A stretch of DNA of 64,000 nucleotides, taken from IMG/VR virus record IMGVR_UViG_3300008117_000025, positions 1 to 64,000 of that record. The stretch is one strand, 5' to 3'. Positions 1-64,000 of this stretch are shown piece by piece. Each line of letters opens with the position of its first letter. The stretch's first letter is position 1. The stretch comes from a virus. The position numbers were made by a program, and so were the translations under genes. The notes beneath the pieces are model-generated. The model was given only the letters and a program-made list of their open reading frames with translations. It was not told the DNA's origin and searched no databases.

Positions 1-126
1 AAATGCTTTTTGTATTTGCTCCCTCTCCATTGTTTTAGCCTTGGCTATTTCCGCCAAGTAGGAGTTGATTATCCTTATAGGTAATTGCTCTACAAACCAT
101 TCCATTGCTGTTATATTCTGTTTCAT
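1..126 (-). CDS. Hypothetical protein, partial (runs off window start)
   Basis: Manual translation MKQNITAMEWFVEQLPIRII...MEREQIQKAF; ATG overlaps the TGA of 123..506. Confidence 0.6.
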   Translation of the reverse strand, partial: MKQNITAMEWFVEQLPIRIINSYLAEIAKAKTMEREQIQKAF

Positions 127-506
127 AAACTTTCCATTTTCATCATATCCATTATCATTTCATTTGCTATTTTATACACTCTAAAGAACGCATCCATATC
201 TTCCTCACTAAGATCCAATAACCTACTACCAACGCTAAGCAAATTAACATCGGGTTCACGGCGATTTGGTTCCAACCAAGCAATAACATAACACGTTTCC
301 GGGTTTTTAAAGCATGAACTATCAATAGTGTGATTACTACGTGTCATTGCCCAACCACCACTATCATATTCTATTCTTTCATATCCCTCATCTAATAATT
401 CTTTCTCTGTACCATAGTACATATTCTTTTCCCACTTTACAAATTCATACTCTTTAGGTTTATAAGTGGTTTGTCTGCATTCAATATCGTTAATTCGTAT
501 ATTCAT
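123..506 (-). CDS. Hypothetical protein
   Basis: 127-aa ORF in the co-oriented gene train. Confidence 0.75.
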   Translation of the reverse strand: MNIRINDIECRQTTYKPKEYEFVKWEKNMYYGTEKELLDEGYERIEYDSGGWAMTRSNHTIDSSCFKNPETCYVIAWLEPNRREPDVNLLSVGSRLLDLSEEDMDAFFRVYKIANEMIMDMMKMESL

Positions 507-509
507 AAC

Positions 510-611
510 TTATTTACTTTTATAGTATTTAATCATTTCTTGAATTAACACTATTACTGCTGCTATGCCCATACAAGTAAGACAAAATAAATTAATTGCT
601 TCTATTAACAT
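510..611 (-). CDS. Small single-TM peptide (33 aa)
   Basis: Manual translation MLIEAINLFCLTCMGIAAVIVLIQEMIKYYKSK fills the gap between neighbours. Confidence 0.5.
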   Translation of the reverse strand: MLIEAINLFCLTCMGIAAVIVLIQEMIKYYKSK

Positions 612-616
612 AATAT

Positions 617-823
617 TTAATTTTCGTATGATTTAACTGATGGCAACCCACTATACTCACACACGTCATTTACTTTACTTATTACTTTAGTTACGTGTTT
701 GGTTATGGTCATTCCTATTCCCTCCTTCATTTTAAACGTTATTAACTTATCATTAACGCTAATAACCTTATATGGCCCACCCACCAACGTTTCTATTATA
801 TCGCCTGGTTCTATATTATTCAT
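617..823 (-). CDS. Hypothetical small beta-rich protein
   Basis: ORF 617..859; start moved to MNNIEPGD to minimise overlap with the upstream gene. Confidence 0.65.
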   Translation of the reverse strand: MNNIEPGDIIETLVGGPYKVISVNDKLITFKMKEGIGMTITKHVTKVISKVNDVCEYSGLPSVKSYEN

Positions 824-1034
824 CTTCATCGGGTTCAAGTTGGTTACCACACAAATCAATCAATTCGTTTCTCAACGTTTCATCTTCTACCTCATTACCA
901 TCCTCATCCATTACCTGCCACGAATCAAACCATTCGTTTTCTTGCAAGTTAACGTTGTAAACTGTTCCATCTTCACCTTCAACAGTGAAGTATGCTGTGC
1001 GGAGTACTTGCTGGTCTGTTATTTCGAATTTCAT
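816..1034 (-). CDS. Hypothetical acidic protein
   Basis: 72-aa D/E-rich ORF. Confidence 0.7.
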   Translation of the reverse strand: MKFEITDQQVLRTAYFTVEGEDGTVYNVNLQENEWFDSWQVMDEDGNEVEDETLRNELIDLCGNQLEPDEDE

Positions 1035-1037
1035 AAT

Positions 1038-1325
1038 TTATTTTTTAATTTCATCAAAATAAAACGTTAGTGCCTTATTATCTCCCGTTTCAATGTTAAC
1101 ATAAGTATCACCATACTCCACAACAGCACCCGATTCTATCAAGCGCTTTGCTCGTGCGAGGCGTTTCGCTACTAATGAATCGTTTACATCTGAACGTGGA
1201 TCTTCCATAAATGAAGTGGCTACATATTCACCACCACAACCACATCTGCAATGGTGGTCTTTACCTGAATAGACTTGAGAAATTTGATTGATCGTTGCGC
1301 TGAGGAATTGTTCTTTGTTTATCAT
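1038..1325 (-). CDS. Hypothetical protein with CxCGCxG motif
   Basis: VYSGKDHHCRCGCGGEY; preceded by the conserved promoter and AAATCAAAGGTTATG leader. Confidence 0.8.
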   Translation of the reverse strand: MINKEQFLSATINQISQVYSGKDHHCRCGCGGEYVATSFMEDPRSDVNDSLVAKRLARAKRLIESGAVVEYGDTYVNIETGDNKALTFYFDEIKK

Positions 1326-1340
1326 AACCTTTGATTTGTA

Positions 1341-1366
1341 TGAATATAATACTTCTACTTTGACAA
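1341..1366 (-). promoter_or_regulatory. Conserved early-type promoter TTGTCA-N12-TATATTCA
   Basis: Same motif and spacing recur upstream of 8 genes between 1.3 and 5.9 kb. Confidence 0.7.
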
Positions 1367-1636
1367 CCTAATAAAGTTATCTATGAATTCGCTATAGTTA
1401 GGATTCTCAACATACCATAATCTCCTCTTAAGCATTTTACCCTCTTTAAATATCTTAACGTATGTTCTATACACCATTACGTCGTTAGGTCTATCTATGA
1501 ACCACCCTATTTCTTTTTTCAACTCAATATCAAACCCATCCTTGGAGTAATTACTTACTACTGTTTGCTCCTTAATTAGTTTCGTTTCATCTTCCCAATA
1601 AGGTTGAATATCTTCTTTGATGATTTTGGTTTCCAT
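1355..1636 (-). CDS. Hypothetical protein
   Basis: 93-aa ORF with its own promoter copy. Confidence 0.75.
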   Translation of the reverse strand: METKIIKEDIQPYWEDETKLIKEQTVVSNYSKDGFDIELKKEIGWFIDRPNDVMVYRTYVKIFKEGKMLKRRLWYVENPNYSEFIDNFIRLSK

Positions 1637-1651
1637 ACTTTTTTATTTGTA

Positions 1652-1677
1652 TGAATATATGACCTAAACTCTGCCAA
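1652..1677 (-). promoter_or_regulatory. Promoter TTGGCA-N12-TATATTCA
   Basis: Motif copy, 12-nt spacer. Confidence 0.7.
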
Positions 1678-1728
1678 TAACCGATAATCGTATATACGTA
1701 TAAAGTGGAGTGGTGTGAGAGCCGCAAG

Positions 1729-1992
1729 CTATTCTGTATTGAACCTTTTTAGGTAATCTTCAATAAACTTATCATATTCAATCCAATGTACATAACCATC
1801 ATCCTCGGGATAATCTACTGCTACTAATACTTCATTACTATGACCCTTGGCTATACCTAATATTCCAAACCCTTCACATATTATTCCTATACTATATCCG
1901 GTTTCTAATTTGCTATGTTCCTCCATGATATCAAAATCATGTGGACATTCGGGATCGTTTATTTCGCACCATTGTTTGCTAAAGTCTGCCAT
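1729..1992 (-). CDS. Hypothetical protein (MADFSKQWCE...)
   Basis: 87-aa ORF. Confidence 0.75.
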   Translation of the reverse strand: MADFSKQWCEINDPECPHDFDIMEEHSKLETGYSIGIICEGFGILGIAKGHSNEVLVAVDYPEDDGYVHWIEYDKFIEDYLKRFNTE

Positions 1993-1993
1993 G

Positions 1994-2095
1994 TTAATTC
2001 CAATTTATGTAGTTAATAGGTGATGTTGGGTTTTCACTGTCAAGTGGAATGTACGCTATATACTCCGATATCCAAAAGAATGTATTATTACTCAT
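1994..2095 (-). CDS. Possible 33-aa peptide
   Basis: 3' part of track ORF 1994..2179 starting at MSNNTFFW; fills the gap. Confidence 0.3.
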   Translation of the reverse strand: MSNNTFFWISEYIAYIPLDSENPTSPINYINWN

Positions 2096-2267
2096 GTTCG
2101 AAGAATAAATATTCAATACAATCAGCGTACCTATCCATACCCATTTTCTTGTATGTATCGTATGCTGTTTTAATATCACAACACGCGGCTAGTTCCATCA
2201 CTTCGTGAACTACAGTGCGGCCGTAAACAGTGAATGCATCGAATAATAGTGTGAAGTTGTTTATCAT
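2088..2267 (-). CDS. Hypothetical protein
   Basis: Track ORF 2088..2351; start moved to MINNFTLL because the longer form runs through a terminator hairpin. Confidence 0.65.
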   Translation of the reverse strand: MINNFTLLFDAFTVYGRTVVHEVMELAACCDIKTAYDTYKKMGMDRYADCIEYLFFEHE

Positions 2268-2280
2268 AACGTTTAATTTG

Positions 2281-2316
2281 AAATGAAAGTAGGTGGGCAA
2301 TTTTGCCCACCCACTT
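2281..2316 (-). terminator. Intrinsic terminator
   Basis: Minus-strand stem GGTGGGCAA/TTGCCCACC followed by TACTTTCATTT. Confidence 0.65.
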
Positions 2317-2322
2317 CTATTA

Positions 2323-2628
2323 TTACTTGTATAAGAAATTTCTAATAGCATCCTTAGCTAATCCAGCTATATCACTTTCATTGAGTTCTAAACTATCCAA
2401 TTCTACTTCTCTATAATTCATAGTTAAATCATAACTATAAACCAAATCCATACTATCATCCACAATTCCAGATGCGATCTGATCTGCTAAATCATTAATT
2501 TGCTCATCAGTGAGTGTTCCTGTTGATTCGGAATCCTCAATGTCATTGATCATTTTAATTACTTGCTCTACGCTGTAGAATCCTGGGAGTTGCTTTTGTA
2601 GTGTCTCGATTGTTTGTTGTTTAGTCAT
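2323..2628 (-). CDS. Hypothetical acidic protein
   Basis: 101-aa ORF with conserved leader. Confidence 0.8.
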   Translation of the reverse strand: MTKQQTIETLQKQLPGFYSVEQVIKMINDIEDSESTGTLTDEQINDLADQIASGIVDDSMDLVYSYDLTMNYREVELDSLELNESDIAGLAKDAIRNFLYK

Positions 2629-2656
2629 AACCTTTGATTTTTTATTTTTATTTGAT

Positions 2657-2682
2657 TGAATATATAATATTTACTCTGCCTA
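2657..2682 (-). promoter_or_regulatory. Promoter TAGGCA-N12-TATATTCA
   Basis: Motif copy. Confidence 0.7.
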
Positions 2683-2684
2683 TT

Positions 2685-2978
2685 TTAACCTACCAATTCT
2701 TTTATATTATCAAACCAAGCTTGGATATCTAAACAGAATTTTACAGCTCTCTCCTCAGTCTTGGCGTAGGCAAAGAACTGACAAGTCTCTGAATCGAATT
2801 CGATCCCATCACAATCTATATGATCCTGTATATGCTCCTCAACATCGTAATTACTACGATACTCTTTAAAGCAATACTCTCTTTTGAGATTACCTGTGAT
2901 AGTGTAACCCCTGTCTCCTTCATACTTGTTGACTTCGAATCCGAATGGATAAACTTTTTCAAATAATTTTTTTGACAT
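2685..2978 (-). CDS. Hypothetical protein
   Basis: 97-aa ORF with conserved leader. Confidence 0.8.
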   Translation of the reverse strand: MSKKLFEKVYPFGFEVNKYEGDRGYTITGNLKREYCFKEYRSNYDVEEHIQDHIDCDGIEFDSETCQFFAYAKTEERAVKFCLDIQAWFDNIKELVG

Positions 2979-3001
2979 AACCTTTGATTTTTTTATTTGT
3001 A

Positions 3002-3027
3002 TGAATATAATACCAGAATTTAGCCCA
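3002..3027 (-). promoter_or_regulatory. Promoter TGGGCT-N12-TATATTCA
   Basis: Motif copy. Confidence 0.65.
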
Positions 3028-3322
3028 TTATATAATCTCCTTCGCCTTGCCCATCAACATAATCGCTATACGTTCTATTAGTTAAATTATTTTGAACATC
3101 ATAAACAGGGACATTTTCAACTTCAATACCCATTTCATCAGCCACACTAAACCATTCATCTAAATAATATAAAGTACCTACTTGTTCTTTAAATTCATCT
3201 TCACTGTAGGTATTATTTAGAAAATGATCTGTAATACCTAAACAAGTATCACCATCATAATGCATCGAAAATCGTCCTACTTCTAATGGGTTAAGTTTTA
3301 GCTCATTAAAATTAATTTTCAT
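3020..3322 (-). CDS. Hypothetical acidic protein
   Basis: 100-aa ORF. Confidence 0.75.
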   Translation of the reverse strand: MKINFNELKLNPLEVGRFSMHYDGDTCLGITDHFLNNTYSEDEFKEQVGTLYYLDEWFSVADEMGIEVENVPVYDVQNNLTNRTYSDYVDGQGEGDYIMG

Positions 3323-3342
3323 ACGTTTTAATTTTATTTGTA

Positions 3343-3368
3343 TGAATATAATATCTTTATTCTGCCAG
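3343..3368 (-). promoter_or_regulatory. Promoter CTGGCA-N12-TATATTCA
   Basis: Motif copy. Confidence 0.7.
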
Positions 3369-3899
3369 CATCAGTCGTTCATGATTGAATTTAGCTATTT
3401 CATTTCTCCCAGCTAACCAACCATACTCTGATTTAAGTTGTTCATATGCTTCATTCATTGGTTTATTAATAACTGAACCTAACATGAATGCAAATGTATT
3501 ATTTGATTCTTCGATTAGTCGCTTATCACCTTTAAGGCTATATACTAATGCTTCACCTACTTCACTAACAAACATACCACTATATAATCCCTTTAGGTTA
3601 TGTTTTTCTACGAATTGATTAGCATGACACCAAATGTATATGTTTTGTTTATCACGTAATAGTTCGGCTGTTTTAAAATCAACTATATACCCATTACTAC
3701 CTCCAAATTGACCAACACTAAACAATCCATTTGGTGAACCATGCCCCAACATTATAATTCGGTTATGAGCCAATATAAGATTTTCCACTTCAGCTATAGT
3801 ATAACCACCAGTAATAACTGTTTTAGTAGGGATATCTTCGTATATCTCTCTTAGAAAGTGAGTCGTTTTATCAAACGGATGTATTACAAGTGTTTTCAT
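3357..3899 (-). CDS. Putative clan CD (caspase/gingipain-like) cysteine peptidase
   Basis: Hydrophobic strand then GHGS (IIMLGHGSPNG) and a later strand ending in Cys (IYIWCHA), matching the His-Gly...Cys dyad layout. Confidence 0.45.
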   Translation of the reverse strand: MKTLVIHPFDKTTHFLREIYEDIPTKTVITGGYTIAEVENLILAHNRIIMLGHGSPNGLFSVGQFGGSNGYIVDFKTAELLRDKQNIYIWCHANQFVEKHNLKGLYSGMFVSEVGEALVYSLKGDKRLIEESNNTFAFMLGSVINKPMNEAYEQLKSEYGWLAGRNEIAKFNHERLMLAE

Positions 3900-4144
3900 A
3901 TATTGTAGTGTGGAGTGAATTGGTCATCATAATCTAAATTATCTTCCTGCCTTTTTATTTCATCTTCAGCATATTCAATCCAGTCACTTACTGTATCAAA
4001 CATACCTTGAGCATCACCATTAAGGTAAAGATTTATAAGTGCTTCGGCTGATTCCGATGGATATTTCCTTAGGTCTTCAGCTACCTGTAGAGTGAGATTT
4101 CGGATTTGATCTTCGCTTAAAACGCGTGTATTATTTCTATTCAT
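3896..4144 (-). CDS. Hypothetical protein
   Basis: 82-aa ORF with its own promoter. Confidence 0.75.
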   Translation of the reverse strand: MNRNNTRVLSEDQIRNLTLQVAEDLRKYPSESAEALINLYLNGDAQGMFDTVSDWIEYAEDEIKRQEDNLDYDDQFTPHYNI

Positions 4145-4158
4145 AACCTTTATTTAAT

Positions 4159-4184
4159 TGAATATATGATTCTAACTTTGACAA
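4159..4184 (-). promoter_or_regulatory. Promoter TTGTCA-N12-TATATTCA
   Basis: Motif copy. Confidence 0.7.
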
Positions 4185-4385
4185 TTAATAATCATCCTCA
4201 TCAAAATCATATCCATCTTCCATATCGGATTCAAAATAAAATTGCCCAATTTCATCTAATTCAGTGTAGTAATCTTCAAGTGTTTGAATGAAATCTTCCA
4301 AATCGAAATTATCAGGTTGACCCTTTTCATTCAGTACATTAGTTGCTACTGTAATCAATTCGCTGAGAATGTCTTTAACTTCCAT
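4185..4385 (-). CDS. Hypothetical very acidic protein
   Basis: 66 aa, D/E-rich C-terminus. Confidence 0.7.
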   Translation of the reverse strand: MEVKDILSELITVATNVLNEKGQPDNFDLEDFIQTLEDYYTELDEIGQFYFESDMEDGYDFDEDDY

Positions 4386-4402
4386 TTTTATTTAATTTTT
4401 AA

Positions 4403-4428
4403 TAAATATATGACTTAAGCTTCGCCCA
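4403..4428 (-). promoter_or_regulatory. Promoter TGGGCG-N12-TATATTTA
   Basis: Motif copy. Confidence 0.6.
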
Positions 4429-4705
4429 CAACACCTATATAAGGGAAATTTATTCTTCCTCCATTTAAAACGGAGATGATTTCCAATATTGCTTTTTGGC
4501 TATCAATATGGGCTTGTTTACTATCATTAGCATGTTCAATCAATTCATTTATTTTCTTAAGCATACCAATTATATCCATATTTTGGGTATGTTGTTCCCT
4601 ATCTATTTCAATTAATTCCTGTTGTATTTTACGAATATGAAGTATTAAGTATAGGTTTACTAATCCTAATACTACTATCATTATTATTTCCAAAATTCCC
4701 ACCAT
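4415..4705 (-). CDS. N-terminal TM plus coiled-coil protein
   Basis: Hydrophobic residues 3-22 followed by a heptad-like region. Confidence 0.7.
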   Translation of the reverse strand: MVGILEIIMIVVLGLVNLYLILHIRKIQQELIEIDREQHTQNMDIIGMLKKINELIEHANDSKQAHIDSQKAILEIISVLNGGRINFPYIGVVGEA

Positions 4706-4971
4706 TTTTTATTTGATTGAGGTAAACATTTTGAGAATGGATTATTACTAAACGATACTTTACCGTGATATTTAGAAGACATCATATTAAAGAATATCTC
4801 ATGGTATTTTTCAGGTATTGTACTAAAATCAGCTTCAACCTTAACACTCAATTCAATTGGAGTATTTTTTTCCATCACTGTTAGAACCTCATTTAATGTT
4901 ACTAACTGTGATGTTTGAATGTTTAGATGTGAACCAAGCCCAACAAATATTTCTTCTTGTTTCTTCTTCAT
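4684..4971 (-). CDS. Hypothetical protein with C-terminal KKWWEFWK motif
   Basis: Track ORF 4684..5013; start moved to MKKKQEE because the upstream part is a terminator hairpin. Confidence 0.7.
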   Translation of the reverse strand: MKKKQEEIFVGLGSHLNIQTSQLVTLNEVLTVMEKNTPIELSVKVEADFSTIPEKYHEIFFNMMSSKYHGKVSFSNNPFSKCLPQSNKKWWEFWK

Positions 4972-4974
4972 AAC

Positions 4975-5015
4975 AATAAATGTAAGGTGGGGGTTTTGAA
5001 CCCCCAACCTCACTT
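4975..5015 (-). terminator. Intrinsic terminator after DUF932 gene
   Basis: Stem GGGGGTT/AACCCCC extended by AGGT/ACCT; T-rich tail. Confidence 0.55.
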
Positions 5016-5018
5016 AAA

Positions 5019-5804
5019 TCAAAGGTAACTTTCAGCCAGTTCGAACAATTGTTCGTTTATCTCTATGTCTTTTTGGAAGTTCTTAACCGAACGAGCCTTA
5101 CGCTTACCAGCTCTATATGAACCACCAATTAGTTTTTCTTGTACCCTATTAAACACAGCCCACATATCATTGCCTGCGTCTTGAGGGCGATCAACAGCAA
5201 GTACATCCATAATGTTTACTCTTGCTTTAGTTCTCAATTGCATTGCTTTAGTAGCAAAATCCTGTATTTGATCATCAGTCAATTCAGTTGACTTAAACAA
5301 GTTAATTTTCTGAACCAGGTTAGGTAGTTTAGCAATTATTTCCTGGATTTTAGTTTGTAGTGTTTCAAAGGTGTAGTTAGTGTGCCTAATTGAAACATTG
5401 TTAAAATCAGCATCTGCAACTACCAATCCATTACTACATACCAACCTAAAGATACCTACTCTAAAGTTGAATGCTGCTTTACCATCATGTGAATTGGTAA
5501 GTAGGATCTGTGGAAATGAATCGTCTCCGTCTTTACCCTTAATCATAATATTTGGGTTACGGAATACAACCATGTGTTTTTGGAATCCCTTATATTTACG
5601 GGATTTTACCTCTTGTGCTTTAGTTACTTCCCAACCCAAACTCATCAAATCCTCTACAACACGTGCTGTTGGGGTTTGAATATACTTGTCTGTTAGGTGA
5701 GGTGCTTTTTCAGTTGTAAATACTGATGGAGCGATTGCTTTAATTCTCTCAAGTGAAAATACTTCACCCAGAATCATGTTGTTTGTTTGTAATTCGTTTG
5801 ACAT
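5019..5804 (-). CDS. DUF932 (DUF945)-family protein
   Basis: PQILLTNSHDGKAAFNFRVGIFRLVCSNGLV and WAVFNRVQEKL motifs. Confidence 0.85.
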   Translation of the reverse strand: MSNELQTNNMILGEVFSLERIKAIAPSVFTTEKAPHLTDKYIQTPTARVVEDLMSLGWEVTKAQEVKSRKYKGFQKHMVVFRNPNIMIKGKDGDDSFPQILLTNSHDGKAAFNFRVGIFRLVCSNGLVVADADFNNVSIRHTNYTFETLQTKIQEIIAKLPNLVQKINLFKSTELTDDQIQDFATKAMQLRTKARVNIMDVLAVDRPQDAGNDMWAVFNRVQEKLIGGSYRAGKRKARSVKNFQKDIEINEQLFELAESYL

Positions 5805-5834
5805 AACCTTTGATTTTTTAATTATTTAATACAC

Positions 5835-5860
5835 TAAATCTACACTTATTATTCTGACCG
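5835..5860 (-). promoter_or_regulatory. Promoter CGGTCA-N12-TAGATTTA
   Basis: Motif copy upstream of the DUF932 gene. Confidence 0.6.
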
Positions 5861-5862
5861 AC

Positions 5863-6057
5863 CTAATTTAGGACGGCTTGTTTAGCATATATAATTGCTT
5901 CACTATACATTTCTTGCTCCCATTCTGTTTCGGGATGGAATTCCTTATTAACCGCCTCAACTAATTTTCTATTATCTGTAATACCACACATTACCATTGA
6001 TGAAACAAGAGCTTCAATTTGCATACATTTAAAGTACATTTCAGCGTTGGTAGTCAT
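5863..6057 (-). CDS. Hypothetical protein
   Basis: Track ORF 5863..6105; likely start MTTNAEMY. Confidence 0.65.
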   Translation of the reverse strand: MTTNAEMYFKCMQIEALVSSMVMCGITDNRKLVEAVNKEFHPETEWEQEMYSEAIIYAKQAVLN

Positions 6058-6058
6058 A

Positions 6059-6250
6059 CTATTTAAATTTTTCTTGTTGTTGTTTTCTAAACTTAAGCCA
6101 TTCAAATTGCTCAGCCAAACTTGCTCCTCGTTGTCCTAATTCAGCCCATGTTTCCTCGTGTAATGGTTTACGTTTAGTTTTTTTATGCAATGATCTATCT
6201 AATTTCCTACTCGCTTTGTCTTGTGCTTGATCTTTAGTAATAATTGGCAT
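6059..6250 (-). CDS. Hypothetical basic protein
   Basis: 63-aa ORF. Confidence 0.65.
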   Translation of the reverse strand: MPIITKDQAQDKASRKLDRSLHKKTKRKPLHEETWAELGQRGASLAEQFEWLKFRKQQQEKFK

Positions 6251-6253
6251 TTA

Positions 6254-6889
6254 TTATTTATTTATTTTAAATTTAAATCCAGTAATTTGCTCAACCACAC
6301 TAACAGGTACTTCATTATTTTTTAAACCATCTGCTTTACTACCATTATTCTCAAACAAAAATGCTTCGTATGTATTCATTCTCTTATTATATATAACCTT
6401 CCAACATTGTTTAGGTACTGATGTTGTACCTATTTTTTTAGCTACTCCAACTGAACCAGCCCAAATATACAGTGAATCATATTTAAGTGATTCTTCACGT
6501 GTCATTTCTTCTAATGATTTCCAATCACCCCTGTTTAATTGTGGTGTTTGGGGAGTCATATTGCTGAAGTAAAACGATTCAGTCATTTTGACTATATCAC
6601 AAGCACCATCTGCTGCTGGAAATATATGGCCACGATCATATCCTGAGGCATTATAGTCAGCTTGTAAATTAGTGTGTTGTAATAATTTAGGGTCAGGTCC
6701 AAAATTGTCTGTTCGTTTTACTTTGGTTGAACAATTTAACATTGCTCTTGTTAACCACCATTCAACCTTAACAGGGTAATGTTTGGATTTGCTAAATGTT
6801 GTCTTGTAGGCTTTGTGAGTGATTGTAACTGTATCTTGAGCTGAAACAGTAAAACTAATCAATAATAGAAGGGATAATAGGTATTTCAT
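6254..6889 (-). CDS. Exported DNA/RNA non-specific endonuclease (NucA/EndoG type)
   Basis: GYDRGHIFPAAD catalytic motif, NMTPQTPQLNRGDWKSLEE; signal peptide MKYLLSLLLLISFTVSA-Q. Confidence 0.9.
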   Translation of the reverse strand: MKYLLSLLLLISFTVSAQDTVTITHKAYKTTFSKSKHYPVKVEWWLTRAMLNCSTKVKRTDNFGPDPKLLQHTNLQADYNASGYDRGHIFPAADGACDIVKMTESFYFSNMTPQTPQLNRGDWKSLEEMTREESLKYDSLYIWAGSVGVAKKIGTTSVPKQCWKVIYNKRMNTYEAFLFENNGSKADGLKNNEVPVSVVEQITGFKFKINK

Positions 6890-6903
6890 ACCTATAAATA
6901 TCA

Positions 6904-7131
6904 CTACATATCCATTATTGATTTGGAGATAGCCTCATAATATTCTTCTCTTAAACGCCTAACAACAGCCTCAGCGCTTGCTACACCTGCTTTAAACATT
7001 TGATCATTGTGTTGATAACCACGTTCATTGATTACTTTGAAAATTTCTTCAAATAGTTCAAATCCAAAATAAGTACCATCAATTGTTTTATACTTATCAA
7101 AATGTAAGGCGTGTACTGAATTCATATCCAA
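6904..7131 (-). CDS. Hypothetical protein
   Basis: 75-aa ORF. Confidence 0.65.
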   Translation of the reverse strand: MDMNSVHALHFDKYKTIDGTYFGFELFEEIFKVINERGYQHNDQMFKAGVASAEAVVRRLREEYYEAISKSIMDM

Positions 7132-7325
7132 TTGTATTTAGATTGTTTAAGTGCTTGTCTTTCACCTGCGCTTCGTGGTTTAGATTCAATTCTAACACCA
7201 GTTGCTTTTAATTTACGGCCTCTTCTCTTATAAGGACATTCCTCAGGTTCATCCCATTTCCATTTCTTTACTTTTTCAAGGAATAATGCTCTATAACTTG
7301 CTAAACGTTCGGCTTCTGTTCTCAT
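7122..7325 (-). CDS. Hypothetical basic protein
   Basis: 67-aa ORF, coupled to neighbours. Confidence 0.65.
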   Translation of the reverse strand: MRTEAERLASYRALFLEKVKKWKWDEPEECPYKRRGRKLKATGVRIESKPRSAGERQALKQSKYNWI

Positions 7326-7519
7326 ATTAGTTCAAATATAAGTTCTTGACCTTGACAAATATACTCTAATGTATCAAATTTATTCATGTGATTGAGTGGT
7401 TTAGCCTCATCTTCATTCATTGACCACTGTGGTACACCACCATATTTTAAACCAGTGAAATAACCATACTCACTCATTACAATATACTCTTGTTGTTTAG
7501 TTGGTTTTTTCTTCTTCAT
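7322..7519 (-). CDS. Hypothetical protein
   Basis: 65-aa ORF. Confidence 0.65.
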   Translation of the reverse strand: MKKKKPTKQQEYIVMSEYGYFTGLKYGGVPQWSMNEDEAKPLNHMNKFDTLEYICQGQELIFELI

Positions 7520-7522
7520 AAG

Positions 7523-7756
7523 TTAATTTACCATATCAAAACTTATATTACTTTCAGACATCAATTCATGTAATTTATCTCTCACTTCCTGATATGCATC
7601 ATATTTGTCTTCAGGTAAATCATCAGAAGCATATTTAGTTTTGGCTCTTAAATCCTGATCCAATTCCCAAAGTACACTCCAAAAATTAGATGCGTTAGTT
7701 GTTAATGTAAATTCTGTTTGATCATCAGGTAAATTAAATTCTAATATTGCTTTCAT
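7523..7756 (-). CDS. Hypothetical protein (MKAILEFNLPDD family)
   Basis: 77-aa ORF; N-terminal motif recurrent in uncultured phages. Confidence 0.75.
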   Translation of the reverse strand: MKAILEFNLPDDQTEFTLTTNASNFWSVLWELDQDLRAKTKYASDDLPEDKYDAYQEVRDKLHELMSESNISFDMVN

Positions 7757-7763
7757 AACTTAT

Positions 7764-7976
7764 TTATTTTATCTTTTTAATTATAAATTGTATTAATTTT
7801 ACTAACAATACTACTGATGCTATTGCATTAAATTCTTCAAATCCTGGTTCTTGATCTGAAATTAATATCCAAATTATGCCAATCAAAATAACTAAACCAT
7901 GAACTCCCCATAACAATGCTATAGGGAGTGCTACTATCATTCCTAGTACTTCTAGTATTTTTAATAGTATTTTCAA
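7764..7976 (-). CDS. Small membrane protein
   Basis: Two hydrophobic segments. Confidence 0.65.
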   Translation of the reverse strand: MKILLKILEVLGMIVALPIALLWGVHGLVILIGIIWILISDQEPGFEEFNAIASVVLLVKLIQFIIKKIK

Positions 7977-8596
7977 GGTTTAAGATACTTGGGTTTGAGT
8001 ATTAGATCCCAATAGTCAGTTACTATATTATCCTTACCATTTTTACCTAATTGTCTCCATGTTTGTGGACATTTACGTCTACAAAATGCTATACGCTCAC
8101 GTTTAGATTGTTTCTTATCTGAACAATATTCATAGCACACCCATGATTCCCAATAATGACTTTGATGTGGGTGATAAAATGTAGCTGCTATTTGATAACC
8201 AAAGAATACAAATGATATTACTGGGTTCCATTCATGTCTAATATCGTATTGATCCCATTTTGTCTTCCAGCCTAAACCACACATACCGAATCCCACTTTA
8301 AGTGGTACTGAGAATGAATAGCACATCTTTTCTTTATATACCTCATCAAATGATATTACAGTATGTTTGAATTTTGAATCAGGATTTCGTTCATTCCATT
8401 TTATTCTTTCTTCTATTGTTTTCAATGCAGCTTCGGTTGCCAACTTAGGAGTTGCCTTAACCCATTTACGAGGGAGGAAGTATGGAGTACCAACTTGTGT
8501 TTTACCAATATACCATTTAACTTTAAATGGGGTAAATGGGCTAAATAATGCTTTAATCCATCTCAAATCATCTAATATATATTTTAATTTTTTCAT
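7973..8596 (-). CDS. Hypothetical Trp-rich protein
   Basis: 207-aa ORF. Confidence 0.75.
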   Translation of the reverse strand: MKKLKYILDDLRWIKALFSPFTPFKVKWYIGKTQVGTPYFLPRKWVKATPKLATEAALKTIEERIKWNERNPDSKFKHTVISFDEVYKEKMCYSFSVPLKVGFGMCGLGWKTKWDQYDIRHEWNPVISFVFFGYQIAATFYHPHQSHYWESWVCYEYCSDKKQSKRERIAFCRRKCPQTWRQLGKNGKDNIVTDYWDLILKPKYLKP

Positions 8597-8597
8597 A

Positions 8598-8981
8598 TTA
8601 TTTATATTTAACGTATTCTTTTACTTCTTTAATTTCTGAGTTAAATAGCAAATTAATTTGATTTTTTATTTCAAATCTTTCATCATTAATATAATAAACT
8701 TTCCTTGCCAAACTAATAAATTCACCTTCAAATCGTTGTTCTAATTCTAATATTCTTAATTGATCCTCTACATCCCAAAGCCTAGAATTAACCTCAACTA
8801 AAGATGAATACAAATCAGACATACCAGGATGTTCAAGATATGGTATTGCTGTGTTATGTAGCAGAGCGAATTCATTATTTATGAGTTGTAATTTCTCCTC
8901 ATTTTTTATTTTATCTAATTTGATTTGGAGAATAGATAATTTATCAATCAATTCACCAATGCTAACCTGAATGTGTATCAT
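8598..8981 (-). CDS. DUF6165-like protein
   Basis: VSIGELIDKLSILQIK ... NSRLWDVED ... ARKVYYINDERFEIK ... EVKEY. Confidence 0.75.
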   Translation of the reverse strand: MIHIQVSIGELIDKLSILQIKLDKIKNEEKLQLINNEFALLHNTAIPYLEHPGMSDLYSSLVEVNSRLWDVEDQLRILELEQRFEGEFISLARKVYYINDERFEIKNQINLLFNSEIKEVKEYVKYK

Positions 8982-9721
8982 TATTTAACTGAATTTATTC
9001 TTAATTTATTGTCTTCTATAATTAAATAATCACCTGACGTGTCCATCGTATCGATGAAATAATATCTACCTCCTGTAAATTGATCTGATCCTTTTAAATC
9101 AATTCGTTTCATATGAGTATGGCCTACAACTTGGATATAATCTTTCTTTAATCCTTTCTCATGTTTCTTATTAGAAGACATTAAAGATCTAGGTCTAATC
9201 CAAATTGGTGTTTGAGTTGAGTTATCACCATACGCATCGAATCCATTGAATTCAAATGCTTTAGGCTTATATCTAAACAATTCATTTAGATCTACTACTA
9301 CACTCTCTTTAGACCAATCATCTTTTCCAAATACTTGATCCATAAACACAGGACTTACGCCAGCATGAGTAAATAAGTAATTATCAAACCCATAAGCCAT
9401 TTGTAAATGATGTCTATTCTCATCTATGACTTGAGTAATTGATGGTGCGATTCTATGTTGATAACCACTTGTGCCTGTATATCCAATTTCGGGGAAATAG
9501 TGATGGTCATGGTTACCAATCAACATTACAACCTCAACTTGTGGGTTATCTTCCTTGTATTTAATAATGTTTTTGAAATTATCTATTTGCTCAACACCAG
9601 GAATGTCATATGAATCAAAGTAATCACCTATAAAGATAAGCCTATCAATAGGTTCTTCTTGATAAATTGCTAATTTCCAGTTAGAGCGTCCGTGGGTATC
9701 ACCCAATACTACTGTCTTCAT
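8981..9721 (-). CDS. Calcineurin-like metallophosphoesterase
   Basis: GDTHG, GDYFD, GNHD, THAG, VGHT motifs. Confidence 0.9.
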   Translation of the reverse strand: MKTVVLGDTHGRSNWKLAIYQEEPIDRLIFIGDYFDSYDIPGVEQIDNFKNIIKYKEDNPQVEVVMLIGNHDHHYFPEIGYTGTSGYQHRIAPSITQVIDENRHHLQMAYGFDNYLFTHAGVSPVFMDQVFGKDDWSKESVVVDLNELFRYKPKAFEFNGFDAYGDNSTQTPIWIRPRSLMSSNKKHEKGLKKDYIQVVGHTHMKRIDLKGSDQFTGGRYYFIDTMDTSGDYLIIEDNKLRINSVK

Positions 9722-9750
9722 AACTATAAAAGTATGTTAGTTGATTTGGA

Positions 9751-9981
9751 TTACCAAACTTTCCACCAAGGTTTTTTTGGTTGTTGTTTTGGTTTAGGTA
9801 TTCTATGTACTTTGTTTAATAACAAATTAGCGTGTTTTTGTATTAATAACCTTTCTCCTTGCTCTAATCCACTTATATTAATATGAATTTGTACAGGGGC
9901 TACAATACCATTGGCTTCAATGGATGTTGTAATAACATGATATTCTTTCCCTTTAACGAAGACTGTACGTATCATGCTCAT
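9751..9981 (-). CDS. Hypothetical protein with C-terminal KKPWWKVW motif
   Basis: 76-aa ORF. Confidence 0.7.
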   Translation of the reverse strand: MSMIRTVFVKGKEYHVITTSIEANGIVAPVQIHINISGLEQGERLLIQKHANLLLNKVHRIPKPKQQPKKPWWKVW

Positions 9982-9990
9982 AAATATAGT

Positions 9991-11115
9991 TTAATTAGAA
10001 AGTGGTGCTTTAATTGCTGGATGTGATTGATAATTTTCTAATTGTATATCATCTTCTAATAGGCATTTACAGAAATTATCATTTTGAAATGAATTAAATA
10101 CTGCGATAGCGTCTAAAGGTCCTTCACCGCACGAACCGCTTTCAGTAGGCCAGAATTCAGTGTTAATGTTTAACTTAGGTAATTTATAAGGATGTCTTGA
10201 ACATTGCTCAGCTGCTTGCTCAATATGATTACTATATAAATGTACGTCTCCTAAATTACCAATCAATTCATCAGGTATCATATTTACTGCCTTAGCTATT
10301 ATCTCAAGTAACAATCCATATGAAGCAATATTGAATGGTAAACCTAAAAATGTATCTACTGAACGTTGATTCCACATTAAAGAGATTGCTCTAGTTGGAG
10401 TGTTCCATTCATTATTCATTTTCCATTCCATATCTTCGAGACTCCAATTTTGCCAATCCCAGTAGACACGTCGTTTTTCTCGGGATAAGTCCATTCTTTC
10501 TTCCAAACTCAACACTCTCGTATAAACTTGAAATCCATAATGGCAAGGTGGTAATACCATTTGGTCTAATTCACCTACATTCCAAGCACTAACCATCAAT
10601 CGTCTGCTATCTGGATTTGTTTTGAGTTCTTTGATTAGGTTTCCGATTTGGTCTATGTACACATCATCACCGCCATTATTTTTACCATCCCAACTTCTCC
10701 AGTTCTTACCATAAATCGGTCCTAATTCACCCCATATTTTTGCAAACTTATCATCGGTTTTGATTTTGTTGATGAACTCTTCTTGTGAATAAGGTCTAGC
10801 ACCTAATGTTTTAGTATGCTCAAACATATTTTTACTTAGATAGTTCTTATAAGCGTCACCATCCCAAATATGGCAATTATTATCAACTAAGAATTTAATA
10901 TTAGTATCACCTCTCAAGAACCAAAGTAATTCTGTTACCATTGTTTTGAATGCCATCTTCTTTGTAGTTAACAATGGAAATCCTTCCTTCATATTGTGTC
11001 TGATCTGCCAACCGAAGATTGATTTAGTACCTGTTCCTGTACGGTCTTGTTTTTCAACACCAAAGTGGATGATTTGTTGAAGTAATTCTTTATATTGACG
11101 ATCTAGATTATTCAT
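9991..11115 (-). CDS. thyA: Thymidylate synthase
   Basis: DRTGTGT, FPLLTTKK, LPPCH catalytic Cys, QRSVDTFLGLPFNIASY. Confidence 0.97.
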   Translation of the reverse strand: MNNLDRQYKELLQQIIHFGVEKQDRTGTGTKSIFGWQIRHNMKEGFPLLTTKKMAFKTMVTELLWFLRGDTNIKFLVDNNCHIWDGDAYKNYLSKNMFEHTKTLGARPYSQEEFINKIKTDDKFAKIWGELGPIYGKNWRSWDGKNNGGDDVYIDQIGNLIKELKTNPDSRRLMVSAWNVGELDQMVLPPCHYGFQVYTRVLSLEERMDLSREKRRVYWDWQNWSLEDMEWKMNNEWNTPTRAISLMWNQRSVDTFLGLPFNIASYGLLLEIIAKAVNMIPDELIGNLGDVHLYSNHIEQAAEQCSRHPYKLPKLNINTEFWPTESGSCGEGPLDAIAVFNSFQNDNFCKCLLEDDIQLENYQSHPAIKAPLSN

Positions 11116-11363
11116 TCAGTTTCATTTGAAATAATATCACCAAATTGACTAGCAGCTTTAGGATTACGCTCGGCAAATATTTCATATGCAACTTGATATC
11201 TACCTAGTTCAACCTGAGTTGGAAATAATTCCCAATGTAATGAATCAGCAACGTGTTGGATACTATCACATTTAGATTGTGCAACAATAATTTTATACTG
11301 TTGGTCTGCTCGTAGCATCACTTCTATAGCTACAAACACAAGGAATATTAGTACGTATTTCAT
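11112..11363 (-). CDS. Hypothetical protein with N-terminal TM
   Basis: 83-aa ORF. Confidence 0.7.
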   Translation of the reverse strand: MKYVLIFLVFVAIEVMLRADQQYKIIVAQSKCDSIQHVADSLHWELFPTQVELGRYQVAYEIFAERNPKAASQFGDIISNETE

Positions 11364-11506
11364 AATATTTCGTTTTTATCTTCTTCATTAAAAAAATCTT
11401 CACCCTTATAGTCTGGGTGATTTTTCATCATGTAATCAATTCCACCAACCCATAGCCAAGCGATTGATGCTGATAATGCGATTATGAATATAATTAGTCC
11501 CACCAT
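11360..11506 (-). CDS. Small TM protein (48 aa)
   Basis: Manual translation MVGLIIFIIALSASIAWLWVGGIDYMMKNHPDYKGEDFF... Confidence 0.6.
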   Translation of the reverse strand: MVGLIIFIIALSASIAWLWVGGIDYMMKNHPDYKGEDFFNEEDKNEIL

Positions 11507-11988
11507 CTTGTAATGTTTTGTTCTAGTATTTTAAATAATAATTTGTGAGCTCGTTCTTGATTTGTTTTAGCTATATTAAATGCTTTTTTACCTTTATCCT
11601 TAATTTTAAATTGTTTAGCTATTCTAGGGTATTTTTTAAAATATTCATCATAGCGTTCTGATTTTTCAAATGTTATCATCTCATACATACCTGGATGATC
11701 TTCACTATCAACAAATATAAGTTCTGAGTCGTGATAGTTTTGGTACTCACACGCATAGAATTCATCTTGTATCCTTTCAATCAAACGAACACACAACATC
11801 ATTATTTCAGCATCGCGTTTAGCTGAAACATGGCGATCGTGGTAAACAATATATTCGGCTTGGTTTTTGAGTTTAAATTTAAGTATCTCAAAAATAAAGT
11901 GGTCATCCCAGTCTCTATCTTTCCAGATAATGGGAAACCACCTTACTAAATTACGAATATTCCTAAAGAATTGTTTTATCTTATACAT
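11494..11988 (-). CDS. Hypothetical protein
   Basis: 164-aa ORF (WFPIIWKDRDWD). Confidence 0.75.
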   Translation of the reverse strand: MYKIKQFFRNIRNLVRWFPIIWKDRDWDDHFIFEILKFKLKNQAEYIVYHDRHVSAKRDAEIMMLCVRLIERIQDEFYACEYQNYHDSELIFVDSEDHPGMYEMITFEKSERYDEYFKKYPRIAKQFKIKDKGKKAFNIAKTNQERAHKLLFKILEQNITRWWD

Positions 11989-12026
11989 AACTATTAAATA
12001 TAAAACCTATTGTTTGGACAACCAAA

Positions 12027-12455
12027 TTATTTAATTGCCAATACAACTGTAATAAACATTACTGCTAATGTAAATAGTTGTTGATTTATTCTTTCCTTTC
12101 TAAATTCACGCTCACGATGTTCATATATTTTTTTATTTGCTAGATATAGTGTTTTAATACTATCTGTTTCGGCTTTAGCTAATCTATAATTATTTAATTC
12201 TTGATTATAACTGTTATATACTTTTTGTAAACGCTGACCATTAAATATCATATATTGATTATGATAATATTTAACTGAGTCAAGGTGTAATTTTAAGCTA
12301 TCTATTTGTTTTTGCTTATCAACAAATACTTTATTTATCTTATCACCATCCTCAACAGACATTACAATAACTTCCTTATTATTTATTTTCTGAATTGTCT
12401 GTGATTGGCAAAAATTTAAACTTAGAGCCAGTATTAGGCTTAACAGTATTCTCAT
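12027..12455 (-). CDS. Signal peptide, coiled coil and C-terminal TM protein
   Basis: MRILLSLILALSLNFCQS-Q; C-terminal LFTLAVMFITVVLAI. Confidence 0.7.
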   Translation of the reverse strand: MRILLSLILALSLNFCQSQTIQKINNKEVIVMSVEDGDKINKVFVDKQKQIDSLKLHLDSVKYYHNQYMIFNGQRLQKVYNSYNQELNNYRLAKAETDSIKTLYLANKKIYEHREREFRKERINQQLFTLAVMFITVVLAIK

Positions 12456-12696
12456 TTAATTCTTGTTTTAATTGGTTTACTTCCTGTTTTAACTCAGTTA
12501 TTTGTTCAGCTGTTTTAGTTATTATTTGCTCTGTTTTCTTATCAGCAGCTTCTATAGCGACTTTATTTGCAGCCCTAACAGAATCTGCTTTACGAAGCAA
12601 CGCTTCAAATTCAGCTTCTTTCTTCATTTCTTCACTCGGCTGTTGACTTACAGCATTACATGAAGCTAAGAATATTAATAATAAAATGAGTCTCAT
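12379..12696 (-). CDS. Coiled-coil lipoprotein (o-spanin candidate)
   Basis: Lipobox FLAS-C at residue 13, long heptad repeat. Confidence 0.55.
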   Translation of the reverse strand: MRLILLLIFLASCNAVSQQPSEEMKKEAEFEALLRKADSVRAANKVAIEAADKKTEQIITKTAEQITELKQEVNQLKQELNENTVKPNTGSKFKFLPITDNSENK

Positions 12697-13034
12697 TATT
12701 GGGGTATTTTATTTAATGATTCTAATACTTGAATCTTAGAATTAAGGGCAGATGCTTCACCTACAAGTTTAACTACCTGTGTTTGTAAAGTGTCTACTTT
12801 TACTTCTAATCTTTCAATTGTGACGTCTTGTTTACCTACATTCTTTTCATTTGACATTTTGATATCAACATAAAGATAGCCTACTGCTATAATACAAATA
12901 AACATTAGACCCTTAACTGGGTCTTTACTAAATTCTTTAAATGAGATAGGAGGTTTTACTGCTCCTGCTACTGAATCTACTGCTGATTTTTTTGGTGCCA
13001 TGTTATTTTTATTTACTGTGTTTTCCGTCTTCAA
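12696..13034 (-). CDS. Single-TM coiled-coil protein (i-spanin candidate)
   Basis: TM GLMFICIIAVGYLYV followed by a coiled coil. Confidence 0.5.
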   Translation of the reverse strand: MKTENTVNKNNMAPKKSAVDSVAGAVKPPISFKEFSKDPVKGLMFICIIAVGYLYVDIKMSNEKNVGKQDVTIERLEVKVDTLQTQVVKLVGEASALNSKIQVLESLNKIPQ

Positions 13035-13281
13035 ATGCTTTCCATTCTTCTAAATCATCGATGCGTTGTTCTTGTTCTTCGAGCCAAGCCGATTTACGAG
13101 TGCGTTCATCAATAATCTGTTGTACTTTATTATCAGTTTCTTTTTTAAGCTCTTCTATTTCTTTGTGCATAAGCCTAAACTCACTGAAGATACCTCCAGC
13201 GGCAAATGCTACTGTGAGGATACCTACAATGATACTCCAGTTATTGGATAAAAAATTTGATGTTTTACTGTTCTCCATCAT
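13009..13281 (-). CDS. Single-TM coiled-coil protein
   Basis: Track ORF 13009..13323; likely start MMENSK; TM WSIIVGILTVAFAAGGIF. Confidence 0.65.
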   Translation of the reverse strand: MMENSKTSNFLSNNWSIIVGILTVAFAAGGIFSEFRLMHKEIEELKKETDNKVQQIIDERTRKSAWLEEQEQRIDDLEEWKAFEDGKHSK

Positions 13282-13519
13282 TAGATTCTTTTCCTTTATT
13301 GATCCATTTATCAACAGAACCAATACCGAAAGAACCTAAAGTTAACCACATAAAGGCATTAAATATAAACTCTTGAATTACAAGTTCTTTACCAAGAGTT
13401 CCAGTAACAATGTCTGCTACAGCAAAAACTACCATCATTACAAATGCACAGAAACCAATAAAACTTTTTTCATTAATGCTGTTGTCGTCGTTAAATAACG
13501 CTTTGAAGAAATTTTTCAT
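13265..13519 (-). CDS. Two-TM small membrane protein (holin candidate)
   Basis: Two hydrophobic helices and a charged C-terminal tail. Confidence 0.45.
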   Translation of the reverse strand: MKNFFKALFNDDNSINEKSFIGFCAFVMMVVFAVADIVTGTLGKELVIQEFIFNAFMWLTLGSFGIGSVDKWINKGKESNDGEQ

Positions 13520-13540
13520 ACTTTTAATTTTTAATGGTCA

Positions 13541-13586
13541 AATAAAAAAAGGTTGTATATATTTCTATATACAACCTCAATTTTTT
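13541..13586. terminator. Bidirectional-type intrinsic terminator
   Basis: 11-bp stem AGGTTGTATAT/ATATACAACCT flanked by an A-run and a T-run. Confidence 0.75.
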
Positions 13587-13614
13587 GCACCAATAAATAT
13601 ACTAAAAGTATAGT

Positions 13615-13791
13615 TTATTTGATTGGGGTTTCATGAGATGATTGACCACCAACACCGACAGAATCAACATTAACTGAATCTACTACTACGGTAGTGTCAA
13701 CTACAGTTGTTGAGTCGTTAGTAACGGTTTCACCTGATCCGCCGCAAGAGATCAAAAACATAGCGGCAACTGCAATAATTGCTTTTTTCAT
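13615..13791 (-). CDS. 58-aa lipoprotein with D-S/T-x repeats (missing from ORF track)
   Basis: Manual translation MKKAIIAVAAMFLISCGGSGETVTNDSTTVVDTTVVVDSVNVDSVGVGGQSSHETPIK; lipobox LIS-C; own promoter and terminator. Confidence 0.85.
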   Translation of the reverse strand: MKKAIIAVAAMFLISCGGSGETVTNDSTTVVDTTVVVDSVNVDSVGVGGQSSHETPIK

Positions 13792-13810
13792 ATACTTTAT
13801 TTTATTTACT

Positions 13811-13835
13811 TAAATGTATAAAGATATTTTGACCG
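13811..13835 (-). promoter_or_regulatory. Promoter CGGTCA-N11-TACATTTA
   Basis: Variant of the repeated motif upstream of the lipoprotein gene. Confidence 0.55.
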
Positions 13836-13842
13836 AACCAAA

Positions 13843-14757
13843 TTATTTTAATCCTACTTGAGATGCAATTACAGCAACATCATCCTGGATAAATGTACAT
13901 CCATTAGGAGTTGGTCCTTTCCACCATAATGCTAAGCAATTACCTCCAATAGATCCCATGATTGGTCCACTAATTCCTTCACATGGTTTATAGGTATATA
14001 AGAGATTGCAATTAGCATCGTATGCAGATTGATGATATAATCCTACAGTATGTCCCGATTCATGTGAGGTAGCTACTCTTATTCTTAATGTATTATAAGA
14101 CATAGTATTAGAGAATACAAAGCATGGAGTATTATCACCCCAGAACATACTACCGACATATGCAACACCAGCAACTCCAGGATATATTTCACTAGAAGTA
14201 GTAATTACCACTCTCATTCTTTTTGCTATACTAGCATTAAGATAAACATTCTCGTCTGTAGTTACAATTACATTAAACTTGGCGTAGTCCTTAGACACAC
14301 TATCTAATATAGTTTGTATATCTGCTGGGTATAGTCCACTTGGTGATAATTGTTTAGCTACTCCATTATTCCACATTGGGTTATTTAAATAATAGCCATC
14401 GAAGTCTAATAAAATAACAGACGCTGTTGTTGGTTCATTACCATAGGGATATGGATCGCAAGCATCACCTATGCCATCTTTATCACTGTCTTTTTGATCT
14501 GCATTTTTTACCTTTGGACAATTGTCTACATTGTCTAGAATACCATCTCTATCTGAGTCTTTTAACCTAGTTGATCCTCCTATTCTAGCCATTTCAAACT
14601 CATCTCTTGTCTTAAATGGATCATTGTTAAGTGGGCCAAAGTCACAGACTTCAACTTTTGGATTATCAGGTCGTGTGGTGGTTTTTTCTTTAGTACAGGT
14701 AGCAAATAATAAAATAGTAAATACAAATGCAAATGCAAATGGTAGAAGGTTCTTCAT
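13843..14757 (-). CDS. Lipoprotein-like zinc metalloprotease (metzincin) with thrombospondin type-3 repeats
   Basis: HESGHTVGLYH (HExxHxxGxxH) and Met-turn PIMG; DSDRDGILDNVDNCP...DSDKDGIGDACD; signal ending FAT-C. Confidence 0.85.
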   Translation of the reverse strand: MKNLLPFAFAFVFTILLFATCTKEKTTTRPDNPKVEVCDFGPLNNDPFKTRDEFEMARIGGSTRLKDSDRDGILDNVDNCPKVKNADQKDSDKDGIGDACDPYPYGNEPTTASVILLDFDGYYLNNPMWNNGVAKQLSPSGLYPADIQTILDSVSKDYAKFNVIVTTDENVYLNASIAKRMRVVITTSSEIYPGVAGVAYVGSMFWGDNTPCFVFSNTMSYNTLRIRVATSHESGHTVGLYHQSAYDANCNLLYTYKPCEGISGPIMGSIGGNCLALWWKGPTPNGCTFIQDDVAVIASQVGLK

Positions 14758-14794
14758 TATTAATTTTTAATGGGTTCTACCAATAAATATTTCT

Positions 14795-14956
14795 CTATCT
14801 TACAAGTACAATAGGGGAATATATGACTTCTCCATCAATATGTTCTGCTTCAACTCTAATCAAGACCGGCTTTGGAGCCTCTGTTACTTGAGTTGTATTT
14901 TCTTTAGTGCAAGTATTAAATAACAAAGTTACCATAAATAATAAAATATATTTCAT
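14795..14956 (-). CDS. 53-aa lipoprotein-like peptide (missing from ORF track)
   Basis: Manual translation MKYILLFMVTLLFNTCTKENTTQ...; shares T-C-T-K-E with the neighbouring protease. Confidence 0.65.
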   Translation of the reverse strand: MKYILLFMVTLLFNTCTKENTTQVTEAPKPVLIRVEAEHIDGEVIYSPIVLVR

Positions 14957-14959
14957 AGA

Positions 14960-15523
14960 TTAGAATTTTACGAGTACAGAATATTTTTTACGACTTGTTG
15001 AACCATAAGGTACAATACCATTAGGGAATAAAATTGTCACTCGCTTAAATGTTTTTCCATCATTACTAACCATTATACCATAACTTTTAATAGTATGATC
15101 TTCTTCAACATCAAACGTAAGTTTAATTAGATTAGGACCTACTCTTTCTGCGGTAATACCTCCAAATTTAATAGGTAATACAACAGTAGATTGTAATTCA
15201 ACCCAACCATTATCTGGGTTTTGTCTGCAATTTGCCCCTGATTCTCTTTTTACTTTTAAATTTACTTGGGGAGTTTGAGGTGCTGTGATTAGAACTATAG
15301 TCTCTTGTAGACTAGTCATTATTTGAGAGGATGTACCTCCTACTTTATCTATTTTTACTCCTAAATCACAATTAACTTTGTTGATAATTTTGAATATGTG
15401 ACTTCCAGCATTGTAACCAACGTATTCAATTCTCAAAACATTGTTTTCATTTAATTGACCTCCATTTTGGGAGTAACCAAACAAATACAATAACAACATA
15501 ACAAATAACAATAACTTTTTCAT
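14960..15523 (-). CDS. Secreted protein with Bacteroidota-type LPV/I Ig-like domain
   Basis: Signal peptide ending GYS-Q; VLPIKF...LTFDV...IMVSNDGKTF resembles the LPVxLxxF...ERSxDGxxF module of Bacteroidota secreted proteins. Confidence 0.65.
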   Translation of the reverse strand: MKKLLLFVMLLLYLFGYSQNGGQLNENNVLRIEYVGYNAGSHIFKIINKVNCDLGVKIDKVGGTSSQIMTSLQETIVLITAPQTPQVNLKVKRESGANCRQNPDNGWVELQSTVVLPIKFGGITAERVGPNLIKLTFDVEEDHTIKSYGIMVSNDGKTFKRVTILFPNGIVPYGSTSRKKYSVLVKF

Positions 15524-15540
15524 TTTAGGTACGGTTTAGA

Positions 15541-15574
15541 TTAAAAAATAAGGGGCAACCTTGCGGTCGCCCCT
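15541..15574 (-). terminator. Intrinsic terminator, GCAA tetraloop
   Basis: AGGGGCGACC-GCAA-GGTTGCCCCT followed by TATTTTTT. Confidence 0.85.
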
Positions 15575-15866
15575 GTAAATTGATGGGAATAACGATTACC
15601 CATAACCCCTGAACGGACCCCTTTTCACCCACTATCCACAAAGATGATCAGTCGATGTGTTGAGATAGGCTGGATTGTCTACCAGCGACGCCTGCGGAGA
15701 TCGTCATTGAATTTCTTCGGCGTATCCAGAGCACTGTTGGGTTGCGCATTCTACCCTTAGTGATGGTGGTTTTATCTCATCCGTCTGTAGTACCCAGCTC
15801 AATAGCTTTTCAGCTATATCACCAGTGCCTTAGCCCCTCTCAAGAGCTTATTCGGCCACAGTTTGT
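15575..15866 (-). ncRNA. Unidentified ~290-nt structured RNA candidate
   Basis: GC-rich, no credible ORF, TATATTTA box at 15872-15879, terminator downstream, several helices (see findings). Confidence 0.65.
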
Positions 15867-15886
15867 ATATATAAATATATTAAATT

Positions 15887-16285
15887 TGGTGGAGATGGTG
15901 GGATTCGAACCCACGTCTTACTAAGTACCTATAATACTAGCGTTTCACATGCTTAGATCTGAACAAGTCTGATCAGTAGGGCTGACCGTTATGGTCGTTT
16001 CCACCACCCTATTTTATGACTATAGGGAAAACTACGGCTCGCAATATGCGTCCGGATGCCGTCTCTATAGCGTACGACTCGCTGTTGTGTTCTGTTCCTA
16101 GGCTCTCTACCGCCCGATGCGGACTAGGCTGCTAAAGCGTAATCGGCGCCTACGAAAGACATCAAGTCTTCGAAGGTCATAGTTGACATTTCGTCAGTTA
16201 TTGTTTTGTAGCTTTTTAAGACGACACTACCGAACGTCTGCATGTAGTACTATCGATCGCAAAGCAATCAATACCAAACATCCCC
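15887..16285 (-). ncRNA. ssrA: tmRNA
   Basis: Acceptor GGGGAUG/CAUCUCC with G3:U70, encoded ACCA end, T-arm GTGGGTTCGAATCCCAC, tag ORF 16195-16124 DEMSTMTFEDLMSFVGADYALAA*. Confidence 0.95.
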
Positions 16286-16291
16286 ATATTA

Positions 16292-16615
16292 TCAAAGAAC
16301 TTCTGTTTTCAATTTACGACCTCTTTTCTTACCCTCCAAAATTTTCTTTATTTCAGCACACAATTCATATTCTTCCATTACTATTAAATCATTCATACAA
16401 TTACTAAGTAATTCTTTGTATTGTGATTTATCAATGGTAAACACTAATCCATCTAAATTTTTGAAGGTAATATCAAATATATCTATCTGATCTTTACCTC
16501 GTTTAAAGGCACTTAACACACATTTAGCCATTTTTAAAACAATATCTGGGTCTCTACCTTTGAGTTTAAGGTAAAACTCATCACTGTTTTTTAAATTTAA
16601 ATAATGACATGCCAT
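16292..16615 (-). CDS. Hypothetical protein with UVR (UvrB/C)-like helix
   Basis: Start moved to MACHYL because the longer ORF overlaps the tRNA; EEYELCAEIKKIL motif. Confidence 0.7.
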   Translation of the reverse strand: MACHYLNLKNSDEFYLKLKGRDPDIVLKMAKCVLSAFKRGKDQIDIFDITFKNLDGLVFTIDKSQYKELLSNCMNDLIVMEEYELCAEIKKILEGKKRGRKLKTEVL

Positions 16616-16630
16616 GTCTATAACTATTAG

Positions 16631-16717
16631 TGCCCCCAGCGGGAATCGAACCCGCACTCGCTTTTTCGGCGAACAGGATTTTAAGTCCTGCGTGTCTACC
16701 TATTCCACCACAAGGGC
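16631..16717 (-). tRNA. tRNA-Leu(TAA)
   Basis: D-loop GGTGGAATAGGTAGACAC, anticodon arm CAGGA-CTTAAAA-TCCTG, long variable arm, T-arm GCGGGTTCGATTCCCGC; CCA not encoded. Confidence 0.93.
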
Positions 16718-16863
16718 AAGAGTGGGTCTATTCCCCACAGTCAGAAGAACTTGAAACTTACCTACGCACCAGTGAGGTATTCTTCGTGGTTGTTCACAGA
16801 GCTTGTTCAGCGTGCACCATTCCAAGTTGTCGTGCGTGTCAATTAAGACGTACTGTGTTCAGG

Positions 16864-17020
16864 CTGTAAGGGAAGGAGTCGAACCTTCACGCTGCGATTC
16901 AGTAATGGACAAAATAGCCGGCTTTGTGGTCAACCCATATCTATTTACCTATTTCGTTTTTCAGCGCCCACGAGACGAGTGGGGGTGTCTGCCAGACCTA
17001 GGTCATTTCACCACCTTACA
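16864..17020 (-). ncRNA. Aberrant tRNA-like RNA (157 nt)
   Basis: Perfect acceptor TGTAAGG/CCTTACA and T-arm GAAGG-TTCGACT-CCTTC; hairpin inserted in the D-loop, loop TCGTCTC, ~77-nt variable arm. Confidence 0.7.
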
Positions 17021-17021
17021 A

Positions 17022-17219
17022 TCATTGTTTTCTCTCTTTATATAACCTAATCCATGTCATTGAGACATCGACTGCCATTAAAACGGGAGCCATTACTAGA
17101 ATAGCTAGTGTTTCTAGGGCTGGAGTTGCATAGAGAGGATCGTTATTTTTCTTACTGTAACTATTATACATTTTATAGATACAATAAATAACTGATATTA
17201 TATAAATTGCTAAGATCAT
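17022..17219 (-). CDS. Small membrane protein
   Basis: Two hydrophobic segments. Confidence 0.65.
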   Translation of the reverse strand: MILAIYIISVIYCIYKMYNSYSKKNNDPLYATPALETLAILVMAPVLMAVDVSMTWIRLYKERKQ

Positions 17220-17425
17220 GCTGATAAAATTACTTCTGCGATTTTAGATTCTGAAGCTGCTTTAACTTCAAATTCTTGTTCGCCTTGAGCTGTAAGGTAT
17301 TCTACTATTCTAGCTTCTGCTTCAGTTACTGACATAGCATCTACTAGATAGTTTACACTTTGCTTTTTTAATTTACCATTCACTTCTACTGTGAATTGTA
17401 CTTTAACTTGAAAATATTGTGCCAT
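17216..17425 (-). CDS. DUF4494-like protein (Bacteroidota family)
   Basis: YFQVKV...YLVDAMSVTEAEARI...FEV. Confidence 0.7.
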   Translation of the reverse strand: MAQYFQVKVQFTVEVNGKLKKQSVNYLVDAMSVTEAEARIVEYLTAQGEQEFEVKAASESKIAEVILSA

Positions 17426-17427
17426 TA

Positions 17428-17718
17428 TTATTGTTTTTCGTATGTTGAATAATCATATAAATGAGGTCTGTATTTTAGGAGCGCTTTAGAAAATTTGGAA
17501 CGCTGTCTAAATTGTTCTGGTGTTTCATCTTCACTACGCATTGGTCTCATATTCATAAAATAGTCAATGTCGTCATTAGTTAGTTGGGTTTCATTTGCAA
17601 ACATCATCATCTTAGTAAACCCAAGTGAACCTACTAACTGTACTCCTGCTCTCCAAGCTTGTTTTATTTCTGCTGATAGTTGAAACTCTGAAAATTGTTG
17701 TGCTAATTCGTAACGCAT
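17428..17718 (-). CDS. Hypothetical protein
   Basis: 96-aa ORF with its own promoter. Confidence 0.75.
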   Translation of the reverse strand: MRYELAQQFSEFQLSAEIKQAWRAGVQLVGSLGFTKMMMFANETQLTNDDIDYFMNMRPMRSEDETPEQFRQRSKFSKALLKYRPHLYDYSTYEKQ

Positions 17719-17735
17719 ATTTTTTATTTATAGAT

Positions 17736-17760
17736 TAAATATACAACCTTATTTTGCCTA
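17736..17760 (-). promoter_or_regulatory. Promoter TAGGCA-N11-TATATTTA
   Basis: Variant of the repeated motif. Confidence 0.55.
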
Positions 17761-18360
17761 ATCCAAAAGACCTAATGCTTTCATATTCTCAAGATGAGCC
17801 TCATCTAAGTCCCACTCATGAGCCACTGCTTTAACCTCAGTATTGTCTTCAATATGGCGCACTTGATCTGGGGTAAGTGGGTCAGCAACAAGTAGAAAAT
17901 AATCGTTGTAACACAATAACTCAAGATTATCAAGAAGATAATTATTGCGGTTGCCATCTTTGAAATTTAATAATAGGGGTATTTTATAATCAGTTACTCT
18001 GCGTTCACAGAAGCCACAATGGTAACATTCTTCCTTTAAGTAACCTTCTTTTATTCCTTTAAATTTGATTTTTTCTGGGGTGAAGGATTCCCATCCTGTT
18101 CCGGTTTCAAATATGAGTTTAACATTTGGATCTCGCTTTCGGTTAGGGAGGAATTTTGGGATGCCTTTTCCACTTTGGTTTTTATGAGAGTCAAATAGAG
18201 TAGGCGAATGAGGGTCGGATTCATCTAGTCTAAATAATTTAGCATATGGTTTATAATGTTGATACGAGCAGCCTAAGTAACGAGCAGCAGCACGATTCGA
18301 TTTTGTAAATCGCATTGCGCGCAGAATGTCTTCTCTGCTAAATACTTTTGCTAAAGGCAT
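17758..18360 (-). CDS. HTH plus degenerate HNH-domain protein
   Basis: N-terminal SNRAAARYLGCSY helix pair; CYHCG...LLLNFKDGNRNNYLLDNLELLCYNDY matches the HNH scaffold but lacks the His residues. Confidence 0.65.
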   Translation of the reverse strand: MPLAKVFSREDILRAMRFTKSNRAAARYLGCSYQHYKPYAKLFRLDESDPHSPTLFDSHKNQSGKGIPKFLPNRKRDPNVKLIFETGTGWESFTPEKIKFKGIKEGYLKEECYHCGFCERRVTDYKIPLLLNFKDGNRNNYLLDNLELLCYNDYFLLVADPLTPDQVRHIEDNTEVKAVAHEWDLDEAHLENMKALGLLD

Positions 18361-18363
18361 AAC

Positions 18364-18771
18364 TTATTTTTTCTTTTTATTCCTTAAATGATTAGCCAAA
18401 TTCCAAAGGTCAGTTGGATTTTCAAGTGGAATTGGATGTCCATCTTGATCTAATAATTGATTTACTGACCCATCTGGGTTTAGTCTTTCATATATGTAGA
18501 AGAATATAACTTCACCTGCTTCTCTTCCAAAATGGAGAGTAAATAATCTATCTATAACCTCAAAAAATTTCTCATCGTATTCATAAAGGTCTAACTTTAA
18601 TTCAGTATGAAGTAAATTACCTCGTACTTGTATTTCCTCCATAGCCAGAACTGCTTTTTCAAACATTTCTCTACTAATATCGTCTTCAGTTTTTCTCTTA
18701 CGCTTTAACGTTGTATCAGTACCAATTATACTTTCAATCGACGTTTTTATCCCTTGAGTATGCTCTTCCAT
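18364..18771 (-). CDS. Hypothetical protein
   Basis: 135-aa ORF. Confidence 0.75.
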   Translation of the reverse strand: MEEHTQGIKTSIESIIGTDTTLKRKRKTEDDISREMFEKAVLAMEEIQVRGNLLHTELKLDLYEYDEKFFEVIDRLFTLHFGREAGEVIFFYIYERLNPDGSVNQLLDQDGHPIPLENPTDLWNLANHLRNKKKK

Positions 18772-18773
18772 AA

Positions 18774-19091
18774 CTACAATTTATTGATTAAATCTCTACA
18801 TTCAATACACTTATTATATTCTTCCTTTTCAGCATAATAATCAAGAGCTGTTTCTAGAGATGATTTCCACTTATCTTTTTTTAATTCGATATAGTATTCT
18901 GAATTAGCTACTTCGAATAATGAAATAGATTTTTTATTTTTATTAATTCCCTCTTTAATAGCAACTACAGTTTCGTCTATAACAATTTGGATTATTTCAG
19001 GAGTTTCTGTTAGTATACTATAAGATACTCCTGGTAGCAAACTTACTCTGAATACAGGTATCTTTCGCCTCATTTTTTTAGTTTTAATCAT
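18774..19091 (-). CDS. Hypothetical protein with UVR-like C-terminal helix
   Basis: EEYNKCIECRDLINKL; probable paralogue of 16292..16615. Confidence 0.7.
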   Translation of the reverse strand: MIKTKKMRRKIPVFRVSLLPGVSYSILTETPEIIQIVIDETVVAIKEGINKNKKSISLFEVANSEYYIELKKDKWKSSLETALDYYAEKEEYNKCIECRDLINKL

Positions 19092-19093
19092 AA

Positions 19094-19402
19094 CTACACA
19101 GCAGGAGGAGGAGGTGGTGTTTCAGTACTACCCCCACCACTAATTGCATTTTTAATAAATAATTTAAAATCAGCAATTGGGATTAAGAATCCAATTACAT
19201 TTGAATATGGTACATCTGTATCCTGAGATACAGTTAAATTATATTGGGATAATCCTTGAGTTAATTTAGCTTGTAATTTTTGAGTTGCTTCTGCTTTAGC
19301 ATCACCTTCAATTGCCTGTGGCAATACAAATTGTACTTTGATACCCTTTTTAGTTGGGTTATGATTAACGTCTACTCTTAATTTAGGTTTTACTTCAGCC
19401 AT
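19094..19402 (-). CDS. Hypothetical protein, Pro-rich tail
   Basis: 102-aa ORF. Confidence 0.75.
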   Translation of the reverse strand: MAEVKPKLRVDVNHNPTKKGIKVQFVLPQAIEGDAKAEATQKLQAKLTQGLSQYNLTVSQDTDVPYSNVIGFLIPIADFKLFIKNAISGGGSTETPPPPPAV

Positions 19403-19426
19403 TACAAATATGTTTATGTATAAATA

Positions 19427-19963
19427 TTATAAAATTTCGTTTACTAGCCCATATTTATGTGCTACTTTAACATCAAAATACCATTCTCCTTGCTTATCTT
19501 TAACATCTTTTAACATCTTAGGTGTAAATTTTGTTCTAGATAATAAATAGCTATCACAAATTTTATCGATACGTTCCACTTCTTTTAATTCCTGTTTATG
19601 ATGTACCACTTTACCTTCAACAGGATACCCAGCTTCATGATACATAAACGTAGCATTTTTACTTGCCATTCGTTGGTGTCCAGCCGCGTATATTATTAGA
19701 GCCATGGACATTGCTGAACCATGACATATAGTATAAACTGGAGTCAGCGAATTATCAATTACATCTATTAAGGCAAGCCCGCTATATACTTCTCCTCCAA
19801 ATGAATTGATTATTAGTTTAATTGGTTCTACTTGCGTTTTTTTAGCGTCCTCCTCATTAATTTCATATATTAACTGAATAATATCATTGATTATTTCTGA
19901 ATCAATGTCTCCTAGTGTTAGTGTTCTGCTAAGTTTGGGTTTGTAGTCGGAACGCCTTGCCAT
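19427..19963 (-). CDS. clpP: ClpP-like protease subunit
   Basis: INSFGGEV, GSAMSMA (catalytic Ser), FMYHE (His), KYGLVNEI. Confidence 0.88.
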   Translation of the reverse strand: MARRSDYKPKLSRTLTLGDIDSEIINDIIQLIYEINEEDAKKTQVEPIKLIINSFGGEVYSGLALIDVIDNSLTPVYTICHGSAMSMALIIYAAGHQRMASKNATFMYHEAGYPVEGKVVHHKQELKEVERIDKICDSYLLSRTKFTPKMLKDVKDKQGEWYFDVKVAHKYGLVNEIL

Positions 19964-19994
19964 ATACTCAAGTTTCTCTCATAAATATAAGACT

Positions 19995-20762
19995 CTAAAA
20001 GATTAATTTTGAATTATTAATAGGATTATGTTTAGCATAGGTTCCCCATTTATAATAGAAATATTCATGGCATTGTTGTTCAATTTGTTGATTTTTTACT
20101 GTATCTTCAGGTAATCGTGTTCCTAGTGATACAAAGTGATAGAAATGACAATTGTATGTTCTTAACATTTTCATTCCTACCATTTCACATTTCATAAAAA
20201 ATTCCCAATCTACTACCCAATGCCCTGGGTATGACTCATCCCATCCACCTATTTTTAAGTAGTCTTTTTTAGACATAAAGATAGGGAGTGTTGAGCCTGT
20301 TTCCTCAATTTTATCTTCAATTAGGTTTACTTCATATTTCCAAAATGCTTTTAAATCAAATGTTTTAGGATCACGTCCTAAATCTTTAATATGAAATTGC
20401 CTAAACATACTAGGTGTAGGTTCAATTTGATTTGGAGATATTACTGAATTAGGAGTATACATCTTTGTTAAGTATGTATCCCAATTTGAGGGAAATACAT
20501 TATCATCATTAACAATTAGAATTAATTCATTTGAGGCGTTATAAACTCCTAAATTAGTTGCTCTACACAGTCCTTGATTTTCACCTAAATCGAGTATATC
20601 AATTTTGTCTTTATATTTTTCTAATACCTCTTTATTTAAATCATAATAACCATCTACCACAACAATTATTTGGTTATTATGTATTTGTCCTTCAATAGCA
20701 GATTGAAGGCATAAATCCAATGCTTCTGGTTCTTTATATGCTGGTATTATTACAGATATCAT
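19995..20762 (-). CDS. Glycosyltransferase family 2
   Basis: SVIIPAY, VVVDG, NLG, VNDD, GGWDE. Confidence 0.9.
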   Translation of the reverse strand: MISVIIPAYKEPEALDLCLQSAIEGQIHNNQIIVVVDGYYDLNKEVLEKYKDKIDILDLGENQGLCRATNLGVYNASNELILIVNDDNVFPSNWDTYLTKMYTPNSVISPNQIEPTPSMFRQFHIKDLGRDPKTFDLKAFWKYEVNLIEDKIEETGSTLPIFMSKKDYLKIGGWDESYPGHWVVDWEFFMKCEMVGMKMLRTYNCHFYHFVSLGTRLPEDTVKNQQIEQQCHEYFYYKWGTYAKHNPINNSKLIF

Positions 20763-21426
20763 TCCAATTAGTTAAAGGTGATAACCAAGCTGTTTCTCCA
20801 TGAGTTGAATAACCTGGTATTGGGGTTATTAAGCTACGTCCTTTATCTCGCAACTCCAAAAACATTTGAAAATCATGAGGGTGAGTTGTTGAGGTCCATT
20901 TTCTGAGTATAGGTTCGTCTTCACGAAGTGTTTTTACTTTAGCTGCAAATGTCATTGTTGTTGAATTAGTTAGTTTCCAATGACATGATTCTGATAGAAA
21001 TACTTTAGTATATTCACCTCCTCCCTCTACAAACGGATTAGCTCCGTCCATATACTTATCGGGATGGTCATATAATGCAGTATAATCTGTTCCCATATTG
21101 AAGGCCTCAAGTAATATTTTATCAGATGTAGGTCGATGTAGATAATCGTTTTCAATAAAATAAACTATTTCATCATTATTATAGCTTAAAGCTTCATCTA
21201 ATGCTAAATTAAAAGTCCCAGCTCCGTGACCTACATTTACTTTTATAATATTAGATTGATATTTACTTATTATTTCGTCTGTTAATTCAGAAGTATTATC
21301 AGCAATAACCAACCAATCAGCTTCTTTAAAACATACAGAAGCATTTCTTAAACAATTTTCATTATTGATATAATTAGGTTTTACCTTATTATACCCTGCA
21401 TCTGATATTCTATATATTATTTTCAT
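20734..21426 (-). CDS. GT-A fold glycosyltransferase-like protein
   Basis: VYFIENDYLH (ExD) motif; glycan-locus context. Confidence 0.65.
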   Translation of the reverse strand: MKIIYRISDAGYNKVKPNYINNENCLRNASVCFKEADWLVIADNTSELTDEIISKYQSNIIKVNVGHGAGTFNLALDEALSYNNDEIVYFIENDYLHRPTSDKILLEAFNMGTDYTALYDHPDKYMDGANPFVEGGGEYTKVFLSESCHWKLTNSTTMTFAAKVKTLREDEPILRKWTSTTHPHDFQMFLELRDKGRSLITPIPGYSTHGETAWLSPLTNWNDICNNTSI

Positions 21427-22130
21427 TATTTTATTATATAACAACCTGGTGGGAATCCTGAATTATCTAGTGTATGGGTTTTATTAAGGTCTAATTTTTC
21501 ATTAGTTACTGGGTGTAGGATAAATTCAGGTAGGTTTTTTTCTTTGAAAAAATATTTAATTGCATCTAAAGTTTCATATAAACAAGAATCATCAAATATT
21601 ATATATCCCCCTGGTTGGACTTTATTGTATAATTCTTCTAGTACTTCTAAGGTAGCAGAATAAGCATCTACATCTATTCGTAATAGGGCTACTTTTTCAA
21701 TTCCAGATGTAGGTAAAGTATCTTTTACAAATCCTTTTAAAAACTTAATTCGGTCTTGATCTCCTAACCCATAATGTTCAAAATGGGATTTTACTTCTTC
21801 TAAACTAATAGCAAGGGGCCCAATTGCATTATATGTAAATAGAGGAGTATGTCTTTCTTTTTCATATTGGTGTTTAGCTCCTTCTAAAGGCTGAAATCCT
21901 TGAAATGAATCACTCACCCAGATATTTTTATCTGAGAATACGTGGCTTAAAAATATACTAAAACCTCCTCTCCAGCATCCACATTCAACAACATCCCCAT
22001 CTATATTAGATATATTTTCATAATTATTAAGTATAGTGTTAAACTCATTTAAACTAACCATTGTGATTTTATTACCAATAATATCCTGGATTAGTTCTTC
22101 ATAAGTAGTGATAGATTCTGTTGATTTCAT
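21426..22130 (-). CDS. TylF/MycF/NovP-family sugar O-methyltransferase
   Basis: GDVVECGCWRGG, SDSFQG, KGFVKDTLP, LRIDVDAY, PGGYIIFDD. Confidence 0.9.
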   Translation of the reverse strand: MKSTESITTYEELIQDIIGNKITMVSLNEFNTILNNYENISNIDGDVVECGCWRGGFSIFLSHVFSDKNIWVSDSFQGFQPLEGAKHQYEKERHTPLFTYNAIGPLAISLEEVKSHFEHYGLGDQDRIKFLKGFVKDTLPTSGIEKVALLRIDVDAYSATLEVLEELYNKVQPGGYIIFDDSCLYETLDAIKYFFKEKNLPEFILHPVTNEKLDLNKTHTLDNSGFPPGCYIIK

Positions 22131-23023
22131 ATTGTTTTATTATTTATAAGGTAATTAATACGTTTACTAATATATTGGGAAGTTTTTTCTCTAAAATTTT
22201 CTCTTTGAGAGGGAATATCGTTTAATATTATATGGTTTTTATAGAAAGAGGTATAATCCATTTTACCATGCTCATATATTGTTTGTCCTTCTAAAACATA
22301 CTGTTGATAATCCAATCCTTTACTTCTACATATATCAGCAACAGTCATAGAATATAAATCCCACCCTCCATATCCACTCCAGTCATTCTCAACCGGGGCT
22401 ATATCATTATAAAAGGATTTATTATATAAATCAAACCACCCAGCATATTTACTATGTTGAAGAGGTCTTAAAGTAACCTCCTGAGTTGAATTTGCTTGGT
22501 TAAATGCAATGCGAAATATATCTTGTTCAGTATATTGATTATAGGGAACATCATGATAAATTGGGTTGACAAGTGGATCCCAAGTACTATCCCATAGTTT
22601 AGCTATTTGGGGAGTAATAGTAAAATATTTATTTGGAATTTGTTTTGATGCTTCAATTAAGTAATATAATGCCTGTTCACTGAACCAAATATCGGGGCAT
22701 ATACTAATATACCCATCTGTATTATTATCAATTGATTCTTTTTCTAAATCAAGATGACCATATAATTGATCTCCACTATATATTTTTGAATTATGTGTAA
22801 TTTTTTTAGCTAATATTTTTTCTAAATCTTTATACTTATCTATAAAGAATTCTTTAGATAATTTAGATTCATCCCAATTAATAATATAACTAGATAAATT
22901 TAAACATGAATCTAATACAATATCATCTTTAATATAAGGAAGTGATTTAGCTATTCGATCATATGTTAATAAAGCCAAATCAATCTCCCAGGGCATTATG
23001 TGATATCTTATTTTATAAATCAT
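22127..23023 (-). CDS. Putative glycosyltransferase-like protein
   Basis: ICPDIWF, GYGGWD motifs; locus context. Confidence 0.5.
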   Translation of the reverse strand: MIYKIRYHIMPWEIDLALLTYDRIAKSLPYIKDDIVLDSCLNLSSYIINWDESKLSKEFFIDKYKDLEKILAKKITHNSKIYSGDQLYGHLDLEKESIDNNTDGYISICPDIWFSEQALYYLIEASKQIPNKYFTITPQIAKLWDSTWDPLVNPIYHDVPYNQYTEQDIFRIAFNQANSTQEVTLRPLQHSKYAGWFDLYNKSFYNDIAPVENDWSGYGGWDLYSMTVADICRSKGLDYQQYVLEGQTIYEHGKMDYTSFYKNHIILNDIPSQRENFREKTSQYISKRINYLINNKTI

Positions 23024-23784
23024 TTTAATTTATTATAAATTTCTACAATTCCTTGCTCTAATCCAATATAAGGTAAATTAATGGGTTTTTCGGCCCCTAT
23101 ATAAGATTCCCCATATTCTTGCATTATATGAATTGGCACTTCATAATCAGATAAAGTATTTATTTTTTCTACTATATTTTTTAGAGTAACAGCAATTGAG
23201 TATCTACATTCAGTTTCCTTTGGAGGGTTGGACTCATTAATATAGTATTCTACTATTTGAATAAAATCAGGCATATATATAAAATCCATATATTTGTTTT
23301 GATATATTATTATAGGTTCTTTATTTATATATCTATTAATACTTGCTTTAATAAATCTAGTATCTAATTCATTTTCATCAAACACACCAAATATTCTTAT
23401 ATTATAAAAATTAGGTATATTAGTTATGGAGTTCCTAATAACCAGTTTACTCAAACCATAAGGAGTATCAGGGAAATATATTTCAGCTCCAGAACCAAAA
23501 TGAATAAGTTTATTAAAATGATTTTGATTTGATAATAGATTATAATACATTTTTAAATTATCATCCATTATACCCCAATTTGTATCTTTTGGATTAGTTA
23601 TTCCGGAAGCAGCACAGTGTATTACAACATCAAACCAAGTATCTAAAAAATAAAAATCAACATCTTCAGAATTAGTTAAATCACATTTATTTCTAGTAAT
23701 AGTAGCTACTTCATACTTATCTTTTAAAGCATTATATAGCGATTTGCCTATATAACCGTTAGTTCCTGTAATTAGAATTTTCAT
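23020..23784 (-). CDS. NAD-dependent epimerase/reductase (extended SDR)
   Basis: ITGTNGYIG, VIHCAA, YGLSK (YxxxK). Confidence 0.88.
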   Translation of the reverse strand: MKILITGTNGYIGKSLYNALKDKYEVATITRNKCDLTNSEDVDFYFLDTWFDVVIHCAASGITNPKDTNWGIMDDNLKMYYNLLSNQNHFNKLIHFGSGAEIYFPDTPYGLSKLVIRNSITNIPNFYNIRIFGVFDENELDTRFIKASINRYINKEPIIIYQNKYMDFIYMPDFIQIVEYYINESNPPKETECRYSIAVTLKNIVEKINTLSDYEVPIHIMQEYGESYIGAEKPINLPYIGLEQGIVEIYNKLK

Positions 23785-24317
23785 TTTGTCTTAGAATAAT
23801 CCGCAAACTCAACTAATATAGTGCTAACTCCATCTTCACGACCTAATGCTTTTTCATAAGCAGGCATTATTTCTTCTGGTTCATTTAATTCAATTACTTC
23901 TATATTCTTAAGCATGGAACGAAATGCATCTGAGAAATTACCTTTATGTTGACATTGGGGGTCTACTGGGTGTTCACTTCCAACGGCTACTCTAATAATA
24001 ACTTTAGGGGTACATTTACCATTAGACATAGTTATAAACTTATCTAAATGATTTACTATTTGATCTGTTCCCATTAATATAAAATTCCATCTAGGATATG
24101 TTGATACGGGGATCATACCTTCAATAGCCATTCCGTTTGCTAGTCCTGATTGTAGATATTCAGCTACAGGGAGTTCTATTTTTTTATTATCAGGAAGGTG
24201 TTTTAATGAATCATATAGTCCTGTTCCTTCATATTCTACTGCTTGTCCTATAAACATTGTTTTAGGATGCTCAGCTAGAAAACTCATTGCTCGTTTTAAT
24301 TCTTCAAAATATTTCAT
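23781..24317 (-). CDS. TPP-dependent enzyme, beta (transketolase pyrimidine-binding) subunit
   Basis: IELPVAEYLQSGLANGMAIEG, QIVNHLDK, PQHKG-like motif. Confidence 0.85.
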   Translation of the reverse strand: MKYFEELKRAMSFLAEHPKTMFIGQAVEYEGTGLYDSLKHLPDNKKIELPVAEYLQSGLANGMAIEGMIPVSTYPRWNFILMGTDQIVNHLDKFITMSNGKCTPKVIIRVAVGSEHPVDPQCQHKGNFSDAFRSMLKNIEVIELNEPEEIMPAYEKALGREDGVSTILVEFADYSKTK

Positions 24318-24320
24318 ATA

Positions 24321-24950
24321 TTAAAATTGAACCCTCACACCAGCACCAGCATGGGGGTATTTTTCATTATTGTATTGATAGTAATATAAGTTCTTTTGTT
24401 TGAGTATCCCACCTTTATATTCGGTTTCTAAATAATAAGGTTTATTTCTATTCCAAATATCTGGGGTTGGGGTGCAAACTGATTTTTTATTATCTTCAAC
24501 AATGAATGTAATAGGTAAATTGTGGTTTAGACTGTATTTATAAGCCTCATGGAATGCTCCAGTTTCAGCACTCATATCTCCAACCCAACACCATACTCTG
24601 TTTGACTTACCTTGCAATTTAAGAGCAAATGCAATTCCAGCTGCAATTGAAGGGATACCACCAACAATTGAACTGCAAATGAATTTATATTCAGGTAAGT
24701 TCATAACCATAGACTTACCATTCATTATATTTTCTCTTATTATTTCTTTAGGAATGCCTTTAAGTAATCCTTGGTAGTGGTTTCTCCAAGTACAACACAC
24801 CCAATCATTTTCAATATCAATTTCTTTAAATACTTCTATTATTGATTCTTCATTCCCCGAATACAAATGAATAGGTGCTTTAATACTACCTGCATTAAAT
24901 GTATCTCCTATTTCTGTTTCAAAGGATATTAATTCTTCCTTGGTTACCAT
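24321..24950 (-). CDS. TPP-dependent enzyme, alpha (E1-like) subunit
   Basis: PIHLYSGNE, WRNHY, SSIVGG, VGDMSAE...IVEDN TPP-binding motif. Confidence 0.85.
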   Translation of the reverse strand: MVTKEELISFETEIGDTFNAGSIKAPIHLYSGNEESIIEVFKEIDIENDWVCCTWRNHYQGLLKGIPKEIIRENIMNGKSMVMNLPEYKFICSSIVGGIPSIAAGIAFALKLQGKSNRVWCWVGDMSAETGAFHEAYKYSLNHNLPITFIVEDNKKSVCTPTPDIWNRNKPYYLETEYKGGILKQKNLYYYQYNNEKYPHAGAGVRVQF

Positions 24951-25888
24951 ATGAACTTATTTTTATAATATTTTATAATATGAGATAATTCTTCATCAAA
25001 TTTCATTTTAGGTTCCCAACCTAATGCTCTTAATTTAGAATCATCTAAGGCATATCTAACATCTTGTCCTACTCTAGAATATGTAAAATCTAAATGTTTA
25101 GATGGTGTTTCAAACCCATATTCATATATCACTTTACAGACTGTGTCTATATTTGATTGTTCAAACCCACCAGCAATATTGTATATTTCATTTTCTACTT
25201 CTGCTTCAATAATAGTAATAATAGCTTCTGCAGTATCACTAGCATGTAACCAATTTCTAATAGGTGTACCATTATTATGTAAAGGTATTTTTCTACCTAA
25301 TTCTAAATACTTACATGTTTTAGGAATTAATTTTTCAACATATTGACCAATACCATAATTGTTAGTTGGTCTAACAATAATGTAAGGTAATTTATATGTT
25401 CTAGCCCAAGCTAATACTAACATATCAGCTGCTGCTTTAGTTGCTGAGTATGGGTTAGATGGTTTAAGTAGGTCAGTTTCAGTATGAGCACCCTCATCTA
25501 TGTCACCATATACTTCATCAGTACTGAAGTGAAGTAGTATTGGTGTTTTGGAGGTTTCTTGTCTGTAATTTTTAATTAGTTCTAATAGGTTGTGAACACC
25601 ATTAATATTGGAATGAATAAACTCATCACTATTAGCTATTGAATTACCAACATGGGTCTCAGCAGCAGTATTAATTATATAATCACATTCATACAAAAAT
25701 TTCAAATCATTTATATCACAATGTACAAATGAAAAATTTTTATATTGTTTAAATTCATTTAGTAGTGTTTTATTAGCGGCGTACGTCATTTTATCTATAC
25801 CTTTAACATACCACCCTTTTTTTAGACAGATCCTTGTAATATAAGATCCTATAAATCCTAAACACCCTGTTATATATACTATTTTCAT
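24944..25888 (-). CDS. rfbB: dTDP-glucose 4,6-dehydratase-like
   Basis: AAETHV, STDEVYGD, PSNPYSATKAAAD, RPTNNYG, EKLIP, DVRYALD. Confidence 0.88.
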   Translation of the reverse strand: MKIVYITGCLGFIGSYITRICLKKGWYVKGIDKMTYAANKTLLNEFKQYKNFSFVHCDINDLKFLYECDYIINTAAETHVGNSIANSDEFIHSNINGVHNLLELIKNYRQETSKTPILLHFSTDEVYGDIDEGAHTETDLLKPSNPYSATKAAADMLVLAWARTYKLPYIIVRPTNNYGIGQYVEKLIPKTCKYLELGRKIPLHNNGTPIRNWLHASDTAEAIITIIEAEVENEIYNIAGGFEQSNIDTVCKVIYEYGFETPSKHLDFTYSRVGQDVRYALDDSKLRALGWEPKMKFDEELSHIIKYYKNKFIW

Positions 25889-25889
25889 T

Positions 25890-26723
25890 TTAGTTTTTAT
25901 TTATAGAAATCCACTCTTTTGGAAAATAATTTCCATTAATTATATTATTTAAAGAAGGATGATTTAGATAATTATAAGGACAAATAACTCTTTTATCTGG
26001 GTTTTGATTTAGGTAAGCACCCCACCAACTAAAAGTACTATTTGCAATTATATTATGATCACAAAGAGTCATTAGGCACATATCTTTAAATCTATCTAAA
26101 TTTTCAACATAAACACAATTATCTAATTTAAAATTTTCTTTTACCCATTCTATTCCATTTGAAAAGATTAAATACTTTATTTTTTTATTAGGAAAAATAG
26201 ATTGAATAACGTTAATTGCTTCTTTATAATATTCCAAAGATAAATTTAAAGATGAAACTTGTAAATAATCTCCTCTTCTAAAATGAATTGATACTAATAT
26301 TTCATCTTTTTGTTTTATATTAGAAATGTAATTTGAACAGAAATCTTTAATTTCATCTTTAAAAGTAAAAGTTTCTATTATCTTTTTTTGGATTGGATGA
26401 AATATTTCATAAGTATTAAAAATCCCGCTAATATTATAATTTTGATTTGAATCTAAATAAAATAATCGCTCATCTACGGATTGGCTTTCGTCTAAATCAA
26501 TACTATATATGTCAAGATTATTAACATCTGAAATAGGGGATATATTGATTTGGGATTGGAAGGGTTCATTTAATGGGAACCCCCATCTTCTTTCTATATA
26601 TTCCTTAACAAATAGTATATCTAGTCCTGTTTTTTCACTTATAGCTAATAAAGAAGCATATTGTGACATTTGTGAGCCAAAATCACAGGAGATTGATATA
26701 TCTAATTGAGTTATAAATCCCAT
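25890..26723 (-). CDS. Alpha-1,2-fucosyltransferase (GT11)
   Basis: SIHFRRGDY, LIFSN, CDHNIIANSTFSWWGAYL. Confidence 0.9.
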   Translation of the reverse strand: MGFITQLDISISCDFGSQMSQYASLLAISEKTGLDILFVKEYIERRWGFPLNEPFQSQINISPISDVNNLDIYSIDLDESQSVDERLFYLDSNQNYNISGIFNTYEIFHPIQKKIIETFTFKDEIKDFCSNYISNIKQKDEILVSIHFRRGDYLQVSSLNLSLEYYKEAINVIQSIFPNKKIKYLIFSNGIEWVKENFKLDNCVYVENLDRFKDMCLMTLCDHNIIANSTFSWWGAYLNQNPDKRVICPYNYLNHPSLNNIINGNYFPKEWISINKN

Positions 26724-26728
26724 TTTAT

Positions 26729-28069
26729 TTAATGGCTTTTCATAAAAGCATCAACTACCTGCTCAATATAATCTAACTGCTCATCAGTAATTCCGGGATA
26801 TACTCCTAGGAAGAATGTATCTAGAGTAGTTTTAGTTGCTATTGGGAATTGAGTTCTTGGATTTTCATATTCCTTAGCTAGTTTTTCATGGGCAGGATGG
26901 AAAAGAGCATTGCCTGTAAAATAAGACCTAGTTTGGATTTTTGCTCCTTCCATATGATTGACCATTTCAGATTTAGTAAAAGGAGTATTATCTTTTAATG
27001 TTACTAGATAACCAAACCAAGAAACATCTGCTTTATCATTCCATGTAGGCATGTAAAAATATTCAGAATATTTAGAAAATATATTATATAAGCGATTAAA
27101 ATTATATTTTCTTCGAGCATGCATTTCATCAAGCTTATCTAATTGAGCAAGACCCATTGCTGCTTGCATTTCAGTTGGTTTTAGATTATATCCAATTTCT
27201 TCAAACACATACCTATGATCAAAAATAATATCATCCTGTTCTTTAAACCAAGCACCAAATCTACAACCGCATGCTGTACCTTCTGTTACATTTCCTGGTT
27301 TAGCCGAATTACAATAACATGCTCTACCCCAATCTCTGAGTGAGGCTAGAGCCATTCTCTTTTTAGCTGAATTAACAGCTACAAACCCACCTTCACCCAT
27401 TGTCATATGATGTGCTGGGAAGAAGGAGCAAGTTGAGATATCCCCAAAGGTTCCTAGGGGTTTTCCGTCCCAGGTACTACCTAAGGCGTCGCAAGTATCT
27501 TCTAAATAAATCAAATCGTATTTCTTTACTATATCCATAAGTCTATCCATATCAGGAGGATTACCTAATACGTGTGCAAAGATTATACCTTTAATTTCTT
27601 TATTAACATCTTTTTCAAGTAAATCTTCAACTTGATCCAGATTAAGGTTTAAATTAGGAAGTTCAACATCAACAAAAACAGGAACAAATCCACTTTGAAT
27701 CAAGGGATTGATTGTTGTGGGAAAACATACTACAGGAGTAATAAATTTAGAACCTTTAGGTAATTCACCACCACGTTTAGTTGTTAAAAGAGATACCATA
27801 AGCAAATTAGCAGAACTACCTGAATTTACTACAATACCGTCTTTCTTACCAAGTAGCGGTGCAAATTTTAGCTCAAATTCTCTTCCTTTTTCTCCCAAAA
27901 TAAACCACTCATCTAATAAAGAGTTAACACCTGCTACAAACTCCTTATCATCATAGAATGGACCTGAATATTGCACCCAGTCTTTACCGGCTTCCCATTT
28001 TTTATTTTTCTTTTTTTCTTTTACATAAGCACTGATGGCATCTAATATAGCCTGTTTTGCTGTATTCAT
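26729..28069 (-). CDS. rfbH: NDP-4-keto-6-deoxyglucose 3-dehydrase (E1/RfbH/DdhC)
   Basis: NSGSSANL, SFFPAHHMTMGEGG (His at the PLP-Lys position), DWGRACYC...C Fe-S segment, GYNLKPT. Confidence 0.88.
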   Translation of the reverse strand: MNTAKQAILDAISAYVKEKKKNKKWEAGKDWVQYSGPFYDDKEFVAGVNSLLDEWFILGEKGREFELKFAPLLGKKDGIVVNSGSSANLLMVSLLTTKRGGELPKGSKFITPVVCFPTTINPLIQSGFVPVFVDVELPNLNLNLDQVEDLLEKDVNKEIKGIIFAHVLGNPPDMDRLMDIVKKYDLIYLEDTCDALGSTWDGKPLGTFGDISTCSFFPAHHMTMGEGGFVAVNSAKKRMALASLRDWGRACYCNSAKPGNVTEGTACGCRFGAWFKEQDDIIFDHRYVFEEIGYNLKPTEMQAAMGLAQLDKLDEMHARRKYNFNRLYNIFSKYSEYFYMPTWNDKADVSWFGYLVTLKDNTPFTKSEMVNHMEGAKIQTRSYFTGNALFHPAHEKLAKEYENPRTQFPIATKTTLDTFFLGVYPGITDEQLDYIEQVVDAFMKSH

Positions 28070-28070
28070 C

Positions 28071-28883
28071 TTATACTAATTTATTAAGTTTAAATATTTC
28101 TAAAATCTTATCTACTATATTTTGTTCATAATTAACATATTGTAATGCTAGTTTGTAATTTTCCTCAATAATGTCCTTTTTAGATTCATAATACTGAGGT
28201 GTTAATTTATTTGAAAGGTAAATAAAATCATCTGGATTTTCAAATTTAATTACACCTTTTTCATTAAAAAAATTATCTATATTTGAACATCCCCAATATA
28301 TTGGGATTGTTTTTAGTAGGAAACAATCTAATATTTTTTCACTAAACCACCCTCTATGTGAAAAGTTCTCAATAGCTACACCAAACATAGAATCACTAAA
28401 TATTTCTTCCTTATCAATTCGAGCTTTTTCAATATTACTTCTGTCTCCGTATGTGTGGAAGAATTTAGTAGGAACTTTAATTTCATTTTTTCTAGCTAAT
28501 ATCTCATGCCTCATTTGATGACCATATGATTTTAATAAAGTACCACACAAATGGGCAATTTTAAATTCTTTAGAATGGTTTACTTCATATTGGTGCGGCT
28601 TAAACCAGGTATGACCAAAAGGTAAAAATATTGCATTCTCGCAGCTATTTAATATTTTATCATCCCAGGTTATTATAATATTAAATAAATCTTTATTTTG
28701 AATAACCCAATCGTGTTTACCAAAATATTCATTAGGTTCATATAATGTTATAATATTAATGGGGGATAATTCCTCTTGGGACTGAGGTATACATTCAACG
28801 AATAAGGAAAAATCAAGATCTTTAAGATGATCTAGTTTTTCTTCAAATATTTTTTTATCTAAAAAATCAATTTTTAGTTTCAC
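28071..28883 (-). CDS. GT10-like (alpha-1,3/4-fucosyltransferase-like) protein
   Basis: FGVAIEN, FSEKILDCF, TIPIYWG. Confidence 0.75.
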   Translation of the reverse strand: MKLKIDFLDKKIFEEKLDHLKDLDFSLFVECIPQSQEELSPINIITLYEPNEYFGKHDWVIQNKDLFNIIITWDDKILNSCENAIFLPFGHTWFKPHQYEVNHSKEFKIAHLCGTLLKSYGHQMRHEILARKNEIKVPTKFFHTYGDRSNIEKARIDKEEIFSDSMFGVAIENFSHRGWFSEKILDCFLLKTIPIYWGCSNIDNFFNEKGVIKFENPDDFIYLSNKLTPQYYESKKDIIEENYKLALQYVNYEQNIVDKILEIFKLNKLV

Positions 28884-29850
28884 TATTATAATAATTTAAC
28901 CAGTATTCAATCATTTCATCTAACATTGTTTCAAAAGTATATTTTGGAGACCATCCTAGTGCTCTTAATTTAGATGAATCCCCTTTTAACACATCTAATT
29001 CCTCAGGCCTAAAATATTTTTCATCTTTAACTACATATTCTTTCCAATCTAAACCCAATGATAAAAATACATAATCACATAATTCTTTAACAGTATGAGA
29101 AACTCCAGTAGCACAAACAAAATCATCTGGGTTTGGTTGTTGTAGGATCAACCACATTGCTTCTACATAATCCTTTGCATGTCCCCAATCTCTAGAAGCA
29201 TCTAGATTACCTAATTTAAGCTCATTAGATAATTTTAATTTAATTTTAACTGCTTCTTTTACTACTTTGTTAGTAACAAAATTAGTACCACGTCTTGAAG
29301 ATTCATGATTAAATAAAATACCATTTGAAATAAACATATTATAAGAATTTCTATAATTTCTACAAATGTTATATCCAAACACTTTAGCACACCCATAAGG
29401 AGAAACAGGATGCATTGGAGTAGTTTCTCTTTGAAAACCATCATCATCAATACAATTACCAAACATTTCAGAAGAAGAAGCTTGATATATTTTAGCATCA
29501 GGTTTAATAAGCCTAACAGCTTCAAGTAAATTTAATACTCCTATTCCTGTAGTGTTAGCAGTATAAATTGGTTGATCAAATGAAATTCTAACATGAGATT
29601 GAGCTCCTAAATTATAGATTTCATCTGGTTGGATTACTTGGATTGCTTTAATAAGGGAGGATAGATCTGTTAAGTCAGCATATATTAATTTGACTTGATC
29701 AAATATACTATCTAAACGAGCAGTTTGGTTTTCAGATACAGAATTGCGCTTTAAAATACCATATACTTCATATCCTTTACTTAGCAAAAATTCAGCTAAA
29801 TAACTACCATCCTGTCCATTTATACCTGTTATAAGTGCTTTAGAAATCAT
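28867..29850 (-). CDS. gmd: GDP-mannose 4,6-dehydratase
   Basis: ALITGINGQDGSYLAE, YNLGAQSHV, QASSSEMFG, NHESSRRG, RDWGHAKDY. Confidence 0.97.
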   Translation of the reverse strand: MISKALITGINGQDGSYLAEFLLSKGYEVYGILKRNSVSENQTARLDSIFDQVKLIYADLTDLSSLIKAIQVIQPDEIYNLGAQSHVRISFDQPIYTANTTGIGVLNLLEAVRLIKPDAKIYQASSSEMFGNCIDDDGFQRETTPMHPVSPYGCAKVFGYNICRNYRNSYNMFISNGILFNHESSRRGTNFVTNKVVKEAVKIKLKLSNELKLGNLDASRDWGHAKDYVEAMWLILQQPNPDDFVCATGVSHTVKELCDYVFLSLGLDWKEYVVKDEKYFRPEELDVLKGDSSKLRALGWSPKYTFETMLDEMIEYWLNYYNSETKN

Positions 29851-30764
29851 AATACATTGTTTTCAAGTATATAATCGTATGTTTGCTTTATCCCACTATA
29901 TAAATTTCTAGAATTAAAAGATGGTATTTTTAATTTTAATAAATCAGTTGATACATCTTTTCTATATTGTCCATTTGGTTTAGTAGTATCAAATTCAATA
30001 TTTAAATAACTAGCATTACATGCTTCAAGAGCAATTTCAGCCATTTGTTTAATTGTTAAATTCTCAGAAATAGCTACATTCATGTTATCATAAATCTCAT
30101 TTTCTAAACAATAATTGATAACATACGCTAAATCATCAGAATGCATAAATTGTCTTAATGGAGATCCATCCCCAAACAATATTATTTTGGAATCATTATT
30201 AACTTTGGCTTTATGTATCTTTTTAATTAAAGCCGCTATAAAATGACTATTATCTCCATATTTATCAAATTCACCATATAAATTACAAGGAATTAAATAT
30301 TGATACTTAGTCCCATATTGATTATTATAAGCATCAATTTGAACAGCTAATGAGCGTTTAGCATAACCATAGGAGAAATTAGTTAATGCTGGAGGGCCAA
30401 TATGTAAATCATTTTCTATCATAGGATAACTAGAGACTACATCGGGGTAAGCGCATGTGCTTAGTATTCCTATAAATCTTTTTACTCCGCTTAGATAGGA
30501 ATATTTTACTAATTGTGTATTCATTAATACATTATCATCAAAATATTCAGCAGGTTTTGCAATATTATCTATTATACCTCCTACTTTAGCAGCTAGGTGT
30601 ATAATAGCATCTGGGGATTCCTTGATGAGCATTTGTTGGATTCCCTCTCTTGTTGTTAGATTATAGTCTTTGGAGGAAATATAAGTAGCATGAGGTAGAT
30701 ATTTTTGTAATGATCTACCTACCATTCCTGTTCCCCCAGTAATTAAAGTTTTATAATTGCTCAT
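29847..30764 (-). CDS. fcl: GDP-L-fucose synthase
   Basis: TGGTGMVG, HLAAKVGGI, STCAYP, YGYAKR, PCNLYG, RQFMHSDD, KPNGQ. Confidence 0.93.
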   Translation of the reverse strand: MSNYKTLITGGTGMVGRSLQKYLPHATYISSKDYNLTTREGIQQMLIKESPDAIIHLAAKVGGIIDNIAKPAEYFDDNVLMNTQLVKYSYLSGVKRFIGILSTCAYPDVVSSYPMIENDLHIGPPALTNFSYGYAKRSLAVQIDAYNNQYGTKYQYLIPCNLYGEFDKYGDNSHFIAALIKKIHKAKVNNDSKIILFGDGSPLRQFMHSDDLAYVINYCLENEIYDNMNVAISENLTIKQMAEIALEACNASYLNIEFDTTKPNGQYRKDVSTDLLKLKIPSFNSRNLYSGIKQTYDYILENNVL

Positions 30765-31371
30765 AAAAAGCATTTTGTTTTTCTTGTCTTTTAATATCTT
30801 TTGGATGAAATAAACAGTATTCTTCTAGTTCAGGTAAAGGAGAAAATTCTTTAAATCCATCTAATCTCTCATGTACTTTATTTATCCATTTTATATTAGG
30901 AATGTTTTTCCAAATTCTCCATTGATAGTCAGGAAAGTTAACCCAACCTTTATCATTAACATTCCATCTCCATTTTTGTATATGCTGATCAGTTAAGTCC
31001 GAAACAGTATTTATCCTTGGGACAAGCATAACTTCAACACTGGGGTTATAAGCGAGTATTTTTGGTAAGCTCTCAATAAACCAAGGATGAATATATTCAT
31101 CTGCATCTATTTGGAAAATATAATCTTTTAAGCATTCTTTAGCAAGATTATTTTTAAATGAGGCAAAATCATTATTAAGAGGAAATTCAATTACTCTAAG
31201 ATTTGCTCTTCCAAAGTCAAAGCATGTAGATCTAACTTCTACTGTTGCTGTTTTATCTAGTTGAATAACTATTTCATCTTCAGGTCTTATAGATTCAGTT
31301 AGTATTTCTAATAGTCTATCTAATTCAACATGCTCATTACAAGCAGTAATAGCGTAACTAATTGTGGACAT
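30751..31371 (-). CDS. Glycosyltransferase family 2
   Basis: ISYAITACNE, FQIDADE, VHE; start moved to MSTISY. Confidence 0.85.
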   Translation of the reverse strand: MSTISYAITACNEHVELDRLLEILTESIRPEDEIVIQLDKTATVEVRSTCFDFGRANLRVIEFPLNNDFASFKNNLAKECLKDYIFQIDADEYIHPWFIESLPKILAYNPSVEVMLVPRINTVSDLTDQHIQKWRWNVNDKGWVNFPDYQWRIWKNIPNIKWINKVHERLDGFKEFSPLPELEEYCLFHPKDIKRQEKQNAFYEQL

Positions 31372-31375
31372 AACA

Positions 31376-31771
31376 TTATTTTTTCTTTTCAAAGAAACCT
31401 ATATAATCAAGAGCTTCCATAAAATCTTTTTCCTCAAAATGTTTTACTGTTATCATATCTGCTTTTCCATCCTTAGATTGTACTGCAGCCCACTTCCATT
31501 CATCTTTATTTTTGCCGTCAGCAAATATCATTGATTTATCTTCTAGAATTACAGTACTTGGATACCAATGTAACCCATTTTCATCTTTAAATTTAAGATC
31601 TTTATAAAGTTGGGGCATTACTGATTCTGTTACTTCTAATTTATCTTCTGTTAGAGTTGAATTAGATGTGAATCCACACCCAAAACAACTCCAAATAGTT
31701 AATACATCATTAAATACTTCATGACAAGCATTACCTCCACATCTAGGACAATCTATAAGTTGTTCTTTCAT
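31376..31771 (-). CDS. Zn-ribbon hypothetical protein
   Basis: CPRCGG and CFGCG motifs. Confidence 0.75.
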   Translation of the reverse strand: MKEQLIDCPRCGGNACHEVFNDVLTIWSCFGCGFTSNSTLTEDKLEVTESVMPQLYKDLKFKDENGLHWYPSTVILEDKSMIFADGKNKDEWKWAAVQSKDGKADMITVKHFEEKDFMEALDYIGFFEKKK

Positions 31772-33069
31772 TAGTCTACCTTTTTAAGTTTAGGTAATTC
31801 AATTTTCTTCAATTGAGGAAGTTTAAGTTGTACTGGCTTAGGTACTTGTTCATTTAGTATAGAGATTAATCTTTCAGACATTTTTTCTAAACTAAATTCG
31901 GTACGTGAACGGTAAGCTTGTCTTTTTGCTCCATCAACATACTTTTTATAATTTTTATAAATATCTTCAAACACATCAGATGCTTTTTTATAATCAACAG
32001 TAAACCATTTACTTTCAGTTGTAATCATATTAGCTACAGCGGCGGATGGATGAACATTTGTTAGTTCTCCAGGGAGCATAATTGACATTTCTGGATCGAG
32101 AAAATCTGTATGTCCACTCCAGTTGCTGGCTATTACTGGTTTTTGGGAAAGTGATGCTTCAAGAAGTGGTCGACCGTATCCTTCACCTTTAGTGAATGTA
32201 GTAAATGCTTTTACTTTGGGGTGGTTATATAATTCATTTATTTGTTCGTCTTCTAACTCACCATGAAGTAAATAAACATTAGGTAAATCACCTCCTACAC
32301 TTTCTTGAATGCGTCTAATCTTATCAAGCATTTCTTCTCTATCCATAACTGAATAAGTAGCACTACTTGTTTTTAGGATTAGACCTGGTTTTTGTTTTTT
32401 GTCTTTGAATGTTTCAAGGAAAGTTTTAATTAGCATTCCTGTATCTTTTCTGTCTTGTCCTAATTCTCCTTGTAACCAATGTCCAACATAAAGAAAATTA
32501 AATTCTTCACTTACTAAATCATTAATTACATCATTAATTTCACCTTCAACATTATCTAGTTTTTTATATATTTCAGTATTTACACCTTCAAATAATACTT
32601 CAACAGGAGAAGTTAATTCTACTCTTCTTACTACTTGATGTGATTGATTGTCTTTTTCTTCAAATTTACTATTTTCAAATGTTTGTTTAGTAAAATTAGA
32701 AGATACTAGATTTAAATTCATTCTATTTAAACCATCAATCCAACTAGGATCACAGAGTGTAGTTTCAATACCCGCGGTAATACCAATATTAAATTTACCT
32801 ACTGGTTGGAATTCATTTGGTACTGTAATTTGGATCCAGCAATCTGGTTGTTTTGGGAGTTGAGGAGTTTGTAAAATACAATCTTTAAGTAACTTATGAT
32901 CGGGATTATTATTATCTAAAAATCCCCATGATGTATTACCCCAACGTTGAGCAAGTATTTTTACATCAAATTTACCTGATTTTATAATTGGTAGTACTAT
33001 GTCTCTAGATCGCCCACCATATCCAGAAAAGGTATCAATTGGGCAGCTTATAACTATTAGTGGTTTCAT
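31771..33069 (-). CDS. GT-B fold glycosyltransferase (GT4-like)
   Basis: SGYG, EGYGRPLLEA, SGHTDFL. Confidence 0.85.
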   Translation of the reverse strand: MKPLIVISCPIDTFSGYGGRSRDIVLPIIKSGKFDVKILAQRWGNTSWGFLDNNNPDHKLLKDCILQTPQLPKQPDCWIQITVPNEFQPVGKFNIGITAGIETTLCDPSWIDGLNRMNLNLVSSNFTKQTFENSKFEEKDNQSHQVVRRVELTSPVEVLFEGVNTEIYKKLDNVEGEINDVINDLVSEEFNFLYVGHWLQGELGQDRKDTGMLIKTFLETFKDKKQKPGLILKTSSATYSVMDREEMLDKIRRIQESVGGDLPNVYLLHGELEDEQINELYNHPKVKAFTTFTKGEGYGRPLLEASLSQKPVIASNWSGHTDFLDPEMSIMLPGELTNVHPSAAVANMITTESKWFTVDYKKASDVFEDIYKNYKKYVDGAKRQAYRSRTEFSLEKMSERLISILNEQVPKPVQLKLPQLKKIELPKLKKVD

Positions 33070-33070
33070 A

Positions 33071-34531
33071 TTATTGTGCGATAACGTGTTTTACAAAATG
33101 TTTAGGTTCTTTTAATGCTTCTACTTTAATTAATTCAAAAGCATATCTTGGTTCCCATTTATTAAAGGTTTCATCAATTGATTCAACTACATTCTTACAC
33201 ATATTTTTTGCTGATTGCATTGATTCATCTGATGTAACCCACTCTCGAGCAGCCTCACATTGCTCTTTATATAATTCGGGATTATTTATTTTTGAATTAT
33301 ATACAGCTTCAATTTGTTTGGCAATATCGTGTGGATCCATTCTATCATCAAATATATAAGGCGTAGGAACTGAACCTATTAAGCTAATATTACTTGGAAA
33401 TACTGGGTAAGCCCATCTGCCGTGTTTTTTATATTTACCCCTATGATTGGAACCAAATTCTTCTGTAAATTTAACCCATTCTCCATTTTCATCTTCAAAA
33501 CGCATTTGATCTTGCATACCACCAGTTACACCAGCAATAATAGGTTTACCACACATCATTCCTTCAGTAAGTGATAATCCCCATCCTTCATTTGAACTTA
33601 TTAAAGCAACAACATCAGCTGAGTTGTAAAGTAAATTCATTATGTTAGTTGGGTATCTTCCATTTGAAAATGTAACATTGTATTTAGGATTATTACCATA
33701 TAACATTTGATGTACTGCAGGAAGATCAGTTCCATTTTCATCTACTGGTTGGGTATGAAGTGTAAAGATACATTCTTTAGCTTTATCTTCTGGGAGGGAA
33801 TCAATGAATATCTTCCAGGCAAGCATCAAATCAGGAACTGATTTACGGCGAATGTTTCTTGCATTATATAAAAGATTAAATTTATATTCTTTTCCTCCAA
33901 ATAATTTATCTTTAAATTCTTTAAGTGCAAGATATTCAGGATGGGAAGAATCAATAGGGAAGAAATGATTTTCATTAATTCCATGAGGAACATACTTAAT
34001 TACTTTTTCAGCTGCTAATTCAGGACCAAGAACACATCTATTAATGTTTTCCGTTTGTTTTGAAATAGCCATTAAACAATCGCATGATTCATAATATGAT
34101 TTATTATACATTGGATAAGGCAAATCATCCCAAATATTTAAATAAATCAAAGGAATTTTCTTTCTAATTTCCTGTTCCATCTGAAATAACCAAACCCAAT
34201 ATCTTGGATCTGTAAAGATCATAATTGCATCTGGGTTTTCAAGATCCATTAATTGGCGAATTAGTTCTGGGCTGCCATAGCCATCGATTGGGTAGAGATA
34301 AACACTAGCATCTTCAATACCTGCTATATTGTTAGTATCACCATTAAGATCAAATCGTTTCCCTTTTTCAGGATGGTTAATAGCACCCCCTACATTTACC
34401 CAATTATAATGATGAGCTGTACCTAAAACTATTTCGCGTGCCATAGTAGAGATACCACTTGTCATTCTAATATCATCACAAAGCAACATTATTTTTTTTC
34501 GCTGTGCTTGCGGAATATAACCTTCTTTCAT
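33071..34531 (-). CDS. GT-B fold glycosyltransferase (GT4-like)
   Basis: RNIRRK, EGWGLSLTEGMMCGKPII. Confidence 0.88.
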   Translation of the reverse strand: MKEGYIPQAQRKKIMLLCDDIRMTSGISTMAREIVLGTAHHYNWVNVGGAINHPEKGKRFDLNGDTNNIAGIEDASVYLYPIDGYGSPELIRQLMDLENPDAIMIFTDPRYWVWLFQMEQEIRKKIPLIYLNIWDDLPYPMYNKSYYESCDCLMAISKQTENINRCVLGPELAAEKVIKYVPHGINENHFFPIDSSHPEYLALKEFKDKLFGGKEYKFNLLYNARNIRRKSVPDLMLAWKIFIDSLPEDKAKECIFTLHTQPVDENGTDLPAVHQMLYGNNPKYNVTFSNGRYPTNIMNLLYNSADVVALISSNEGWGLSLTEGMMCGKPIIAGVTGGMQDQMRFEDENGEWVKFTEEFGSNHRGKYKKHGRWAYPVFPSNISLIGSVPTPYIFDDRMDPHDIAKQIEAVYNSKINNPELYKEQCEAAREWVTSDESMQSAKNMCKNVVESIDETFNKWEPRYAFELIKVEALKEPKHFVKHVIAQ

Positions 34532-34541
34532 ATAACTAATT

Positions 34542-34736
34542 TTAAATACTACCTGTAAATTGTGTGTCTAATTGATTGTGAATATTTTTTCTGAAGTCTT
34601 CATTTGTTAGGTAAAGATACATTGCTCTTTCTGTTAATTTTTGAACGCTGAACTTATACTTAACACAAGCAATTTTGAATTGCTCAAATAAATCTTCAGG
34701 AACTTTCACGCTTGTTAATTGCATTTTGTTTCCCAT
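34542..34736 (-). CDS. Small ribbon-helix-helix-like DNA-binding protein
   Basis: Alternating strand LTSVKV followed by two helices. Confidence 0.5.
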   Translation of the reverse strand: MGNKMQLTSVKVPEDLFEQFKIACVKYKFSVQKLTERAMYLYLTNEDFRKNIHNQLDTQFTGSI

Positions 34737-34769
34737 AATATTATATTTTGATATAAATATATACGCTTA

Positions 34770-35714
34770 TTAGGAAGAATGCATTTTATCACAAAGTTCT
34801 TGTTTATTATTATAGGGGCACCACTTACATGATTTTTCACCTACATTTTTAAGATACGACTTTATTTTAGGTTTACCAACTTCATCAAAGCAATCGCTAA
34901 TAAAAGATTGAAATTGTTCTATTGTTTGTTTTCGCTTGGTTTTTCCACTAGCGGGTTTGAATGACTGAACCCTGGGAATAGGGTATTCAGCTTGTTCATA
35001 GATTTTGCGCTTAACGATGAAGAATTCGACTTCGATTTGTTCAACGTCCCATCCAAATTGTCTAGCGAAGTATTCTTTGTATAGTAGGACTTGAGCAACT
35101 TTTTGATCGTCTCTTTTTTCACTGTCACTCCATCCACGTGTCGACGTTTTGATATCATATATATAAACTTTTTTTAAATCTTCATCATATAGAGCAAAGT
35201 CAATGAATGCTTTGTAGTAGATGTTATTTGCTATTTTTAAAAGTAAAGGTAATTCAATACCTAATAATTTCATTTTACGAATAGTGAATAATTTATTTCT
35301 ATTCTTTTTAATCCAACTCAACATAGTAATCCCATCATTGAAGAACTCACCCATTTCCTCAGCATTAGTGAAATGTAATCCTGCTGCTTTATATTCTTCA
35401 GCATACACTTCTCTAAATCGCTCTTGAAATAGAGCTTCTAGATCCATTTTATCAGCAGATGCTCCACTCTCATTATACATTGTAGTAATATATGATTGAA
35501 GTGTTTCATGAAAAGCCGTACCAAACACGGTATGAATACTAGCTTGGTACGGCTGTTTATTCTCTACATAGGTTAAATACCATTTGTGAGGGCATGAACT
35601 CCACATTGAGAATTGAGAGTATGAGACGCTACGCTGGAAACTATGATTTATTTCTGGCGGTTGGTAGTTTTTGATTTTTAGCTCGACCTCAGATAACTTT
35701 TTCTTGGCTGCCAC
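34770..35714 (-). CDS. PD-(D/E)xK Cas4/RecB-like nuclease
   Basis: CP..W, FGTAFH, FID...YDIKT, C-terminal CKWCPY...C. Confidence 0.88.
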   Translation of the reverse strand: MAAKKKLSEVELKIKNYQPPEINHSFQRSVSYSQFSMWSSCPHKWYLTYVENKQPYQASIHTVFGTAFHETLQSYITTMYNESGASADKMDLEALFQERFREVYAEEYKAAGLHFTNAEEMGEFFNDGITMLSWIKKNRNKLFTIRKMKLLGIELPLLLKIANNIYYKAFIDFALYDEDLKKVYIYDIKTSTRGWSDSEKRDDQKVAQVLLYKEYFARQFGWDVEQIEVEFFIVKRKIYEQAEYPIPRVQSFKPASGKTKRKQTIEQFQSFISDCFDEVGKPKIKSYLKNVGEKSCKWCPYNNKQELCDKMHSS

Positions 35715-35904
35715 TTATGTATTCTTGTTTTATTTTTTCTAGGTATAGGATAGCATCCATATGTTCTTGTTTAGCGTGTTCAATCCACTCTATTAAAGTT
35801 AAATCGGTACGATCTAAATCAACACCATATTTTGCTTTACCTTTAGCAGCACGAACAGCAAACTGATCTATAATTGAAGTGACAATTGAGTCTAGTTTAT
35901 CCAT
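35689..35904 (-). CDS. Small all-alpha conserved phage protein (possibly NTP-PPase-like)
   Basis: KYGVDLDR...EHAKQEHMDAILYL. Confidence 0.6.
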   Translation of the reverse strand: MDKLDSIVTSIIDQFAVRAAKGKAKYGVDLDRTDLTLIEWIEHAKQEHMDAILYLEKIKQEYISGSQEKVI

Positions 35905-36268
35905 TGATTTGGTTTATAATATTTTCTAATTCATCTTTAGAAAGCATATCAATATATTCCTTAGCTTCACTTTTACTTATTTCATAATAAGTGGCTACTG
36001 CTTCTACTTGATCTACTTTATATTCCTTTTTGTTCTTAGCTTTAATATATTTAAGATACTTATACTGTTTTGGAATAAGATCTTTATATAGATTATAAAG
36101 ATACTCACCTTTCATCTGCCAAGTATTCTTTTGTACTATATTAACCACTTCACAATAATCAGGATCCATACTTAAATAACGATTGATCATCCAGTTATTC
36201 CAACCTTCATCTCCTAAGTATGGTCCCTTATTAGTTGTAATATTTTTAAGATGGTCAAATATATTCAT
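35897..36268 (-). CDS. Clamp loader small subunit (T4 gp62-like)
   Basis: NNWMINRYLSM...LIPK...YIK pattern; position in replication cluster. Confidence 0.7.
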   Translation of the reverse strand: MNIFDHLKNITTNKGPYLGDEGWNNWMINRYLSMDPDYCEVVNIVQKNTWQMKGEYLYNLYKDLIPKQYKYLKYIKAKNKKEYKVDQVEAVATYYEISKSEAKEYIDMLSKDELENIINQING

Positions 36269-36513
36269 TAGTAATATCTTGAGTCGTTTTGATTTTTATT
36301 AGCAGTATTAGTTAACATAATATAATGATCTAATTCTGACTTTAAATCTAGGTATTTTTTAAATAAACCTTGGAGTTCAGTTTCTAGAAATTTAATTTTT
36401 TCATCTGATGCTTTTAAAGTTTCGGCTAGTCCCATTATTTGGGCTTTTAAAGCACTATTTTCTTGTTGTAGCTCGTTTGCTTTCATTTTATATCTATTAA
36501 ATATTTTCAGCAT
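36268..36513 (-). CDS. Coiled-coil protein
   Basis: Heptad repeat. Confidence 0.7.
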   Translation of the reverse strand: MLKIFNRYKMKANELQQENSALKAQIMGLAETLKASDEKIKFLETELQGLFKKYLDLKSELDHYIMLTNTANKNQNDSRYY

Positions 36514-36736
36514 TATTTCTTAATTGCAAAGGAATAAATTCTTCATTTACATGGCCACACTTACTACAAACAAATACAGGAATTGGAATCATAGCATCCT
36601 GTGCTGTACCTGTGATAAAGCGAGAGGCTTTGCGAAGCATTACCCCTTCTTGAAATATTTCATTACTGCATTCATCACACGACATTCCTGTAGTTTTATC
36701 TAATGTGATATTTAGATTCATTTGTTCTTGACTCAT
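36497..36736 (-). CDS. Zn-finger hypothetical protein
   Basis: CDEC and CSKCGH. Confidence 0.8.
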   Translation of the reverse strand: MSQEQMNLNITLDKTTGMSCDECSNEIFQEGVMLRKASRFITGTAQDAMIPIPVFVCSKCGHVNEEFIPLQLRNNAENI

Positions 36737-36748
36737 ATTACTTGTTTT

Positions 36749-36931
36749 TTAGTATTTTTTTAATTCATCTTCTAACCATTCTTCTTTACTTTTCGGTTCG
36801 AATAGTTCTGCTGCTTTTGCAGCCTTTGGAGAAAGTAAAGCAATTAATTCAGCTTTATCAGCTTGATATTTGCTTATAAATTCTTCGTAATACTTATCAA
36901 CATTTTCTAATAACTCTTCTTTTGTTATCAT
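36749..36931 (-). CDS. Hypothetical protein
   Basis: 60-aa ORF. Confidence 0.65.
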   Translation of the reverse strand: MITKEELLENVDKYYEEFISKYQADKAELIALLSPKAAKAAELFEPKSKEEWLEDELKKY

Positions 36932-37848
36932 ATTACTTGTTTTTTAGTTATTTCTAATATTTTTGCTATTGCAGCTGCAAAGTTAATTTCTTTATCTGGT
37001 ACTACACCTGCTCTCCAAATATGGTCATCTAATATAACTGATAATTCAGCATCGTGACCATAACTAAATTCAGATAATTGCTCAAACATATAGCGATAAG
37101 CAACTTGAAAATCGTCTACTTGCGCGTCAGCTACAAGTTGGCGAGCTTGATACCAAGCATCTTTATCGCGTTTTTTCAATATTTGAATTAGTTGTTTAGT
37201 CCAGTCTACATTAAGAGCAACCCATTCATATTTCCCATCTTTAACACCTGCTTGTAAATTCTTAATAATTGAACGAACATCAGGATAAAATTCCTTAACT
37301 AGTAATGCTACATTTTGAAGATCATATACTATACCTTCAACATCAAGGATATTAGTGCAAACATGCCTTGCAACATCACCTTTAGATGGTGGTTTTAGAA
37401 TATGAATTTCACAGCGTGATTGAAGAGGCTCAATCAAACGTTCAATGTAATTACAAGTAAGTACAAAGCGAGTTGTGATTGAATACTCTTCAATTAGATT
37501 ACGAAGCGCTGCTTGTGCGGGCTGAGTTAAGAAATCAGCCTCATCTAGAATGACAACCTTAAGCGGTTGGAATGTTGATGTGGAGGCAAATTGTTTTACT
37601 TTATCTCTAATAATATCAATACCATTTTCATCACTAGCATTAATGTAAAGATAATCACATTTAATGTTTTTAACAATTAATTTTGCTAGTGTGGTTTTAC
37701 CTGTACCTGCTGTACCGGTGAAGATGAAATGGGGTATATCGTTTTTAGATATACAATCGGAGATGCGGTTTTTAACCGCATCATTTCCGATGTATTGTTC
37801 TAATGTTTCTGATCTATATTTCTCAATCCAGAGAGAGTGTTGCTTCAT
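36928..37848 (-). CDS. Clamp loader large subunit (RFC/T4 gp44-like AAA+)
   Basis: WIEKYR, GTAGTGKTT, INASDE, DEAD, SRC motif. Confidence 0.95.
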   Translation of the reverse strand: MKQHSLWIEKYRSETLEQYIGNDAVKNRISDCISKNDIPHFIFTGTAGTGKTTLAKLIVKNIKCDYLYINASDENGIDIIRDKVKQFASTSTFQPLKVVILDEADFLTQPAQAALRNLIEEYSITTRFVLTCNYIERLIEPLQSRCEIHILKPPSKGDVARHVCTNILDVEGIVYDLQNVALLVKEFYPDVRSIIKNLQAGVKDGKYEWVALNVDWTKQLIQILKKRDKDAWYQARQLVADAQVDDFQVAYRYMFEQLSEFSYGHDAELSVILDDHIWRAGVVPDKEINFAAAIAKILEITKKQVI

Positions 37849-37868
37849 AACTATTATTTTGTTTTAAA

Positions 37869-39479
37869 TTACATTCCAAATTGTGACAAATCAACCTCAT
37901 CTTTCTTTTTCTCAGCTGGTTTATCATGGATAACACATTCTGTCATTAGGAGTGTAACCGCAGCTGCTGCTGCGTTTTCAAGTGCACAACGTACTACTTT
38001 AGTAGGATCGATAATACCTGATTTGAAAGCATCTACTGTTCTTTCCTCGTTGATGTCAGGAACAGCGTTTTTTTCTTTTAGCGCTTGGATCCACTCATAA
38101 TAGTCTTCACCAGCATTAGTTAGAATTTTTTGGAGGGGTTGGTTACATGCTTTAAATACAATTTGACCTCCCAATCCAAAATCACTGTTATCTCTATTTT
38201 TAATTACATTTTTAGCATTAAATAGAGCCATACCTGCACCTGGTAAGATACCCTCTTCAAGTGCTGCTTTAGTTGCTTGGAGAGCATCGTCAATGCGGTC
38301 TTTTCTTTCCTTCATTTCTACTTCAGTACCTCCACCTACATTGATAATAGCTACACCACCTACAATCTTAGCAAGGCGATCTTGTAAACGCTCGATTTCG
38401 TATGGTGAATTTGCTTGATCGATTTGAGCTTTTAATTCATCAATGCGAGCATCTATTTTCTCAGTTTCACCTTTACCATCAACAATTGTAGTAGTATCTT
38501 TACCTACAGTGATTGTTCTAGCACTACCTAACCAGGACATATTAAACTTATCCAGTTTCATTCCTTTTTGTGGTGAAACCAAAGTACCACCAGTTACAAT
38601 AGCAATATCTTCAAGGATAAGTGTTCTACGATCTCCAAAGTCAGGTGCTTTGACAGCTACCACTTTTAAAATACCTCTCATTTTATTTACAATGAGTGTT
38701 GAAAGTGCTTCACCATCAATATCTTCAGCTACAATCAATAACGACTTATTATCTGAGGAAATGCGTTCGAGGATAGGGAGGAGATCTTTTACAGCGCTAA
38801 TTCTACCATCAAACAATAAAATAGAGGCATCAGTAAGTACTGCTTGCATTGTATTATTATCAGTCACCATATAAGGTGATTTATAACCTCTATCAAACTG
38901 AAGACCTTCTACTACTTCAAGTGATGTTTCACCTGAACGAGATTCTTCCACTGTTACAATACCATCTCTTCCTACTTTATCAATTGCTGTAGCAACTAAT
39001 TCTCCAATTTCCTCATCCCCATTAGCTGAGAGTGTAGCAATTTGTTTAATTTGCTTTTCATCAGTGATATCTACAGATGATGCTCTCAATTCAGATACTA
39101 CATCCTTAACTGCTTCTTCAATACCACGTTTTACTTGAGTAACATTAACTGATGGTTTTGATGTTGCCTCAAGTGCTTGGTCAGCAACAGACCATGCTAG
39201 TAGAGTTGAAGTAGTGGTTCCATCACCTGCTTGATCAACTGTTTTTTGTGCTGCTTGTTTAATTACAGTTGCAGCCATGTTTTCAATTGGATCTTCTAAA
39301 GTAATGGTTTTAGCAACAGTAACACCATCTTTAGTTGATGCTACTTGTCCATGATCTTTTTCAATCAATACATTACGCCCAAAAGGACCCATTGTTACTG
39401 TTACAGCATCGTGTACTTTTTTAATACCGGCTTGTAGTTTTTCTTTCGCTTCACGATCAAATTTAATTATTTTACTCAT
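37869..39479 (-). CDS. groL: Chaperonin GroEL
   Basis: TKDGVTVA, GDGTTT, GLQFDRGY, KAPDFGDRR, IIDPTKV. Confidence 0.97.
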   Translation of the reverse strand: MSKIIKFDREAKEKLQAGIKKVHDAVTVTMGPFGRNVLIEKDHGQVASTKDGVTVAKTITLEDPIENMAATVIKQAAQKTVDQAGDGTTTSTLLAWSVADQALEATSKPSVNVTQVKRGIEEAVKDVVSELRASSVDITDEKQIKQIATLSANGDEEIGELVATAIDKVGRDGIVTVEESRSGETSLEVVEGLQFDRGYKSPYMVTDNNTMQAVLTDASILLFDGRISAVKDLLPILERISSDNKSLLIVAEDIDGEALSTLIVNKMRGILKVVAVKAPDFGDRRTLILEDIAIVTGGTLVSPQKGMKLDKFNMSWLGSARTITVGKDTTTIVDGKGETEKIDARIDELKAQIDQANSPYEIERLQDRLAKIVGGVAIINVGGGTEVEMKERKDRIDDALQATKAALEEGILPGAGMALFNAKNVIKNRDNSDFGLGGQIVFKACNQPLQKILTNAGEDYYEWIQALKEKNAVPDINEERTVDAFKSGIIDPTKVVRCALENAAAAAVTLLMTECVIHDKPAEKKKDEVDLSQFGM

Positions 39480-39482
39480 ATT

Positions 39483-39773
39483 TTATTTTTCTAAAATTGC
39501 CAATAAATCTTGTTCTTTCATTACAATGTATTCTTCCCCTTCAACGGTCATTTTGGTTCCACCAAAGGCAGGAAATACTGCTGTTTCACCTACTTGAACT
39601 CCAGTTGCAAGCCAAGTCCCCGTAACTGAATAGATTCCAGGTCCAACAGCTACTATTTCACCCATAAGTGGTTTTTCTTTTCCCATATCCGGTACTACAA
39701 TGTTTCCGTACATTGTTTCAGTTTCGTCTAATTGTTTAATCACAACGTGATTATAAAGTGGTTTTATCTTCAT
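39483..39773 (-). CDS. groS: Co-chaperonin GroES
   Basis: KPLYNHVVI, GEIVAVGPG, DLLAI. Confidence 0.95.
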   Translation of the reverse strand: MKIKPLYNHVVIKQLDETETMYGNIVVPDMGKEKPLMGEIVAVGPGIYSVTGTWLATGVQVGETAVFPAFGGTKMTVEGEEYIVMKEQDLLAILEK

Positions 39774-39960
39774 ATTTCATTTTTTGTTTGTGTGCAAATA
39801 AAGCATCTTCTAAAAGCTCAATAGGAAATTCAATTGGACCATATTCGCCATCTGAGCAGTCAAATATGACTTTATCTTCATAAAGATCTAGATGAGCTAT
39901 CCTACTATAGCGAGCTTCTGTCCTGAATACTGTTGTTAAATTTTTTATAAATCTATTCAT
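39751..39960 (-). CDS. Hypothetical protein
   Basis: 69-aa ORF; its start is 5 nt from the downstream inverted-repeat arm. Confidence 0.65.
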   Translation of the reverse strand: MNRFIKNLTTVFRTEARYSRIAHLDLYEDKVIFDCSDGEYGPIEFPIELLEDALFAHKQKMKYEDKTTL

Positions 39961-39965
39961 AACTT

Positions 39966-39985
39966 GAAGATAATGACAGGTCTTC
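39966..39985. repeat. Inverted-repeat arm (3' side of hsp20)
   Basis: GAAGATAATGACAGGTCTTC; reverse complement of 40470-40490 except for one indel. Confidence 0.85.
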
Positions 39986-39997
39986 GGTTTTCAAAAC

Positions 39998-40423
39998 TTA
40001 TTTAATTGTAACCTTTTTAGGTGCTTTTTCCTCTGCATAAGGAATATCTATAATAAGCAAACCCTTATCCATATTGGCTTCTAATTTAGCTAAATTAAGT
40101 TTAGAAGCTACCTTCCATGCTAAATCAAAAGAGCGACGAGTAATACCTCTTTGTATATAGGATTTCTCTACTCCTTCTGTTACTTGTTTATCGTGGGTAA
40201 TTCTTAATATATCGGACTCTACTAGAATTTCTATATCTGATTTGTTAAGTCCTACTACTGCGAGTTCAAATCGTAAACCTGTTTCTGTTTCGTAAATATC
40301 AACTGGGTAGTTGATTTTGCTTTCAATTGTGTTAAATGTTGAGTTAGTGTCTAGGATATTTTTCCAAACGACATCAAATGGATCGAATGTCCAATTACTG
40401 TTCCAACGTGTTAGTTGTGTCAT
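39998..40423 (-). CDS. Small heat shock protein Hsp20
   Basis: YPVDIYE, ELAVVG, ITRRSF, MDKGLLIIDIP; start set at MTQLTRW. Confidence 0.93.
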   Translation of the reverse strand: MTQLTRWNSNWTFDPFDVVWKNILDTNSTFNTIESKINYPVDIYETETGLRFELAVVGLNKSDIEILVESDILRITHDKQVTEGVEKSYIQRGITRRSFDLAWKVASKLNLAKLEANMDKGLLIIDIPYAEEKAPKKVTIK

Positions 40424-40469
40424 AGTTTTTGTTTTGTGCATCCCTAAGGTATGCGGTTAATTAATAGGT

Positions 40470-40490
40470 GAAGACCTGTCATGTATCTTC
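40470..40490. repeat. Inverted-repeat arm (5' UTR of hsp20)
   Basis: GAAGACCTGTCATGTATCTTC. Confidence 0.85.
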
Positions 40491-40495
40491 GATAA

Positions 40496-40503
40496 TAAAT
40501 ATA
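40496..40503 (-). promoter_or_regulatory. TATATTTA box upstream of hsp20
   Basis: One of about 10 intergenic copies of (T)ATATTTAT. Confidence 0.55.
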
Positions 40504-40509
40504 TACGGA

Positions 40510-41241
40510 TTAGTTTTTAGGTGGGAGATAATATGTGCTTTTGATAGAGTTTTCTGTATTGAATTCTAGTTTCAAAATACCATTCTCATCAAAATAGCCT
40601 ATTCCTTCTGCACCTTTATTTTCTGTAAATATTTCAAATAAGTAGTTTGCATTATACTGGAATTCAGATGATGGGAGTTCCATTTCAGCATTTGGTGTTT
40701 GGAAGCTAATTTTATCATCGTGTGATGTTTTGCCTCCTAATGTGAAATAAATACCTTTATCTCCTTCACCATTAAATAATGCTTGTATTTTCACTTCATC
40801 GCTACCTAATGCTTTCTTTGCTTTATTATATCGCTCAATAAATTCAGAATCAATATTAAATGAATATCCGAATGTGATTTGGGATTCATCTAACACCATT
40901 GTTTCCATAGGCATCATTCTTAGATCAGCAAGATGATAAGTCAAATCATATTCCATATCAGCAATATTCAATTTAGTGGAAGTGTTGTTTTTAGTTTCAA
41001 CGTTTAATTGAATGAATTGGTTTGTAATACCAATTAATTTAAGGAGTTTATTTGTATCATAAATTCCTAATGTACAATCGTCAAGATCAAAATTATCTGC
41101 TTCAACTGACCCTGCTAGATCTTTAGTTGCAGATGTAAATAATATCTGTACTTTCTTATCTTTAATTGTCCACTTTACCTTTTCGTGTATTCCATTCAAG
41201 TAATACTTCTCAATAACCGATACTAATAGTTGTTTTTCCAT
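40510..41241 (-). CDS. DNA polymerase sliding clamp (T4 gp45-like)
   Basis: Two-domain length of 243 aa, GIYDTNKLL pattern, lies between polB and clamp loaders. Confidence 0.75.
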   Translation of the reverse strand: MEKQLLVSVIEKYYLNGIHEKVKWTIKDKKVQILFTSATKDLAGSVEADNFDLDDCTLGIYDTNKLLKLIGITNQFIQLNVETKNNTSTKLNIADMEYDLTYHLADLRMMPMETMVLDESQITFGYSFNIDSEFIERYNKAKKALGSDEVKIQALFNGEGDKGIYFTLGGKTSHDDKISFQTPNAEMELPSSEFQYNANYLFEIFTENKGAEGIGYFDENGILKLEFNTENSIKSTYYLPPKN

Positions 41242-41242
41242 A

Positions 41243-41581
41243 TTATTTCCAAAATAATTGTATTAAAATTATGCAAACTCCTAGGCCCAAACAAGTAAGT
41301 GTTTTAAGTGTTAAAGGTTCTCTAAATAAATAATGAGACATAAATGTAAATACTACTACTCCTATTCCAAAGCCTATTAAACGTGATGGCCATATTGCAC
41401 CGTCATATGCTTCTACAAAGTTTCTTACTGATGCCATAAAGACGTATGATATAGGGACTCCTAAAAATGCAGTTAAAATTGGATGATTTTTAAACCATTC
41501 TATTTTTAATTGTCCTTGTAACTGGACAAATGTAAGTATTTGGGCTAAAGTTCCAAGTAATATTCCGTATAGTATTTTCAT
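41243..41581 (-). CDS. Multi-TM small membrane protein
   Basis: Four hydrophobic segments (SMR/EamA-like size). Confidence 0.7.
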   Translation of the reverse strand: MKILYGILLGTLAQILTFVQLQGQLKIEWFKNHPILTAFLGVPISYVFMASVRNFVEAYDGAIWPSRLIGFGIGVVVFTFMSHYLFREPLTLKTLTCLGLGVCIILIQLFWK

Positions 41582-44157
41582 TATATAAATTTAAAGAATT
41601 TATTTACTTTATCATTTAATGAGGGGAAATTCCATCCTAAATCCTCATAAATGCCTTTTAGTTTATTTAGTAGTGCTGATTCAAATCCCTCTTCCCTATC
41701 AGCAAATTCATCAATTAATTTAACAATGAAATCAGGATCATTGCCTGTAAATCCAATTACATCAATATTGTATGGATTGGTTTTTAATTGAATATATTTC
41801 ATTTTATCACCAACAGTAAACAATGGATATTGTTTTTGTACTTTTCTAAATTTAAGTAAGTCGTTATAGTAGATAGCTGCTTTAGTATTGATTGGGCATT
41901 TTAATTTTAATGTTGAAAATATTTCACCTGTTTTAGGAGCACGCTCAATATATGATTCTATATTCTTTACTCCTGTTGGTTTAGCTACCTCTTCAATAGG
42001 CATTGTTTTAACATATTTTTTAAAATCAATTATTTGCTGGTCGATTTCTGCTTTGGGTTTACCAAACATAATATCTTGAATTAGTTTCTCTCCAAATTTA
42101 GAATACATTGGAGTCATATTTGATTTCATCAAATCTAATCCTTTCATATCTAATTCATCAACAGTAACACCTTCTTTATTTACAATGTACATTGCATAAC
42201 GACGTTTACCTGCGAAATATCCCCTTTCAATAATTACCTCTTGCTTTAATTCAAAATAATGATCACGTTTACCTACATTAAAGTATTCTCTAGTTACACG
42301 ATTAATATTATCGTTTGCTGCTTTCTGTATTTCAGTAGTAATTTCTAGTGTTGCTTTAATATATTCATCCTTAGTTTTAGTTTCTGGGTAGCGTTGTAGT
42401 ACTAGATCCTTAACTTGAATGAATAGTGAATCGGTATCTGATGTTACAACGTAGTCTTTATCTTCAGTACCTAGTTGTTTATTCATCCATTCATTACAGA
42501 ATTTAATTGATTCTTGAGTTACACGTTGACCTGTTAATGTAATGGCTTTAGATATCATTTTATGACCATCAGTATAGCGCCAACCATTAATAGCATAACA
42601 ACCATAAACGTCATTTAATTTAATTTTATATGCGTGTTGTCTACGATTATAGAATTCACCTTTAACAGCATCACCTGATTTGTATGCTTTTTTCATTGCA
42701 TTTTTGTATTCAACGCGTTTGTTAAACCAATCCGTTAATACATCACATACTACTGATGAGCGATCTGTTCTAAACATAGCACCTGATGCTGCTAGTAACC
42801 AATTGTTTTCTTTAATAAGAGCAATTAGTGTTCCTACTTTTACAGTTGCTTGTTGTGTAGTTTGCTTTGGGGTTAGTTTTTCAATTGTAATTACATCTTC
42901 AGGATCCATTTGTTTTAGATCATCTAATGTCCAATTATTATCGTATTTATCTTTATTTACAATACGACCAACGAATGTCTCAATTCCAATATTTAAAGAA
43001 CGAATAATAGACGGATACAACGAGGTAAAGTCCAAATCAATAACCCACTCATATAATCCTGGTACTGGGTCTTTTAAGTAGCCTCCAGCATATTCTTCAT
43101 GTGCTTCTTTTAGTGATGGGTTTGTAGTTGTAGGTTTATTTGGTGAAACTATACCTTGGCGTTTTAGATAAGTAAGGATAGCTCCATCATTTAATACAGT
43201 TGATAGGTAGATCATTTCATAAGGCACATGACACAAATGACAAATAGCAACTGTTAATTCAATAAATTTAAATTTCTTTTCTAATTCAATAATAATTTCT
43301 ACGTCGCGAAGATTATATTCGATAAATTTATTTGGGTCTTCTCTAAATAATCTATCAAGATTACCTTCATAATCTATTTTACCTAAATTAACATATTTAG
43401 TTCCTATATCATTTAATTTATAGGATGGCTCGTTTTTAGGATTATATTTTTTATATAATAATAGATAATCAAGATGATTAATACCTCCTAATTCAATTGG
43501 TTGAGATGTATCCCATTCAGTAAATTTAATTTTGCGAATTGGAGATAAACGAGCAGCCTCATCTCTACCTAATACATTACATATTCTGTAGTAGAGATAT
43601 GGTACGTCAAAGAACCCACTATTCCATCCTGTAATAATAGTAGGGTCAACTGATTCCCATAATTCAAGAAATAGTGATAGTAATTCTTCCTCACTGCTGC
43701 AGGGTACTACTTGTCTATTATCTTCTTTTATTGCTTGTAGTTGCTTTTTCTCATCTAGAATAAGACAATAATATACTTTAGTTGTAGCATCATACAATGA
43801 AATTGAAGTAATTTTCATTGGTGCTGTCTTAATATATTCAGTAGTTAAAGCACCACCAATTTCACACTCAATATCAAAGTAAATAACATTTTGCCACTCA
43901 GGAGTGTCGTCACTATCTTTATACTTATCAATTAGTACTGCTGTTAGACGATCAATGTCTGATTCGTATAGATGGTTGTCATTCCATTCATATTTGGTAA
44001 CTACTTTTGCTAGTTTACCGTCTAATGTTGGAATAGTACCATTACTATCTATTTGATAGCGAGGGATAGTGTATTGAAATTCACTCCATCCATTTTTATC
44101 ATCACGTAAATGAAATTTGTAGTTCGGTTTCCCGTCGTAGTAGATTGCTTGATACAT
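41581..44157 (-). CDS. DNA polymerase family B (T4 gp43-like)
   Basis: ExoI FDIEC, ExoII GWN..FD, ExoIII YN..D; DFTSLYPS, KxxxNxxYG, DTDS. Confidence 0.97.
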   Translation of the reverse strand: MYQAIYYDGKPNYKFHLRDDKNGWSEFQYTIPRYQIDSNGTIPTLDGKLAKVVTKYEWNDNHLYESDIDRLTAVLIDKYKDSDDTPEWQNVIYFDIECEIGGALTTEYIKTAPMKITSISLYDATTKVYYCLILDEKKQLQAIKEDNRQVVPCSSEEELLSLFLELWESVDPTIITGWNSGFFDVPYLYYRICNVLGRDEAARLSPIRKIKFTEWDTSQPIELGGINHLDYLLLYKKYNPKNEPSYKLNDIGTKYVNLGKIDYEGNLDRLFREDPNKFIEYNLRDVEIIIELEKKFKFIELTVAICHLCHVPYEMIYLSTVLNDGAILTYLKRQGIVSPNKPTTTNPSLKEAHEEYAGGYLKDPVPGLYEWVIDLDFTSLYPSIIRSLNIGIETFVGRIVNKDKYDNNWTLDDLKQMDPEDVITIEKLTPKQTTQQATVKVGTLIALIKENNWLLAASGAMFRTDRSSVVCDVLTDWFNKRVEYKNAMKKAYKSGDAVKGEFYNRRQHAYKIKLNDVYGCYAINGWRYTDGHKMISKAITLTGQRVTQESIKFCNEWMNKQLGTEDKDYVVTSDTDSLFIQVKDLVLQRYPETKTKDEYIKATLEITTEIQKAANDNINRVTREYFNVGKRDHYFELKQEVIIERGYFAGKRRYAMYIVNKEGVTVDELDMKGLDLMKSNMTPMYSKFGEKLIQDIMFGKPKAEIDQQIIDFKKYVKTMPIEEVAKPTGVKNIESYIERAPKTGEIFSTLKLKCPINTKAAIYYNDLLKFRKVQKQYPLFTVGDKMKYIQLKTNPYNIDVIGFTGNDPDFIVKLIDEFADREEGFESALLNKLKGIYEDLGWNFPSLNDKVNKFFKFI

Positions 44158-44163
44158 AACCCT

Positions 44164-44188
44164 TAAATATACTAAATTACTTTGACAA
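44164..44188 (-). promoter_or_regulatory. Promoter TTGTCA-N11-TATATTTA upstream of polB
   Basis: Variant of the repeated motif. Confidence 0.6.
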
Positions 44189-44198
44189 AGCCAAAATA

Positions 44199-44567
44199 TT
44201 AAACTTCATCTACTACATTAAAGGATATACCTGAGTTAGCAAATATATTTCTAGACAATTCAAAGATTGTAGTACCGGAGGAAGGACAAGCATCATTTCC
44301 AGATGCCCAATAAAATCCATATTGTGTTGATGTATTATTAGGATCTACTATTCTAACACGAATATTATTTACACTAGTACCTTGAGAAGCTTCTAAAGTA
44401 CAAGTAAAGTTATTAATTAAACTACCTATTAAATTAAATGTACTACCATTATCTACAGATACATAGAATTGTGGATCTATGCCTGGAGGATTTGTTGAGT
44501 CTAGTCGGCCATATAGGCTCACAGTATAGGTTACAGCAGCAGGTTGTATCCATATTTTAAAAGGCAT
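44199..44567 (-). CDS. Hypothetical beta-rich structural protein
   Basis: 122-aa S/T/N-rich ORF at the end of the fibre locus. Confidence 0.7.
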   Translation of the reverse strand: MPFKIWIQPAAVTYTVSLYGRLDSTNPPGIDPQFYVSVDNGSTFNLIGSLINNFTCTLEASQGTSVNNIRVRIVDPNNTSTQYGFYWASGNDACPSSGTTIFELSRNIFANSGISFNVVDEV

Positions 44568-44578
44568 AAAGATATAAT

Positions 44579-45160
44579 TTAAGTATAATCAGGTAAAATT
44601 ACAAAATATAGATATTGTCCTTTATTAGAATCATAAGTATAGTTGTAATTAAAATTTAAATTTAATGGAGTTGATAAAGATTCTGTTATTGTTGTGGCAG
44701 ATCCTGAGCCACTTCCATTATTGCTCCAGGGTTTTCCATAAAAAACATACATTCTCGATACACCGTAATTATTACTCCCAGATATATTAATAGACCATGT
44801 TGTATTTGAAGTACCAGCATCTATAATCAACATTGTTGATGGAATAATAGAAGTATCATAAGTAAAATGGGATTGTAAAGTACCAGTTACTGAAGAGGAA
44901 ATATAGAGTGTACGGTCATACCCATACCAGGCGGACATTGATAGATTCTGTTTACTCATAGTAACAGGATTGCCGGAAAGAGACCATCTAGAACCAGAGG
45001 AAAGATAATTTATAGGTGTATAAACACCAGAATTAGGGTAATAGGTACTAAATTGACTTCCAGCAGCCCATTCACTAAAGGCATAATTAGATAATGAACT
45101 TTGAGACATCTCTGTCCTTACATCATTAAATGATATTTGTCCGCTATTTGGTAATGCCAT
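44579..45160 (-). CDS. Fibre-associated structural protein
   Basis: MALPNSGQISFNDVRTEM N-terminus, typical of genes following S74 fibres. Confidence 0.7.
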   Translation of the reverse strand: MALPNSGQISFNDVRTEMSQSSLSNYAFSEWAAGSQFSTYYPNSGVYTPINYLSSGSRWSLSGNPVTMSKQNLSMSAWYGYDRTLYISSSVTGTLQSHFTYDTSIIPSTMLIIDAGTSNTTWSINISGSNNYGVSRMYVFYGKPWSNNGSGSGSATTITESLSTPLNLNFNYNYTYDSNKGQYLYFVILPDYT

Positions 45161-48100
45161 TTACCTTCAATTTTAATTCATTAATTTGTGTTTGTTGTTC
45201 CTTAATTGCTTCAACTAACAAACCTACCATTTTAGAATAATCTAACGCTAAATATCCATCTTCTCTTTCTATTACTATCTCAGGTAATACTTCTTGTACT
45301 TCCTGAGCTATCAATCCTATGCTTGGAGTTGATTTGGTTACTTCACCTGCATTATCATTCCACTTCCATTTAACACCATTTAGTTTTAATAGTTTATCTA
45401 AGGCGTTTATAATAGGAGTGACATCATCTTTTAAGCGTTTATCTGAGGAGGAGAAGGCTGTTATGTCACCGGTTGCTGTAATAGCTCCTGTTACTGCTAG
45501 TGTAGACCCATTAAATGTTAAGTTAGTTTCAGCAACAGCAGCATTTGAACTTCCATCAGAAGTTAATACTCTATTATCACTAGCATTTGATATTGTAGTA
45601 AATCCAGTGCCGCTTGAACCGCTTGAACCGCTTGAACCAGGTGAACCAGGAGAACCCGTGTTACCACTAGTGCCGCTTGATCCACTTGAACCAGGTGAAC
45701 CAGGAGAACCCGTGTTACCGCTAGTACCGCTTGAGCCACTTGATCCACTTGAACCAGGTGAACCAGGAGAACCCGTGTTACCGCTAGTACCGCTTGAGCC
45801 ACTTGATCCTCTTGTACCGCTAGTACCACTTGAACCACTAGAACCTGTTTGTCCACTTGTTCCACTAGAACCAGCTGAACCTGCAGAGCCACTAGTACCA
45901 CTTGAACCGCTTGATCCAGCAGTACCGCTTGAGCCTGGTGAGCCAGGAGAACCTGTATTACCACTAGTACCGCTTGAGCCTGGTGAGCCAGGAGCGCCAT
46001 TAGCACCGCTAGTACCACTTGAGCCACTTAAGCCACTAGTACCGCTTGAGCCAGGAGCACCATTAGCACCGCTTGTACCACTTGATCCAGGAGCACCATT
46101 AGCACCGCTTGTACCACTTGAACCACTTGTACCACTAGTACCGCTTGATCCGCTTGAACCGCTAGTACCGCTTGAGCCACTTAAACCACTAGTACCACTT
46201 GAGCCGTTTTGACCACTTGTACCGCTTGAACCGCTTGCACCATTTTGACCACTTGTACCGCTTGAACCATTAACTCCACTAGTACCACTTGAGCCAGCTG
46301 AACCACTAGTACCACTTGAGCCACTTGATCCGCTTGTGCCACTTGAGCCGTTTTGACCTGAAGTACCGCTTGAACCGTTTTGACCTGAAGTACCACTTGA
46401 GCCATTTTGGCCGCTAGTACCGCTAGAGCCAGATGAGCCAGCTGAGCCTGAGGTTCCACTCGATCCGCTAGTACCGCTAGAGCCATTAGCTCCACTAGTA
46501 CCACTAGAACCAGAAGTTCCTGAACTTCCACTTGTTCCTGATGTTCCAGAACTTCCACTTGTTCCTGATGTTCCAGAACTACCAGAGGTGCCACTACTTC
46601 CGTTTTGGCCTGAAGTGCCACTTGAGCCATTCTGACCTGAAGTGCCGCTTGAACCTGATGTTCCAGATGAACCGGGTTGACCAGGAACACCTCCTACATT
46701 TATTTGCCAATCAGTATAAGGTCCACCAGATCCAAAAGTTGTTGTAACATTTATAATTAATTGATTAGTACCTGAAGTATAACTTGTAACAGTTCCTTCC
46801 ATTCTAGTAGCATAATCTGCTGCTCTTGCTGCAATTACAGTTTGGCCATTTGTGTATGCTAAACCAGCTGTAGTTACAGTGAATGTTTTACTTCCAGTTC
46901 CTATTGATTGAGATGTAGTAGAAGTTGTAGCGTATTTGTCTCCGTTCTGACCAGAGGTACCAGCTGAACCTGATGAACCACTAGTTCCTGATGAACCACT
47001 AGTTCCTGATGAACCTGAAGAACCTGAGGTGCCGCTTGAACCGCTTGATCCGCTTGTGCCGCTTGAGCCGTTTTGACCGCTAGTGCCGCTTGAGCCATTT
47101 TGACCTGAAGTACCGCTTGAGCCACTTAAGCCACTAGTACCGCTTGAGCCAGCTGAGCCACTAGTACCGCTTGAGCCAGCTGAGCCACTAGTACCGCTTG
47201 AGCCACTAGAACCACTAGAACCACTAGTACCACTTGAGCCATTTTGGCCTGATGTGCCGCTAGAGCCATTTTGACCTGATGTGCCGCTTGAACCATTGGC
47301 TCCACTAGTACCACTTGAGCCAGCTGAACCGCTAGTACCGCTTGAGCCATTTTGGCCTGATGTGCCGCTAGAGCCATTTTGACCTGATGTACCACTTGAG
47401 CCGTTAGCCCCTGATGTACCGCTTGAACCGCTAGAGCCATTAGCTCCACTAGTACCGCTTGAACCATTTTGACCAGAAGTACCACTAGAGCCTCTTGTGC
47501 CACTTGAACCGCTTGAGCCGCTTGATCCGCTTGTGCCGCTTGAACCGTTCTGGCCTGATGTACCACTTGATCCATTTTGACCACTAGTACCGCTAGAACC
47601 GTTTTGGCCTGATGTGCCACTTGATCCACTCGTACCGCTTGAACCACTTGAGCCGGCTGAGCCGTTGGTACCACTTGAACCACTTGAGCCACTTGTTCCG
47701 GATGAACCATTTTGACCTGAAGTACCGCTTGAGCCATTAGCTCCTGAGGTACCTGATGAGCCGTTTTGGCCGCTTGTGCCGCTTGAGCCGTTTTGGCCGC
47801 TAGTACCGCTTGAACCACTTGTTCCACTAGTACCGCTTGAACCACTTGTTCCACTAGTACCGCTTGAGCCACTTAAGCCACTAGTACCGCTTGAACCACT
47901 AGAACCACTTGAGCCAGATGATCCATTTACTCCACTAGTACCAGATGAACCACTTAAGCCACTAGTACCGCTTGAACCACTTGAGCCGGCTGAACCGCTA
48001 GTACCACTTGAGCCACTTGATCCCCTAGTTCCTGAGGAACCACTTGAGCCAGAAGTGCCACTTGATCCACTTGAGCCACTGCTACCACTTGTACCTGATG

Positions 48101-51100
48101 TACCAAATGATAAACCTGAGGTGCCTGAAGAACCTGTAGAACCAGCTGTACCTGATGAACCAGCTGTACCAGATGATCCTGGGGCTCCTTGGCCTACTAA
48201 TACATTTCCTAATACTCCGTACACGCGTAGGCTATAGACTGCCCAAGTACCAGCAGTAATAGAAGATACTGCTATTGTAACGTTACCACCTGAAGTTAAT
48301 GCTTCAGAATATTTTGCAGGTGCTCTGTATATTGCAGTATCACCATTACCAGAAGCCAAGTGTTCTAACGTAATTGTTTCTTTAACAGATCCACTATATG
48401 ATAATGTAAATACTATTGTTACGTCTTGAGCCGAGGTTGCTGTTAATCCTATCTCAGCTTCAGCTATAATATTGGAATAATTGTTAGAAGGTACAGTGTA
48501 TGTTTTGATATTAGCATTTGTGCCTGTGCCTGTATTAGTTGTTTCATCAGCATATAATAATACAGTTGAACCTGTTAAGTTAACTGTTGTTGCTCCTACA
48601 ATATATGAAGCAGACACTGCATATGATGCTGTGTTTGCAAATGATGCTGTGCCAGATAAAGATCCTGTAAATCCTTGAGTTGAAGTGGTTGAACCACTAA
48701 CAACTAAACTACCTGTTATAGTTGCAGAACCAGTATATGGGAATGAAGCACCTGCATTTAATGCATAAGATGATGTAGCAGCATATGAAGATGTACCTAA
48801 TAGGCTACCTGTAAAGCTATTAGCAATTATAGAACCTGTTATATTAAAGGTGCCACTTACAAAGCTCATACTAACAGAAGCGGTTGCTGCATTTGTGCTA
48901 CCATCTGACAATAATATTCTTCCAATAGCTGGGGTGTTGATTGTTTCAAATCCTACACCGCTTGTGCCACTTGTACCACTTGATCCTCTTGTACCACTTG
49001 AACCTGAAGATCCAGCAGATCCAGATGAGCCGGAGGTACCGCTTGAACCATTAGCACCGCTTGTTCCAGATGATCCAGATGTACCGCTTGATCCGCTAGT
49101 ACCAGTAGAACCACTTGTACCTGTAGAGCCGCTTGTTCCACTTGATCCACTTAAACCGCTTGTACCACTAGAGCCAGTTTGACCACTAGTACCGGATGAA
49201 CCGGTTTGACCACTAGTACCACTTGAACCGCTTGTACCAGATAAACCACTTGTACCTGTAGAGCCGCTTGTTCCACTTGATCCACTTAAACCGCTTGTAC
49301 CACTAGAGCCAGTTTGACCACTAGTACCACTTGAACCGCTTGTACCGCTTGAGCCACTTGAGCCACTAGTACCGCTTGAACCTCTTGTTCCACTAGTACC
49401 ACTAGAACCACTAGTACCACTTGAGCCACTTAATCCACTAGTACCACTAGAACCGCTTATGCCGCTAGAACCACTTGAACCACTTGTTCCGCTTGATCCA
49501 CTAGTACCGCTTGATCCACTTGAACCACCTGTTCCGCTTGATCCGCTTGAGCCACTAGTACCGCTTGATCCGCTAGTACCGCTTGAGCCACTTGAACCAC
49601 TCGTTCCAGATAACCCACTTGTACCTGCTGAACCACTTGATCCGCTAGTGCCGCTTGAGCCACTTGAGCCACTTGTTCCGGATGAGCCAGATGAGCCTGA
49701 AGTGCCAGATGAACCTGAACTACCATTAGCTCCTGAAGTACCAGAGCTACCTGAGCTACCGTCACCACCAGAAGCGCCTGCAAGGTTTACTTCCCAGCTA
49801 GTATATGTTCCTGATCCTATAACTAAATTAGGAGTTCCGTATGTTAATAATCCATTAGATGGATTGTAAGATTCAACAGGAACTTCTTGATAATTAGTAA
49901 GATTATATGCAAGAATTGCTGTTTGAGCAATTGAATATGCTAAATTAATTCCAACAGTTAAACTTCCACTTAGTCCTAATGTTACAGAACTTGTAGATGA
50001 TGTTAAGTATCTATCTCCTGATAAGCCAGCTGTGCCTGAGGAACCAGATGAGCCAGAGCTACCGCTAGTTCCTGAACTACCTGAAGTACCATTAGTACCA
50101 CTTGAGCCGGAGCTACCACTAGTTCCTGAGCTTCCACTTGAGCCTGAGGTGCCGCTTGAGCCATTTTGGCCTGAAGTACCGCTTGAGCCACTTGATCCAG
50201 AAGTACCTGCTGAACCAGATGTACCTGCTGAGCCCGAAGAACCAGTTGAGCCTGATGTACCACTTGAACCACTTGTACCACTTGACCCAGATGTACCGCT
50301 TGAACCGCTTGAACCTGAGGTACCGGTTGAACCAGAAGTACCGGATGAGCCCGAAGAACCAGTTGAGCCTGATGTACCACTTGTACCTGATTCTCCTGAA
50401 GTGCCTGAGGAGCCACTAGAACCTGTTGTACCACTTGAACCTGAAGAGCCTGAAGTGCCTGTTGAACCAGATGTACCTGCTGAGCCTGAAGAGCCAGTTG
50501 TACCAGATGAACCGCTTGTGCCTGATTCTCCTGAAGTACCTGTTGATCCGCTAGTACCACTAGAGCCTGAAGTGCCGCTTGAACCTGTAGTACCACTTGA
50601 GCCGCTAGAGCCACTTAAGCCTGATGTACCACTTGAACCACTTGTACCACTGGTACCGTTTGTACCGCTTGAGCCACTTGTACCTGATTCTCCACTTGTA
50701 CCTGATTCACCACTAGTGCCAGAAGAACCTGCAGTACCTGAAGTGCCTTGTACTAATAATTCCCAGTTAGGATTAGATGTAGGAACAGCACTTCCTGCTG
50801 GTATATCTATAGTTGCTATATATGAAGATTCATTGTAGTAGGTAAGATCATTTATAATATAGTTAGTATAATCATTCCATTCTCCTTTCCATGCAAGTCC
50901 AGTACCTGCTGCACCCGGTATACCTGTTAAGCGAATTGACCAGTTACAACACTCACCTGTTCCTTCAAAACTATATGGTTTAAAATTAAGATTTCCCGTT
51001 GTTGGGTTATAAGATATAACTTCACCTGTTATTACATTACAATTATCATTACAGATTAATTGAATAAAATCACCAGCACCAAATGAAAGATCTGTACTAG

Positions 51101-51179
51101 TAGTTATTGTTAAATCACAATAATTACTAGTTTCACAAGATCCAGAAGAAACACAACAATCATCTATAATTCGGGACAT
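45144..51179 (-). CDS. Giant Gly-Ser/Thr repeat tail fibre with C-terminal peptidase S74 chaperone (2011 aa)
   Basis: SDKRLK...IGLIAQEV...DYSKMVGLLVEAIKEQ; G-S/T-S/T tracts; three copies of a ~85-aa beta module; WKGEW...NW motif. Confidence 0.85.
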   Translation of the reverse strand: MSRIIDDCCVSSGSCETSNYCDLTITTSTDLSFGAGDFIQLICNDNCNVITGEVISYNPTTGNLNFKPYSFEGTGECCNWSIRLTGIPGAAGTGLAWKGEWNDYTNYIINDLTYYNESSYIATIDIPAGSAVPTSNPNWELLVQGTSGTAGSSGTSGESGTSGESGTSGSSGTNGTSGTSGSSGTSGLSGSSGSSGTTGSSGTSGSSGTSGSTGTSGESGTSGSSGTTGSSGSAGTSGSTGTSGSSGSSGTTGSSGSSGTSGESGTSGTSGSTGSSGSSGTSGSTGTSGSSGSSGTSGSSGTSGSSGTSGSTGSSGSAGTSGSAGTSGSSGSSGTSGQNGSSGTSGSSGSSGTSGSSGSSGTNGTSGSSGTSGSSGSSGSSGTAGLSGDRYLTSSTSSVTLGLSGSLTVGINLAYSIAQTAILAYNLTNYQEVPVESYNPSNGLLTYGTPNLVIGSGTYTSWEVNLAGASGGDGSSGSSGTSGANGSSGSSGTSGSSGSSGTSGSSGSSGTSGSSGSAGTSGLSGTSGSSGSSGTSGSSGTSGSSGSSGTGGSSGSSGTSGSSGTSGSSGSSGISGSSGTSGLSGSSGTSGSSGTSGTRGSSGTSGSSGSSGTSGSSGTSGQTGSSGTSGLSGSSGTSGSTGTSGLSGTSGSSGTSGQTGSSGTSGQTGSSGTSGLSGSSGTSGSTGTSGSTGTSGSSGTSGSSGTSGANGSSGTSGSSGSAGSSGSSGTRGSSGTSGTSGVGFETINTPAIGRILLSDGSTNAATASVSMSFVSGTFNITGSIIANSFTGSLLGTSSYAATSSYALNAGASFPYTGSATITGSLVVSGSTTSTQGFTGSLSGTASFANTASYAVSASYIVGATTVNLTGSTVLLYADETTNTGTGTNANIKTYTVPSNNYSNIIAEAEIGLTATSAQDVTIVFTLSYSGSVKETITLEHLASGNGDTAIYRAPAKYSEALTSGGNVTIAVSSITAGTWAVYSLRVYGVLGNVLVGQGAPGSSGTAGSSGTAGSTGSSGTSGLSFGTSGTSGSSGSSGSSGTSGSSGSSGTRGSSGSSGTSGSAGSSGSSGTSGLSGSSGTSGVNGSSGSSGSSGSSGTSGLSGSSGTSGTSGSSGTSGTSGSSGTSGQNGSSGTSGQNGSSGTSGANGSSGTSGQNGSSGTSGSSGSSGTNGSAGSSGSSGTSGSSGTSGQNGSSGTSGQNGSSGTSGQNGSSGTSGSSGSSGSSGTRGSSGTSGQNGSSGTSGANGSSGSSGTSGANGSSGTSGQNGSSGTSGQNGSSGTSGSAGSSGTSGANGSSGTSGQNGSSGTSGQNGSSGTSGSSGSSGSSGTSGSAGSSGTSGSAGSSGTSGLSGSSGTSGQNGSSGTSGQNGSSGTSGSSGSSGTSGSSGSSGTSGSSGTSGSSGSAGTSGQNGDKYATTSTTSQSIGTGSKTFTVTTAGLAYTNGQTVIAARAADYATRMEGTVTSYTSGTNQLIINVTTTFGSGGPYTDWQINVGGVPGQPGSSGTSGSSGTSGQNGSSGTSGQNGSSGTSGSSGTSGTSGSSGTSGTSGSSGTSGSSGTSGANGSSGTSGSSGTSGSAGSSGSSGTSGQNGSSGTSGQNGSSGTSGQNGSSGTSGSSGSSGTSGSAGSSGTSGVNGSSGTSGQNGASGSSGTSGQNGSSGTSGLSGSSGTSGSSGSSGTSGTSGSSGTSGANGAPGSSGTSGANGAPGSSGTSGLSGSSGTSGANGAPGSPGSSGTSGNTGSPGSPGSSGTAGSSGSSGTSGSAGSAGSSGTSGQTGSSGSSGTSGTRGSSGSSGTSGNTGSPGSPGSSGSSGSSGTSGNTGSPGSPGSSGSSGTSGNTGSPGSPGSSGSSGSSGTGFTTISNASDNRVLTSDGSSNAAVAETNLTFNGSTLAVTGAITATGDITAFSSSDKRLKDDVTPIINALDKLLKLNGVKWKWNDNAGEVTKSTPSIGLIAQEVQEVLPEIVIEREDGYLALDYSKMVGLLVEAIKEQQTQINELKLKVNGITK
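45590..50750. repeat. GSS/GTS tripeptide-coding tandem repeat tracts (fibre 1)
   Basis: 9-nt periodic degenerate repeat interrupted by globular modules. Confidence 0.9.
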
Positions 51180-51206
51180 CTATATTGATTTTTATTTTAC
51201 ATTACT

Positions 51207-51410
51207 TTAAAAAGGTGGAACATCACATAATGTTTTTGATATTATTTCACCACATCCTCCTGAAACTGTATAACAATAGGTACCATCTGAATAGAAATTA
51301 TCTGGTACAGGTGAATTAAAGGAAGAGTCGGTGTATATAAAACTACCAACATTAAGTATTATAGATCTACTATAAAAACATCCATAAATTGGAACAAAAA
51401 TAGGGCCCAT
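51207..51410 (-). CDS. Small Cys-containing structural protein
   Basis: VGSFIYTDSS...YSDG module, also present in 51448..52650. Confidence 0.6.
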   Translation of the reverse strand: MGPIFVPIYGCFYSRSIILNVGSFIYTDSSFNSPVPDNFYSDGTYCYTVSGGCGEIISKTLCDVPPF

Positions 51411-51447
51411 ATTTATATTTTACAATAATTATTTAAAGTTTATATAT

Positions 51448-52650
51448 TTAACATCCACAAGGATTATTCCAAGTTCCACATTGTGAGTTGGGGTAATCAT
51501 TAAAATAATCACTATTTACTATATCTGCGGGTGGTTGAATAGGAGGAAGTATATTTTGTGTTGTTATAGAACCATATCTAACACAATCTGAAAGTGTATA
51601 TAGATATAATTGCCCCTCAGGTTCAAAAGTTGAATTTTCTGTTGTTATTAAACCATACTGTGTAGTTCCACTACAATCAACATATTTAAAAGATCCTGTT
51701 TCAGCTGCATATAATAATATATTTTGGAAACATCCATTAAATGCTTTATATACTATACAAGCTCCTGCACAATCTGGTGTAACTAAAGGACCAACTGCTG
51801 AGTCTCTTCTTGCTAAACAGTGTGCAACTGGAGTACAAGAGCCTAGATCAGTAATTACACCACTATCATTTACAACTAAACAATTAGTACCATCATAATA
51901 AGTACCAGTATCTGCTATTGTTGTTAAAGAAGAGTCTGTGTATAGGAAGCATCCAACTTCTAGATCGCAACAATCACTGTATATAGTAGGTGATAAAGCT
52001 TGAGTTGAATATGTTACTATAACAAGTCCATTTCCACCAACACCACCATTTCTTGTTGAAGAACCTAAATCAGTATTTGCTCCTCCTGATCCACCACCCC
52101 CAAAGCTAGCTCCTGGATTTCCATTATTTCCTGGGGTTACTCCATTTGCTCCTAATCCTCCATAAAAATTTGTTGCTGATCCTCCAACATTATTTACTGC
52201 ATTGCTTCCACTATTAGTAGAACCGGCACCTCCTCCTCCTCCACCAGACCCTGCATCTACTCCATTTCCTCCATTTCCACCTTTAAATATTATATCACCA
52301 ACACACCCTGCTGTACTACCAGAAGCTCCAGTAGCATATGCTGGCGTTGCTCCAGTAGCATTATTGCCATTTATCCCTCCTTTAGCATAAACTACATTAA
52401 TATTATCAAACCAAGAATCTCTATTACCCGCTCCACCTTGACCAACAGTAACTGTATATCCTTGTCCTGGGTTAACAGGATAATTCATTTTTTTAGCATA
52501 TGCACCTCCAGATCCACCACCACCACGACCTCCAAGGCGAGTAGAAAGTCCACCTGATCCCCCAGCTCCCCATGCTTCTATAGTTACATGATTAACATTG
52601 GCTGGTACTGTAAAGGTTCCATTTGTATAAAAAAATTCTTTTTGTCTCAT
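51448..52650 (-). CDS. Glycine-rich-domain fibre/adhesin-like protein with Cys-rich C-terminus
   Basis: TFTVPANV..VTIEAWGAGGSGG...GGGGSGGAY, VGQGG, GGNGLVIVTY. Confidence 0.8.
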   Translation of the reverse strand: MRQKEFFYTNGTFTVPANVNHVTIEAWGAGGSGGLSTRLGGRGGGGSGGAYAKKMNYPVNPGQGYTVTVGQGGAGNRDSWFDNINVVYAKGGINGNNATGATPAYATGASGSTAGCVGDIIFKGGNGGNGVDAGSGGGGGGAGSTNSGSNAVNNVGGSATNFYGGLGANGVTPGNNGNPGASFGGGGSGGANTDLGSSTRNGGVGGNGLVIVTYSTQALSPTIYSDCCDLEVGCFLYTDSSLTTIADTGTYYDGTNCLVVNDSGVITDLGSCTPVAHCLARRDSAVGPLVTPDCAGACIVYKAFNGCFQNILLYAAETGSFKYVDCSGTTQYGLITTENSTFEPEGQLYLYTLSDCVRYGSITTQNILPPIQPPADIVNSDYFNDYPNSQCGTWNNPCGC

Positions 52651-52690
52651 ATAAAAACTAATTTATTAATATTTTTAACAACTAATACAA

Positions 52691-55600
52691 TTAATTACAT
52701 CCTTCAACACATCCTCTTGCATAGTTATCTTCTGCTTCACAGCAATCACCTGGTGTTTCTGATGTTGGAGTATATCCTACACAGAATGAACAATATATTG
52801 GGCATTCTTCAAGTGGGAGAGTAATACAGGTAGTACTGGTTCCTGAGAGTTTAACTGAAGTACCACTTGTACCTGAACTACCTGATGTACCAGATGAACC
52901 GGAGGTTCCTGAACTACCACTAGATCCACTTGTACCTGAACTACCTGATGAACCTGAAGTACCTGTAGAGCCTGATGTACCTGTTGAACCAGATGTTCCT
53001 GAACTACCACTTGATCCACTTGATCCTGTTGTACCTGATGAACCTGAAGTGCCAGTTGATCCGCTAGTACCTGATGAACCGCTAGTACCTGATGAACCCG
53101 ATGATCCACCAGAACCACTTGTACCTGCTGAGCCTGCAGATCCACTTGTACCTGTTGAGCCTGAGCTTCCTCCAGTACCTGAACTTCCTGAGCTACCATT
53201 TGCCCCACTTGTTCCTGAACTTCCTGATGTTCCGCTTGAGCCACTAGTACCAGAAGTACCACTTGAGCCTGAATTGCCAGAAGTACCTGATGATCCTCTT
53301 GTGCCGGAGGTTCCACTAGAACCTGAAGTTCCACTAGAGCCTGAAGTGCCGGATGTACCAGAACTACCATCAATTCCTGATGTACCAGATGAACCAGAGG
53401 TGCCATTAGAACCCGAAATGCCGGATGTTCCTGAACTACCATCAATCCCTGATGTTCCTGATGAGCCTGAACTACCTGATGTACCTGAACTACCTGATGT
53501 ACCAGATGAGCCAGATGTTCCAGAGCTACCATTTGTGCCTGAAATACCAGATGTACCTGAACTACCAGATGTACCAGATGAGCCAGATACGCCGGAAGTA
53601 CCAGCGTCTCCTGTTATACCACTAGTACCTGAGGTACCATTTGATGTGCCTGATGTACCTGTTGTGCCTGATGTACCAAATGAATATCCTGAAGACCCAG
53701 CAGTTCCTGAAGTACCAAATGATATACCGGATGTACCTGCTGAACCTGAAGAACCTGTTGTACCTGCTGTACCATTGCCTGAGGTTCCACTTGTACCAGT
53801 TTGACCACTTGTACCGCTTGATCCACGAGTACCACTAGTACCACTTGTACCACTAGTACCATTTGTTCCTGAAATACCTGAAGTACCGCTTGAGCCTGTT
53901 GTACCTGAAGTACCAGTTGTGCCTGAAGTGCCATTAGTACCATCTGCACCTGAGGTTCCAGAAGATCCATTAGTACCATTTATTCCTGAAGTACCATTAG
54001 TACCTGAAATACCAGAAGTACCATTTGAACCACTAACACCTGAAGAGCCAGAAGTACCAAAAGTACCATCAGAGCCAGAAGTGCCAGAAGAACCACTTGA
54101 ACCGTCAACTCCGGAAGAACCAGAACTACCTGATGTACCATGGGTTCCACTTGATCCTGAACTACCTGATGAGCCTGAAGAACCAGCTGACCCAGCTGAT
54201 CCAGCTGTTCCTGATGAGCCTGCAGAACCTGCAGAGCCAGCAGTACCTGCAGAGCCGGATGAACCACTTGATCCAGAGCTTCCTGAAGAACCACTAGAGC
54301 CAGCTTCACCACTTGTTCCTGAACTTCCATCTTCTCCGTCTACTCCTGATAATCCTGAAGAACCAGAACTACCACTAGTACCTGTCTCTCCACTAGTACC
54401 GGAACTTCCTTCAGTTCCTGATGTACCTGAAGTGCCATTTATTCCTGATGAACCTGAAGTGCCATTAGATGTACCTGAGGTACCTGTTGTGCCTGAAGTA
54501 CCGTATGTGTATCCAGAAGAACCAGCTGTGCCGGAGGTACCAAATGATAGACCTGAAGTGCCTGCTGAACCTGATGATCCTGTTTCTCCGCTTGTACCTG
54601 AAGTACCTGTTTCTCCGCTTGTACCTGAAGTACCTGTTTCTCCGCTTGTACCTGAAGTACCAGATGTGCCTGAGGTACCTGTTGTACCACTTGTACCTGC
54701 TGTACCACTTGTACCTGTTTCTCCACTAGTACCAGAGGAACCAGATGTACCAAAAGTACCTGATAAACCTGAAGTACCGCTTGATCCTGTTGTACCTGAA
54801 GTACCAGTTGTACCACTTGTACCTTGTGTTCCACTAGTGCCGCTAGTACCTGTTGTGCCTGATGTACCTGTTGTACCGCTTGTTCCAGCAGTTCCATTAC
54901 CTGAAGTGCCTGATGTACCAGCAGTTCCGTTACCTGAGGTACCACTTGTACCTGCAGTTCCATTACCTGAAGTACCTGAGGTACCTGATGAGCCTGAAGT
55001 ACCTGTTGTACCGCTTGTTCCAGCAGTTCCATTACCTGAAGTGCCTGATGTACCTGTTGTGCCTGATGTGCCTGTTGTGCCTGATGTACCTGTTGTGCCG
55101 CTTGAACCTGAAGTGCCTGATGTACCTGTTGTGCCTGATGTACCTGTTGTGCCTGAAGTGCCAGCAGTTCCGTTACCTGAGGTACCACTTGTACCTGCAG
55201 TTCCATTACCTGAAGTGCCAGAAGTACCTGTTGTACCTGAAGTACCGTTTGATGTACCTGATGTACCTGTTGTACCTGATGTACCGTATGTGTATCCTGA
55301 AGATCCTGCTGTACCCGACGTACCGAATGATATACCTGATGTACCTGCTGAACCTGAAGAACCTGTTGTGCCTGATGTACCACTGCCTGAAGTACCACTT
55401 GTACCTGTTTCTCCACTAGTACCACTTGATCCTCTAGTACCACTAGTACCGCTTGTACCTGCAGTTCCATTACCTGAAGTGCCTGATGAGCCTGATGAGC
55501 CTGTAGTACCAGAAGTACCTGAAGTACCTGTTGTACCGCTTGTGCCTGATGAGCCTGTAGTACCAGAAGTACCTGAAGTGCCTGTTGTACCTGTTGTGCC

Positions 55601-56815
55601 GCTTGTTCCTTGTGTTCCACTGATACCGCTTGTACCTGTTGTGCCTGAAGTACCAGTTGTACCACTTGTGCCTGATGTACCTGTTGTACCAGAAGTACCA
55701 GTTGTTCCTGAAGTACCTGTTGTGCCGCTTGTTCCCGTAGTACCGCTTGTTCCCGTAGTACCGCTAGTACCTGTTGTACCGCTTGTTCCCGTAGTACCGC
55801 TAGTGCCTGATGTGCCTGTTGTGCCTGAAGTGCCTGTTGTACCGCTCGTGCCTGAGGTACCTGTTGTACCGCTAGTACCTGTTGTACCTGATGTGCCGCT
55901 AGTACCTGTTATACCTGATGTACCTGTTGTGCCGCTTGTACCTGAAGTGCCTGATGTGCCACTTATACCGCTTGTTCCACGAGCACCACTAGTACCTGAT
56001 GTTCCTGTTGTACCTGATGTACCTGTTGTGCCACTTGTGCCGGTTGTACCTGATGTGCCTGTTGTGCCGCTTGAACCTGAGGTGCCGGATGTACCTGTTG
56101 TACCAGAAGTGCCTCTTGATCCACTTGAACCTGAACTTCCAGCAGATCCAGATATACCTGATGTGCCAGAAGAACCATCTGAACCTGAAGTACCGCTTGA
56201 GCCTGTTGTACCTGAAGTACCTGAGGTGCCGCTTGTACCAGTAGTACCAGAAGTGCCTGTTGTGCCTGAAGTACCTGTTGTGCCTGCTGTACCACTTGTA
56301 CCTGCTGTACCTGAAGTACCAGCAGCAGAGCGGGCATATTTTGTTAAAATATCAAGAATATTATATATATCAGCATCAGTGAGCCAACCACCTAATGATC
56401 CTAGTCTTGTTATATCTCCAGTAGGATCTATAAATATTCCTTTAACTTCAGCTGGGTAGTTTTCAACTCCTGTATATTCAGTAGCATTTGCTAGTATTTG
56501 AACATTAGTATCTTCTAAAACACAACAAACTTCAGTTTCAGTTTGAAGAGATATAGAAGCAACTCTATATATTTTCCCATATGCTAGATTCCCTCCTTCA
56601 GCATATAGCATTCCAACTTTCACATCACGTCCATCTATTTGACCATCTGTACTACCAGCTGCTTGGTCAGAATATATAGTAAAACAGCATTGAAAAAGAT
56701 ATGATGCTCCATCAAATATACTCCCAGGATCCGAAAACGTTGGGGTTGTTGGGGAACCAGAACCTGGTTTAAGTAGTGCTCTAATTACTAATGAAGAGTT
56801 AGCTGCAGTGGGCAT
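52691..56815 (-). CDS. Giant Gly-Thr/Ser repeat protein (1374 aa)
   Basis: ~165-aa N-domain, ~1150 aa of G-T/S-T/S, 8-Cys C-terminal tail. Confidence 0.85.
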   Translation of the reverse strand: MPTAANSSLVIRALLKPGSGSPTTPTFSDPGSIFDGASYLFQCCFTIYSDQAAGSTDGQIDGRDVKVGMLYAEGGNLAYGKIYRVASISLQTETEVCCVLEDTNVQILANATEYTGVENYPAEVKGIFIDPTGDITRLGSLGGWLTDADIYNILDILTKYARSAAGTSGTAGTSGTAGTTGTSGTTGTSGTTGTSGTSGTSGTTGSSGTSGSDGSSGTSGISGSAGSSGSSGSRGTSGTTGTSGTSGSSGTTGTSGTTGTSGTTGTSGTTGTSGTSGARGTSGISGTSGTSGTSGTTGTSGITGTSGTSGTTGTSGTTGTSGTSGTTGTSGTTGTSGTSGTTGTSGTTGTSGTTGTSGTTGTSGTTGTSGTTGTSGTTGTSGTSGTTGTSGTTGTSGISGTQGTSGTTGTTGTSGTSGTTGSSGTSGTTGTSGTSGTTGSSGSSGTSGNGTAGTSGTSGTRGSSGTSGETGTSGTSGSGTSGTTGSSGSAGTSGISFGTSGTAGSSGYTYGTSGTTGTSGTSNGTSGTTGTSGTSGNGTAGTSGTSGNGTAGTSGTTGTSGTTGTSGTSGSSGTTGTSGTTGTSGTTGTSGTSGNGTAGTSGTTGTSGSSGTSGTSGNGTAGTSGTSGNGTAGTSGTSGNGTAGTSGTTGTSGTTGTSGTSGTQGTSGTTGTSGTTGSSGTSGLSGTFGTSGSSGTSGETGTSGTAGTSGTTGTSGTSGTSGTSGETGTSGTSGETGTSGTSGETGSSGSAGTSGLSFGTSGTAGSSGYTYGTSGTTGTSGTSNGTSGSSGINGTSGTSGTEGSSGTSGETGTSGSSGSSGLSGVDGEDGSSGTSGEAGSSGSSGSSGSSGSSGSAGTAGSAGSAGSSGTAGSAGSAGSSGSSGSSGSSGTHGTSGSSGSSGVDGSSGSSGTSGSDGTFGTSGSSGVSGSNGTSGISGTNGTSGINGTNGSSGTSGADGTNGTSGTTGTSGTTGSSGTSGISGTNGTSGTSGTSGTRGSSGTSGQTGTSGTSGNGTAGTTGSSGSAGTSGISFGTSGTAGSSGYSFGTSGTTGTSGTSNGTSGTSGITGDAGTSGVSGSSGTSGSSGTSGISGTNGSSGTSGSSGTSGSSGTSGSSGSSGTSGIDGSSGTSGISGSNGTSGSSGTSGIDGSSGTSGTSGSSGTSGSSGTSGTRGSSGTSGNSGSSGTSGTSGSSGTSGSSGTSGANGSSGSSGTGGSSGSTGTSGSAGSAGTSGSGGSSGSSGTSGSSGTSGSTGTSGSSGTTGSSGSSGSSGTSGSTGTSGSTGTSGSSGSSGTSGSSGSSGTSGSSGTSGSSGTSGTSVKLSGTSTTCITLPLEECPIYCSFCVGYTPTSETPGDCCEAEDNYARGCVEGCN
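52850..56330. repeat. GTT/GTS/GSS tripeptide-coding repeat (fibre 2)
   Basis: 9-nt periodicity; includes 3 exact 27-nt copies at 54579-54659. Confidence 0.9.
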
Positions 56816-56823
56816 ACTTTATT

Positions 56824-59800
56824 TTATATTAGGAAGATTATATAGGCTGTTGTTGTATTTGAAGTAACACTAGTTGCTGAACCAATTCCAGTGATAGTAA
56901 ACGTTGGGTAAGTTCCAGATGAATGATCTTGATTAACAGAAGCTAGTGCATTATTTGTAGTATACCCTGATGACATTGCTGTTCTTAGATTTACCTGGTT
57001 TGGAGATCCTGCTGTACCTATTGAAACAACAGAGCAATAATATATAGGAACTGAACGATTTGATATAGGTCTAGTAGCTGAAATTGATGTTGATGAAGCT
57101 ACACTAAATGACCATCCATTAGCTGTTAAGTCTTCTCCATTAGGACCAACAGCGCTAGCTATTGAATTTACAGCTCCTGCAACTATATTTAAAGTAACAA
57201 CATATTTTCCACCTGCAGATGATGTACCAGAAGTACCAGAAGAACCTGTTCCTCCAGTTTGGCCACTAGTTCCTGAAGTACCATTTGAAGTACCTGAGGT
57301 GCCTGTTGTACCGGAAGTACCATATGATAAACCTGATGAGCCTGCTGTACCTGAAGTACCGAATGATAGGCCTGAAGTACCAGATGAGCCAGTTTCTCCC
57401 GATGTTCCACTAGAGCCTGAGGTACCTGTTGATCCACTTGTTCCACTTGAACCACTTGAGCCATTAACACCACTTGTACCGCTTGAACCGGTTGTACCGC
57501 TTGATCCGCTTGTGCCTGTAGATCCACTAGTACCACTTGAACCGCTTGTTCCGTTTGAACCATTTTGACCAGATGTACCACTTGAACCAGTTGTACCGCT
57601 TGAGCCGCTTGTACCAGTAGAGCCACTTGTTCCACTTGAACCGCTAGTACCATTTGAACCACTTTGGCCAGATGTACCACTAGAGCCAGCTGTACCACTT
57701 GAGCCACTTGTGCCTGTAGAGCCTGATGTTCCGCTTGATCCACTTGATCCGCTTGTACCTGTAGAACCTGATGTGCCGCTTGAACCGCTTGATCCGCTTG
57801 TGCCACTTGATCCGTCTATACCTGAAGTACCACTTGAGCCTGAAGTACCACTAGAGCCTCTTGTGCCGCTTGAACCGCTTGAGCCACTAGTACCGCTTGA
57901 TCCACTAGTACCGCTTGATCCGCTTGTACCACTTGATCCACTTGATCCGCTTGATCCAGAAGTACCACTTGAACCACTTGATCCAGAAGTACCACTTGAA
58001 CCACTTGAACCATCTACTCCGCTAGTACCAGATGAGCCAGATGTACCAGTAGAGCCACTAGTGCCACTAGTTCCAGATGAACCTGAACTACCAGTTTCGC
58101 CACTAGTTCCTGAAGAACCCGAACTACCAGTTTCACCACTTGTACCAGATGAACCTGAAGTGCCAGTTGATCCACTAGTTCCTGAAGAACCCGAACTACC
58201 AGTTTCGCCGCTAGTTCCAGATGAACCATTTGTTCCATTTTCGCCACTTGTACCACTTGAACCACTTGATCCAGTTTCACCACTTGTACCTGATGAACCT
58301 CTTGTACCACTAGTTCCACTTGTACCTGATGAACCTCTTGTACCACTAGTTCCTGAAGAACCGGATGTACCTGAACTACCATCTACTCCACTTGTTCCTG
58401 AAGAGCCGTTTGTTCCTGAAACTCCAGAGGTGCCACTTGAACCTGAAGTACCGCTTGAGCCTGTTGTACCGCTAGTACCTGTTGTACCTGATGTACCGTT
58501 TGATGTACCTGAAGTACCTGTTGTACCTGAAGTACCGTATGAAAAGCCTGATGAACCTGCTGTACCTGATGTACCGAATGATATACCTGAGGTACCTGCG
58601 GAGCCGGATGAGCCGGTTGTTCCTGCTGTACCATCATTACCTGAAGTACCGCTTGAGCCAGTTACTCCACTTGTTCCTGATGAACCTCTTGTACCTGATG
58701 TACCTGAGGTGCCTGATGAGCCTGAAGTGCCGGATGAGCCTGAAGTACCAGATGAGCCGTTTGTTCCAGTTATACCACTTGTTCCAGATGAACCCCGTGT
58801 TCCACTTGAACCGGATGTACCAGATGAGCCTCTTGTACCGCTAGTTCCTGATGTACCAGATGAGCCTCTTGTACCGCTAGTTCCTGATGAACCGGATGTG
58901 CCACTTGAACCAGATGAACCACTAGTACCGGATGATCCTCTAGTACCGGATGAACCGCTTGTACCGGATGACCCTCTAGTACCGGATGTACCACTTGTAC
59001 CGCTTGAACCTGAAGTGCCAGCGCTACCACTAGTACCGGATGAACCTCTTGTACCACTAGTTCCTGATGAACCGGATGTGCCACTTGTTCCTGAAGTGCC
59101 AGATGTACCAACACTTCCGCTTGTTCCAGAAGAACCACTAGTTCCTGAAGAACCGGATGTGCCTGCACTTCCACTTGTACCTGAGCTGCCATTTGTACCT
59201 GATTCTCCAGAAGTACCAGATGATCCATTTGTCCCGGATATACCTGATGTGCCTGATGAGCCGTTGCTTCCAGATACACCTGATGTGCCTGAACTACCAC
59301 TTGTTCCTGAAGATCCGCTAGAACCTGATGTACCACTTGACCCTGAAGAGCCTGATGTACCTGATGAGCCACTAGAACCAGATGATCCTCTAGTGCCAGA
59401 TGAACCGGAAGAACCAGCTGAACCACTAGTACCAGAAGTACCAGCTGAGCCGGAAGTACCAGCGGTTCCAGATGAACCACTTGTGCCAGCAGACCCACTT
59501 GTTCCACTTGAACCTGATGTTCCTGAGGTGCCACCAGTGCCTGATGAACCTGAGGTGCCGCTTGAACCAGAAGAACCATTAGCACCAGAGGTGCCACTAG
59601 AGCCAGCAGTACCACTAGTACCAGAAGTATTAGTGGTAGTGGTTCTATAATATAATTGCTTAGACGTCGTATCGAATACAACGTAATTTGTTAATGCGTT
59701 TTCAGTTAGGGTTGCTTTTACACTTCCTGTAATGTCTACAGAACCTGTCATTTTAAATGACCCACTAACACTTAATAAGTTGCCAATTATAGCTGTGCTT

Positions 59801-60078
59801 CCAGATAGATAACTTGCACTAACTGCTGTTATTGCATTATTAGCCCAGCTTGAAGTACCATATAAAGAGCCAGTTAAATTATTAAGAACAGCACGACCAT
59901 CAACTGTAAAAAATCCAAGTACAGAGGTAGATCCAGTAATATTAATATTACTACCAGACATGTTAGTAAGAAGGTAGACAAAATTACCATCACCTTCAGG
60001 CCATGTTAACTCTGAGCCTTTTATGGCTATAGTGTTTCCCGCGTTGGCCGCAGAACTTATACGCAGTATTAATCCCAT
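56824..60078 (-). CDS. Giant Gly-Ser/Thr repeat fibre protein (1084 aa)
   Basis: N-terminal LR...KGSELT..E.DGNF anchor-like motif, GSLYGTSSWA repeats, ~800 aa GSS/GTS, beta-rich C-domain. Confidence 0.85.
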   Translation of the reverse strand: MGLILRISSAANAGNTIAIKGSELTWPEGDGNFVYLLTNMSGSNINITGSTSVLGFFTVDGRAVLNNLTGSLYGTSSWANNAITAVSASYLSGSTAIIGNLLSVSGSFKMTGSVDITGSVKATLTENALTNYVVFDTTSKQLYYRTTTTNTSGTSGTAGSSGTSGANGSSGSSGTSGSSGTGGTSGTSGSSGTSGSAGTSGSSGTAGTSGSAGTSGTSGSAGSSGSSGTRGSSGSSGSSGTSGSSGSSGTSGSSGSSGTSGSSGTSGVSGSNGSSGTSGISGTNGSSGTSGESGTNGSSGTSGSAGTSGSSGTSGSSGTSGSVGTSGTSGTSGTSGSSGTSGTRGSSGTSGSAGTSGSSGTSGTSGTRGSSGTSGSSGTRGSSGTSGSSGSSGTSGSSGTSGTRGSSGTSGTSGTRGSSGTSGSSGTRGSSGTSGITGTNGSSGTSGSSGTSGSSGTSGTSGTRGSSGTSGVTGSSGTSGNDGTAGTTGSSGSAGTSGISFGTSGTAGSSGFSYGTSGTTGTSGTSNGTSGTTGTSGTTGSSGTSGSSGTSGVSGTNGSSGTSGVDGSSGTSGSSGTSGTRGSSGTSGTSGTRGSSGTSGETGSSGSSGTSGENGTNGSSGTSGETGSSGSSGTSGSTGTSGSSGTSGETGSSGSSGTSGETGSSGSSGTSGTSGSTGTSGSSGTSGVDGSSGSSGTSGSSGSSGTSGSSGSSGSSGTSGSSGTSGSSGTSGSSGSSGTRGSSGTSGSSGTSGIDGSSGTSGSSGSSGTSGSTGTSGSSGSSGTSGSTGTSGSSGTAGSSGTSGQSGSNGTSGSSGTSGSTGTSGSSGTTGSSGTSGQNGSNGTSGSSGTSGSTGTSGSSGTTGSSGTSGVNGSSGSSGTSGSTGTSGSSGTSGETGSSGTSGLSFGTSGTAGSSGLSYGTSGTTGTSGTSNGTSGTSGQTGGTGSSGTSGTSSAGGKYVVTLNIVAGAVNSIASAVGPNGEDLTANGWSFSVASSTSISATRPISNRSVPIYYCSVVSIGTAGSPNQVNLRTAMSSGYTTNNALASVNQDHSSGTYPTFTITGIGSATSVTSNTTTAYIIFLI
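57210..59630. repeat. GSS/GTS tripeptide-coding repeat (fibre 3)
   Basis: 9-nt periodicity. Confidence 0.9.
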
Positions 60079-60129
60079 GAAAATATATATTTACTACATA
60101 TAAATATACATCTCTATGGGCAGCTTTAT

Positions 60130-60663
60130 TTATAGTGAACTTCTTTGTTTGTCATTTTGCCACTGACCATTATACTTTTCAGCAGTATTACATTCATGAA
60201 AATAGATTTGTGCTACTCTAGCATCTTTTTCAATGAATATTGTTTCATAAACATAAAGTAATGTACCCATATTTTGGGTTTCAAAACCAGGATCAAATAC
60301 AGGACTATTAATAATTGCTCCATTACGGTAAAGAGATGAGCGTTGTTTAATAAATGCTACTCTATTATCTGGGATTTTACATCCTTCATGGAATGTAATA
60401 TCATATACACCTTCATAAAGTAGCCATCCATTTACTCCATCTAGATTAATAGATTCGAGGGGGGTATAGGTAGTTAGTTCGGTTTTATCTTTAAGTACCT
60501 TACCAATTTTACTGTTATTAGATAAATTATAGGCACCACCTATTTTATTACCTATTTTCTGTACTGCTTTAAGACTAAGATCATAACCAACTTGTGCTGG
60601 TTTACCTTGTGTTGTTTCTAGAAGGAGTAAACCTTCATCTACTATTTGTTTTACGTTTAACAT
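60130..60663 (-). CDS. dCTP deaminase / dUTPase family protein
   Basis: GYDL, RSSL.R.G, FDPGF, RVAQIYF motifs. Confidence 0.8.
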   Translation of the reverse strand: MLNVKQIVDEGLLLLETTQGKPAQVGYDLSLKAVQKIGNKIGGAYNLSNNSKIGKVLKDKTELTTYTPLESINLDGVNGWLLYEGVYDITFHEGCKIPDNRVAFIKQRSSLYRNGAIINSPVFDPGFETQNMGTLLYVYETIFIEKDARVAQIYFHECNTAEKYNGQWQNDKQRSSL

Positions 60664-60675
60664 ATTATAAATGTA

Positions 60676-60846
60676 TTAAAGTTCTTCTACAATTCCAAGT
60701 ATTTCGGCTCCAATTAACAAACCACCAGCAGCATTAAAATACCATTGATCAGCATACATTAATGCTAATCCAGCTAGTATTCTAACTACTGATTTAATTA
60801 TACTAATTCTAAAATGCCAATTTGTTTTACTTTCCTTTTGTTGCAT
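60676..60846 (-). CDS. Small membrane protein (56 aa, missing from ORF track)
   Basis: Manual translation ...HFRISIIKSVVRILAG...AEILGIVEEL. Confidence 0.65.
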   Translation of the reverse strand: MQQKESKTNWHFRISIIKSVVRILAGLALMYADQWYFNAAGGLLIGAEILGIVEEL

Positions 60847-61234
60847 AATCTGCTGTTGTTTGTGAGTCTTTTTGTTCCCATGGATATACTATCCACTTAT
60901 CTCTAGGGGCTAAACTATAATAGAAATCGGGTTTAACGATTGCTGCTTGTTTATAATGGATGGTTGCTGTAGTGAAGAATTGATGGTGTTCCTTGAGTGT
61001 TTCTCCTGAATCACATATATCATCTACAACTAGGATATTTTCATAATCACCGAAGTCATTATGAGAATCAACATAAGGTAATCCCAGCTTATGAGAGAGT
61101 AGCACAGCGGGGATTAATCCTCCCCTAGGTAAACCAGTGATAGCCTCTATAGATTCATCACTTTGTTTAATTTGATGTGCTAGACTCTCAACAGCAGCCT
61201 CAATATCTTTCCAATCTAAATATATCTTATCCAT
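60827..61234 (-). CDS. Type I phosphoribosyltransferase (purine PRT-like)
   Basis: GLPRGGLIPA, ILVVDDICDSGETL (PRPP-binding), IVYPWE. Confidence 0.9.
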   Translation of the reverse strand: MDKIYLDWKDIEAAVESLAHQIKQSDESIEAITGLPRGGLIPAVLLSHKLGLPYVDSHNDFGDYENILVVDDICDSGETLKEHHQFFTTATIHYKQAAIVKPDFYYSLAPRDKWIVYPWEQKDSQTTADYATKGK

Positions 61235-61869
61235 TATTTAAATTTAGCTCCGTTTACTTCAATTGCATGAAGGAATTCTTCACGAATCAAATTATCCTTT
61301 TCCATAAACACACCACTGAATTTATTTGTAGTCATTACAGATGGATGTTTAATTCCACGATGTGAGCAACAAGTGTGTTTACAAGCAATACTAACTGCTA
61401 CTGATGGGCAATCCATTTTAGTTGCAAGATAATCGTGAATTTGTTGAGTAAGTGATTCTTGCATTTGTGGTCTACGAGAGAACCATTCTACAATACGATT
61501 CAATTTACTTAATCCAATTACATTTTCACCTGGTACATATGCTACAGTTGCATATCCTGTAAATGCAAGATTATGATGTGCACACATACTAACGATAGGA
61601 ATACCTGATTGGATTACTAGTCCATCATATCCATCATCGTTAGGAAATACTGTAATGTTAGGTTCATCTGTGATTGATCCTACAATAAGATCTTTCAGCC
61701 ATGCTTTAGCTACACGACGAGGTGTATCTTCAGTTTGTCTATCTGCTTTATAATCAAATCCTACTGCGTTAAGGAATTCGCCGTATGCTACAGCTGCTTT
61801 TTCAATCATTTGCTCTACTTCTTCTGGTGTGCGAGCTAAACTACCATTTGATTTAGTTAGTAACTTCAT
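61234..61869 (-). CDS. folE: GTP cyclohydrolase I
   Basis: TPRRVAK, SMCAHH, GLSKLNR, RRPQMQE, HTCCSHRG. Confidence 0.95.
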   Translation of the reverse strand: MKLLTKSNGSLARTPEEVEQMIEKAAVAYGEFLNAVGFDYKADRQTEDTPRRVAKAWLKDLIVGSITDEPNITVFPNDDGYDGLVIQSGIPIVSMCAHHNLAFTGYATVAYVPGENVIGLSKLNRIVEWFSRRPQMQESLTQQIHDYLATKMDCPSVAVSIACKHTCCSHRGIKHPSVMTTNKFSGVFMEKDNLIREEFLHAIEVNGAKFK

Positions 61870-62020
61870 TGTTTATTAATTGTGGATTTGTTTCTAAAAT
61901 ATTTGCTATTGAATGTACGATCTCTTCTGGTCCAAATGAAGTTTTCCAGTCACAGTCTTCTGTTACCTGGTCTACCCATTGCATGTAGAGTTTATATAGT
62001 TCGTCTCTGTTGATTTGCAT
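61853..62020 (-). CDS. Hypothetical 55-aa protein
   Basis: Manual translation MQINRDELYKLYMQWVDQVTEDCDWK... Confidence 0.6.
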   Translation of the reverse strand: MQINRDELYKLYMQWVDQVTEDCDWKTSFGPEEIVHSIANILETNPQLINNEVTN

Positions 62021-62021
62021 G

Positions 62022-62192
62022 TTATACGTTTAATGTTTTTGATTTTACTCCAGAACGAATAGTTGCATCAATGGAATATTTTTTAAGTATTTCAGCTACC
62101 AATCTACAATCTTCACTTTTAGTAAATTCATTCATGTTATCGACTGTGGTTTCAAGTTCTATCCAGAATTTTACCTCTATACTATTTTCCAT
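62022..62192 (-). CDS. Hypothetical 56-aa protein
   Basis: Manual translation MENSIEVKFWIELE...SKTLNV. Confidence 0.5.
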   Translation of the reverse strand: MENSIEVKFWIELETTVDNMNEFTKSEDCRLVAEILKKYSIDATIRSGVKSKTLNV

Positions 62193-62295
62193 CTTTATCT
62201 ATTTTATTAGCCCATTTAATAGCTAGCCATAGCATACCTAAAGGTATACCTGCAGCTACTATTATACCTAATATTAGATTAATTATATTATACAT
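62182..62295 (-). CDS. Small TM peptide (37 aa)
   Basis: Manual translation MYNIINLILGIIVAAGIPLGMLWLAIKWANKIDKDGK. Confidence 0.5.
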   Translation of the reverse strand: MYNIINLILGIIVAAGIPLGMLWLAIKWANKIDKDGK

Positions 62296-63124
62296 TAAGT
62301 GTTTTATTCCACGCAGCAATATGAAGACGAGTCAATCCACGGAAACGATATTTCTTAGCCATTTCTAAACAGAATTGAGTACGCTCTTCAAAATCTCTAA
62401 CATCATCCAACCCAGGCATACAAACTACATTCTTAAGAGGTATATTAAGCGGTTTAACGAAATCTTCAAATATTTCCTTAATATCGTCTTCAGTACTAAT
62501 AACGAATTTGAACTGGTAGTTTTTATGTTCCATAATGCGTTTAAGAGCGGCTTCGCTAAAGCGCTGAGATTTACTCATGCCTGAATTGGCTAGTTTAGGT
62601 GAGCAGTTGATTTGATCAAGCATCACAAATAGCTTATCATCAATATAGACTGTACCATTAGTTTCAATTTCATAGTATGGCTTGACGGTATTGTCAAGGT
62701 GCCTTGCAAGCCAATAATTAGTAAAATTAGTGATTGCTTGTTGATGACCTTTGATTGTTGGTTCACCACCAGTCCAGATAATATGAACATCACCATTCAA
62801 AATATCATCATATACACCTTCTTCTTTCCAACGATTAATCAAATAATCAAATTCTTTATCTTCACCTCTCCACAACCACTGGCTTGTAGAATCACAAGTC
62901 CAAGTTGCTTTACCTGTTGCATGTAAGTCACCTGTGAAGATTTCTCCGTCTTCTAGTTCTTGGTCTTTAGCGAGTTGATTTGTAAATGCTCTACTCATAC
63001 CGCAAGTTAGGTTACAAATACCTAAACGAACAAAGTAGGAGGGCACTCCCGAGGAGATACCCTCACCTTGGACAGAGTAGAAGTCACTAGATATTAATAA
63101 TTTGTTTGGATCGATTTTGCTCAT
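62288..63124 (-). CDS. queE: 7-carboxy-7-deazaguanine synthase (radical SAM)
   Basis: FYSVQGEG, FVRLGICNLTC...CDS, TGGEP, IETNGT, CSPKL; start set at MSKIDP. Confidence 0.9.
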   Translation of the reverse strand: MSKIDPNKLLISSDFYSVQGEGISSGVPSYFVRLGICNLTCGMSRAFTNQLAKDQELEDGEIFTGDLHATGKATWTCDSTSQWLWRGEDKEFDYLINRWKEEGVYDDILNGDVHIIWTGGEPTIKGHQQAITNFTNYWLARHLDNTVKPYYEIETNGTVYIDDKLFVMLDQINCSPKLANSGMSKSQRFSEAALKRIMEHKNYQFKFVISTEDDIKEIFEDFVKPLNIPLKNVVCMPGLDDVRDFEERTQFCLEMAKKYRFRGLTRLHIAAWNKTLNV

Positions 63125-63243
63125 TTCAATAATGTTTTTATATAAGTAAAGATAAGACCAATATTTGGCCACTCAGTTATTGCTAGAAGACTAAGGTGTT
63201 TTTCACCACATAGTCCTAATGTATGTTCTATAACGTGTATCAT
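63121..63243 (-). CDS. Small hypothetical protein (40 aa)
   Basis: Manual translation MIHVIEHTLGLCGEKHLSLL...; TGA overlaps the queE ATG. Confidence 0.45.
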   Translation of the reverse strand: MIHVIEHTLGLCGEKHLSLLAITEWPNIGLIFTYIKTLLK

Positions 63244-63254
63244 AATCAAAAATT

Positions 63255-63284
63255 AAAAAAGGTCCCAACCGAAGTTGGGACCTT
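63255..63284 (-). terminator. Intrinsic terminator, UUCG tetraloop
   Basis: AAGGTCCCAAC-TTCG-GTTGGGACCTT followed by TTTT. Confidence 0.9.
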
Positions 63285-63294
63285 AGGGGTGAAA

Positions 63295-63531
63295 TTAGGC
63301 AGTAGCCAATTCACTAGTTTTGGTACGGCGACGGGCCAAATTGTACATCGCATTAGCAAGGGTGTCATTTACACGACGATCACCACTTTTAACGTAGTTT
63401 ACAAAACGTGTAGTGTAACCTGTTTCTTCTGCGAGACGAGTGGTGTCTCCTTGGCGTTGACGAGCTTTGTAGAAGGCCAACTTTGCTGTTCTGTTCATGT
63501 AATTTGCACGAACGTTTGTTTGATAACTCAT
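63295..63531 (-). CDS. Small basic HTH-like DNA-binding protein
   Basis: GDTTRLAEETGYTTRFVNYVKSG helix-turn-helix pattern; own terminator. Confidence 0.65.
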   Translation of the reverse strand: MSYQTNVRANYMNRTAKLAFYKARQRQGDTTRLAEETGYTTRFVNYVKSGDRRVNDTLANAMYNLARRRTKTSELATA

Positions 63532-63546
63532 ATAACTGATTATTGA

Positions 63547-63999
63547 TTACGAATTGTGTTCTGCTAATACTTTTTCTACATGGGCTTTAGCTACTTCCCA
63601 ACTAACAGGTCCGGTTTCATCAGCATAATCTACAGGATCAGGACGACCTAATCTAATAAATGCTTCAATACGCTCTACTGATGCTGCTGATTTGTAATCT
63701 GAAAACCAATATCCTTCTTTTGATTCATATAAAACTATATCTCCATCTAATGTTTGAGCTTTAGGAATCCAAATTGGTTTATAAGATGTATTTGTGCGCT
63801 TATAGACTTCATCAAAGTTAAGACCAAGTTTTTGACAAGCCAACTCTCCATCTTTTAAGATATCAAATTTATTTACTTCAAGATAAGGAGTATAAATTGA
63901 TACTAAATGTGAATCCCAGTTACCAATAACAAAAGCATCAAAATCAGCATCTCTAAATTCTTGTCTACAATCAGGATAAATAGCATGATCACCAGCATG
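63547..63999 (-). CDS. queC: 7-cyano-7-deazaguanine synthase, C-terminal part (5' end beyond window)
   Basis: Reading frame extended upstream of the track ORF gives HAGDHAIYPDCRQEF...TPY..NKFDIL...VERIEAF..LG.PDP. Confidence 0.9.
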   Translation of the reverse strand, partial: HAGDHAIYPDCRQEFRDADFDAFVIGNWDSHLVSIYTPYLEVNKFDILKDGELACQKLGLNFDEVYKRTNTSYKPIWIPKAQTLDGDIVLYESKEGYWFSDYKSAASVERIEAFIRLGRPDPVDYADETGPVSWEVAKAHVEKVLAEHNS

Positions 64000-64000
64000 G

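What the first reader, a model, noticed from the sequence alone, without database searches (positions are those of the whole stretch)
15575..15866. Unrecognised ~290-nt structured RNA with its own promoter and terminator, directly downstream of tmRNA
This GC-rich island in AT-rich DNA has a TATATTTA box 8 nt after the tmRNA CCA and a GCAA-loop terminator at 15541-15574. The only minus-strand ORF I found is an implausible 33-aa one. Helices visible by eye: ATAGCT-GAAA-AGCTAT, long-range GCACTG/CAGTGC closing a multiloop, GGGT/ACCC, GACG/CGTC, GCTGG/CCAGC (alternative CTGGAT/ATCCAG), CTATC/GATAG and a terminal ATGGG(T)AAT/ATTCCCAT. GACGGAT/GTCCGTT is a possible pseudoknot. It lacks the signatures I know for RNase P (GAGGAAAGUCC), SRP, 6S and group I/II introns. 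It is the best candidate in the window for a novel large ncRNA or ribozyme.
Basis: partly seen in the sequence, partly recalled or inferred. Interest (0 to 1): 0.8.

Follow-up and report, generated by a model that had tools for sequence, protein, structure and literature searches.

The report
Enlarged manA-like RNA beside phage tmRNA
Just after its tmRNA gene, this uncultured 183-kb aquatic phage carries a real, conserved gene for a folded RNA of about 290 bases; it is an enlarged, uncatalogued relative of the manA RNA (reported in 2026 to build RNA-only cages), and it behaves as a gene of its own, not as a switch for a neighbouring gene.

Summary
The flagged stretch (minus strand, 15866-15581, terminator 15574-15551) is a genuine structured RNA gene. 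I found 46 full-length homologues, all in phage or aquatic metagenome contigs (69-89% identity), none in 50,697 GenBank phage records; a scan of 185,579 prokaryote genomes for its most conserved motif gave only chance hits. A 75-pair model has 98.8% of cells paired (30-44% in slid controls) and 34 pairs with compensatory changes (3-9 in controls). No reading frame is conserved.

It is not wholly new. Rfam's manA model (RF01745) matches every homologue tested end to end, but below threshold (19-30 bits; cut-off 55.2). The shared modules are a GUGRCYGAAUAA hairpin, a GAAA hairpin, a GACG/CGUC helix and a 3' hairpin with an 11-nt loop. One manA junction is reduced, and another domain has grown to about 185 nt.

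36 of 43 loci have a same-strand tmRNA. Some copies lie 0-20 nt from tmRNA or tRNA genes; others have their own promoter box and terminator.

Two loops covary with one 7-nt strand. These are the loop partners that hold manA cages together, so self-assembly is my leading, unproven mechanism.

This scan reached the same reading on other genomes (e1-5689198, e1-5689210).

The parts
15871..15879 (-). Promoter-like box TATATTTAT, 8 nt after the tmRNA CCA. The transcript probably starts a few nt downstream, within UAUAUACAAAC.
   Evidence: All 8 copies of this 9-mer in the window lie on the coding (minus) strand in intergenic gaps. The same box precedes the RNA in many homologues whatever lies upstream, and recurs after their terminators in front of the next gene. 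No transcript data.
15581..15866 (-). Core of the structured RNA (286 nt). It matches my model R1 at 317.5 bits and is the only copy in the 182,846-bp genome.
15827..15859 (-). manA-type 5' module. It comprises GUG, helix GCC/GGC, internal loop GAAUA/AA, and hairpin AGCUC/GGGCU with the 7-nt loop UUGAGAG (15843-15837).
   Evidence: Pairs 15/44, 17/42, 24/38, 26/36 and 27/35 all show double compensatory changes. The module aligns to manA consensus GUGaCUGAAUAA...UAAgGugA.
15794..15825 (-). Hairpin with outer stem CUGGU/GCUGG, internal loop GAU/UGA, inner stem AUAGCU/AGCUAU and a GAAA tetraloop. It corresponds to the GNRA hairpin of manA; the two flanking manA hairpins are absent.
15779..15785 (-). 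5' strand (GACGGAU) of the long-range helix that closes the 3' domain. Its partner is 15618-15612 (GUCCGUU).
   Evidence: Columns 90/280 and 91/279 show 18 and 17 double changes and no broken pair, with at least 5-6 independent changes on the tree.
15632..15770 (-). Expanded inner domain of five helices: ACC/GGU; a variable hairpin at 15766-15726 that exists in two types; ACGCC/GGCGU at 15723-15688; GCUGG/CCAGC at 15686-15669; and CUAUC/GAUAG at 15668-15632, which encloses a hairpin whose loop CUGAUCA (15651-15645) holds the 6-nt palindrome UGAUCA.
   Evidence: The palindrome is kept in 38 of 43 sequences while its flanking base varies.
15697..15703 (-). Hub strand CGAU|CUC in the large loop of helix ACGCC/GGCGU. 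CUC pairs with GAG of the UUGAGAG loop (15841-15839). CGAU pairs with AUCG of the 3' hairpin loop (15596-15593).
   Evidence: Columns 30/178 read G-C 37 and A-U 6. Columns 172/303 read U-A 37 and C-G 6. There are no intermediates, and at least 4 and 5 changes on the tree. Covariation cannot tell whether these pairs form within one molecule or between copies.
15612..15629 (-). Invariant GGUGAAAAGGGG followed by the 3' strand of the long-range helix. This is the most conserved stretch of the family.
   Evidence: the motif recovered 38 further homologues
15583..15603 (-). 3' hairpin AUGGG/CCCAU with the 11-nt loop UAAUCGUUAUU. It corresponds to the last hairpin of manA (GugGG-UAuacAguAAU-CCcaC).
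15543..15574 (-). Intrinsic terminator: 10-bp stem, GCAA loop and U-run.
   Evidence: Most homologues that are not followed by a tRNA have an unrelated hairpin plus U-run at the same place.
15887..16285 (-). Phage tmRNA, the usual upstream neighbour of this RNA.

Best explanation
This is a stand-alone, stable, non-coding RNA gene of a group of uncultured aquatic T4-like phages. It is a structurally enlarged relative of the manA RNA.

Shown: a conserved fold of about 18 helices with abundant compensatory change; no coding potential; phage-only distribution; residence in the tmRNA/tRNA cluster on the same strand.

Inferred (expression): in this phage it is transcribed from its own TATATTTA-type box and ended by its own terminator. 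In relatives where it lies 0-20 nt from a tmRNA or tRNA, it is cut out of a tRNA-type precursor by the enzymes that trim tRNA ends.

Inferred (mechanism): the loop of the 5' module and the loop of the 3' hairpin both pair with adjacent halves of one 7-nt strand, YGAU|CUC. By my reading of the loop numbering in the 2026 manA cryo-EM preprint, the corresponding manA contacts (L3-L8' and L8-L9') are made between molecules and build pentamers that close into cages. The most likely mode of action is therefore self-assembly into a defined homo-oligomer, an RNA-only particle that acts in trans during infection. Its cargo or target is unknown. The genomic company (tmRNA, tRNAs) points to the translation apparatus.
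For: Homologues: 46 full-length copies from viral and metagenome contigs.

Structure: 98.8% of cells are paired, against 30-44% when partners are slid. 34 pairs have double changes, against 3-9. The covariation score is 0.334 against at most 0.098, and 0 of 500 shuffles reach it. RNAalifold independently gives 32 compensatory pairs.

Non-coding: there are stops in all six frames in every homologue.

Relation to manA: the manA model hits end to end at 19.9 bits here and at 19-29.7 bits in 11 homologues. It is the only non-tRNA, non-tmRNA family that recurs; the best E-value is 4.7e-6. My model R1 finds the true manA RNA of P-SSM2 end to end at E 0.0016 with the same module correspondences.

Stand-alone gene: 36 of 43 loci have a tmRNA on the same strand. 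The RNA lies 0-6 nt after the tmRNA in 4 loci, 3 nt after tRNA-Glu in one locus, and 12-19 nt before tRNA-Met or tRNA-Thr in several. Downstream protein genes fall into 10 unrelated groups, and in many loci a TATATTTAT box follows the terminator.

Loop contacts.

Cage formation by manA through kissing loops: bioRxiv 10.64898/2026.07.01.735769.
Against:
- The manA match is far below Rfam's cut-off. One manA domain is reduced and another replaced, so the kinship rests on modules.
- Each loop contact rests on a single covarying column pair with 4-5 inferred events. That is too few for significance on its own, and covariation cannot separate contacts within a molecule from contacts between molecules.
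- My mapping of the preprint's L3, L8 and L9 onto Rfam's manA helices is my own count, made without the figures.
- The cage result is in vitro, from a preprint, and for shorter RNAs.
- The outer closing helix is weak (A/U-rich, 3-5 bp) in this window's copy.
Confidence: 0.6

Rival explanations
1. It is a monomeric trans-acting RNA: a protein-binding scaffold or sponge, or a ligand-binding RNA. Both loop contacts are then intramolecular pseudoknots that lock the 5' module and the 3' hairpin onto the inner domain.
For: Covariation fits intramolecular pairing equally well. The two contacts are contiguous on one strand and could stack into a single 7-bp helix within a compact fold. The invariant purine-rich stretch GGUGAAAAGGGG looks like a binding or tertiary-contact surface.
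Against: By my mapping, in the nearest known relatives the equivalent loop partners are used between molecules. A conserved 6-nt palindromic loop, UGAUCA, is easier to explain by self-association. No partner protein gene travels with the RNA.
Confidence: 0.22
2. It is a cis-regulatory leader or riboswitch, the role originally proposed for manA. In this reading it controls the downstream gene through the terminator at 15574-15551.
For: manA was proposed as a riboswitch candidate lying in 5' UTRs (PMC2864571). In P-SSM2 it ends 16 nt before purL. Here a terminator and then an ORF follow the RNA.
Against: - The next gene differs: there are 10 unrelated groups.
- In at least 7 loci the next gene is a tRNA 12-19 nt away.
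- In many loci a promoter-like box follows the terminator before the next gene.
- The closest relatives of this phage have the same downstream gene with no RNA in front of it (L004).
- The terminator stems are unrelated in sequence and do not overlap the conserved fold, so no antiterminator alternative is apparent.
Confidence: 0.08
3. It is a self-processing or RNA-processing ribozyme that releases or matures the adjacent tmRNA or tRNAs.
For: It directly abuts tmRNA (0-6 nt) or tRNAs in several loci. It has a complex fold with invariant junction nucleotides.
Against: There is no match to any ribozyme family at E up to 10. Many copies, including this one, have their own promoter box or sit about 355-1330 nt from the tmRNA behind inserted genes. 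Seven loci have no tmRNA nearby.
Confidence: 0.05
4. It is a selfish or decaying insert, such as an intron or a homing-element remnant, with no function for the phage.
For: The slot between tmRNA and the next gene is a hot spot. Relatives carry an HNH gene, a GIY-YIG gene or nothing there.
Against: The structure is maintained by compensatory changes across 43 distinct sequences, with long invariant stretches. The RNA is not inside any gene, and the group I and group II intron models give nothing.
Confidence: 0.03

Closest known systems
manA RNA motif (Rfam RF01745; Weinberg et al. 2010, PMC2864571; cryo-EM preprint Ren et al. 2026, bioRxiv 10.64898/2026.07.01.735769)
   Same: - It is carried by phages of the T4-like kind; the PolB of this phage is nearest to those of cyanophages.
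- Its overall plan is an outer helix enclosing a series of domains.
- The 5' module is near-identical: GUG-RCY-GAAUAA-hairpin-UAAGGYAC.
- It has a GNRA-capped hairpin.
- A GACG/CGUC helix is followed, after a short linker, by a 5-bp hairpin with an 11-nt loop of the form UA..CAGUA.U.
- The loops of the 5' module and of the last hairpin pair with a strand inside the GACG/CGUC domain.
   Different: - It scores 19.9 bits, against a cut-off of 55.2.
- It is about 290 nt long, against about 190-215 nt.
- The four-way junction of manA is reduced to one hairpin, so two hairpins and the L5-L7 contact are missing.
- The small hairpin inside the GACG/CGUC helix is replaced by a five-helix domain of about 185 nt.
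- It sits in tmRNA/tRNA clusters with its own terminator, not in a 5' UTR.
- It comes from freshwater and groundwater metagenomes rather than marine cyanophages.
ROOL and GOLLD RNAs (Rfam; Kretsch et al. 2025, PMC12286853)
   Same: They are phage and prophage RNAs of unknown function, 'often near tRNA islands', with ornate folds. They form RNA-only homo-oligomeric cages through a few loop contacts.
   Different: There is no sequence or model similarity (no Rfam match). They are two to three times longer and have different architectures.
Group I introns
   Same: The stretch UUCACAGAC resembles the classical R element, and there is a long-range helix.
   Different: The order of elements does not fit. 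There are no flanking exons and no Rfam match at E up to 10. The resemblance is a 9-mer recalled from memory, and I reject it.

Membership tests
manA RNA (RF01745) | Reaches the family's curated gathering score (55.2 bits) | tested here: not met
   19.9 bits in the window and 19.0-29.7 bits in 11 homologues. A true manA RNA (P-SSM2) scores 181.6 bits.
manA RNA (RF01745) | 5' module: GUG, a short helix, a GAAUAA-type internal loop opposite UAAG, and a hairpin | tested here: met
   Aligned column by column in both directions. The helices are backed by compensatory changes.
manA RNA (RF01745) | Four-way junction domain with three hairpins, the middle one capped by GNRA | tested here: not met
   Only the outer stem and the GAAA hairpin are present. 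An internal loop (GAG/UGA in the consensus) stands where the other two hairpins would be.
manA RNA (RF01745) | GACG/CGUC helix enclosing one small hairpin | tested here: inconclusive
   The helix is present and covaries strongly. It encloses a five-helix domain of about 185 nt instead of one hairpin.
manA RNA (RF01745) | 3' hairpin with a 5-bp stem and an 11-nt loop UAuacAguAAU | tested here: met
   The window has AUGGG-UAAUCGUUAUU-CCCAU; the family consensus loop is UAAUCAGUAUU, with 8 of 11 loop positions identical to manA and the same length.
manA RNA (RF01745) | Outer helix joining the 5' and 3' ends | tested here: inconclusive
   The helix is 8 bp (AAUAACUG/CAGUUAUU) in the L018 group, and matching variants occur in L028, L032 and L052. 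In the window only a 3-5-bp A/U pairing is possible.
manA RNA (RF01745) | Position in the 5' UTR of a protein gene (annotated as cis-regulatory) | tested here: not met
manA RNA (RF01745) | Assembly into closed homo-oligomers through kissing loops | not testable with these tools
   Only covariation of the corresponding loop partners could be shown.
Group I intron (RF00028) and RNase P RNA (RF00010, RF00011) | A match to the family model, plus conserved core elements in the canonical order | tested here: not met
   Neither family matches at E up to 10 in a 601-nt search with permissive filters.
ROOL / GOLLD | A match to the family model | tested here: not met
   No match. Only the genomic context is shared.

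The most novel reading that the evidence does not exclude
The RNA assembles in infected cells into a closed RNA-only particle that is made together with the phage tmRNA and tRNAs, and that acts on the translation or ribosome-rescue machinery, for example by enclosing, concentrating or shielding tmRNA, tRNAs or ribosomal parts. The manA superfamily would then be a third class of phage RNA cage tied to tRNA islands, beside ROOL and GOLLD. The 'riboswitch candidate' label of manA would be wrong for at least this branch.
Probability: 0.2. Interest if true: 0.85.

Novelty: new variant of a known kind. Interest (0 to 1): 0.6.

Why it matters
manA has been listed for 16 years as a riboswitch candidate of unknown ligand. 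A 2026 preprint shows that it builds RNA-only cages in vitro, without giving a biological context.

This branch supplies one. It is a free-standing gene, transcribed or processed with tmRNA and tRNAs, which is the same neighbourhood as the cage-forming ROOL and GOLLD RNAs. That argues that cage-type phage RNAs share a link to the tRNA/translation cluster.

It also gives experimenters a larger natural variant, with an alignment of 43 distinct sequences and two covariation-defined contacts. With these one can test whether the contacts form between molecules.

The family is also missing from Rfam, so it is currently left unannotated in phage genomes.

Tried and rejected
- blastn of the RNA against 50,697 GenBank phage records gave no match.
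- The close relatives found through the downstream ORF (L002-L005) and through the tmRNA 3' end (L006-L015) lack the RNA at this slot. This at first suggested a unique insert. Exact 19-22-mers then recovered the family.
- A genome-contig scan with the core motif gave only chance hits in GC-rich bacteria.
- The MFE fold of the single sequence pairs the 5' module with the 3' region. Covariation contradicts this.
- Group I intron idea: UUCACAGAC resembles the R element and GAAAAGGGGUC resembles Tetrahymena P4-P5, both recalled from memory. I rejected it on element order, context and the lack of an Rfam match.
- RNase P idea: GGGUGAAA resembles J11/12. I rejected it because there was no model match.
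- The permuted-tmRNA hit (22 bits) is merely the tmRNA T-arm plus a chance GGGUGAAA.
- The second weak manA hit in this genome (110742-110879, 11.6 bits) lies inside a 760-aa ORF and is chance.
- Model R1 with default filters did not find P-SSM2 manA. It did only with filters off.
- An alternative partner for the 3' loop (UCAGU with ACUGA of the palindromic loop, by analogy with manA CUGUA/UACAG) is not supported by the variants.
- RNAduplex between the RNA and tmRNA gave meaningless whole-length duplexes and was abandoned.
- Microcystis phage Mel-JY01, the nearest isolate by PolB, has neither manA nor this RNA.

Full report
**What is there.** The window is the first 64 kb of a complete 182,846-bp IMG/VR phage record with terminal repeats. 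The phage has a T4-type PolB, GroEL and sugar-pathway genes. The nearest cultured relatives by PolB are Microcystis phage Mel-JY01 (36% identity) and T4-like cyanophages (30%).

All genes around the finding run on the minus strand. In order they are tRNA-Leu (16717-16631), a small ORF, tmRNA (16285-15887), the flagged GC-rich stretch, and a 187-aa secreted-type ORF (15523-14960). GC rises to 0.44-0.50 over the stretch, against about 0.30 around it. The TATATTTA box (15878-15871) lies 8 nt after the tmRNA CCA. A 10-bp hairpin with a GCAA loop and a U-run (15574-15543) closes the unit. TATATTTAT occurs eight times in the window, always on the coding strand and between genes, so it is a credible promoter element of this phage. 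No transcript data could be obtained.

**Is it more than chance?** The single sequence folds only slightly better than shuffles (z = -1.75), so the case must be comparative.

The closest relatives, found through the downstream ORF or the tmRNA 3' end, do not have the RNA at this slot. One has nothing there, one an HNH gene, and one a GIY-YIG gene plus a tRNA. The slot is therefore a hot spot.

Exact 19-22-mers from the RNA, and then degenerate patterns from the first alignment, recovered the family. There are 12 viral contigs and 38 metagenome contigs, giving 46 full-length copies and 43 distinct sequences at 69-89% identity to the window. The core-motif scan of 185,579 prokaryote genomes gave only chance hits. 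blastn against 50,697 GenBank phage records gave nothing.

Every reading frame on both strands carries stop codons in every copy.

**Structure.** RNAalifold on the 43 sequences predicts 70 pairs, 32 of them with compensatory double changes. My model has 75 pairs in 18 helices, including two non-nested contacts. It gives the following:
- 98.8% of cells are paired, against 30-44% when the 3' partners are slid by 1-3 columns.
- 34 pairs have changes on both sides, against 3-9 in the slid controls.
- The covariation score is 0.334, against at most 0.098.
- 0 of 500 shuffles reach the observed values.

Read 5' to 3' in window coordinates, the anatomy is:
- an A-rich leader;
- GUG (15859-15857), paired with UAC (15789-15787), which closes a three-way junction;
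- the 5' module (helix GCC/GGC, internal loop GAAUA/AA, hairpin AGCUC/GGGCU with loop UUGAGAG);
- a hairpin with an internal loop and a GAAA tetraloop (15825-15794);
- the long-range helix GACGGAU/GUCCGUU (15785-15779 with 15618-15612). Two of its pairs swap GA/UC for AG/CU in 17-18 sequences with no intermediates, and there are at least 5-6 independent events on a tree built without those columns;
- inside that helix, ACC/GGU and four further arms. One arm is a variable hairpin that exists in two unrelated versions. Another arm ends in the loop CUGAUCA, which holds the palindrome UGAUCA;
- the invariant GGUGAAAAGGGG;
- a last hairpin, AUGGG/CCCAU, with an 11-nt loop;
- a U-rich tail that can pair with the A-rich leader. 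This pairing is clear in some relatives (8 bp, AAUAACUG/CAGUUAUU) and weak here.

Four do not hold; the observation check lists them.

**Two tertiary contacts.** A scan for covarying column pairs found two clean cases outside the nested fold.

The first is column 30 in the UUGAGAG loop with column 178 (G-C in 37 sequences, A-U in 6). The second is column 172 with column 303 in the last hairpin's loop (U-A in 37, C-G in 6).

With their invariant neighbours these give GAG/CUC (15841-15839 with 15699-15697) and CGAU/AUCG (15703-15700 with 15596-15593). The two loops therefore dock side by side on one 7-nt strand, YGAU|CUC, in the large loop of helix ACGCC/GGCGU.

On the tree these pairs changed at least 4 and 5 times, always together. 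Each alone is too thin for a significance test, and I mark both as probable rather than proven.

**What it is related to.** Rfam 15 has no match at threshold. With permissive settings, the only recurrent family besides tRNA and tmRNA is manA (RF01745). It scores 19.9 bits here and 19.0-29.7 bits in 11 homologues, always from model position 1 to 192. The best E-value is 4.7e-6, in a 331-nt search against all 4,227 families.

I fetched a true manA RNA from Prochlorococcus phage P-SSM2 (181.6 bits; it lies between regA and purL-hsp20-purM). My own model R1 (289 positions, 68 pairs) finds it only with filters off, at 7.2 bits and E 0.0016, again end to end and with the same correspondences.

The shared parts are specific:
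- GUG-RCY-GAAUAA-hairpin-UAAGGYAC. One homologue has GUGACUGAAUAAAC, letter for letter the manA consensus.
- The GNRA hairpin.
- The GACG/CGUC helix.
- The last hairpin with its 11-nt loop, with 8 of 11 loop positions identical.

The differences are equally clear. The four-way junction of manA is reduced to one hairpin, and the small hairpin inside GACG/CGUC has become a five-helix domain of about 185 nt. I therefore file it as a new variant related to manA, not as a member. The membership table shows which defining features fail.

**Gene of its own, not a leader.** By nhmmer with the window's tmRNA, 36 of 43 loci with enough flank have a tmRNA on the same strand.
- In 33 loci the tmRNA is upstream. 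It is 0-92 nt away in 20 loci. It is about 352-364 nt away in 9, where a 96-aa ORF has been inserted. It is about 665 nt away in 2, behind a GIY-YIG gene.
- In 3 loci the tmRNA is downstream.

In L026, L035, L071 and L066 the RNA begins 0-6 nt after the tmRNA. In L055 it lies 3 nt after tRNA-Glu and 18 nt before tRNA-Met. In L018, L043 and L076 a tRNA-Met follows after 18-19 nt, and in L039 a tRNA-Thr follows after 12 nt.

Such spacing is that of tRNA operons. It implies release by tRNA end-processing enzymes (inference from established knowledge of RNase P and RNase Z).

Elsewhere the RNA carries the promoter box and an unrelated terminator hairpin, and in many loci a further TATATTTAT box follows the terminator before the next gene. 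The next protein genes fall into 10 unrelated groups. The largest group is a lipoprotein-like ORF. These facts argue against the cis-regulatory role proposed for manA in 2010 (PMC2864571), at least for this branch.

**How it most likely works.** A July 2026 preprint (10.64898/2026.07.01.735769) reports cryo-EM structures in which manA RNAs form octamers, decamers and a 60-mer icosahedral shell. These are built from pentamers held by intermolecular kissing loops (L5-L7', L8-L9', L3-L8') and a GNRA-receptor contact (L6-P6').

I counted the helices of the Rfam consensus. The only GNRA loop is the sixth, which matches the preprint's L6. On that count, L3 is the loop of the 5' module, L8 the loop inside the GACG/CGUC domain, and L9 the last hairpin's loop. 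In the consensus, L8 (CUGUA) and L9 (UACAG) are complementary.

The two covarying contacts found here join the same partners: the L3 equivalent and the L9 equivalent, each with a strand in the P8-equivalent domain. By analogy they may be contacts between copies, and the conserved UGAUCA palindrome could be a further symmetric contact.

I therefore commit to self-assembly into a defined homo-oligomer as the leading mechanism. I put the whole statement (real stand-alone manA-related RNA that oligomerises) at about 0.6, and the oligomer step alone near 0.45.

The loop numbering is my inference, made without seeing the figures. The preprint is in vitro work on shorter RNAs. Covariation cannot tell cis from trans.

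The target is unknown. ROOL and GOLLD, the other phage RNA cages, are likewise 'often near tRNA islands' (PMC12286853). This makes the translation apparatus the obvious place to look. The phage has no SmpB gene, so its tmRNA must use the host's.

**Earlier notes of this scan.** Two follow-up reports on other genomes (e1-5689198, e1-5689210) describe the same family and reach the same reading. Several first-reader notes flag longer forms with a 5' hairpin extension. I reached the manA link from then on, before looking these up, and I tested each claim here.

**Verdict.** This is a real, conserved, ornate phage RNA gene. It is a new variant of a known but functionally unexplained kind. Its role is unknown, and self-assembly is the best-supported hypothesis.

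Noticed in passing
L018:1728-1868 (+): A second, smaller manA-like RNA of about 140 nt lies between tRNA-Met and tRNA-Leu, just downstream of the large RNA. It scores 23.5 bits against manA, has an outer helix CCAGAG/CUCUGG and a GUGGCGGAAUAAAC module, and has a hairpin GAAGG-UAACCAAC-CCUUC that resembles helix GCUGG-UAGUCAAN-CCAGC of the large RNA.
   Followed up: partly
window 15886-15552, compared with L004:3975-4000, L002:3421-3972, L005:3203-3907, L017:11036-11326 and L018:710-1351: The gap after the tmRNA is a hot spot for insertions. Relatives carry nothing there, or an HNH endonuclease gene, a GIY-YIG endonuclease gene (twice, independently), or a 96-aa secreted-type ORF.
   Followed up: partly
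L021:2676-2720, and likewise L024, L025 and L027 (upstream of the RNA): Some homologues have a 5' extension hairpin, ACUUAGC...GCUAAGU, enclosing CCUGG-UUCACUGUC-CCAGG. Its CACAGUU is complementary to AACUGUG at the start of the core. This could be a pseudoknot or an alternative fold, and it may be the counterpart of manA's first hairpin.
   Followed up: no
window 16718-16863 (-): A spacer of about 146 nt with about 49% GC lies between the tRNA-like element at 17020-16864 (not called by ARAGORN) and tRNA-Leu. It has no Rfam match at E up to 1 and no ORF, and it may be another structured RNA.
   Followed up: partly
whole genome G000: The phage encodes a tmRNA with a 23-residue tag but no SmpB (Pfam PF01668 absent, while the control rings in 10 of 14 genomes). 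Its tmRNA must therefore rely on the host's SmpB.
   Followed up: partly
L026:2600-2612: In this relative the tmRNA 3' end reads CUA instead of CCA, and the large RNA starts almost at once. The CCA would therefore have to be added after cleavage.
   Followed up: no
window 4402, 9980, 13593, 15871, 19981, 34753, 40495, 60100 (all minus strand): All eight copies of TATATTTAT lie on the coding strand in intergenic gaps. This fits a phage promoter element resembling the Bacteroidota -7 box TAnnTTTG.
   Followed up: partly

Follow-up and report, generated by a model that had tools for sequence, protein, structure and literature searches.

A tRNA-like RNA with an aspartate-type anticodon and a giant variable arm, from a widespread uncatalogued family of Bacteroidota and their phages

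The phage genome and its small-RNA cluster

The stretch of DNA analysed here (64,000 nucleotides; referred to as the window) comprises the first 64 kb of IMG/VR record IMGVR_UViG_3300008117_000025, a complete phage record of 182,846 bp with terminal repeats. The window is AT-rich (~31% G+C) and its genes are encoded on the minus strand. The closest proteins to those of this phage are found in Flavobacterium phage immuto (e.g. a glycosyltransferase with 60% identity), hence a Bacteroidota host is likely. Other features of the window comprise an HNH endonuclease-like gene (17758-18360, minus strand) located ~0.7 kb upstream of the small-RNA cluster, a phage-encoded GroEL-type chaperonin (37869-39479, minus strand), and a block of ~44-50% G+C within the ~31% G+C genome (45144-60078) that contains three giant minus-strand ORFs (2011, 1374 and 1084 aa), adjoined by a tail-fibre-assembly-like gene (51448-52650).

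In the whole 182,846-bp phage, tRNA-type genes are confined to a tmRNA, a tRNA-Leu(UAA) (ARAGORN) and the tRNA-like RNA described here, which lie together on the minus strand (Table 1). The tmRNA has an unusually long tag, DEMSTMTFEDLMSFVGADYALAA, which is identical in a related viral contig (L074, 3001-3396). Just 3' of the tmRNA (15662-15879, minus strand), the manA RNA motif gave a weak match (19.9 bits, E = 0.024; gathering score 55); according to a recent preprint (10.64898/2026.07.01.735769), cyanophage manA RNAs form RNA cages. A trailer, CCUGAACACAGU (16852-16863, minus strand), abuts the discriminator nucleotide of the tRNA-like RNA; it is common to the related contigs L045 and L111, and a variant is found in L074 and L030, which suggests a conserved processing or termination signal. 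Two mechanically called ORFs (16630-16869, 79 aa; 16803-17045, 80 aa; both plus strand) cover the tRNA-Leu and the tRNA-like RNA in antisense; the regional ORFs lie on the other strand, and these two almost certainly are not genes.

The first-pass annotation had described a 157-nt tRNA mimic with a perfect acceptor stem, a canonical T arm, a class II D arm with a hairpin inserted in its loop, a non-canonical anticodon loop and a giant variable arm; every point of this anatomy holds on the minus strand, read from 17020 to 16864 (Table 1). The core also contains U8, and the seven-nucleotide anticodon loop is composed around C33, G34U35C36, U37 and C38. The sequence of the D arm is closest, and nearly equal, to the D arms of phage tRNA-Leu. 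Standard tools do not recognize the 157-nt RNA: no call was made by ARAGORN, with introns allowed or not, or with Rfam 15 at gathering or at E<=10.

Table 1. Positions of the small-RNA genes in the window and of the elements of the tRNA-like RNA.
Feature	Position	Strand	Details	Basis
tRNA-like RNA, whole, 157 nt	16864..17020	-	5' end 17020; discriminator G 16864	sequence, homologues, covariation, model R1
Acceptor 5' strand UGUAAGG	17014..17020	-	pairs with CCUUACA 16865-16871; perfect 7 bp	
D arm	16985..17011	-	stem GUG 17009-17011 with CAC 16985-16987 (3 bp); G18G19 16992-16993	
D-loop insert GACCUAGGUC	16995..17004	-	perfect 10-nt palindrome; optional within the family	
Anticodon arm	16967..16983	-	stem CCCAC/GUGGG, 5 bp; loop UCGUCUC 16972-16978; GUC 16974-16976	
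Variable region, 78 nt	16889..16966	-	closed by CGCUG/CAGCG	
Variable-arm helix P1	16962-16966 with 16890-16894	-	3/5 pairs changed on both sides	
Variable-arm internal loop	16949-16955 opposite 16896-16901	-	GAAAUAG opposite UGAAUC	
Variable-arm helix P2	16938-16948 with 16902-16911	-	7/10 pairs changed on both sides	
Unpaired motif AUAUGGGUUGACCAC, top of arm	16926..16940	-	invariant in 49 viral sequences	
Arm tip AGCCGGCU	16916..16923	-	perfect 8-nt palindrome	
T arm GAAGG-UUCGACU-CCUUC	16872..16888	-	4/5 pairs covary; T loop conserved	
tRNA-Leu(UAA)	16630..16717	-	146 nt downstream of the tRNA-like RNA	ARAGORN, Rfam
tmRNA	15887..16285	-		ARAGORN, Rfam

Homologues in phages and Bacteroidota chromosomes

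Viral homologues were retrieved with an exact search for 24 nt from the T arm and acceptor, which yielded 12 viral contigs, and with the arm motif ATATGGG..GACCAC, which yielded many more. In total, the RNA was found on ~60 IMG/VR contigs, from which 49 distinct sequences (141-171 nt) remained after filtering. The folding energy of the 157-nt RNA is ordinary (z = -0.78), so thermodynamics alone proves nothing, and the case for a non-chance structure rests on these homologues. Across the 49 distinct viral sequences 95.9% of the cells are paired, in comparison to 77% in column shuffles and 40-52% when the partners are slid by 1-3 columns; changes on both sides were observed in 31 of the 39 pairs, and none of 500 shuffles matched any of the observed measures. 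Covariation extends to every helix, including P1 and P2 of the giant arm: all seven acceptor pairs are formed and six of them covary, the anticodon stem covaries in 5/5 pairs, and the D stem occurs in the covarying variants GUG/CAC, GCG/CGC and ACG/CGU. Since pairing and compensatory changes lie beyond all shuffles, the 157-nt RNA is, on this comparative evidence, a selected structured RNA and neither a decayed nor an intron-bearing tRNA; the random decay envisaged for a pseudogene is refuted by the same covariation. The giant arm itself is, as judged from the alignment, a conserved folded domain.

The positions that are invariant in all 49 viral sequences comprise G34, U35, C36, G2-C71 and G73; U1-A72 is present in 48 of them, C38 and U37 are each conserved to at least 90%, and invariance or near-invariance extends to U8, G18G19 and the T loop. 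Position 33 is C or U among the phage copies. The unpaired motifs of the arm, i.e. GAAAUAG, AUAUGGG(G)U.GACCAC, UGU and UGAAUC, are also invariant or nearly so. For a conceivable pairing between the codon-like GAC in the arm and the GUC of the anticodon loop, both partners are invariant, and the short bacterial copies (see below) are devoid of the arm motif.

Both extra elements of the phage copies carry self-complementary tips. The 12 distinct arm-tip cores of the viral sequences differ from one another, yet each is a perfect palindrome of 8-10 nt (for example GCUUGCAAGC, AGCCGGCU, GCAUGCAUGC, GCCGGCCGGC, GGCGGCCGCC, UCCUGCAGGA, GCGUACGC and AGCGCGCU), and about 17 of the 23 distinct short D inserts are self-complementary, over up to 20 nt. 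For a plain hairpin, self-complementarity of the central four nucleotides is expected in 1/16 of cases; here, at least five different central tetramers occur and all are self-complementary. The tip AGCCGGCU forms no stable hairpin (0.0 kcal/mol) in comparison to an intermolecular duplex of -16.9 kcal/mol, and the D insert GACCUAGGUC forms a hairpin of -2.1 kcal/mol in comparison to a duplex of -19.6 kcal/mol. With tip duplexes that are far more stable than the hairpins, pairing between phage copies is a reasonable reading, and these modelled energies suggest that the phage copies may pair with each other through their tips. At the level of the whole molecule, the gain from homodimer cofolding was no better than for shuffled sequences. 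Palindromic tips are missing from most bacterial copies, and some phage copies (on contigs L061 and L080) are without the D insert or the tip; the latter excludes self-pairing as the core function of the family.

In related phages, a tRNA-Ser usually precedes the RNA by 4-5 nt within arrays that hold up to 25 tRNAs, and a tmRNA is often found nearby; the sub-lineage that includes the window has the order RNA, tRNA-Leu(UAA), tmRNA. Several of the arrays that contain the RNA carry an ordinary tRNA-Asp(GUC) as well, hence the RNA is not the decoding tRNA-Asp of those phages. Complete phage carriers are 183-321 kb in size. No copy was found among 50,697 records of isolated phages, where a cyanophage tRNA-Asn gave the only match, over 28 nt of the T arm and acceptor; Flavobacterium phage immuto, the nearest cultured relative, and Microcystis phage Mel-JY01 are both without the RNA. 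A motif scan of genome contigs returned mostly chance matches and six true ones, all on short MAG contigs, which are probably phage-derived.

The copies in bacteria were found by searches with the covariance model R1 and not by the motif scan; on the scale of this model, ordinary tRNAs score ~30-50 bits. All of the five Bacteroidota genomes that were reached through their loci contain R1 matches of 74-148 bits, and in an even sample of Bacteroidota genomes, 13 of 151 are carriers, with copies of 74-117 bits. Some copies are located on megabase contigs, and some genomes contain two to three copies in tandem. In two further Bacteroidota assemblies, a copy beside the regulator gene described below is cut by the contig end (L295, 1-96; L296, 2127-2283); contigs end inside the RNA gene as if tandem copies break assemblies, hence the carrier counts are lower bounds. 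The tRNA body is almost unchanged in the bacterial copies, with UGU..ACAG ends, the loop UUGUCUC and G73; they have U33, and nearly all have U37. The bacterial arms vary in length (30 to ~140 nt) and in sequence, and in most of the long ones GGGUUGACCAC is retained, together with a related internal loop in which GGAUAAAC faces GCUAAC. In one bacterial genome (G140) the loop is CUUUCUC, with UUC (Glu type) and not GUC at the anticodon position; its two tandem copies (109-110 nt; L273, 1279-1388 and 1501-1609) are adjoined by an AsnC-like regulator gene. Several upstream regions contain, as read from the sequence, TAnnTTTG motifs (Bacteroidota-type promoter). With its phage and chromosomal copies taken together, the RNA truly belongs to a widespread, uncatalogued family of tRNA-like RNAs of Bacteroidota and their phages.

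In 11 of 17 bacterial loci, and in 13 of 19 with the two truncated ones, the RNA has a divergently oriented gene for a regulator of 155-160 aa upstream; no regulator gene is nearby in the remaining six. The regulator is a member of the Lrp/AsnC family (Pfam). The NCBIfam AsnC equivalog model scored 172 bits and the next model 72 bits, with the curated cut-off of 227 not reached; the best PDB match was to E. coli AsnC (2CG4, 129 bits), followed by a next match of 84 bits and by Lrp with 44 bits. By these similarity scores, the regulator resembles true AsnC far more than it does other Lrp/AsnC members. Apart from the regulator, nothing is conserved in the neighbourhoods of the bacterial loci. 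A regulator of AsnC type is encoded somewhere in the genome of all 13 carriers, and its orthologues in RNA-free genomes have no common neighbour. A replacement of asnA by the RNA at an asnC-asnA locus was considered and is not supported: asnA is rare (4/151) and not located beside this regulator. In the carriers examined, asnA is absent (0/5). Rejected was the proposal that carriers lack any asparagine synthetase, as AsnB-type genes are present in 5/5.

Aspartate/asparagine identity and candidate functions

The strong determinants of aspartate identity are G73, G34, U35, C36 and C38, plus G2-C71 (PMC9976931), and all of them are invariant or, for C38, at least 90% conserved in the 49 sequences of the RNA family. 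The first pair departs from tRNA-Asp: G1-C72 is strictly conserved in bacterial tRNA-Asp (PMC9976931), whereas the RNA has U1-A72 (48/49). The same U1-A72 and G73 end is found in the host tRNA-Asn of four carrier genomes. For the bacterial amidotransferase GatCAB, U1-A72 promotes amidation, G1-C72 and a supernumerary D-loop nucleotide (20A) block the enzyme on tRNA-Asp, and the tail of GatB approaches the variable loop (PMC1635274, PMC2811023). As read from these positions, the RNA joins an aspartate-type anticodon to an asparagine-type acceptor end.

The best explanation, to which we assign a probability of roughly 0.4, is that the gene is functional and yields a tRNA-derived RNA without a decoding role, which would be read by its aspartate identity and tied to the aspartate/asparagine economy. 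The RNA would be co-transcribed with the tRNA cluster, excised by the tRNA-processing enzymes (RNase P, 3' trimming) and completed by CCA addition. Proteins would recognize it through the invariant aspartate set (G34, U35, C36, C38, G73 and G2-C71), and the likeliest reader would be the host aspartyl-tRNA synthetase (AspRS), which would load it with aspartate; normal decoding would be prevented by U37, by C33 and by the giant arm. This agrees with the first-pass annotation, which had thought the mimic unlikely to decode normally, in that U37 is found in nearly all copies and position 33 of the phage copies is C or U. The phage copies may in addition pair with one another through the self-complementary tips of both extra arms. 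We favour a role in the aspartate/asparagine economy because the U1-A72/G73 end is identical to that of host tRNA-Asn, a mark for GatCAB, and because the chromosomal neighbour is of AsnC type; possibly, the RNA serves as a carrier for the conversion of aspartate to asparagine away from the ribosome. The combination suggests a charging with aspartate and subsequent amidation to asparagine outside translation, under the control of an asparagine sensor.

Several observations count against this role. U1-A72 stands in place of the G1-C72 pair that bacterial AspRS normally encounters. With its class II D arm, closest to that of tRNA-Leu, the RNA has extra D-loop nucleotides in addition to the hairpin, which may impede GatCAB, given the block by a supernumerary nucleotide on tRNA-Asp; also, the 78-nt arm could clash with the tail of GatB. 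Also to be set against it are the AsnB-type synthetases of the carriers (5/5), the asnA loci of the phylum that are not paired with this regulator, the UUC of one bacterial genome and the six bacterial loci without a regulator gene nearby. The gatB gene is present in 13/13 carriers but also in 126 of the 151 sampled Bacteroidota, so that its presence in carriers says little. Both AsnRS and GlnRS are encoded in all five carriers examined (5/5 each), hence translation in these carriers has no obvious need for GatCAB. In four RNA-bearing phages, no AspRS or AsnRS gene was found (0/4), and an asparagine synthase gene was found in one (1/4).

Another explanation, doubtful but conceivable, is that of a decoy or titrator, as had also been proposed in the first-pass annotation: the aspartate-type loop and the acceptor end would occupy a tRNA-Asp-handling protein, and the RNA itself would not be used. 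Anticodon nucleases and further tRNA-targeting defences are proposed as targets, as are AspRS and tRNA-guanine transglycosylase, with a role in counter-defence or as a regulator. The invariance of G34U35C36 next to non-canonical positions 33 and 37 is as expected for a look-alike without the need to decode; the RNA is carried beside genuine tRNAs in phage arrays, even in a phage with a single tRNA, and some D-loop inserts present a second UGUCUC loop. However, a decoy leaves unexplained the chromosomal Bacteroidota copies beside an AsnC-type regulator, the conserved G73, G2-C71 and U1-A72 at the far end of the molecule, and the invariant motifs of the 78-nt arm, and defence genes were not seen adjoining the bacterial copies.

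An unlikely alternative is a self-assembling scaffold, in which the tips would join phage copies into dimers, rings or chains, and the tRNA body would provide processing and stability. It would account for the palindromes in all 12 arm-tip cores and in ~17/23 short D inserts with their many different sequences, and for the 8-nt tip of the window, which has no hairpin and a duplex energy of -16.9 kcal/mol. There is precedent in homo-oligomeric natural RNAs (PMC12286853) and, for RNAs of <200 nt, in a preprint (10.64898/2026.07.01.735769). The absence of palindromic tips from most bacterial copies, the copies L061 and L080 without D insert or tip, and a whole-molecule cofold gain not above that of shuffles argue against it, and the invariant anticodon and acceptor identity are left unexplained.

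Rather more speculative is an elaborated form of the favoured reading, i.e. an AsnC-controlled carrier that combines the identity elements with self-pairing: AspRS, guided by GUC, C38 and G73, would load aspartate, GatCAB, guided by U1-A72, would amidate it off the ribosome, U37 and the giant arm would block decoding, and the phage copies would form multimeric, transamidosome-like scaffolds that boost the supply of asparagine. If true, such scaffolds would raise the asparagine supply for the AT-rich, asparagine-hungry phage proteome.

A specialised decoding tRNA, charged with aspartate by AspRS, or with serine by SerRS via the long arm, and reading GAC/GAU in a special context, is improbable. 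The cloverleaf core is complete, with an invariant GUC and a 7-nt loop, the bacterial copies have U33, and tRNA-Ser likewise has G73 and a long arm (PMC9976931). Against this stand the pyrimidine U37 that is conserved across the family, the C33 in the present copy, a branched 78-nt arm well beyond those of known elongator tRNAs, the ordinary tRNA-Asp that is also present in phages and hosts, and the rejection of the RNA by tRNA finders.

Least probable is that the gene is a tRNA gene in decay or one split by an intron or mobile insertion, for which the missing calls of the standard tools and a forced ARAGORN call with relaxed intron settings ('tRNA-Ser(act)' with an 82-nt intron) could be quoted, and which is contradicted by the compensatory changes in every helix, those of the insert included, by the invariant unpaired motifs within the insert, by conservation across phages of 180-320 kb and bacteria, and by the absence of any match to Rfam intron families at E<=10. 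The ARAGORN call appeared only at a lowered threshold, and the stem that it requires does not covary; furthermore, the insert occupies the place of the variable loop, and U37 would persist after its removal. The intron offered as an option in the first-pass annotation is not supported, and its other option of a tRNA-processed carrier for a cargo RNA found no specific support.

Comparison with known RNAs

The family is widespread and strongly constrained, and its members are found both in large phages from the environment and on chromosomes of Bacteroidota. No published description of it was found in the searchable literature, and it is absent from Rfam. A catalogue of viral candidate RNAs gives DNAVirus_1850 in 27 viral loci, one of them overlapping a tRNA-Asp call (PMC10690425); DNAVirus_1850 might be the same family. 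The RNA presents an unusual, readable combination of an aspartate anticodon, an asparagine-type end, a class II body, a 78-nt domain, self-complementary tips and, in bacteria, an AsnC-type neighbour, which makes charging by AspRS, amidation by GatCAB, RNA-RNA assembly and asparagine control testable hypotheses. For annotation, such genes are overlooked by standard tRNA finders, and spurious ORFs are called across them.

Among decoding tRNAs, the class II tRNAs (Leu, Ser, Tyr; RF00005) are alike in the 7-bp acceptor, the 5-bp T arm and the 3-bp D stem, in an extra arm that departs at the variable-loop position, and in the location in tRNA arrays. They differ in the arm, which is ~10-21 nt and a single hairpin in class II tRNAs, whereas the 78-nt arm of the present RNA is made up of two helices with an internal loop and a tip, and in the D-loop hairpin, U37, C33, GUC anticodon, G73 and U1-A72 found here. 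Compared with a canonical elongator tRNA (RF00005), all four arms are present and covary, together with U8, G18G19 and the T loop, whereas U33 and a purine at position 37 are lacking, as is detection by tRNA models. With tRNA-Asp, the RNA shares G34U35C36, C38, G73 and G2-C71, and it differs in U1-A72, the pyrimidine at position 37 and the class II D loop; with tRNA-Asn as a substrate of GatCAB, it shares U1-A72 and G73, whereas its D arm is of class II, with a 3-bp stem and a larger loop with a hairpin.

To our knowledge, tRNA-shaped RNAs that do not decode are few, and comprise tmRNA, the Y-RNA-like YrlA, the stable RNAs of phage T4 and viral tRNA-like ends. The T4 species 1 and 2 RNAs (rnaC, rnaD) are alike in their size (~120-140 nt), their position at the edge of a tRNA cluster, the T arm, the acceptor-like end and the unassigned function, whereas rnaC has no comparable D arm or anticodon arm. 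Homology to rnaC was rejected, with an R1 score of 16.3 bits, below that of ordinary T4 tRNAs, and nothing in common beyond the T arm. The tmRNA and YrlA (PMC4201824) also carry a tRNA-like module outside of ordinary decoding and have phage-borne members, as a functional analogy only; tmRNA has no anticodon arm and encodes a tag, and YrlA has its tRNA-like part inside a Ro-binding stem (PMC4201824). The Rfam models of tmRNA and YrlA returned nothing on the RNA beyond a 7-bit match to the T arm. The ROOL, GOLLD and OLE RNAs and the manA motif have no sequence or model similarity to the RNA, whose self-pairing is read from its palindromic tips; the likeness is in their setting and behaviour, several of them being phage-associated near tRNA genes, and in RNA-RNA assembly.

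Follow-up and report, generated by a model that had tools for sequence, protein, structure and literature searches.

We propose that the hsp20 message of this virus carries a cis-acting RNA element, a fold-back clamp in which the 5' end of the message would pair with a segment just past the stop codon and for which a small hairpin at the 5' end would provide the alternative fold, and from the comparison of related sequences we put the probability of this reading at roughly 0.55. That the two complementary arms represent a selected RNA-RNA pairing we regard as very likely. Both lie on the minus strand of the window, by which we mean the whole stretch of 64,000 nucleotides that was analyzed. The 5' arm (GAAGAUACAUGACAGGUCUUC, 21 nt, 40490 to 40470) begins 4 nt past a promoter-like box (TATATATTTAT, 40495 to 40505, minus strand), and the 3' arm (GAAGACCUGUCAUUAUCUUC, 20 nt, 39985 to 39966) starts 12 nt past the stop codon of hsp20, with 5 nt between its end and the ATG (39960) of the next open reading frame (ORF). 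The arms contain a perfect 13-nt core and pair over 20 bp with one bulged C, and in this we reproduce the initial annotation of this DNA, which had described 20/21-nt arms with one bulged C bracketing hsp20 and a 3' arm ending 5 nt before the next ATG. It had also placed the 5' arm about 5 nt past the box and hence probably at the start of the transcript, where the measured distance is 4 nt and the placement at the 5' end is likewise probable.

On the minus strand the genes run in the order family-B DNA polymerase, a 112-aa ORF, a 243-aa ORF, hsp20, a 69-aa ORF (orf69), groES and groEL. Within 37869 to 44157 on the minus strand, a phage chaperone cluster of hsp20, groES and groEL lies directly downstream of the DNA polymerase module, an order that is kept in most relatives. 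The product of hsp20 is recognized as Hsp20 both by Pfam (PF00011, E = 2e-11) and by PHROG (PHROG 432, 7e-17); Pfam and PHROG searches with the 243-aa ORF and a Pfam search with the 112-aa ORF were empty. The ORF call for hsp20 reaches 40441, but the start codon is most likely the second ATG at 40423 (MTQLTRW...), giving a coding sequence of 141 aa at 39998 to 40423 on the minus strand, because the first ATG (40441) forms part of a hairpin in the leader and lies outside the coding sequence in relatives. The ATG of orf69 (39751 to 39960, minus strand) follows 5 nt past the 3' arm, and this ORF is context and not necessarily part of the element. Two unrelated families of ~65-aa ORFs occur between hsp20 and groES (39751 to 39960 on the minus strand of the window, L007:3448-3639 and L098:1582-1782), one of which resembles orf69 and the other of which has a conserved ...FRKDGxLYF... 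motif. Representatives of both families gave no PHROG match, and orf69 gave no Pfam match either. In other relatives groES comes directly after hsp20 with no intervening ORF, and across the relatives the downstream gene belongs to three or more unrelated families while the 3' arm remains beside hsp20.

A spacer (GUUUUGAAAACC, 39986 to 39997, minus strand) separates the 3' arm from the stop codon of hsp20, and the stretch GUUUUGAA is kept there in many relatives, with no covariation evidence that it pairs with any segment. This stretch is present twice in L089, and in L029 an insertion is followed by a second copy of the stop-codon context AAAUAA-A-GUUUUG (variant GUUUUGUA). The L007 clade has an almost identical string within the opening codons of the downstream ORF, so the junction between hsp20 and that ORF may have been rearranged in the past. 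A second long-range helix, between CAAAAC in the leader and GUUUUG after the stop codon, was also considered as a candidate, but its two sides are either invariant or absent together and thus provide no covariation evidence.

Judged from this genome alone, the significance of the repeat is borderline. The arm pair is the top-scoring gapped inverted repeat in the 183 kb when arms are required to be 150-3000 nt apart, with an equal score reached in 2 of 20 shuffled genomes, and some ten further perfect 13-15-mers with a comparable G+C content are present in the same genome. When the hsp20 flanks are tested alone, the duplex has a z score of -6.7 (0 of 300 shuffles). The 13-mer core is found in two copies only in the complete virus genome of 182,846 bp, even with one mismatch allowed, so that a dispersed repeat family could be rejected, and no comparable bracket was found around any other gene in the 183 kb. 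A reading of the window arms as terminators was likewise rejected, as there is no terminator-like site in 37500-41500. An Rfam scan of the region at a permissive threshold returned chance-level matches only, with E values of at least 0.01 and all far below the gathering scores.

The case for a selected pairing comes from the relatives. Two scans of IMG/VR provided 35 and then 80 loci, out of 222 confirmed relatives, with Hsp20 proteins that are 44-87% identical. Complementarity between the 5' and 3' flanks is kept, with differing sequences, in all other relatives for which both flanks are available (59 distinct arm pairs); L099, a sequence without the leader, lies outside this comparison. Even in the most distant clade (L035/L125 and L126), whose Hsp20 is 44% identical to that of the window and 61% between its two members, the arms, which are G+C-rich and have no sequence relationship to those of the window, retain the pairing between 5' loop and 3' flank (CUGGGCGGC with GCCGCCCA, and GCGGGCGG with CCGCCCGC), with a switch from U-A to C-G between the two loci. 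In these loci the 3' arm is inside a terminator-like hairpin that is followed by a U run, and the 5' arm would have to compete with this hairpin for the 3' arm. The possibility that such flanks are a general trait of phage hsp20 genes was rejected, as the flanks in Melnitz and three cyanophages (Hsp20 26-31% identical) have z scores of +0.5 to -1.2. These more distant flanks have no excess complementarity, and therefore the element belongs to this lineage and not to hsp20 generally. No cultured phage was found with a close homologue of this Hsp20, the best deposited phage Hsp20 being 29% identical, and Flavobacterium phage immuto has groES-groEL with no hsp20 at that locus. Among cellular homologues, one scan of species-representative genomes gave a single match with the same leader, and it lies on a contig of a metagenome-assembled genome.

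The two arms change together across these loci. Matched cores include GACAGG with CCUGUC, GGUAGG with CCUACC, GAUAGG with CCUAUC, GGCAGAUCU with AGAUCUGUCC (where the 5' core is one base short) and UUGGUGGGCU with AGCCCGCCAA (with one U·G pair), and the outer parts of the arms vary as well (GAAGA, GAGA, CAAGA, AGG, GCAA, ACGA, AGGA, and GCUAG). Duplexes of an arm with its own partner average -27.3 kcal/mol as compared to -17.7 kcal/mol with a foreign partner, a difference such that 0 of 10,000 permutations of the partners gave a value as low. When 55 distinct arm pairs are aligned on the AGG/CCU anchor, all six core positions from -5 to 0 are 100% paired, and clean switches are seen at position -4 (G-C 28, A-U 27) and position -3 (C-G 27, U-A 26). 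Position +1 is U-A in 30 cases, C-G in 17 and U·G in 5, and the flanking positions are mixtures of U-A, C-G and U·G. Taken over the helix, 14 positions (-12 to -9 and -5 to +4) are 91-100% paired, with a looser hinge at -8 to -6. The initial annotation had suggested looking for compensatory changes in related phages, and the outcome is strongly positive. Parsimony on a quick maximum likelihood tree of Hsp20 gives ~10-12 switches of Watson-Crick type at positions -4 and -3, a count that may be inflated given that the tree is short and weakly resolved.

The same helix emerges from an alignment made on sequence only. RNAalifold applied to such a MAFFT alignment (31 sequences, 709 columns) recovered the long-range helix unprompted, and its 14 long-range pairs have 83.1% paired cells, as compared to 77.2 ± 0.8% after shuffling (0 of 500) and 33-39% when the partner is slid, and 40 cells with double changes, as compared to 16.6 ± 5.1 (0 of 500), even though a misalignment by two columns causes three sequences, among them the window, to be scored as unpaired. 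The length of the helix ranges from 13 to 26 bp across loci with a median of 21 bp (20 bp in the window), and it is 13-15 bp in 13 of the 59 distinct arm pairs. The complementarity seems to run on into the AT-rich region of the promoter and into the opening codons of the next gene, but this extension was discarded as inseparable from chance in A+T-rich sequence, except in L113/L114, whose helix is solid over ~26 bp.

The 5' arm also folds by itself. In the window its local hairpin has the stem GAAGAU/GUCUUC and a loop of 9 nt, and the 5' arm folds alone in every locus with a stem of 4-9 bp and a loop of 7-9 nt, the consensus being AUACGRYAGGU for the stem-closing U·G pair and the loop. Among 53 aligned leaders the five core pairs of this hairpin are 94.3% paired and four of the five are changed on both sides (for example, G-C 21, A-U 20 and C-G 3 in one column pair), with far lower values in the shuffled and slid controls. 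This local stem persists even where the 3' arm has no matching distal part, as in L007 and L011 (CAAGA/UCUUG, also in L031), L023 (ACGA/UCGU), L081 (AAGA/UCUU), and L088 and L093 (GCUAG/CUAGC, also in L092), and therefore it is not a by-product of the long-range helix. The initial annotation had stated that each arm can fold alone, and while both do so in this genome, only the 5' hairpin is conserved among relatives; that of the 3' arm is weak and not conserved (z ~0 in most loci). Its proposal of two mutually exclusive states is borne out, in that a covarying local hairpin and the long-range helix are predicted to be mutually exclusive. The invariably paired core of the long-range helix consists of the 3' half of the hairpin loop together with the 3' strand of the hairpin, and in most relatives the 5' strand of the hairpin is also complementary to the 3' arm. 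Since the core includes the unpaired loop, a toehold for strand invasion would be available.

Folding of the whole transcript (532 nt) leads to the closed form, with both the minimum free energy and the centroid structures closing on the long-range helix (z -5.1) and leaving the start region unpaired. These predictions show that the closed form would be thermodynamically preferred once the 3' arm is made. A scan along the transcript gives the 5' arm one partner site, in the 3' flank, with a mean of -21 to -25 kcal/mol, as compared to -2 to -9 kcal/mol for the coding region and up to about -12 kcal/mol for the bin just past the arm. Hence no third pairing partner of the kind represented by ucb in hok was found for the 5' arm along the transcript.

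The leader contains a second conserved structure. A hairpin with a bulged A (GCAU-A-CC UUAG GG-AUGC, 40438 to 40455, minus strand) is situated ~14 nt before the start codon, and in the 53 leaders it is 98.1% paired with compensatory changes at five of its six pairs; it is also predicted by RNAalifold. Its consensus is GCNN-A-CC, a tetraloop (UUAG, UUCG or others) and GG-NNGC, and it is unique in the genome. The hairpin is absent from the L098-L115 clade, in which ACAGGAGG precedes the ATG instead. A strong Shine-Dalgarno-like ACAGGAGG(U) is seen before the hsp20 ATG in L006, L010, L025, L029, L030, L051, L081-L084, and L088-L118, and the leaders of the window and of many other loci are A-rich without a Shine-Dalgarno-like stretch, a difference that may reflect hosts with different habits of translation initiation. 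Melnitz and the cyanophages P-RSM1, S-RIM12, and S-RIM32 (L121-L124) have a leader hairpin ~25-50 nt before the hsp20 ATG, with a loop of UUCG in the three cyanophages and AUUA in Melnitz, and its likeness to the bulged hairpin is a candidate one only. The cyanophage leaders also have a conserved stretch of the CUCGCUUAAAUAAGGAG type after this hairpin, of which Melnitz has a looser version.

The box upstream of the 5' arm is conserved at that position in most relatives, and similar sequences recur in the genome. The motif [AG]TATATTTAT[AT], or the longer TATAT[AT]TTTAT, has 15 sites on the minus strand and one on the plus strand of the whole genome, and 11 of the 15 minus strand sites are ~4-32 nt before an ATG. 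Examples in the window, all on the minus strand, are at 40495-40505, 34753-34763, 15870-15880, and 4401-4411. The recurring AT motif is probably a class of phage promoter, and it is probable from its position that the hsp20 message begins at the 5' arm or within a few nt of it. The resulting leader of ~70 nt is unusually long compared with those of the other genes that have the box.

A mechanism for the clamp can be envisaged as follows. Transcription would start at the conserved AT box and the message would open with the small 5'-arm hairpin, which during transcription would be the sole possible fold. When the 3' arm has been made, it would invade the stem of the hairpin from the unpaired loop toehold, and the long-range helix of 13-26 bp would close the cistron into a loop of ~480 nt. 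The double-stranded ends might then protect the RNA against end-dependent RNases, in the way described for hbs and for full-length hok mRNA, or they might alternatively serve as a double-strand cut site for host RNase III that separates hsp20 from the downstream groES-groEL message. We infer both the order of these events, with the hairpin first and closure after ~480 nt, and their output. That the output is the stability or processing of the message, rather than the translation of the neighboring gene, is a tentative choice at slightly less than even odds. An effect on the fate of the message is favored because nothing is universal except that one arm sits at either end of the cistron, and because the features that other models need are not universal. 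In most loci there is no U tract after the 3' arm and further genes follow, and hence the 3' end of the message is either assumed or made by cleavage.

A more specific version, which we consider rather doubtful, is that a programmed folding pathway of the hok type operates on a viral chaperone gene, such that completion of the cistron triggers a loop-mediated strand invasion that closes the message. If true, the folding pathway would time or cap the synthesis of Hsp20, or decide whether transcription and decay continue into groES-groEL. The terminator-like hairpin around the 3' arm of the most distant clade would fit such a role.

The long-range helix might instead be a processing stem for RNase III, a cleavage site by which a monocistronic hsp20 mRNA is excised from a longer transcript of the chaperone cluster. 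Its length of 20 bp in the window and the median of 21 bp are suited to this, the arms bracket exactly one cistron, and in most loci there is no terminator past the 3' arm and groES-groEL come next on the same strand. Even so, we judge this to be unlikely as a general explanation. Many loci have helices of 13-15 bp, which are short for RNase III and make such cleavage possible but not general, and the phage has no gene for RNase III (rnc). A processing stem would also have no role for the conserved alternative 5' hairpin, and in the most distant clade the terminator-like hairpin would provide a 3' end for which no cut is needed.

Translational control of the downstream gene is a further and still less probable explanation, according to which the helix masks the initiation region of that gene and is reopened by ribosomes terminating on hsp20, thereby coupling the two. 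In the window there are indeed only 5 nt between the arm and the next ATG, the helix reaches or enters the start codon in many relatives, and the arm often begins 1-15 nt past the hsp20 stop codon. These distances are not maintained, however, as the arm ends ~20-27 nt before the ATG where groES directly follows and begins 28-44 nt past the stop codon in some loci. Taken over all loci, the arm starts 1-44 nt past the stop codon and 0 to more than 25 nt separate the helix from the ATG that follows, and these variable distances, together with the fact that the arm stays with hsp20 next to at least three unrelated downstream families, argue against an obligatory translational coupling. Moreover, the masking strand would be in the untranslated leader, unlike in known coupling structures.

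RNA thermometers are known for other hsp20 genes, and the initial annotation had put forward a thermosensor among its possible functions. That the gene encodes an Hsp20 and that two alternative folds exist would be in keeping with a helix that melts upon heating to switch on hsp20. The helix, however, is at least 46 nt upstream of the ATG and leaves the start region uncovered. It never lies over the hsp20 start region, which therefore argues against control of the icaR type as well as against a thermometer. The duplex is also far more stable than the weak helices of known thermometers such as ROSE and fourU elements (a mean of about -27 kcal/mol, without the cost of loop closure), and its 14 helix positions, 91-100% paired, are not the weak or mismatched pairs that melt. 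We thus consider a thermometer very improbable and do not retain this claim.

The evidence also speaks to whether the arms act in RNA or in DNA. Among lone non-Watson-Crick positions that have at least three pairs to either side, 10 (in 8 contexts) are G·U and a single one, located outside the arms, is A·C. Neutral decay of a DNA repeat is expected to give G·U and A·C in equal numbers, and the prevalence of G·U over A·C therefore indicates that pairing takes place in the sense-strand RNA. Of the two possible duplexes, the sense one is the more stable in 21 loci and the antisense one in 8, and the large differences all favor sense. Gene conversion between the arms could add matched changes but would not explain the G·U bias. 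The initial annotation had named DNA inversion sites as its alternative, and a DNA-level element, representing either inversion sites for a site-specific recombinase or paired operators of a co-evolving DNA-binding protein, would account for arms that are each a partial palindrome with an asymmetric center and are mutually inverted like recombinase sites, and partner recombination sites would likewise show matched changes. Against it, hsp20 has the same orientation as its neighbors in all 33 loci with flanks and an inverted copy was never seen, the complete genome has no match to resolvase (PF00239) or tyrosine recombinase (PF00589), and 1-nt indels and bulges occur within the arms. In addition, the palindromic ends of the arms vary freely under the pairing constraint and the asymmetric center is conserved. 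Recombinase sites have the opposite pattern. The G·U bias is also strand-specific, and a DNA-level element, inversion sites included, is on this evidence scarcely credible.

The fold-back clamp is of interest for several reasons. To our knowledge, long-range end-to-end pairing in bacterial and phage messages has been described for a handful of genes (hok, hbs, and icaR), and support by covariation is rarer still. Natural compensatory mutations in more than 80 phage genomes, together with a conserved competing hairpin and an adjacent probable promoter, represent a clean natural system, and the putative element should be useful for studying how a fold switches after full transcription and how a phage doses its own chaperones. 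The clamp and the bulged leader hairpin also add two uncatalogued candidate RNA motifs to a large lineage of uncultured aquatic phages.

Several known systems resemble the proposed element in part. Complementary segments that form RNase III processing stems flank the 16S and 23S rRNAs and are found at the early genes and intercistronic sites of T7. As here, they bracket a functional unit with a stem of ~20 bp, but some of the stems in our relatives are too short for canonical RNase III and a competing local hairpin is conserved. In the icaR message of Staphylococcus aureus the 3' flank pairs with its own 5' leader, forming a substrate of RNase III that covers the Shine-Dalgarno region and blocks translation (PMC3868564). 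The pairing of a 3' flank with the leader of the same mRNA is shared with hsp20, whereas in the window the helix described here stops 46 nt short of the ATG and the ribosome-binding region is predicted to be unpaired. The hbs mRNA of Bacillus subtilis has a helix of 14 bp between its 5'- and 3'-UTRs that modulates the access of endonuclease and hence the stability of the mRNA, and its leader is structured and contains a mapped RNase Y site with which the paired region overlaps (PMC5737220). It is similar to the hsp20 element in having a helix of comparable size (14 as compared to 13-26 bp) that connects the 3' flank of a short, monocistronic message with its leader, and it differs in that the partner here is a 5'-terminal hairpin with an alternative fold and in that a stabilizing effect is here putative.

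The hok mRNA of the hok/sok system of plasmid R1 combines the tac/fbi fold-back stem with a metastable 5' structure (PMC9841398). As in the hsp20 message, the 5' terminal segment of hok pairs either with an adjacent downstream region, transiently, or with the 3' end of the message in a closing stem. Coupled covariations were the original evidence in the hok family as well. The gene here encodes the chaperone Hsp20 instead of a type I toxin and has no known antisense RNA. Neither a third partner like ucb nor a masking of its own start region was found, and in most loci more genes follow the 3' arm. The tac/fbi pairing of hok appears to be functionally the closest to the element proposed here, and the bare pairing between a 5'- and a 3'-UTR is shared with hbs and icaR.
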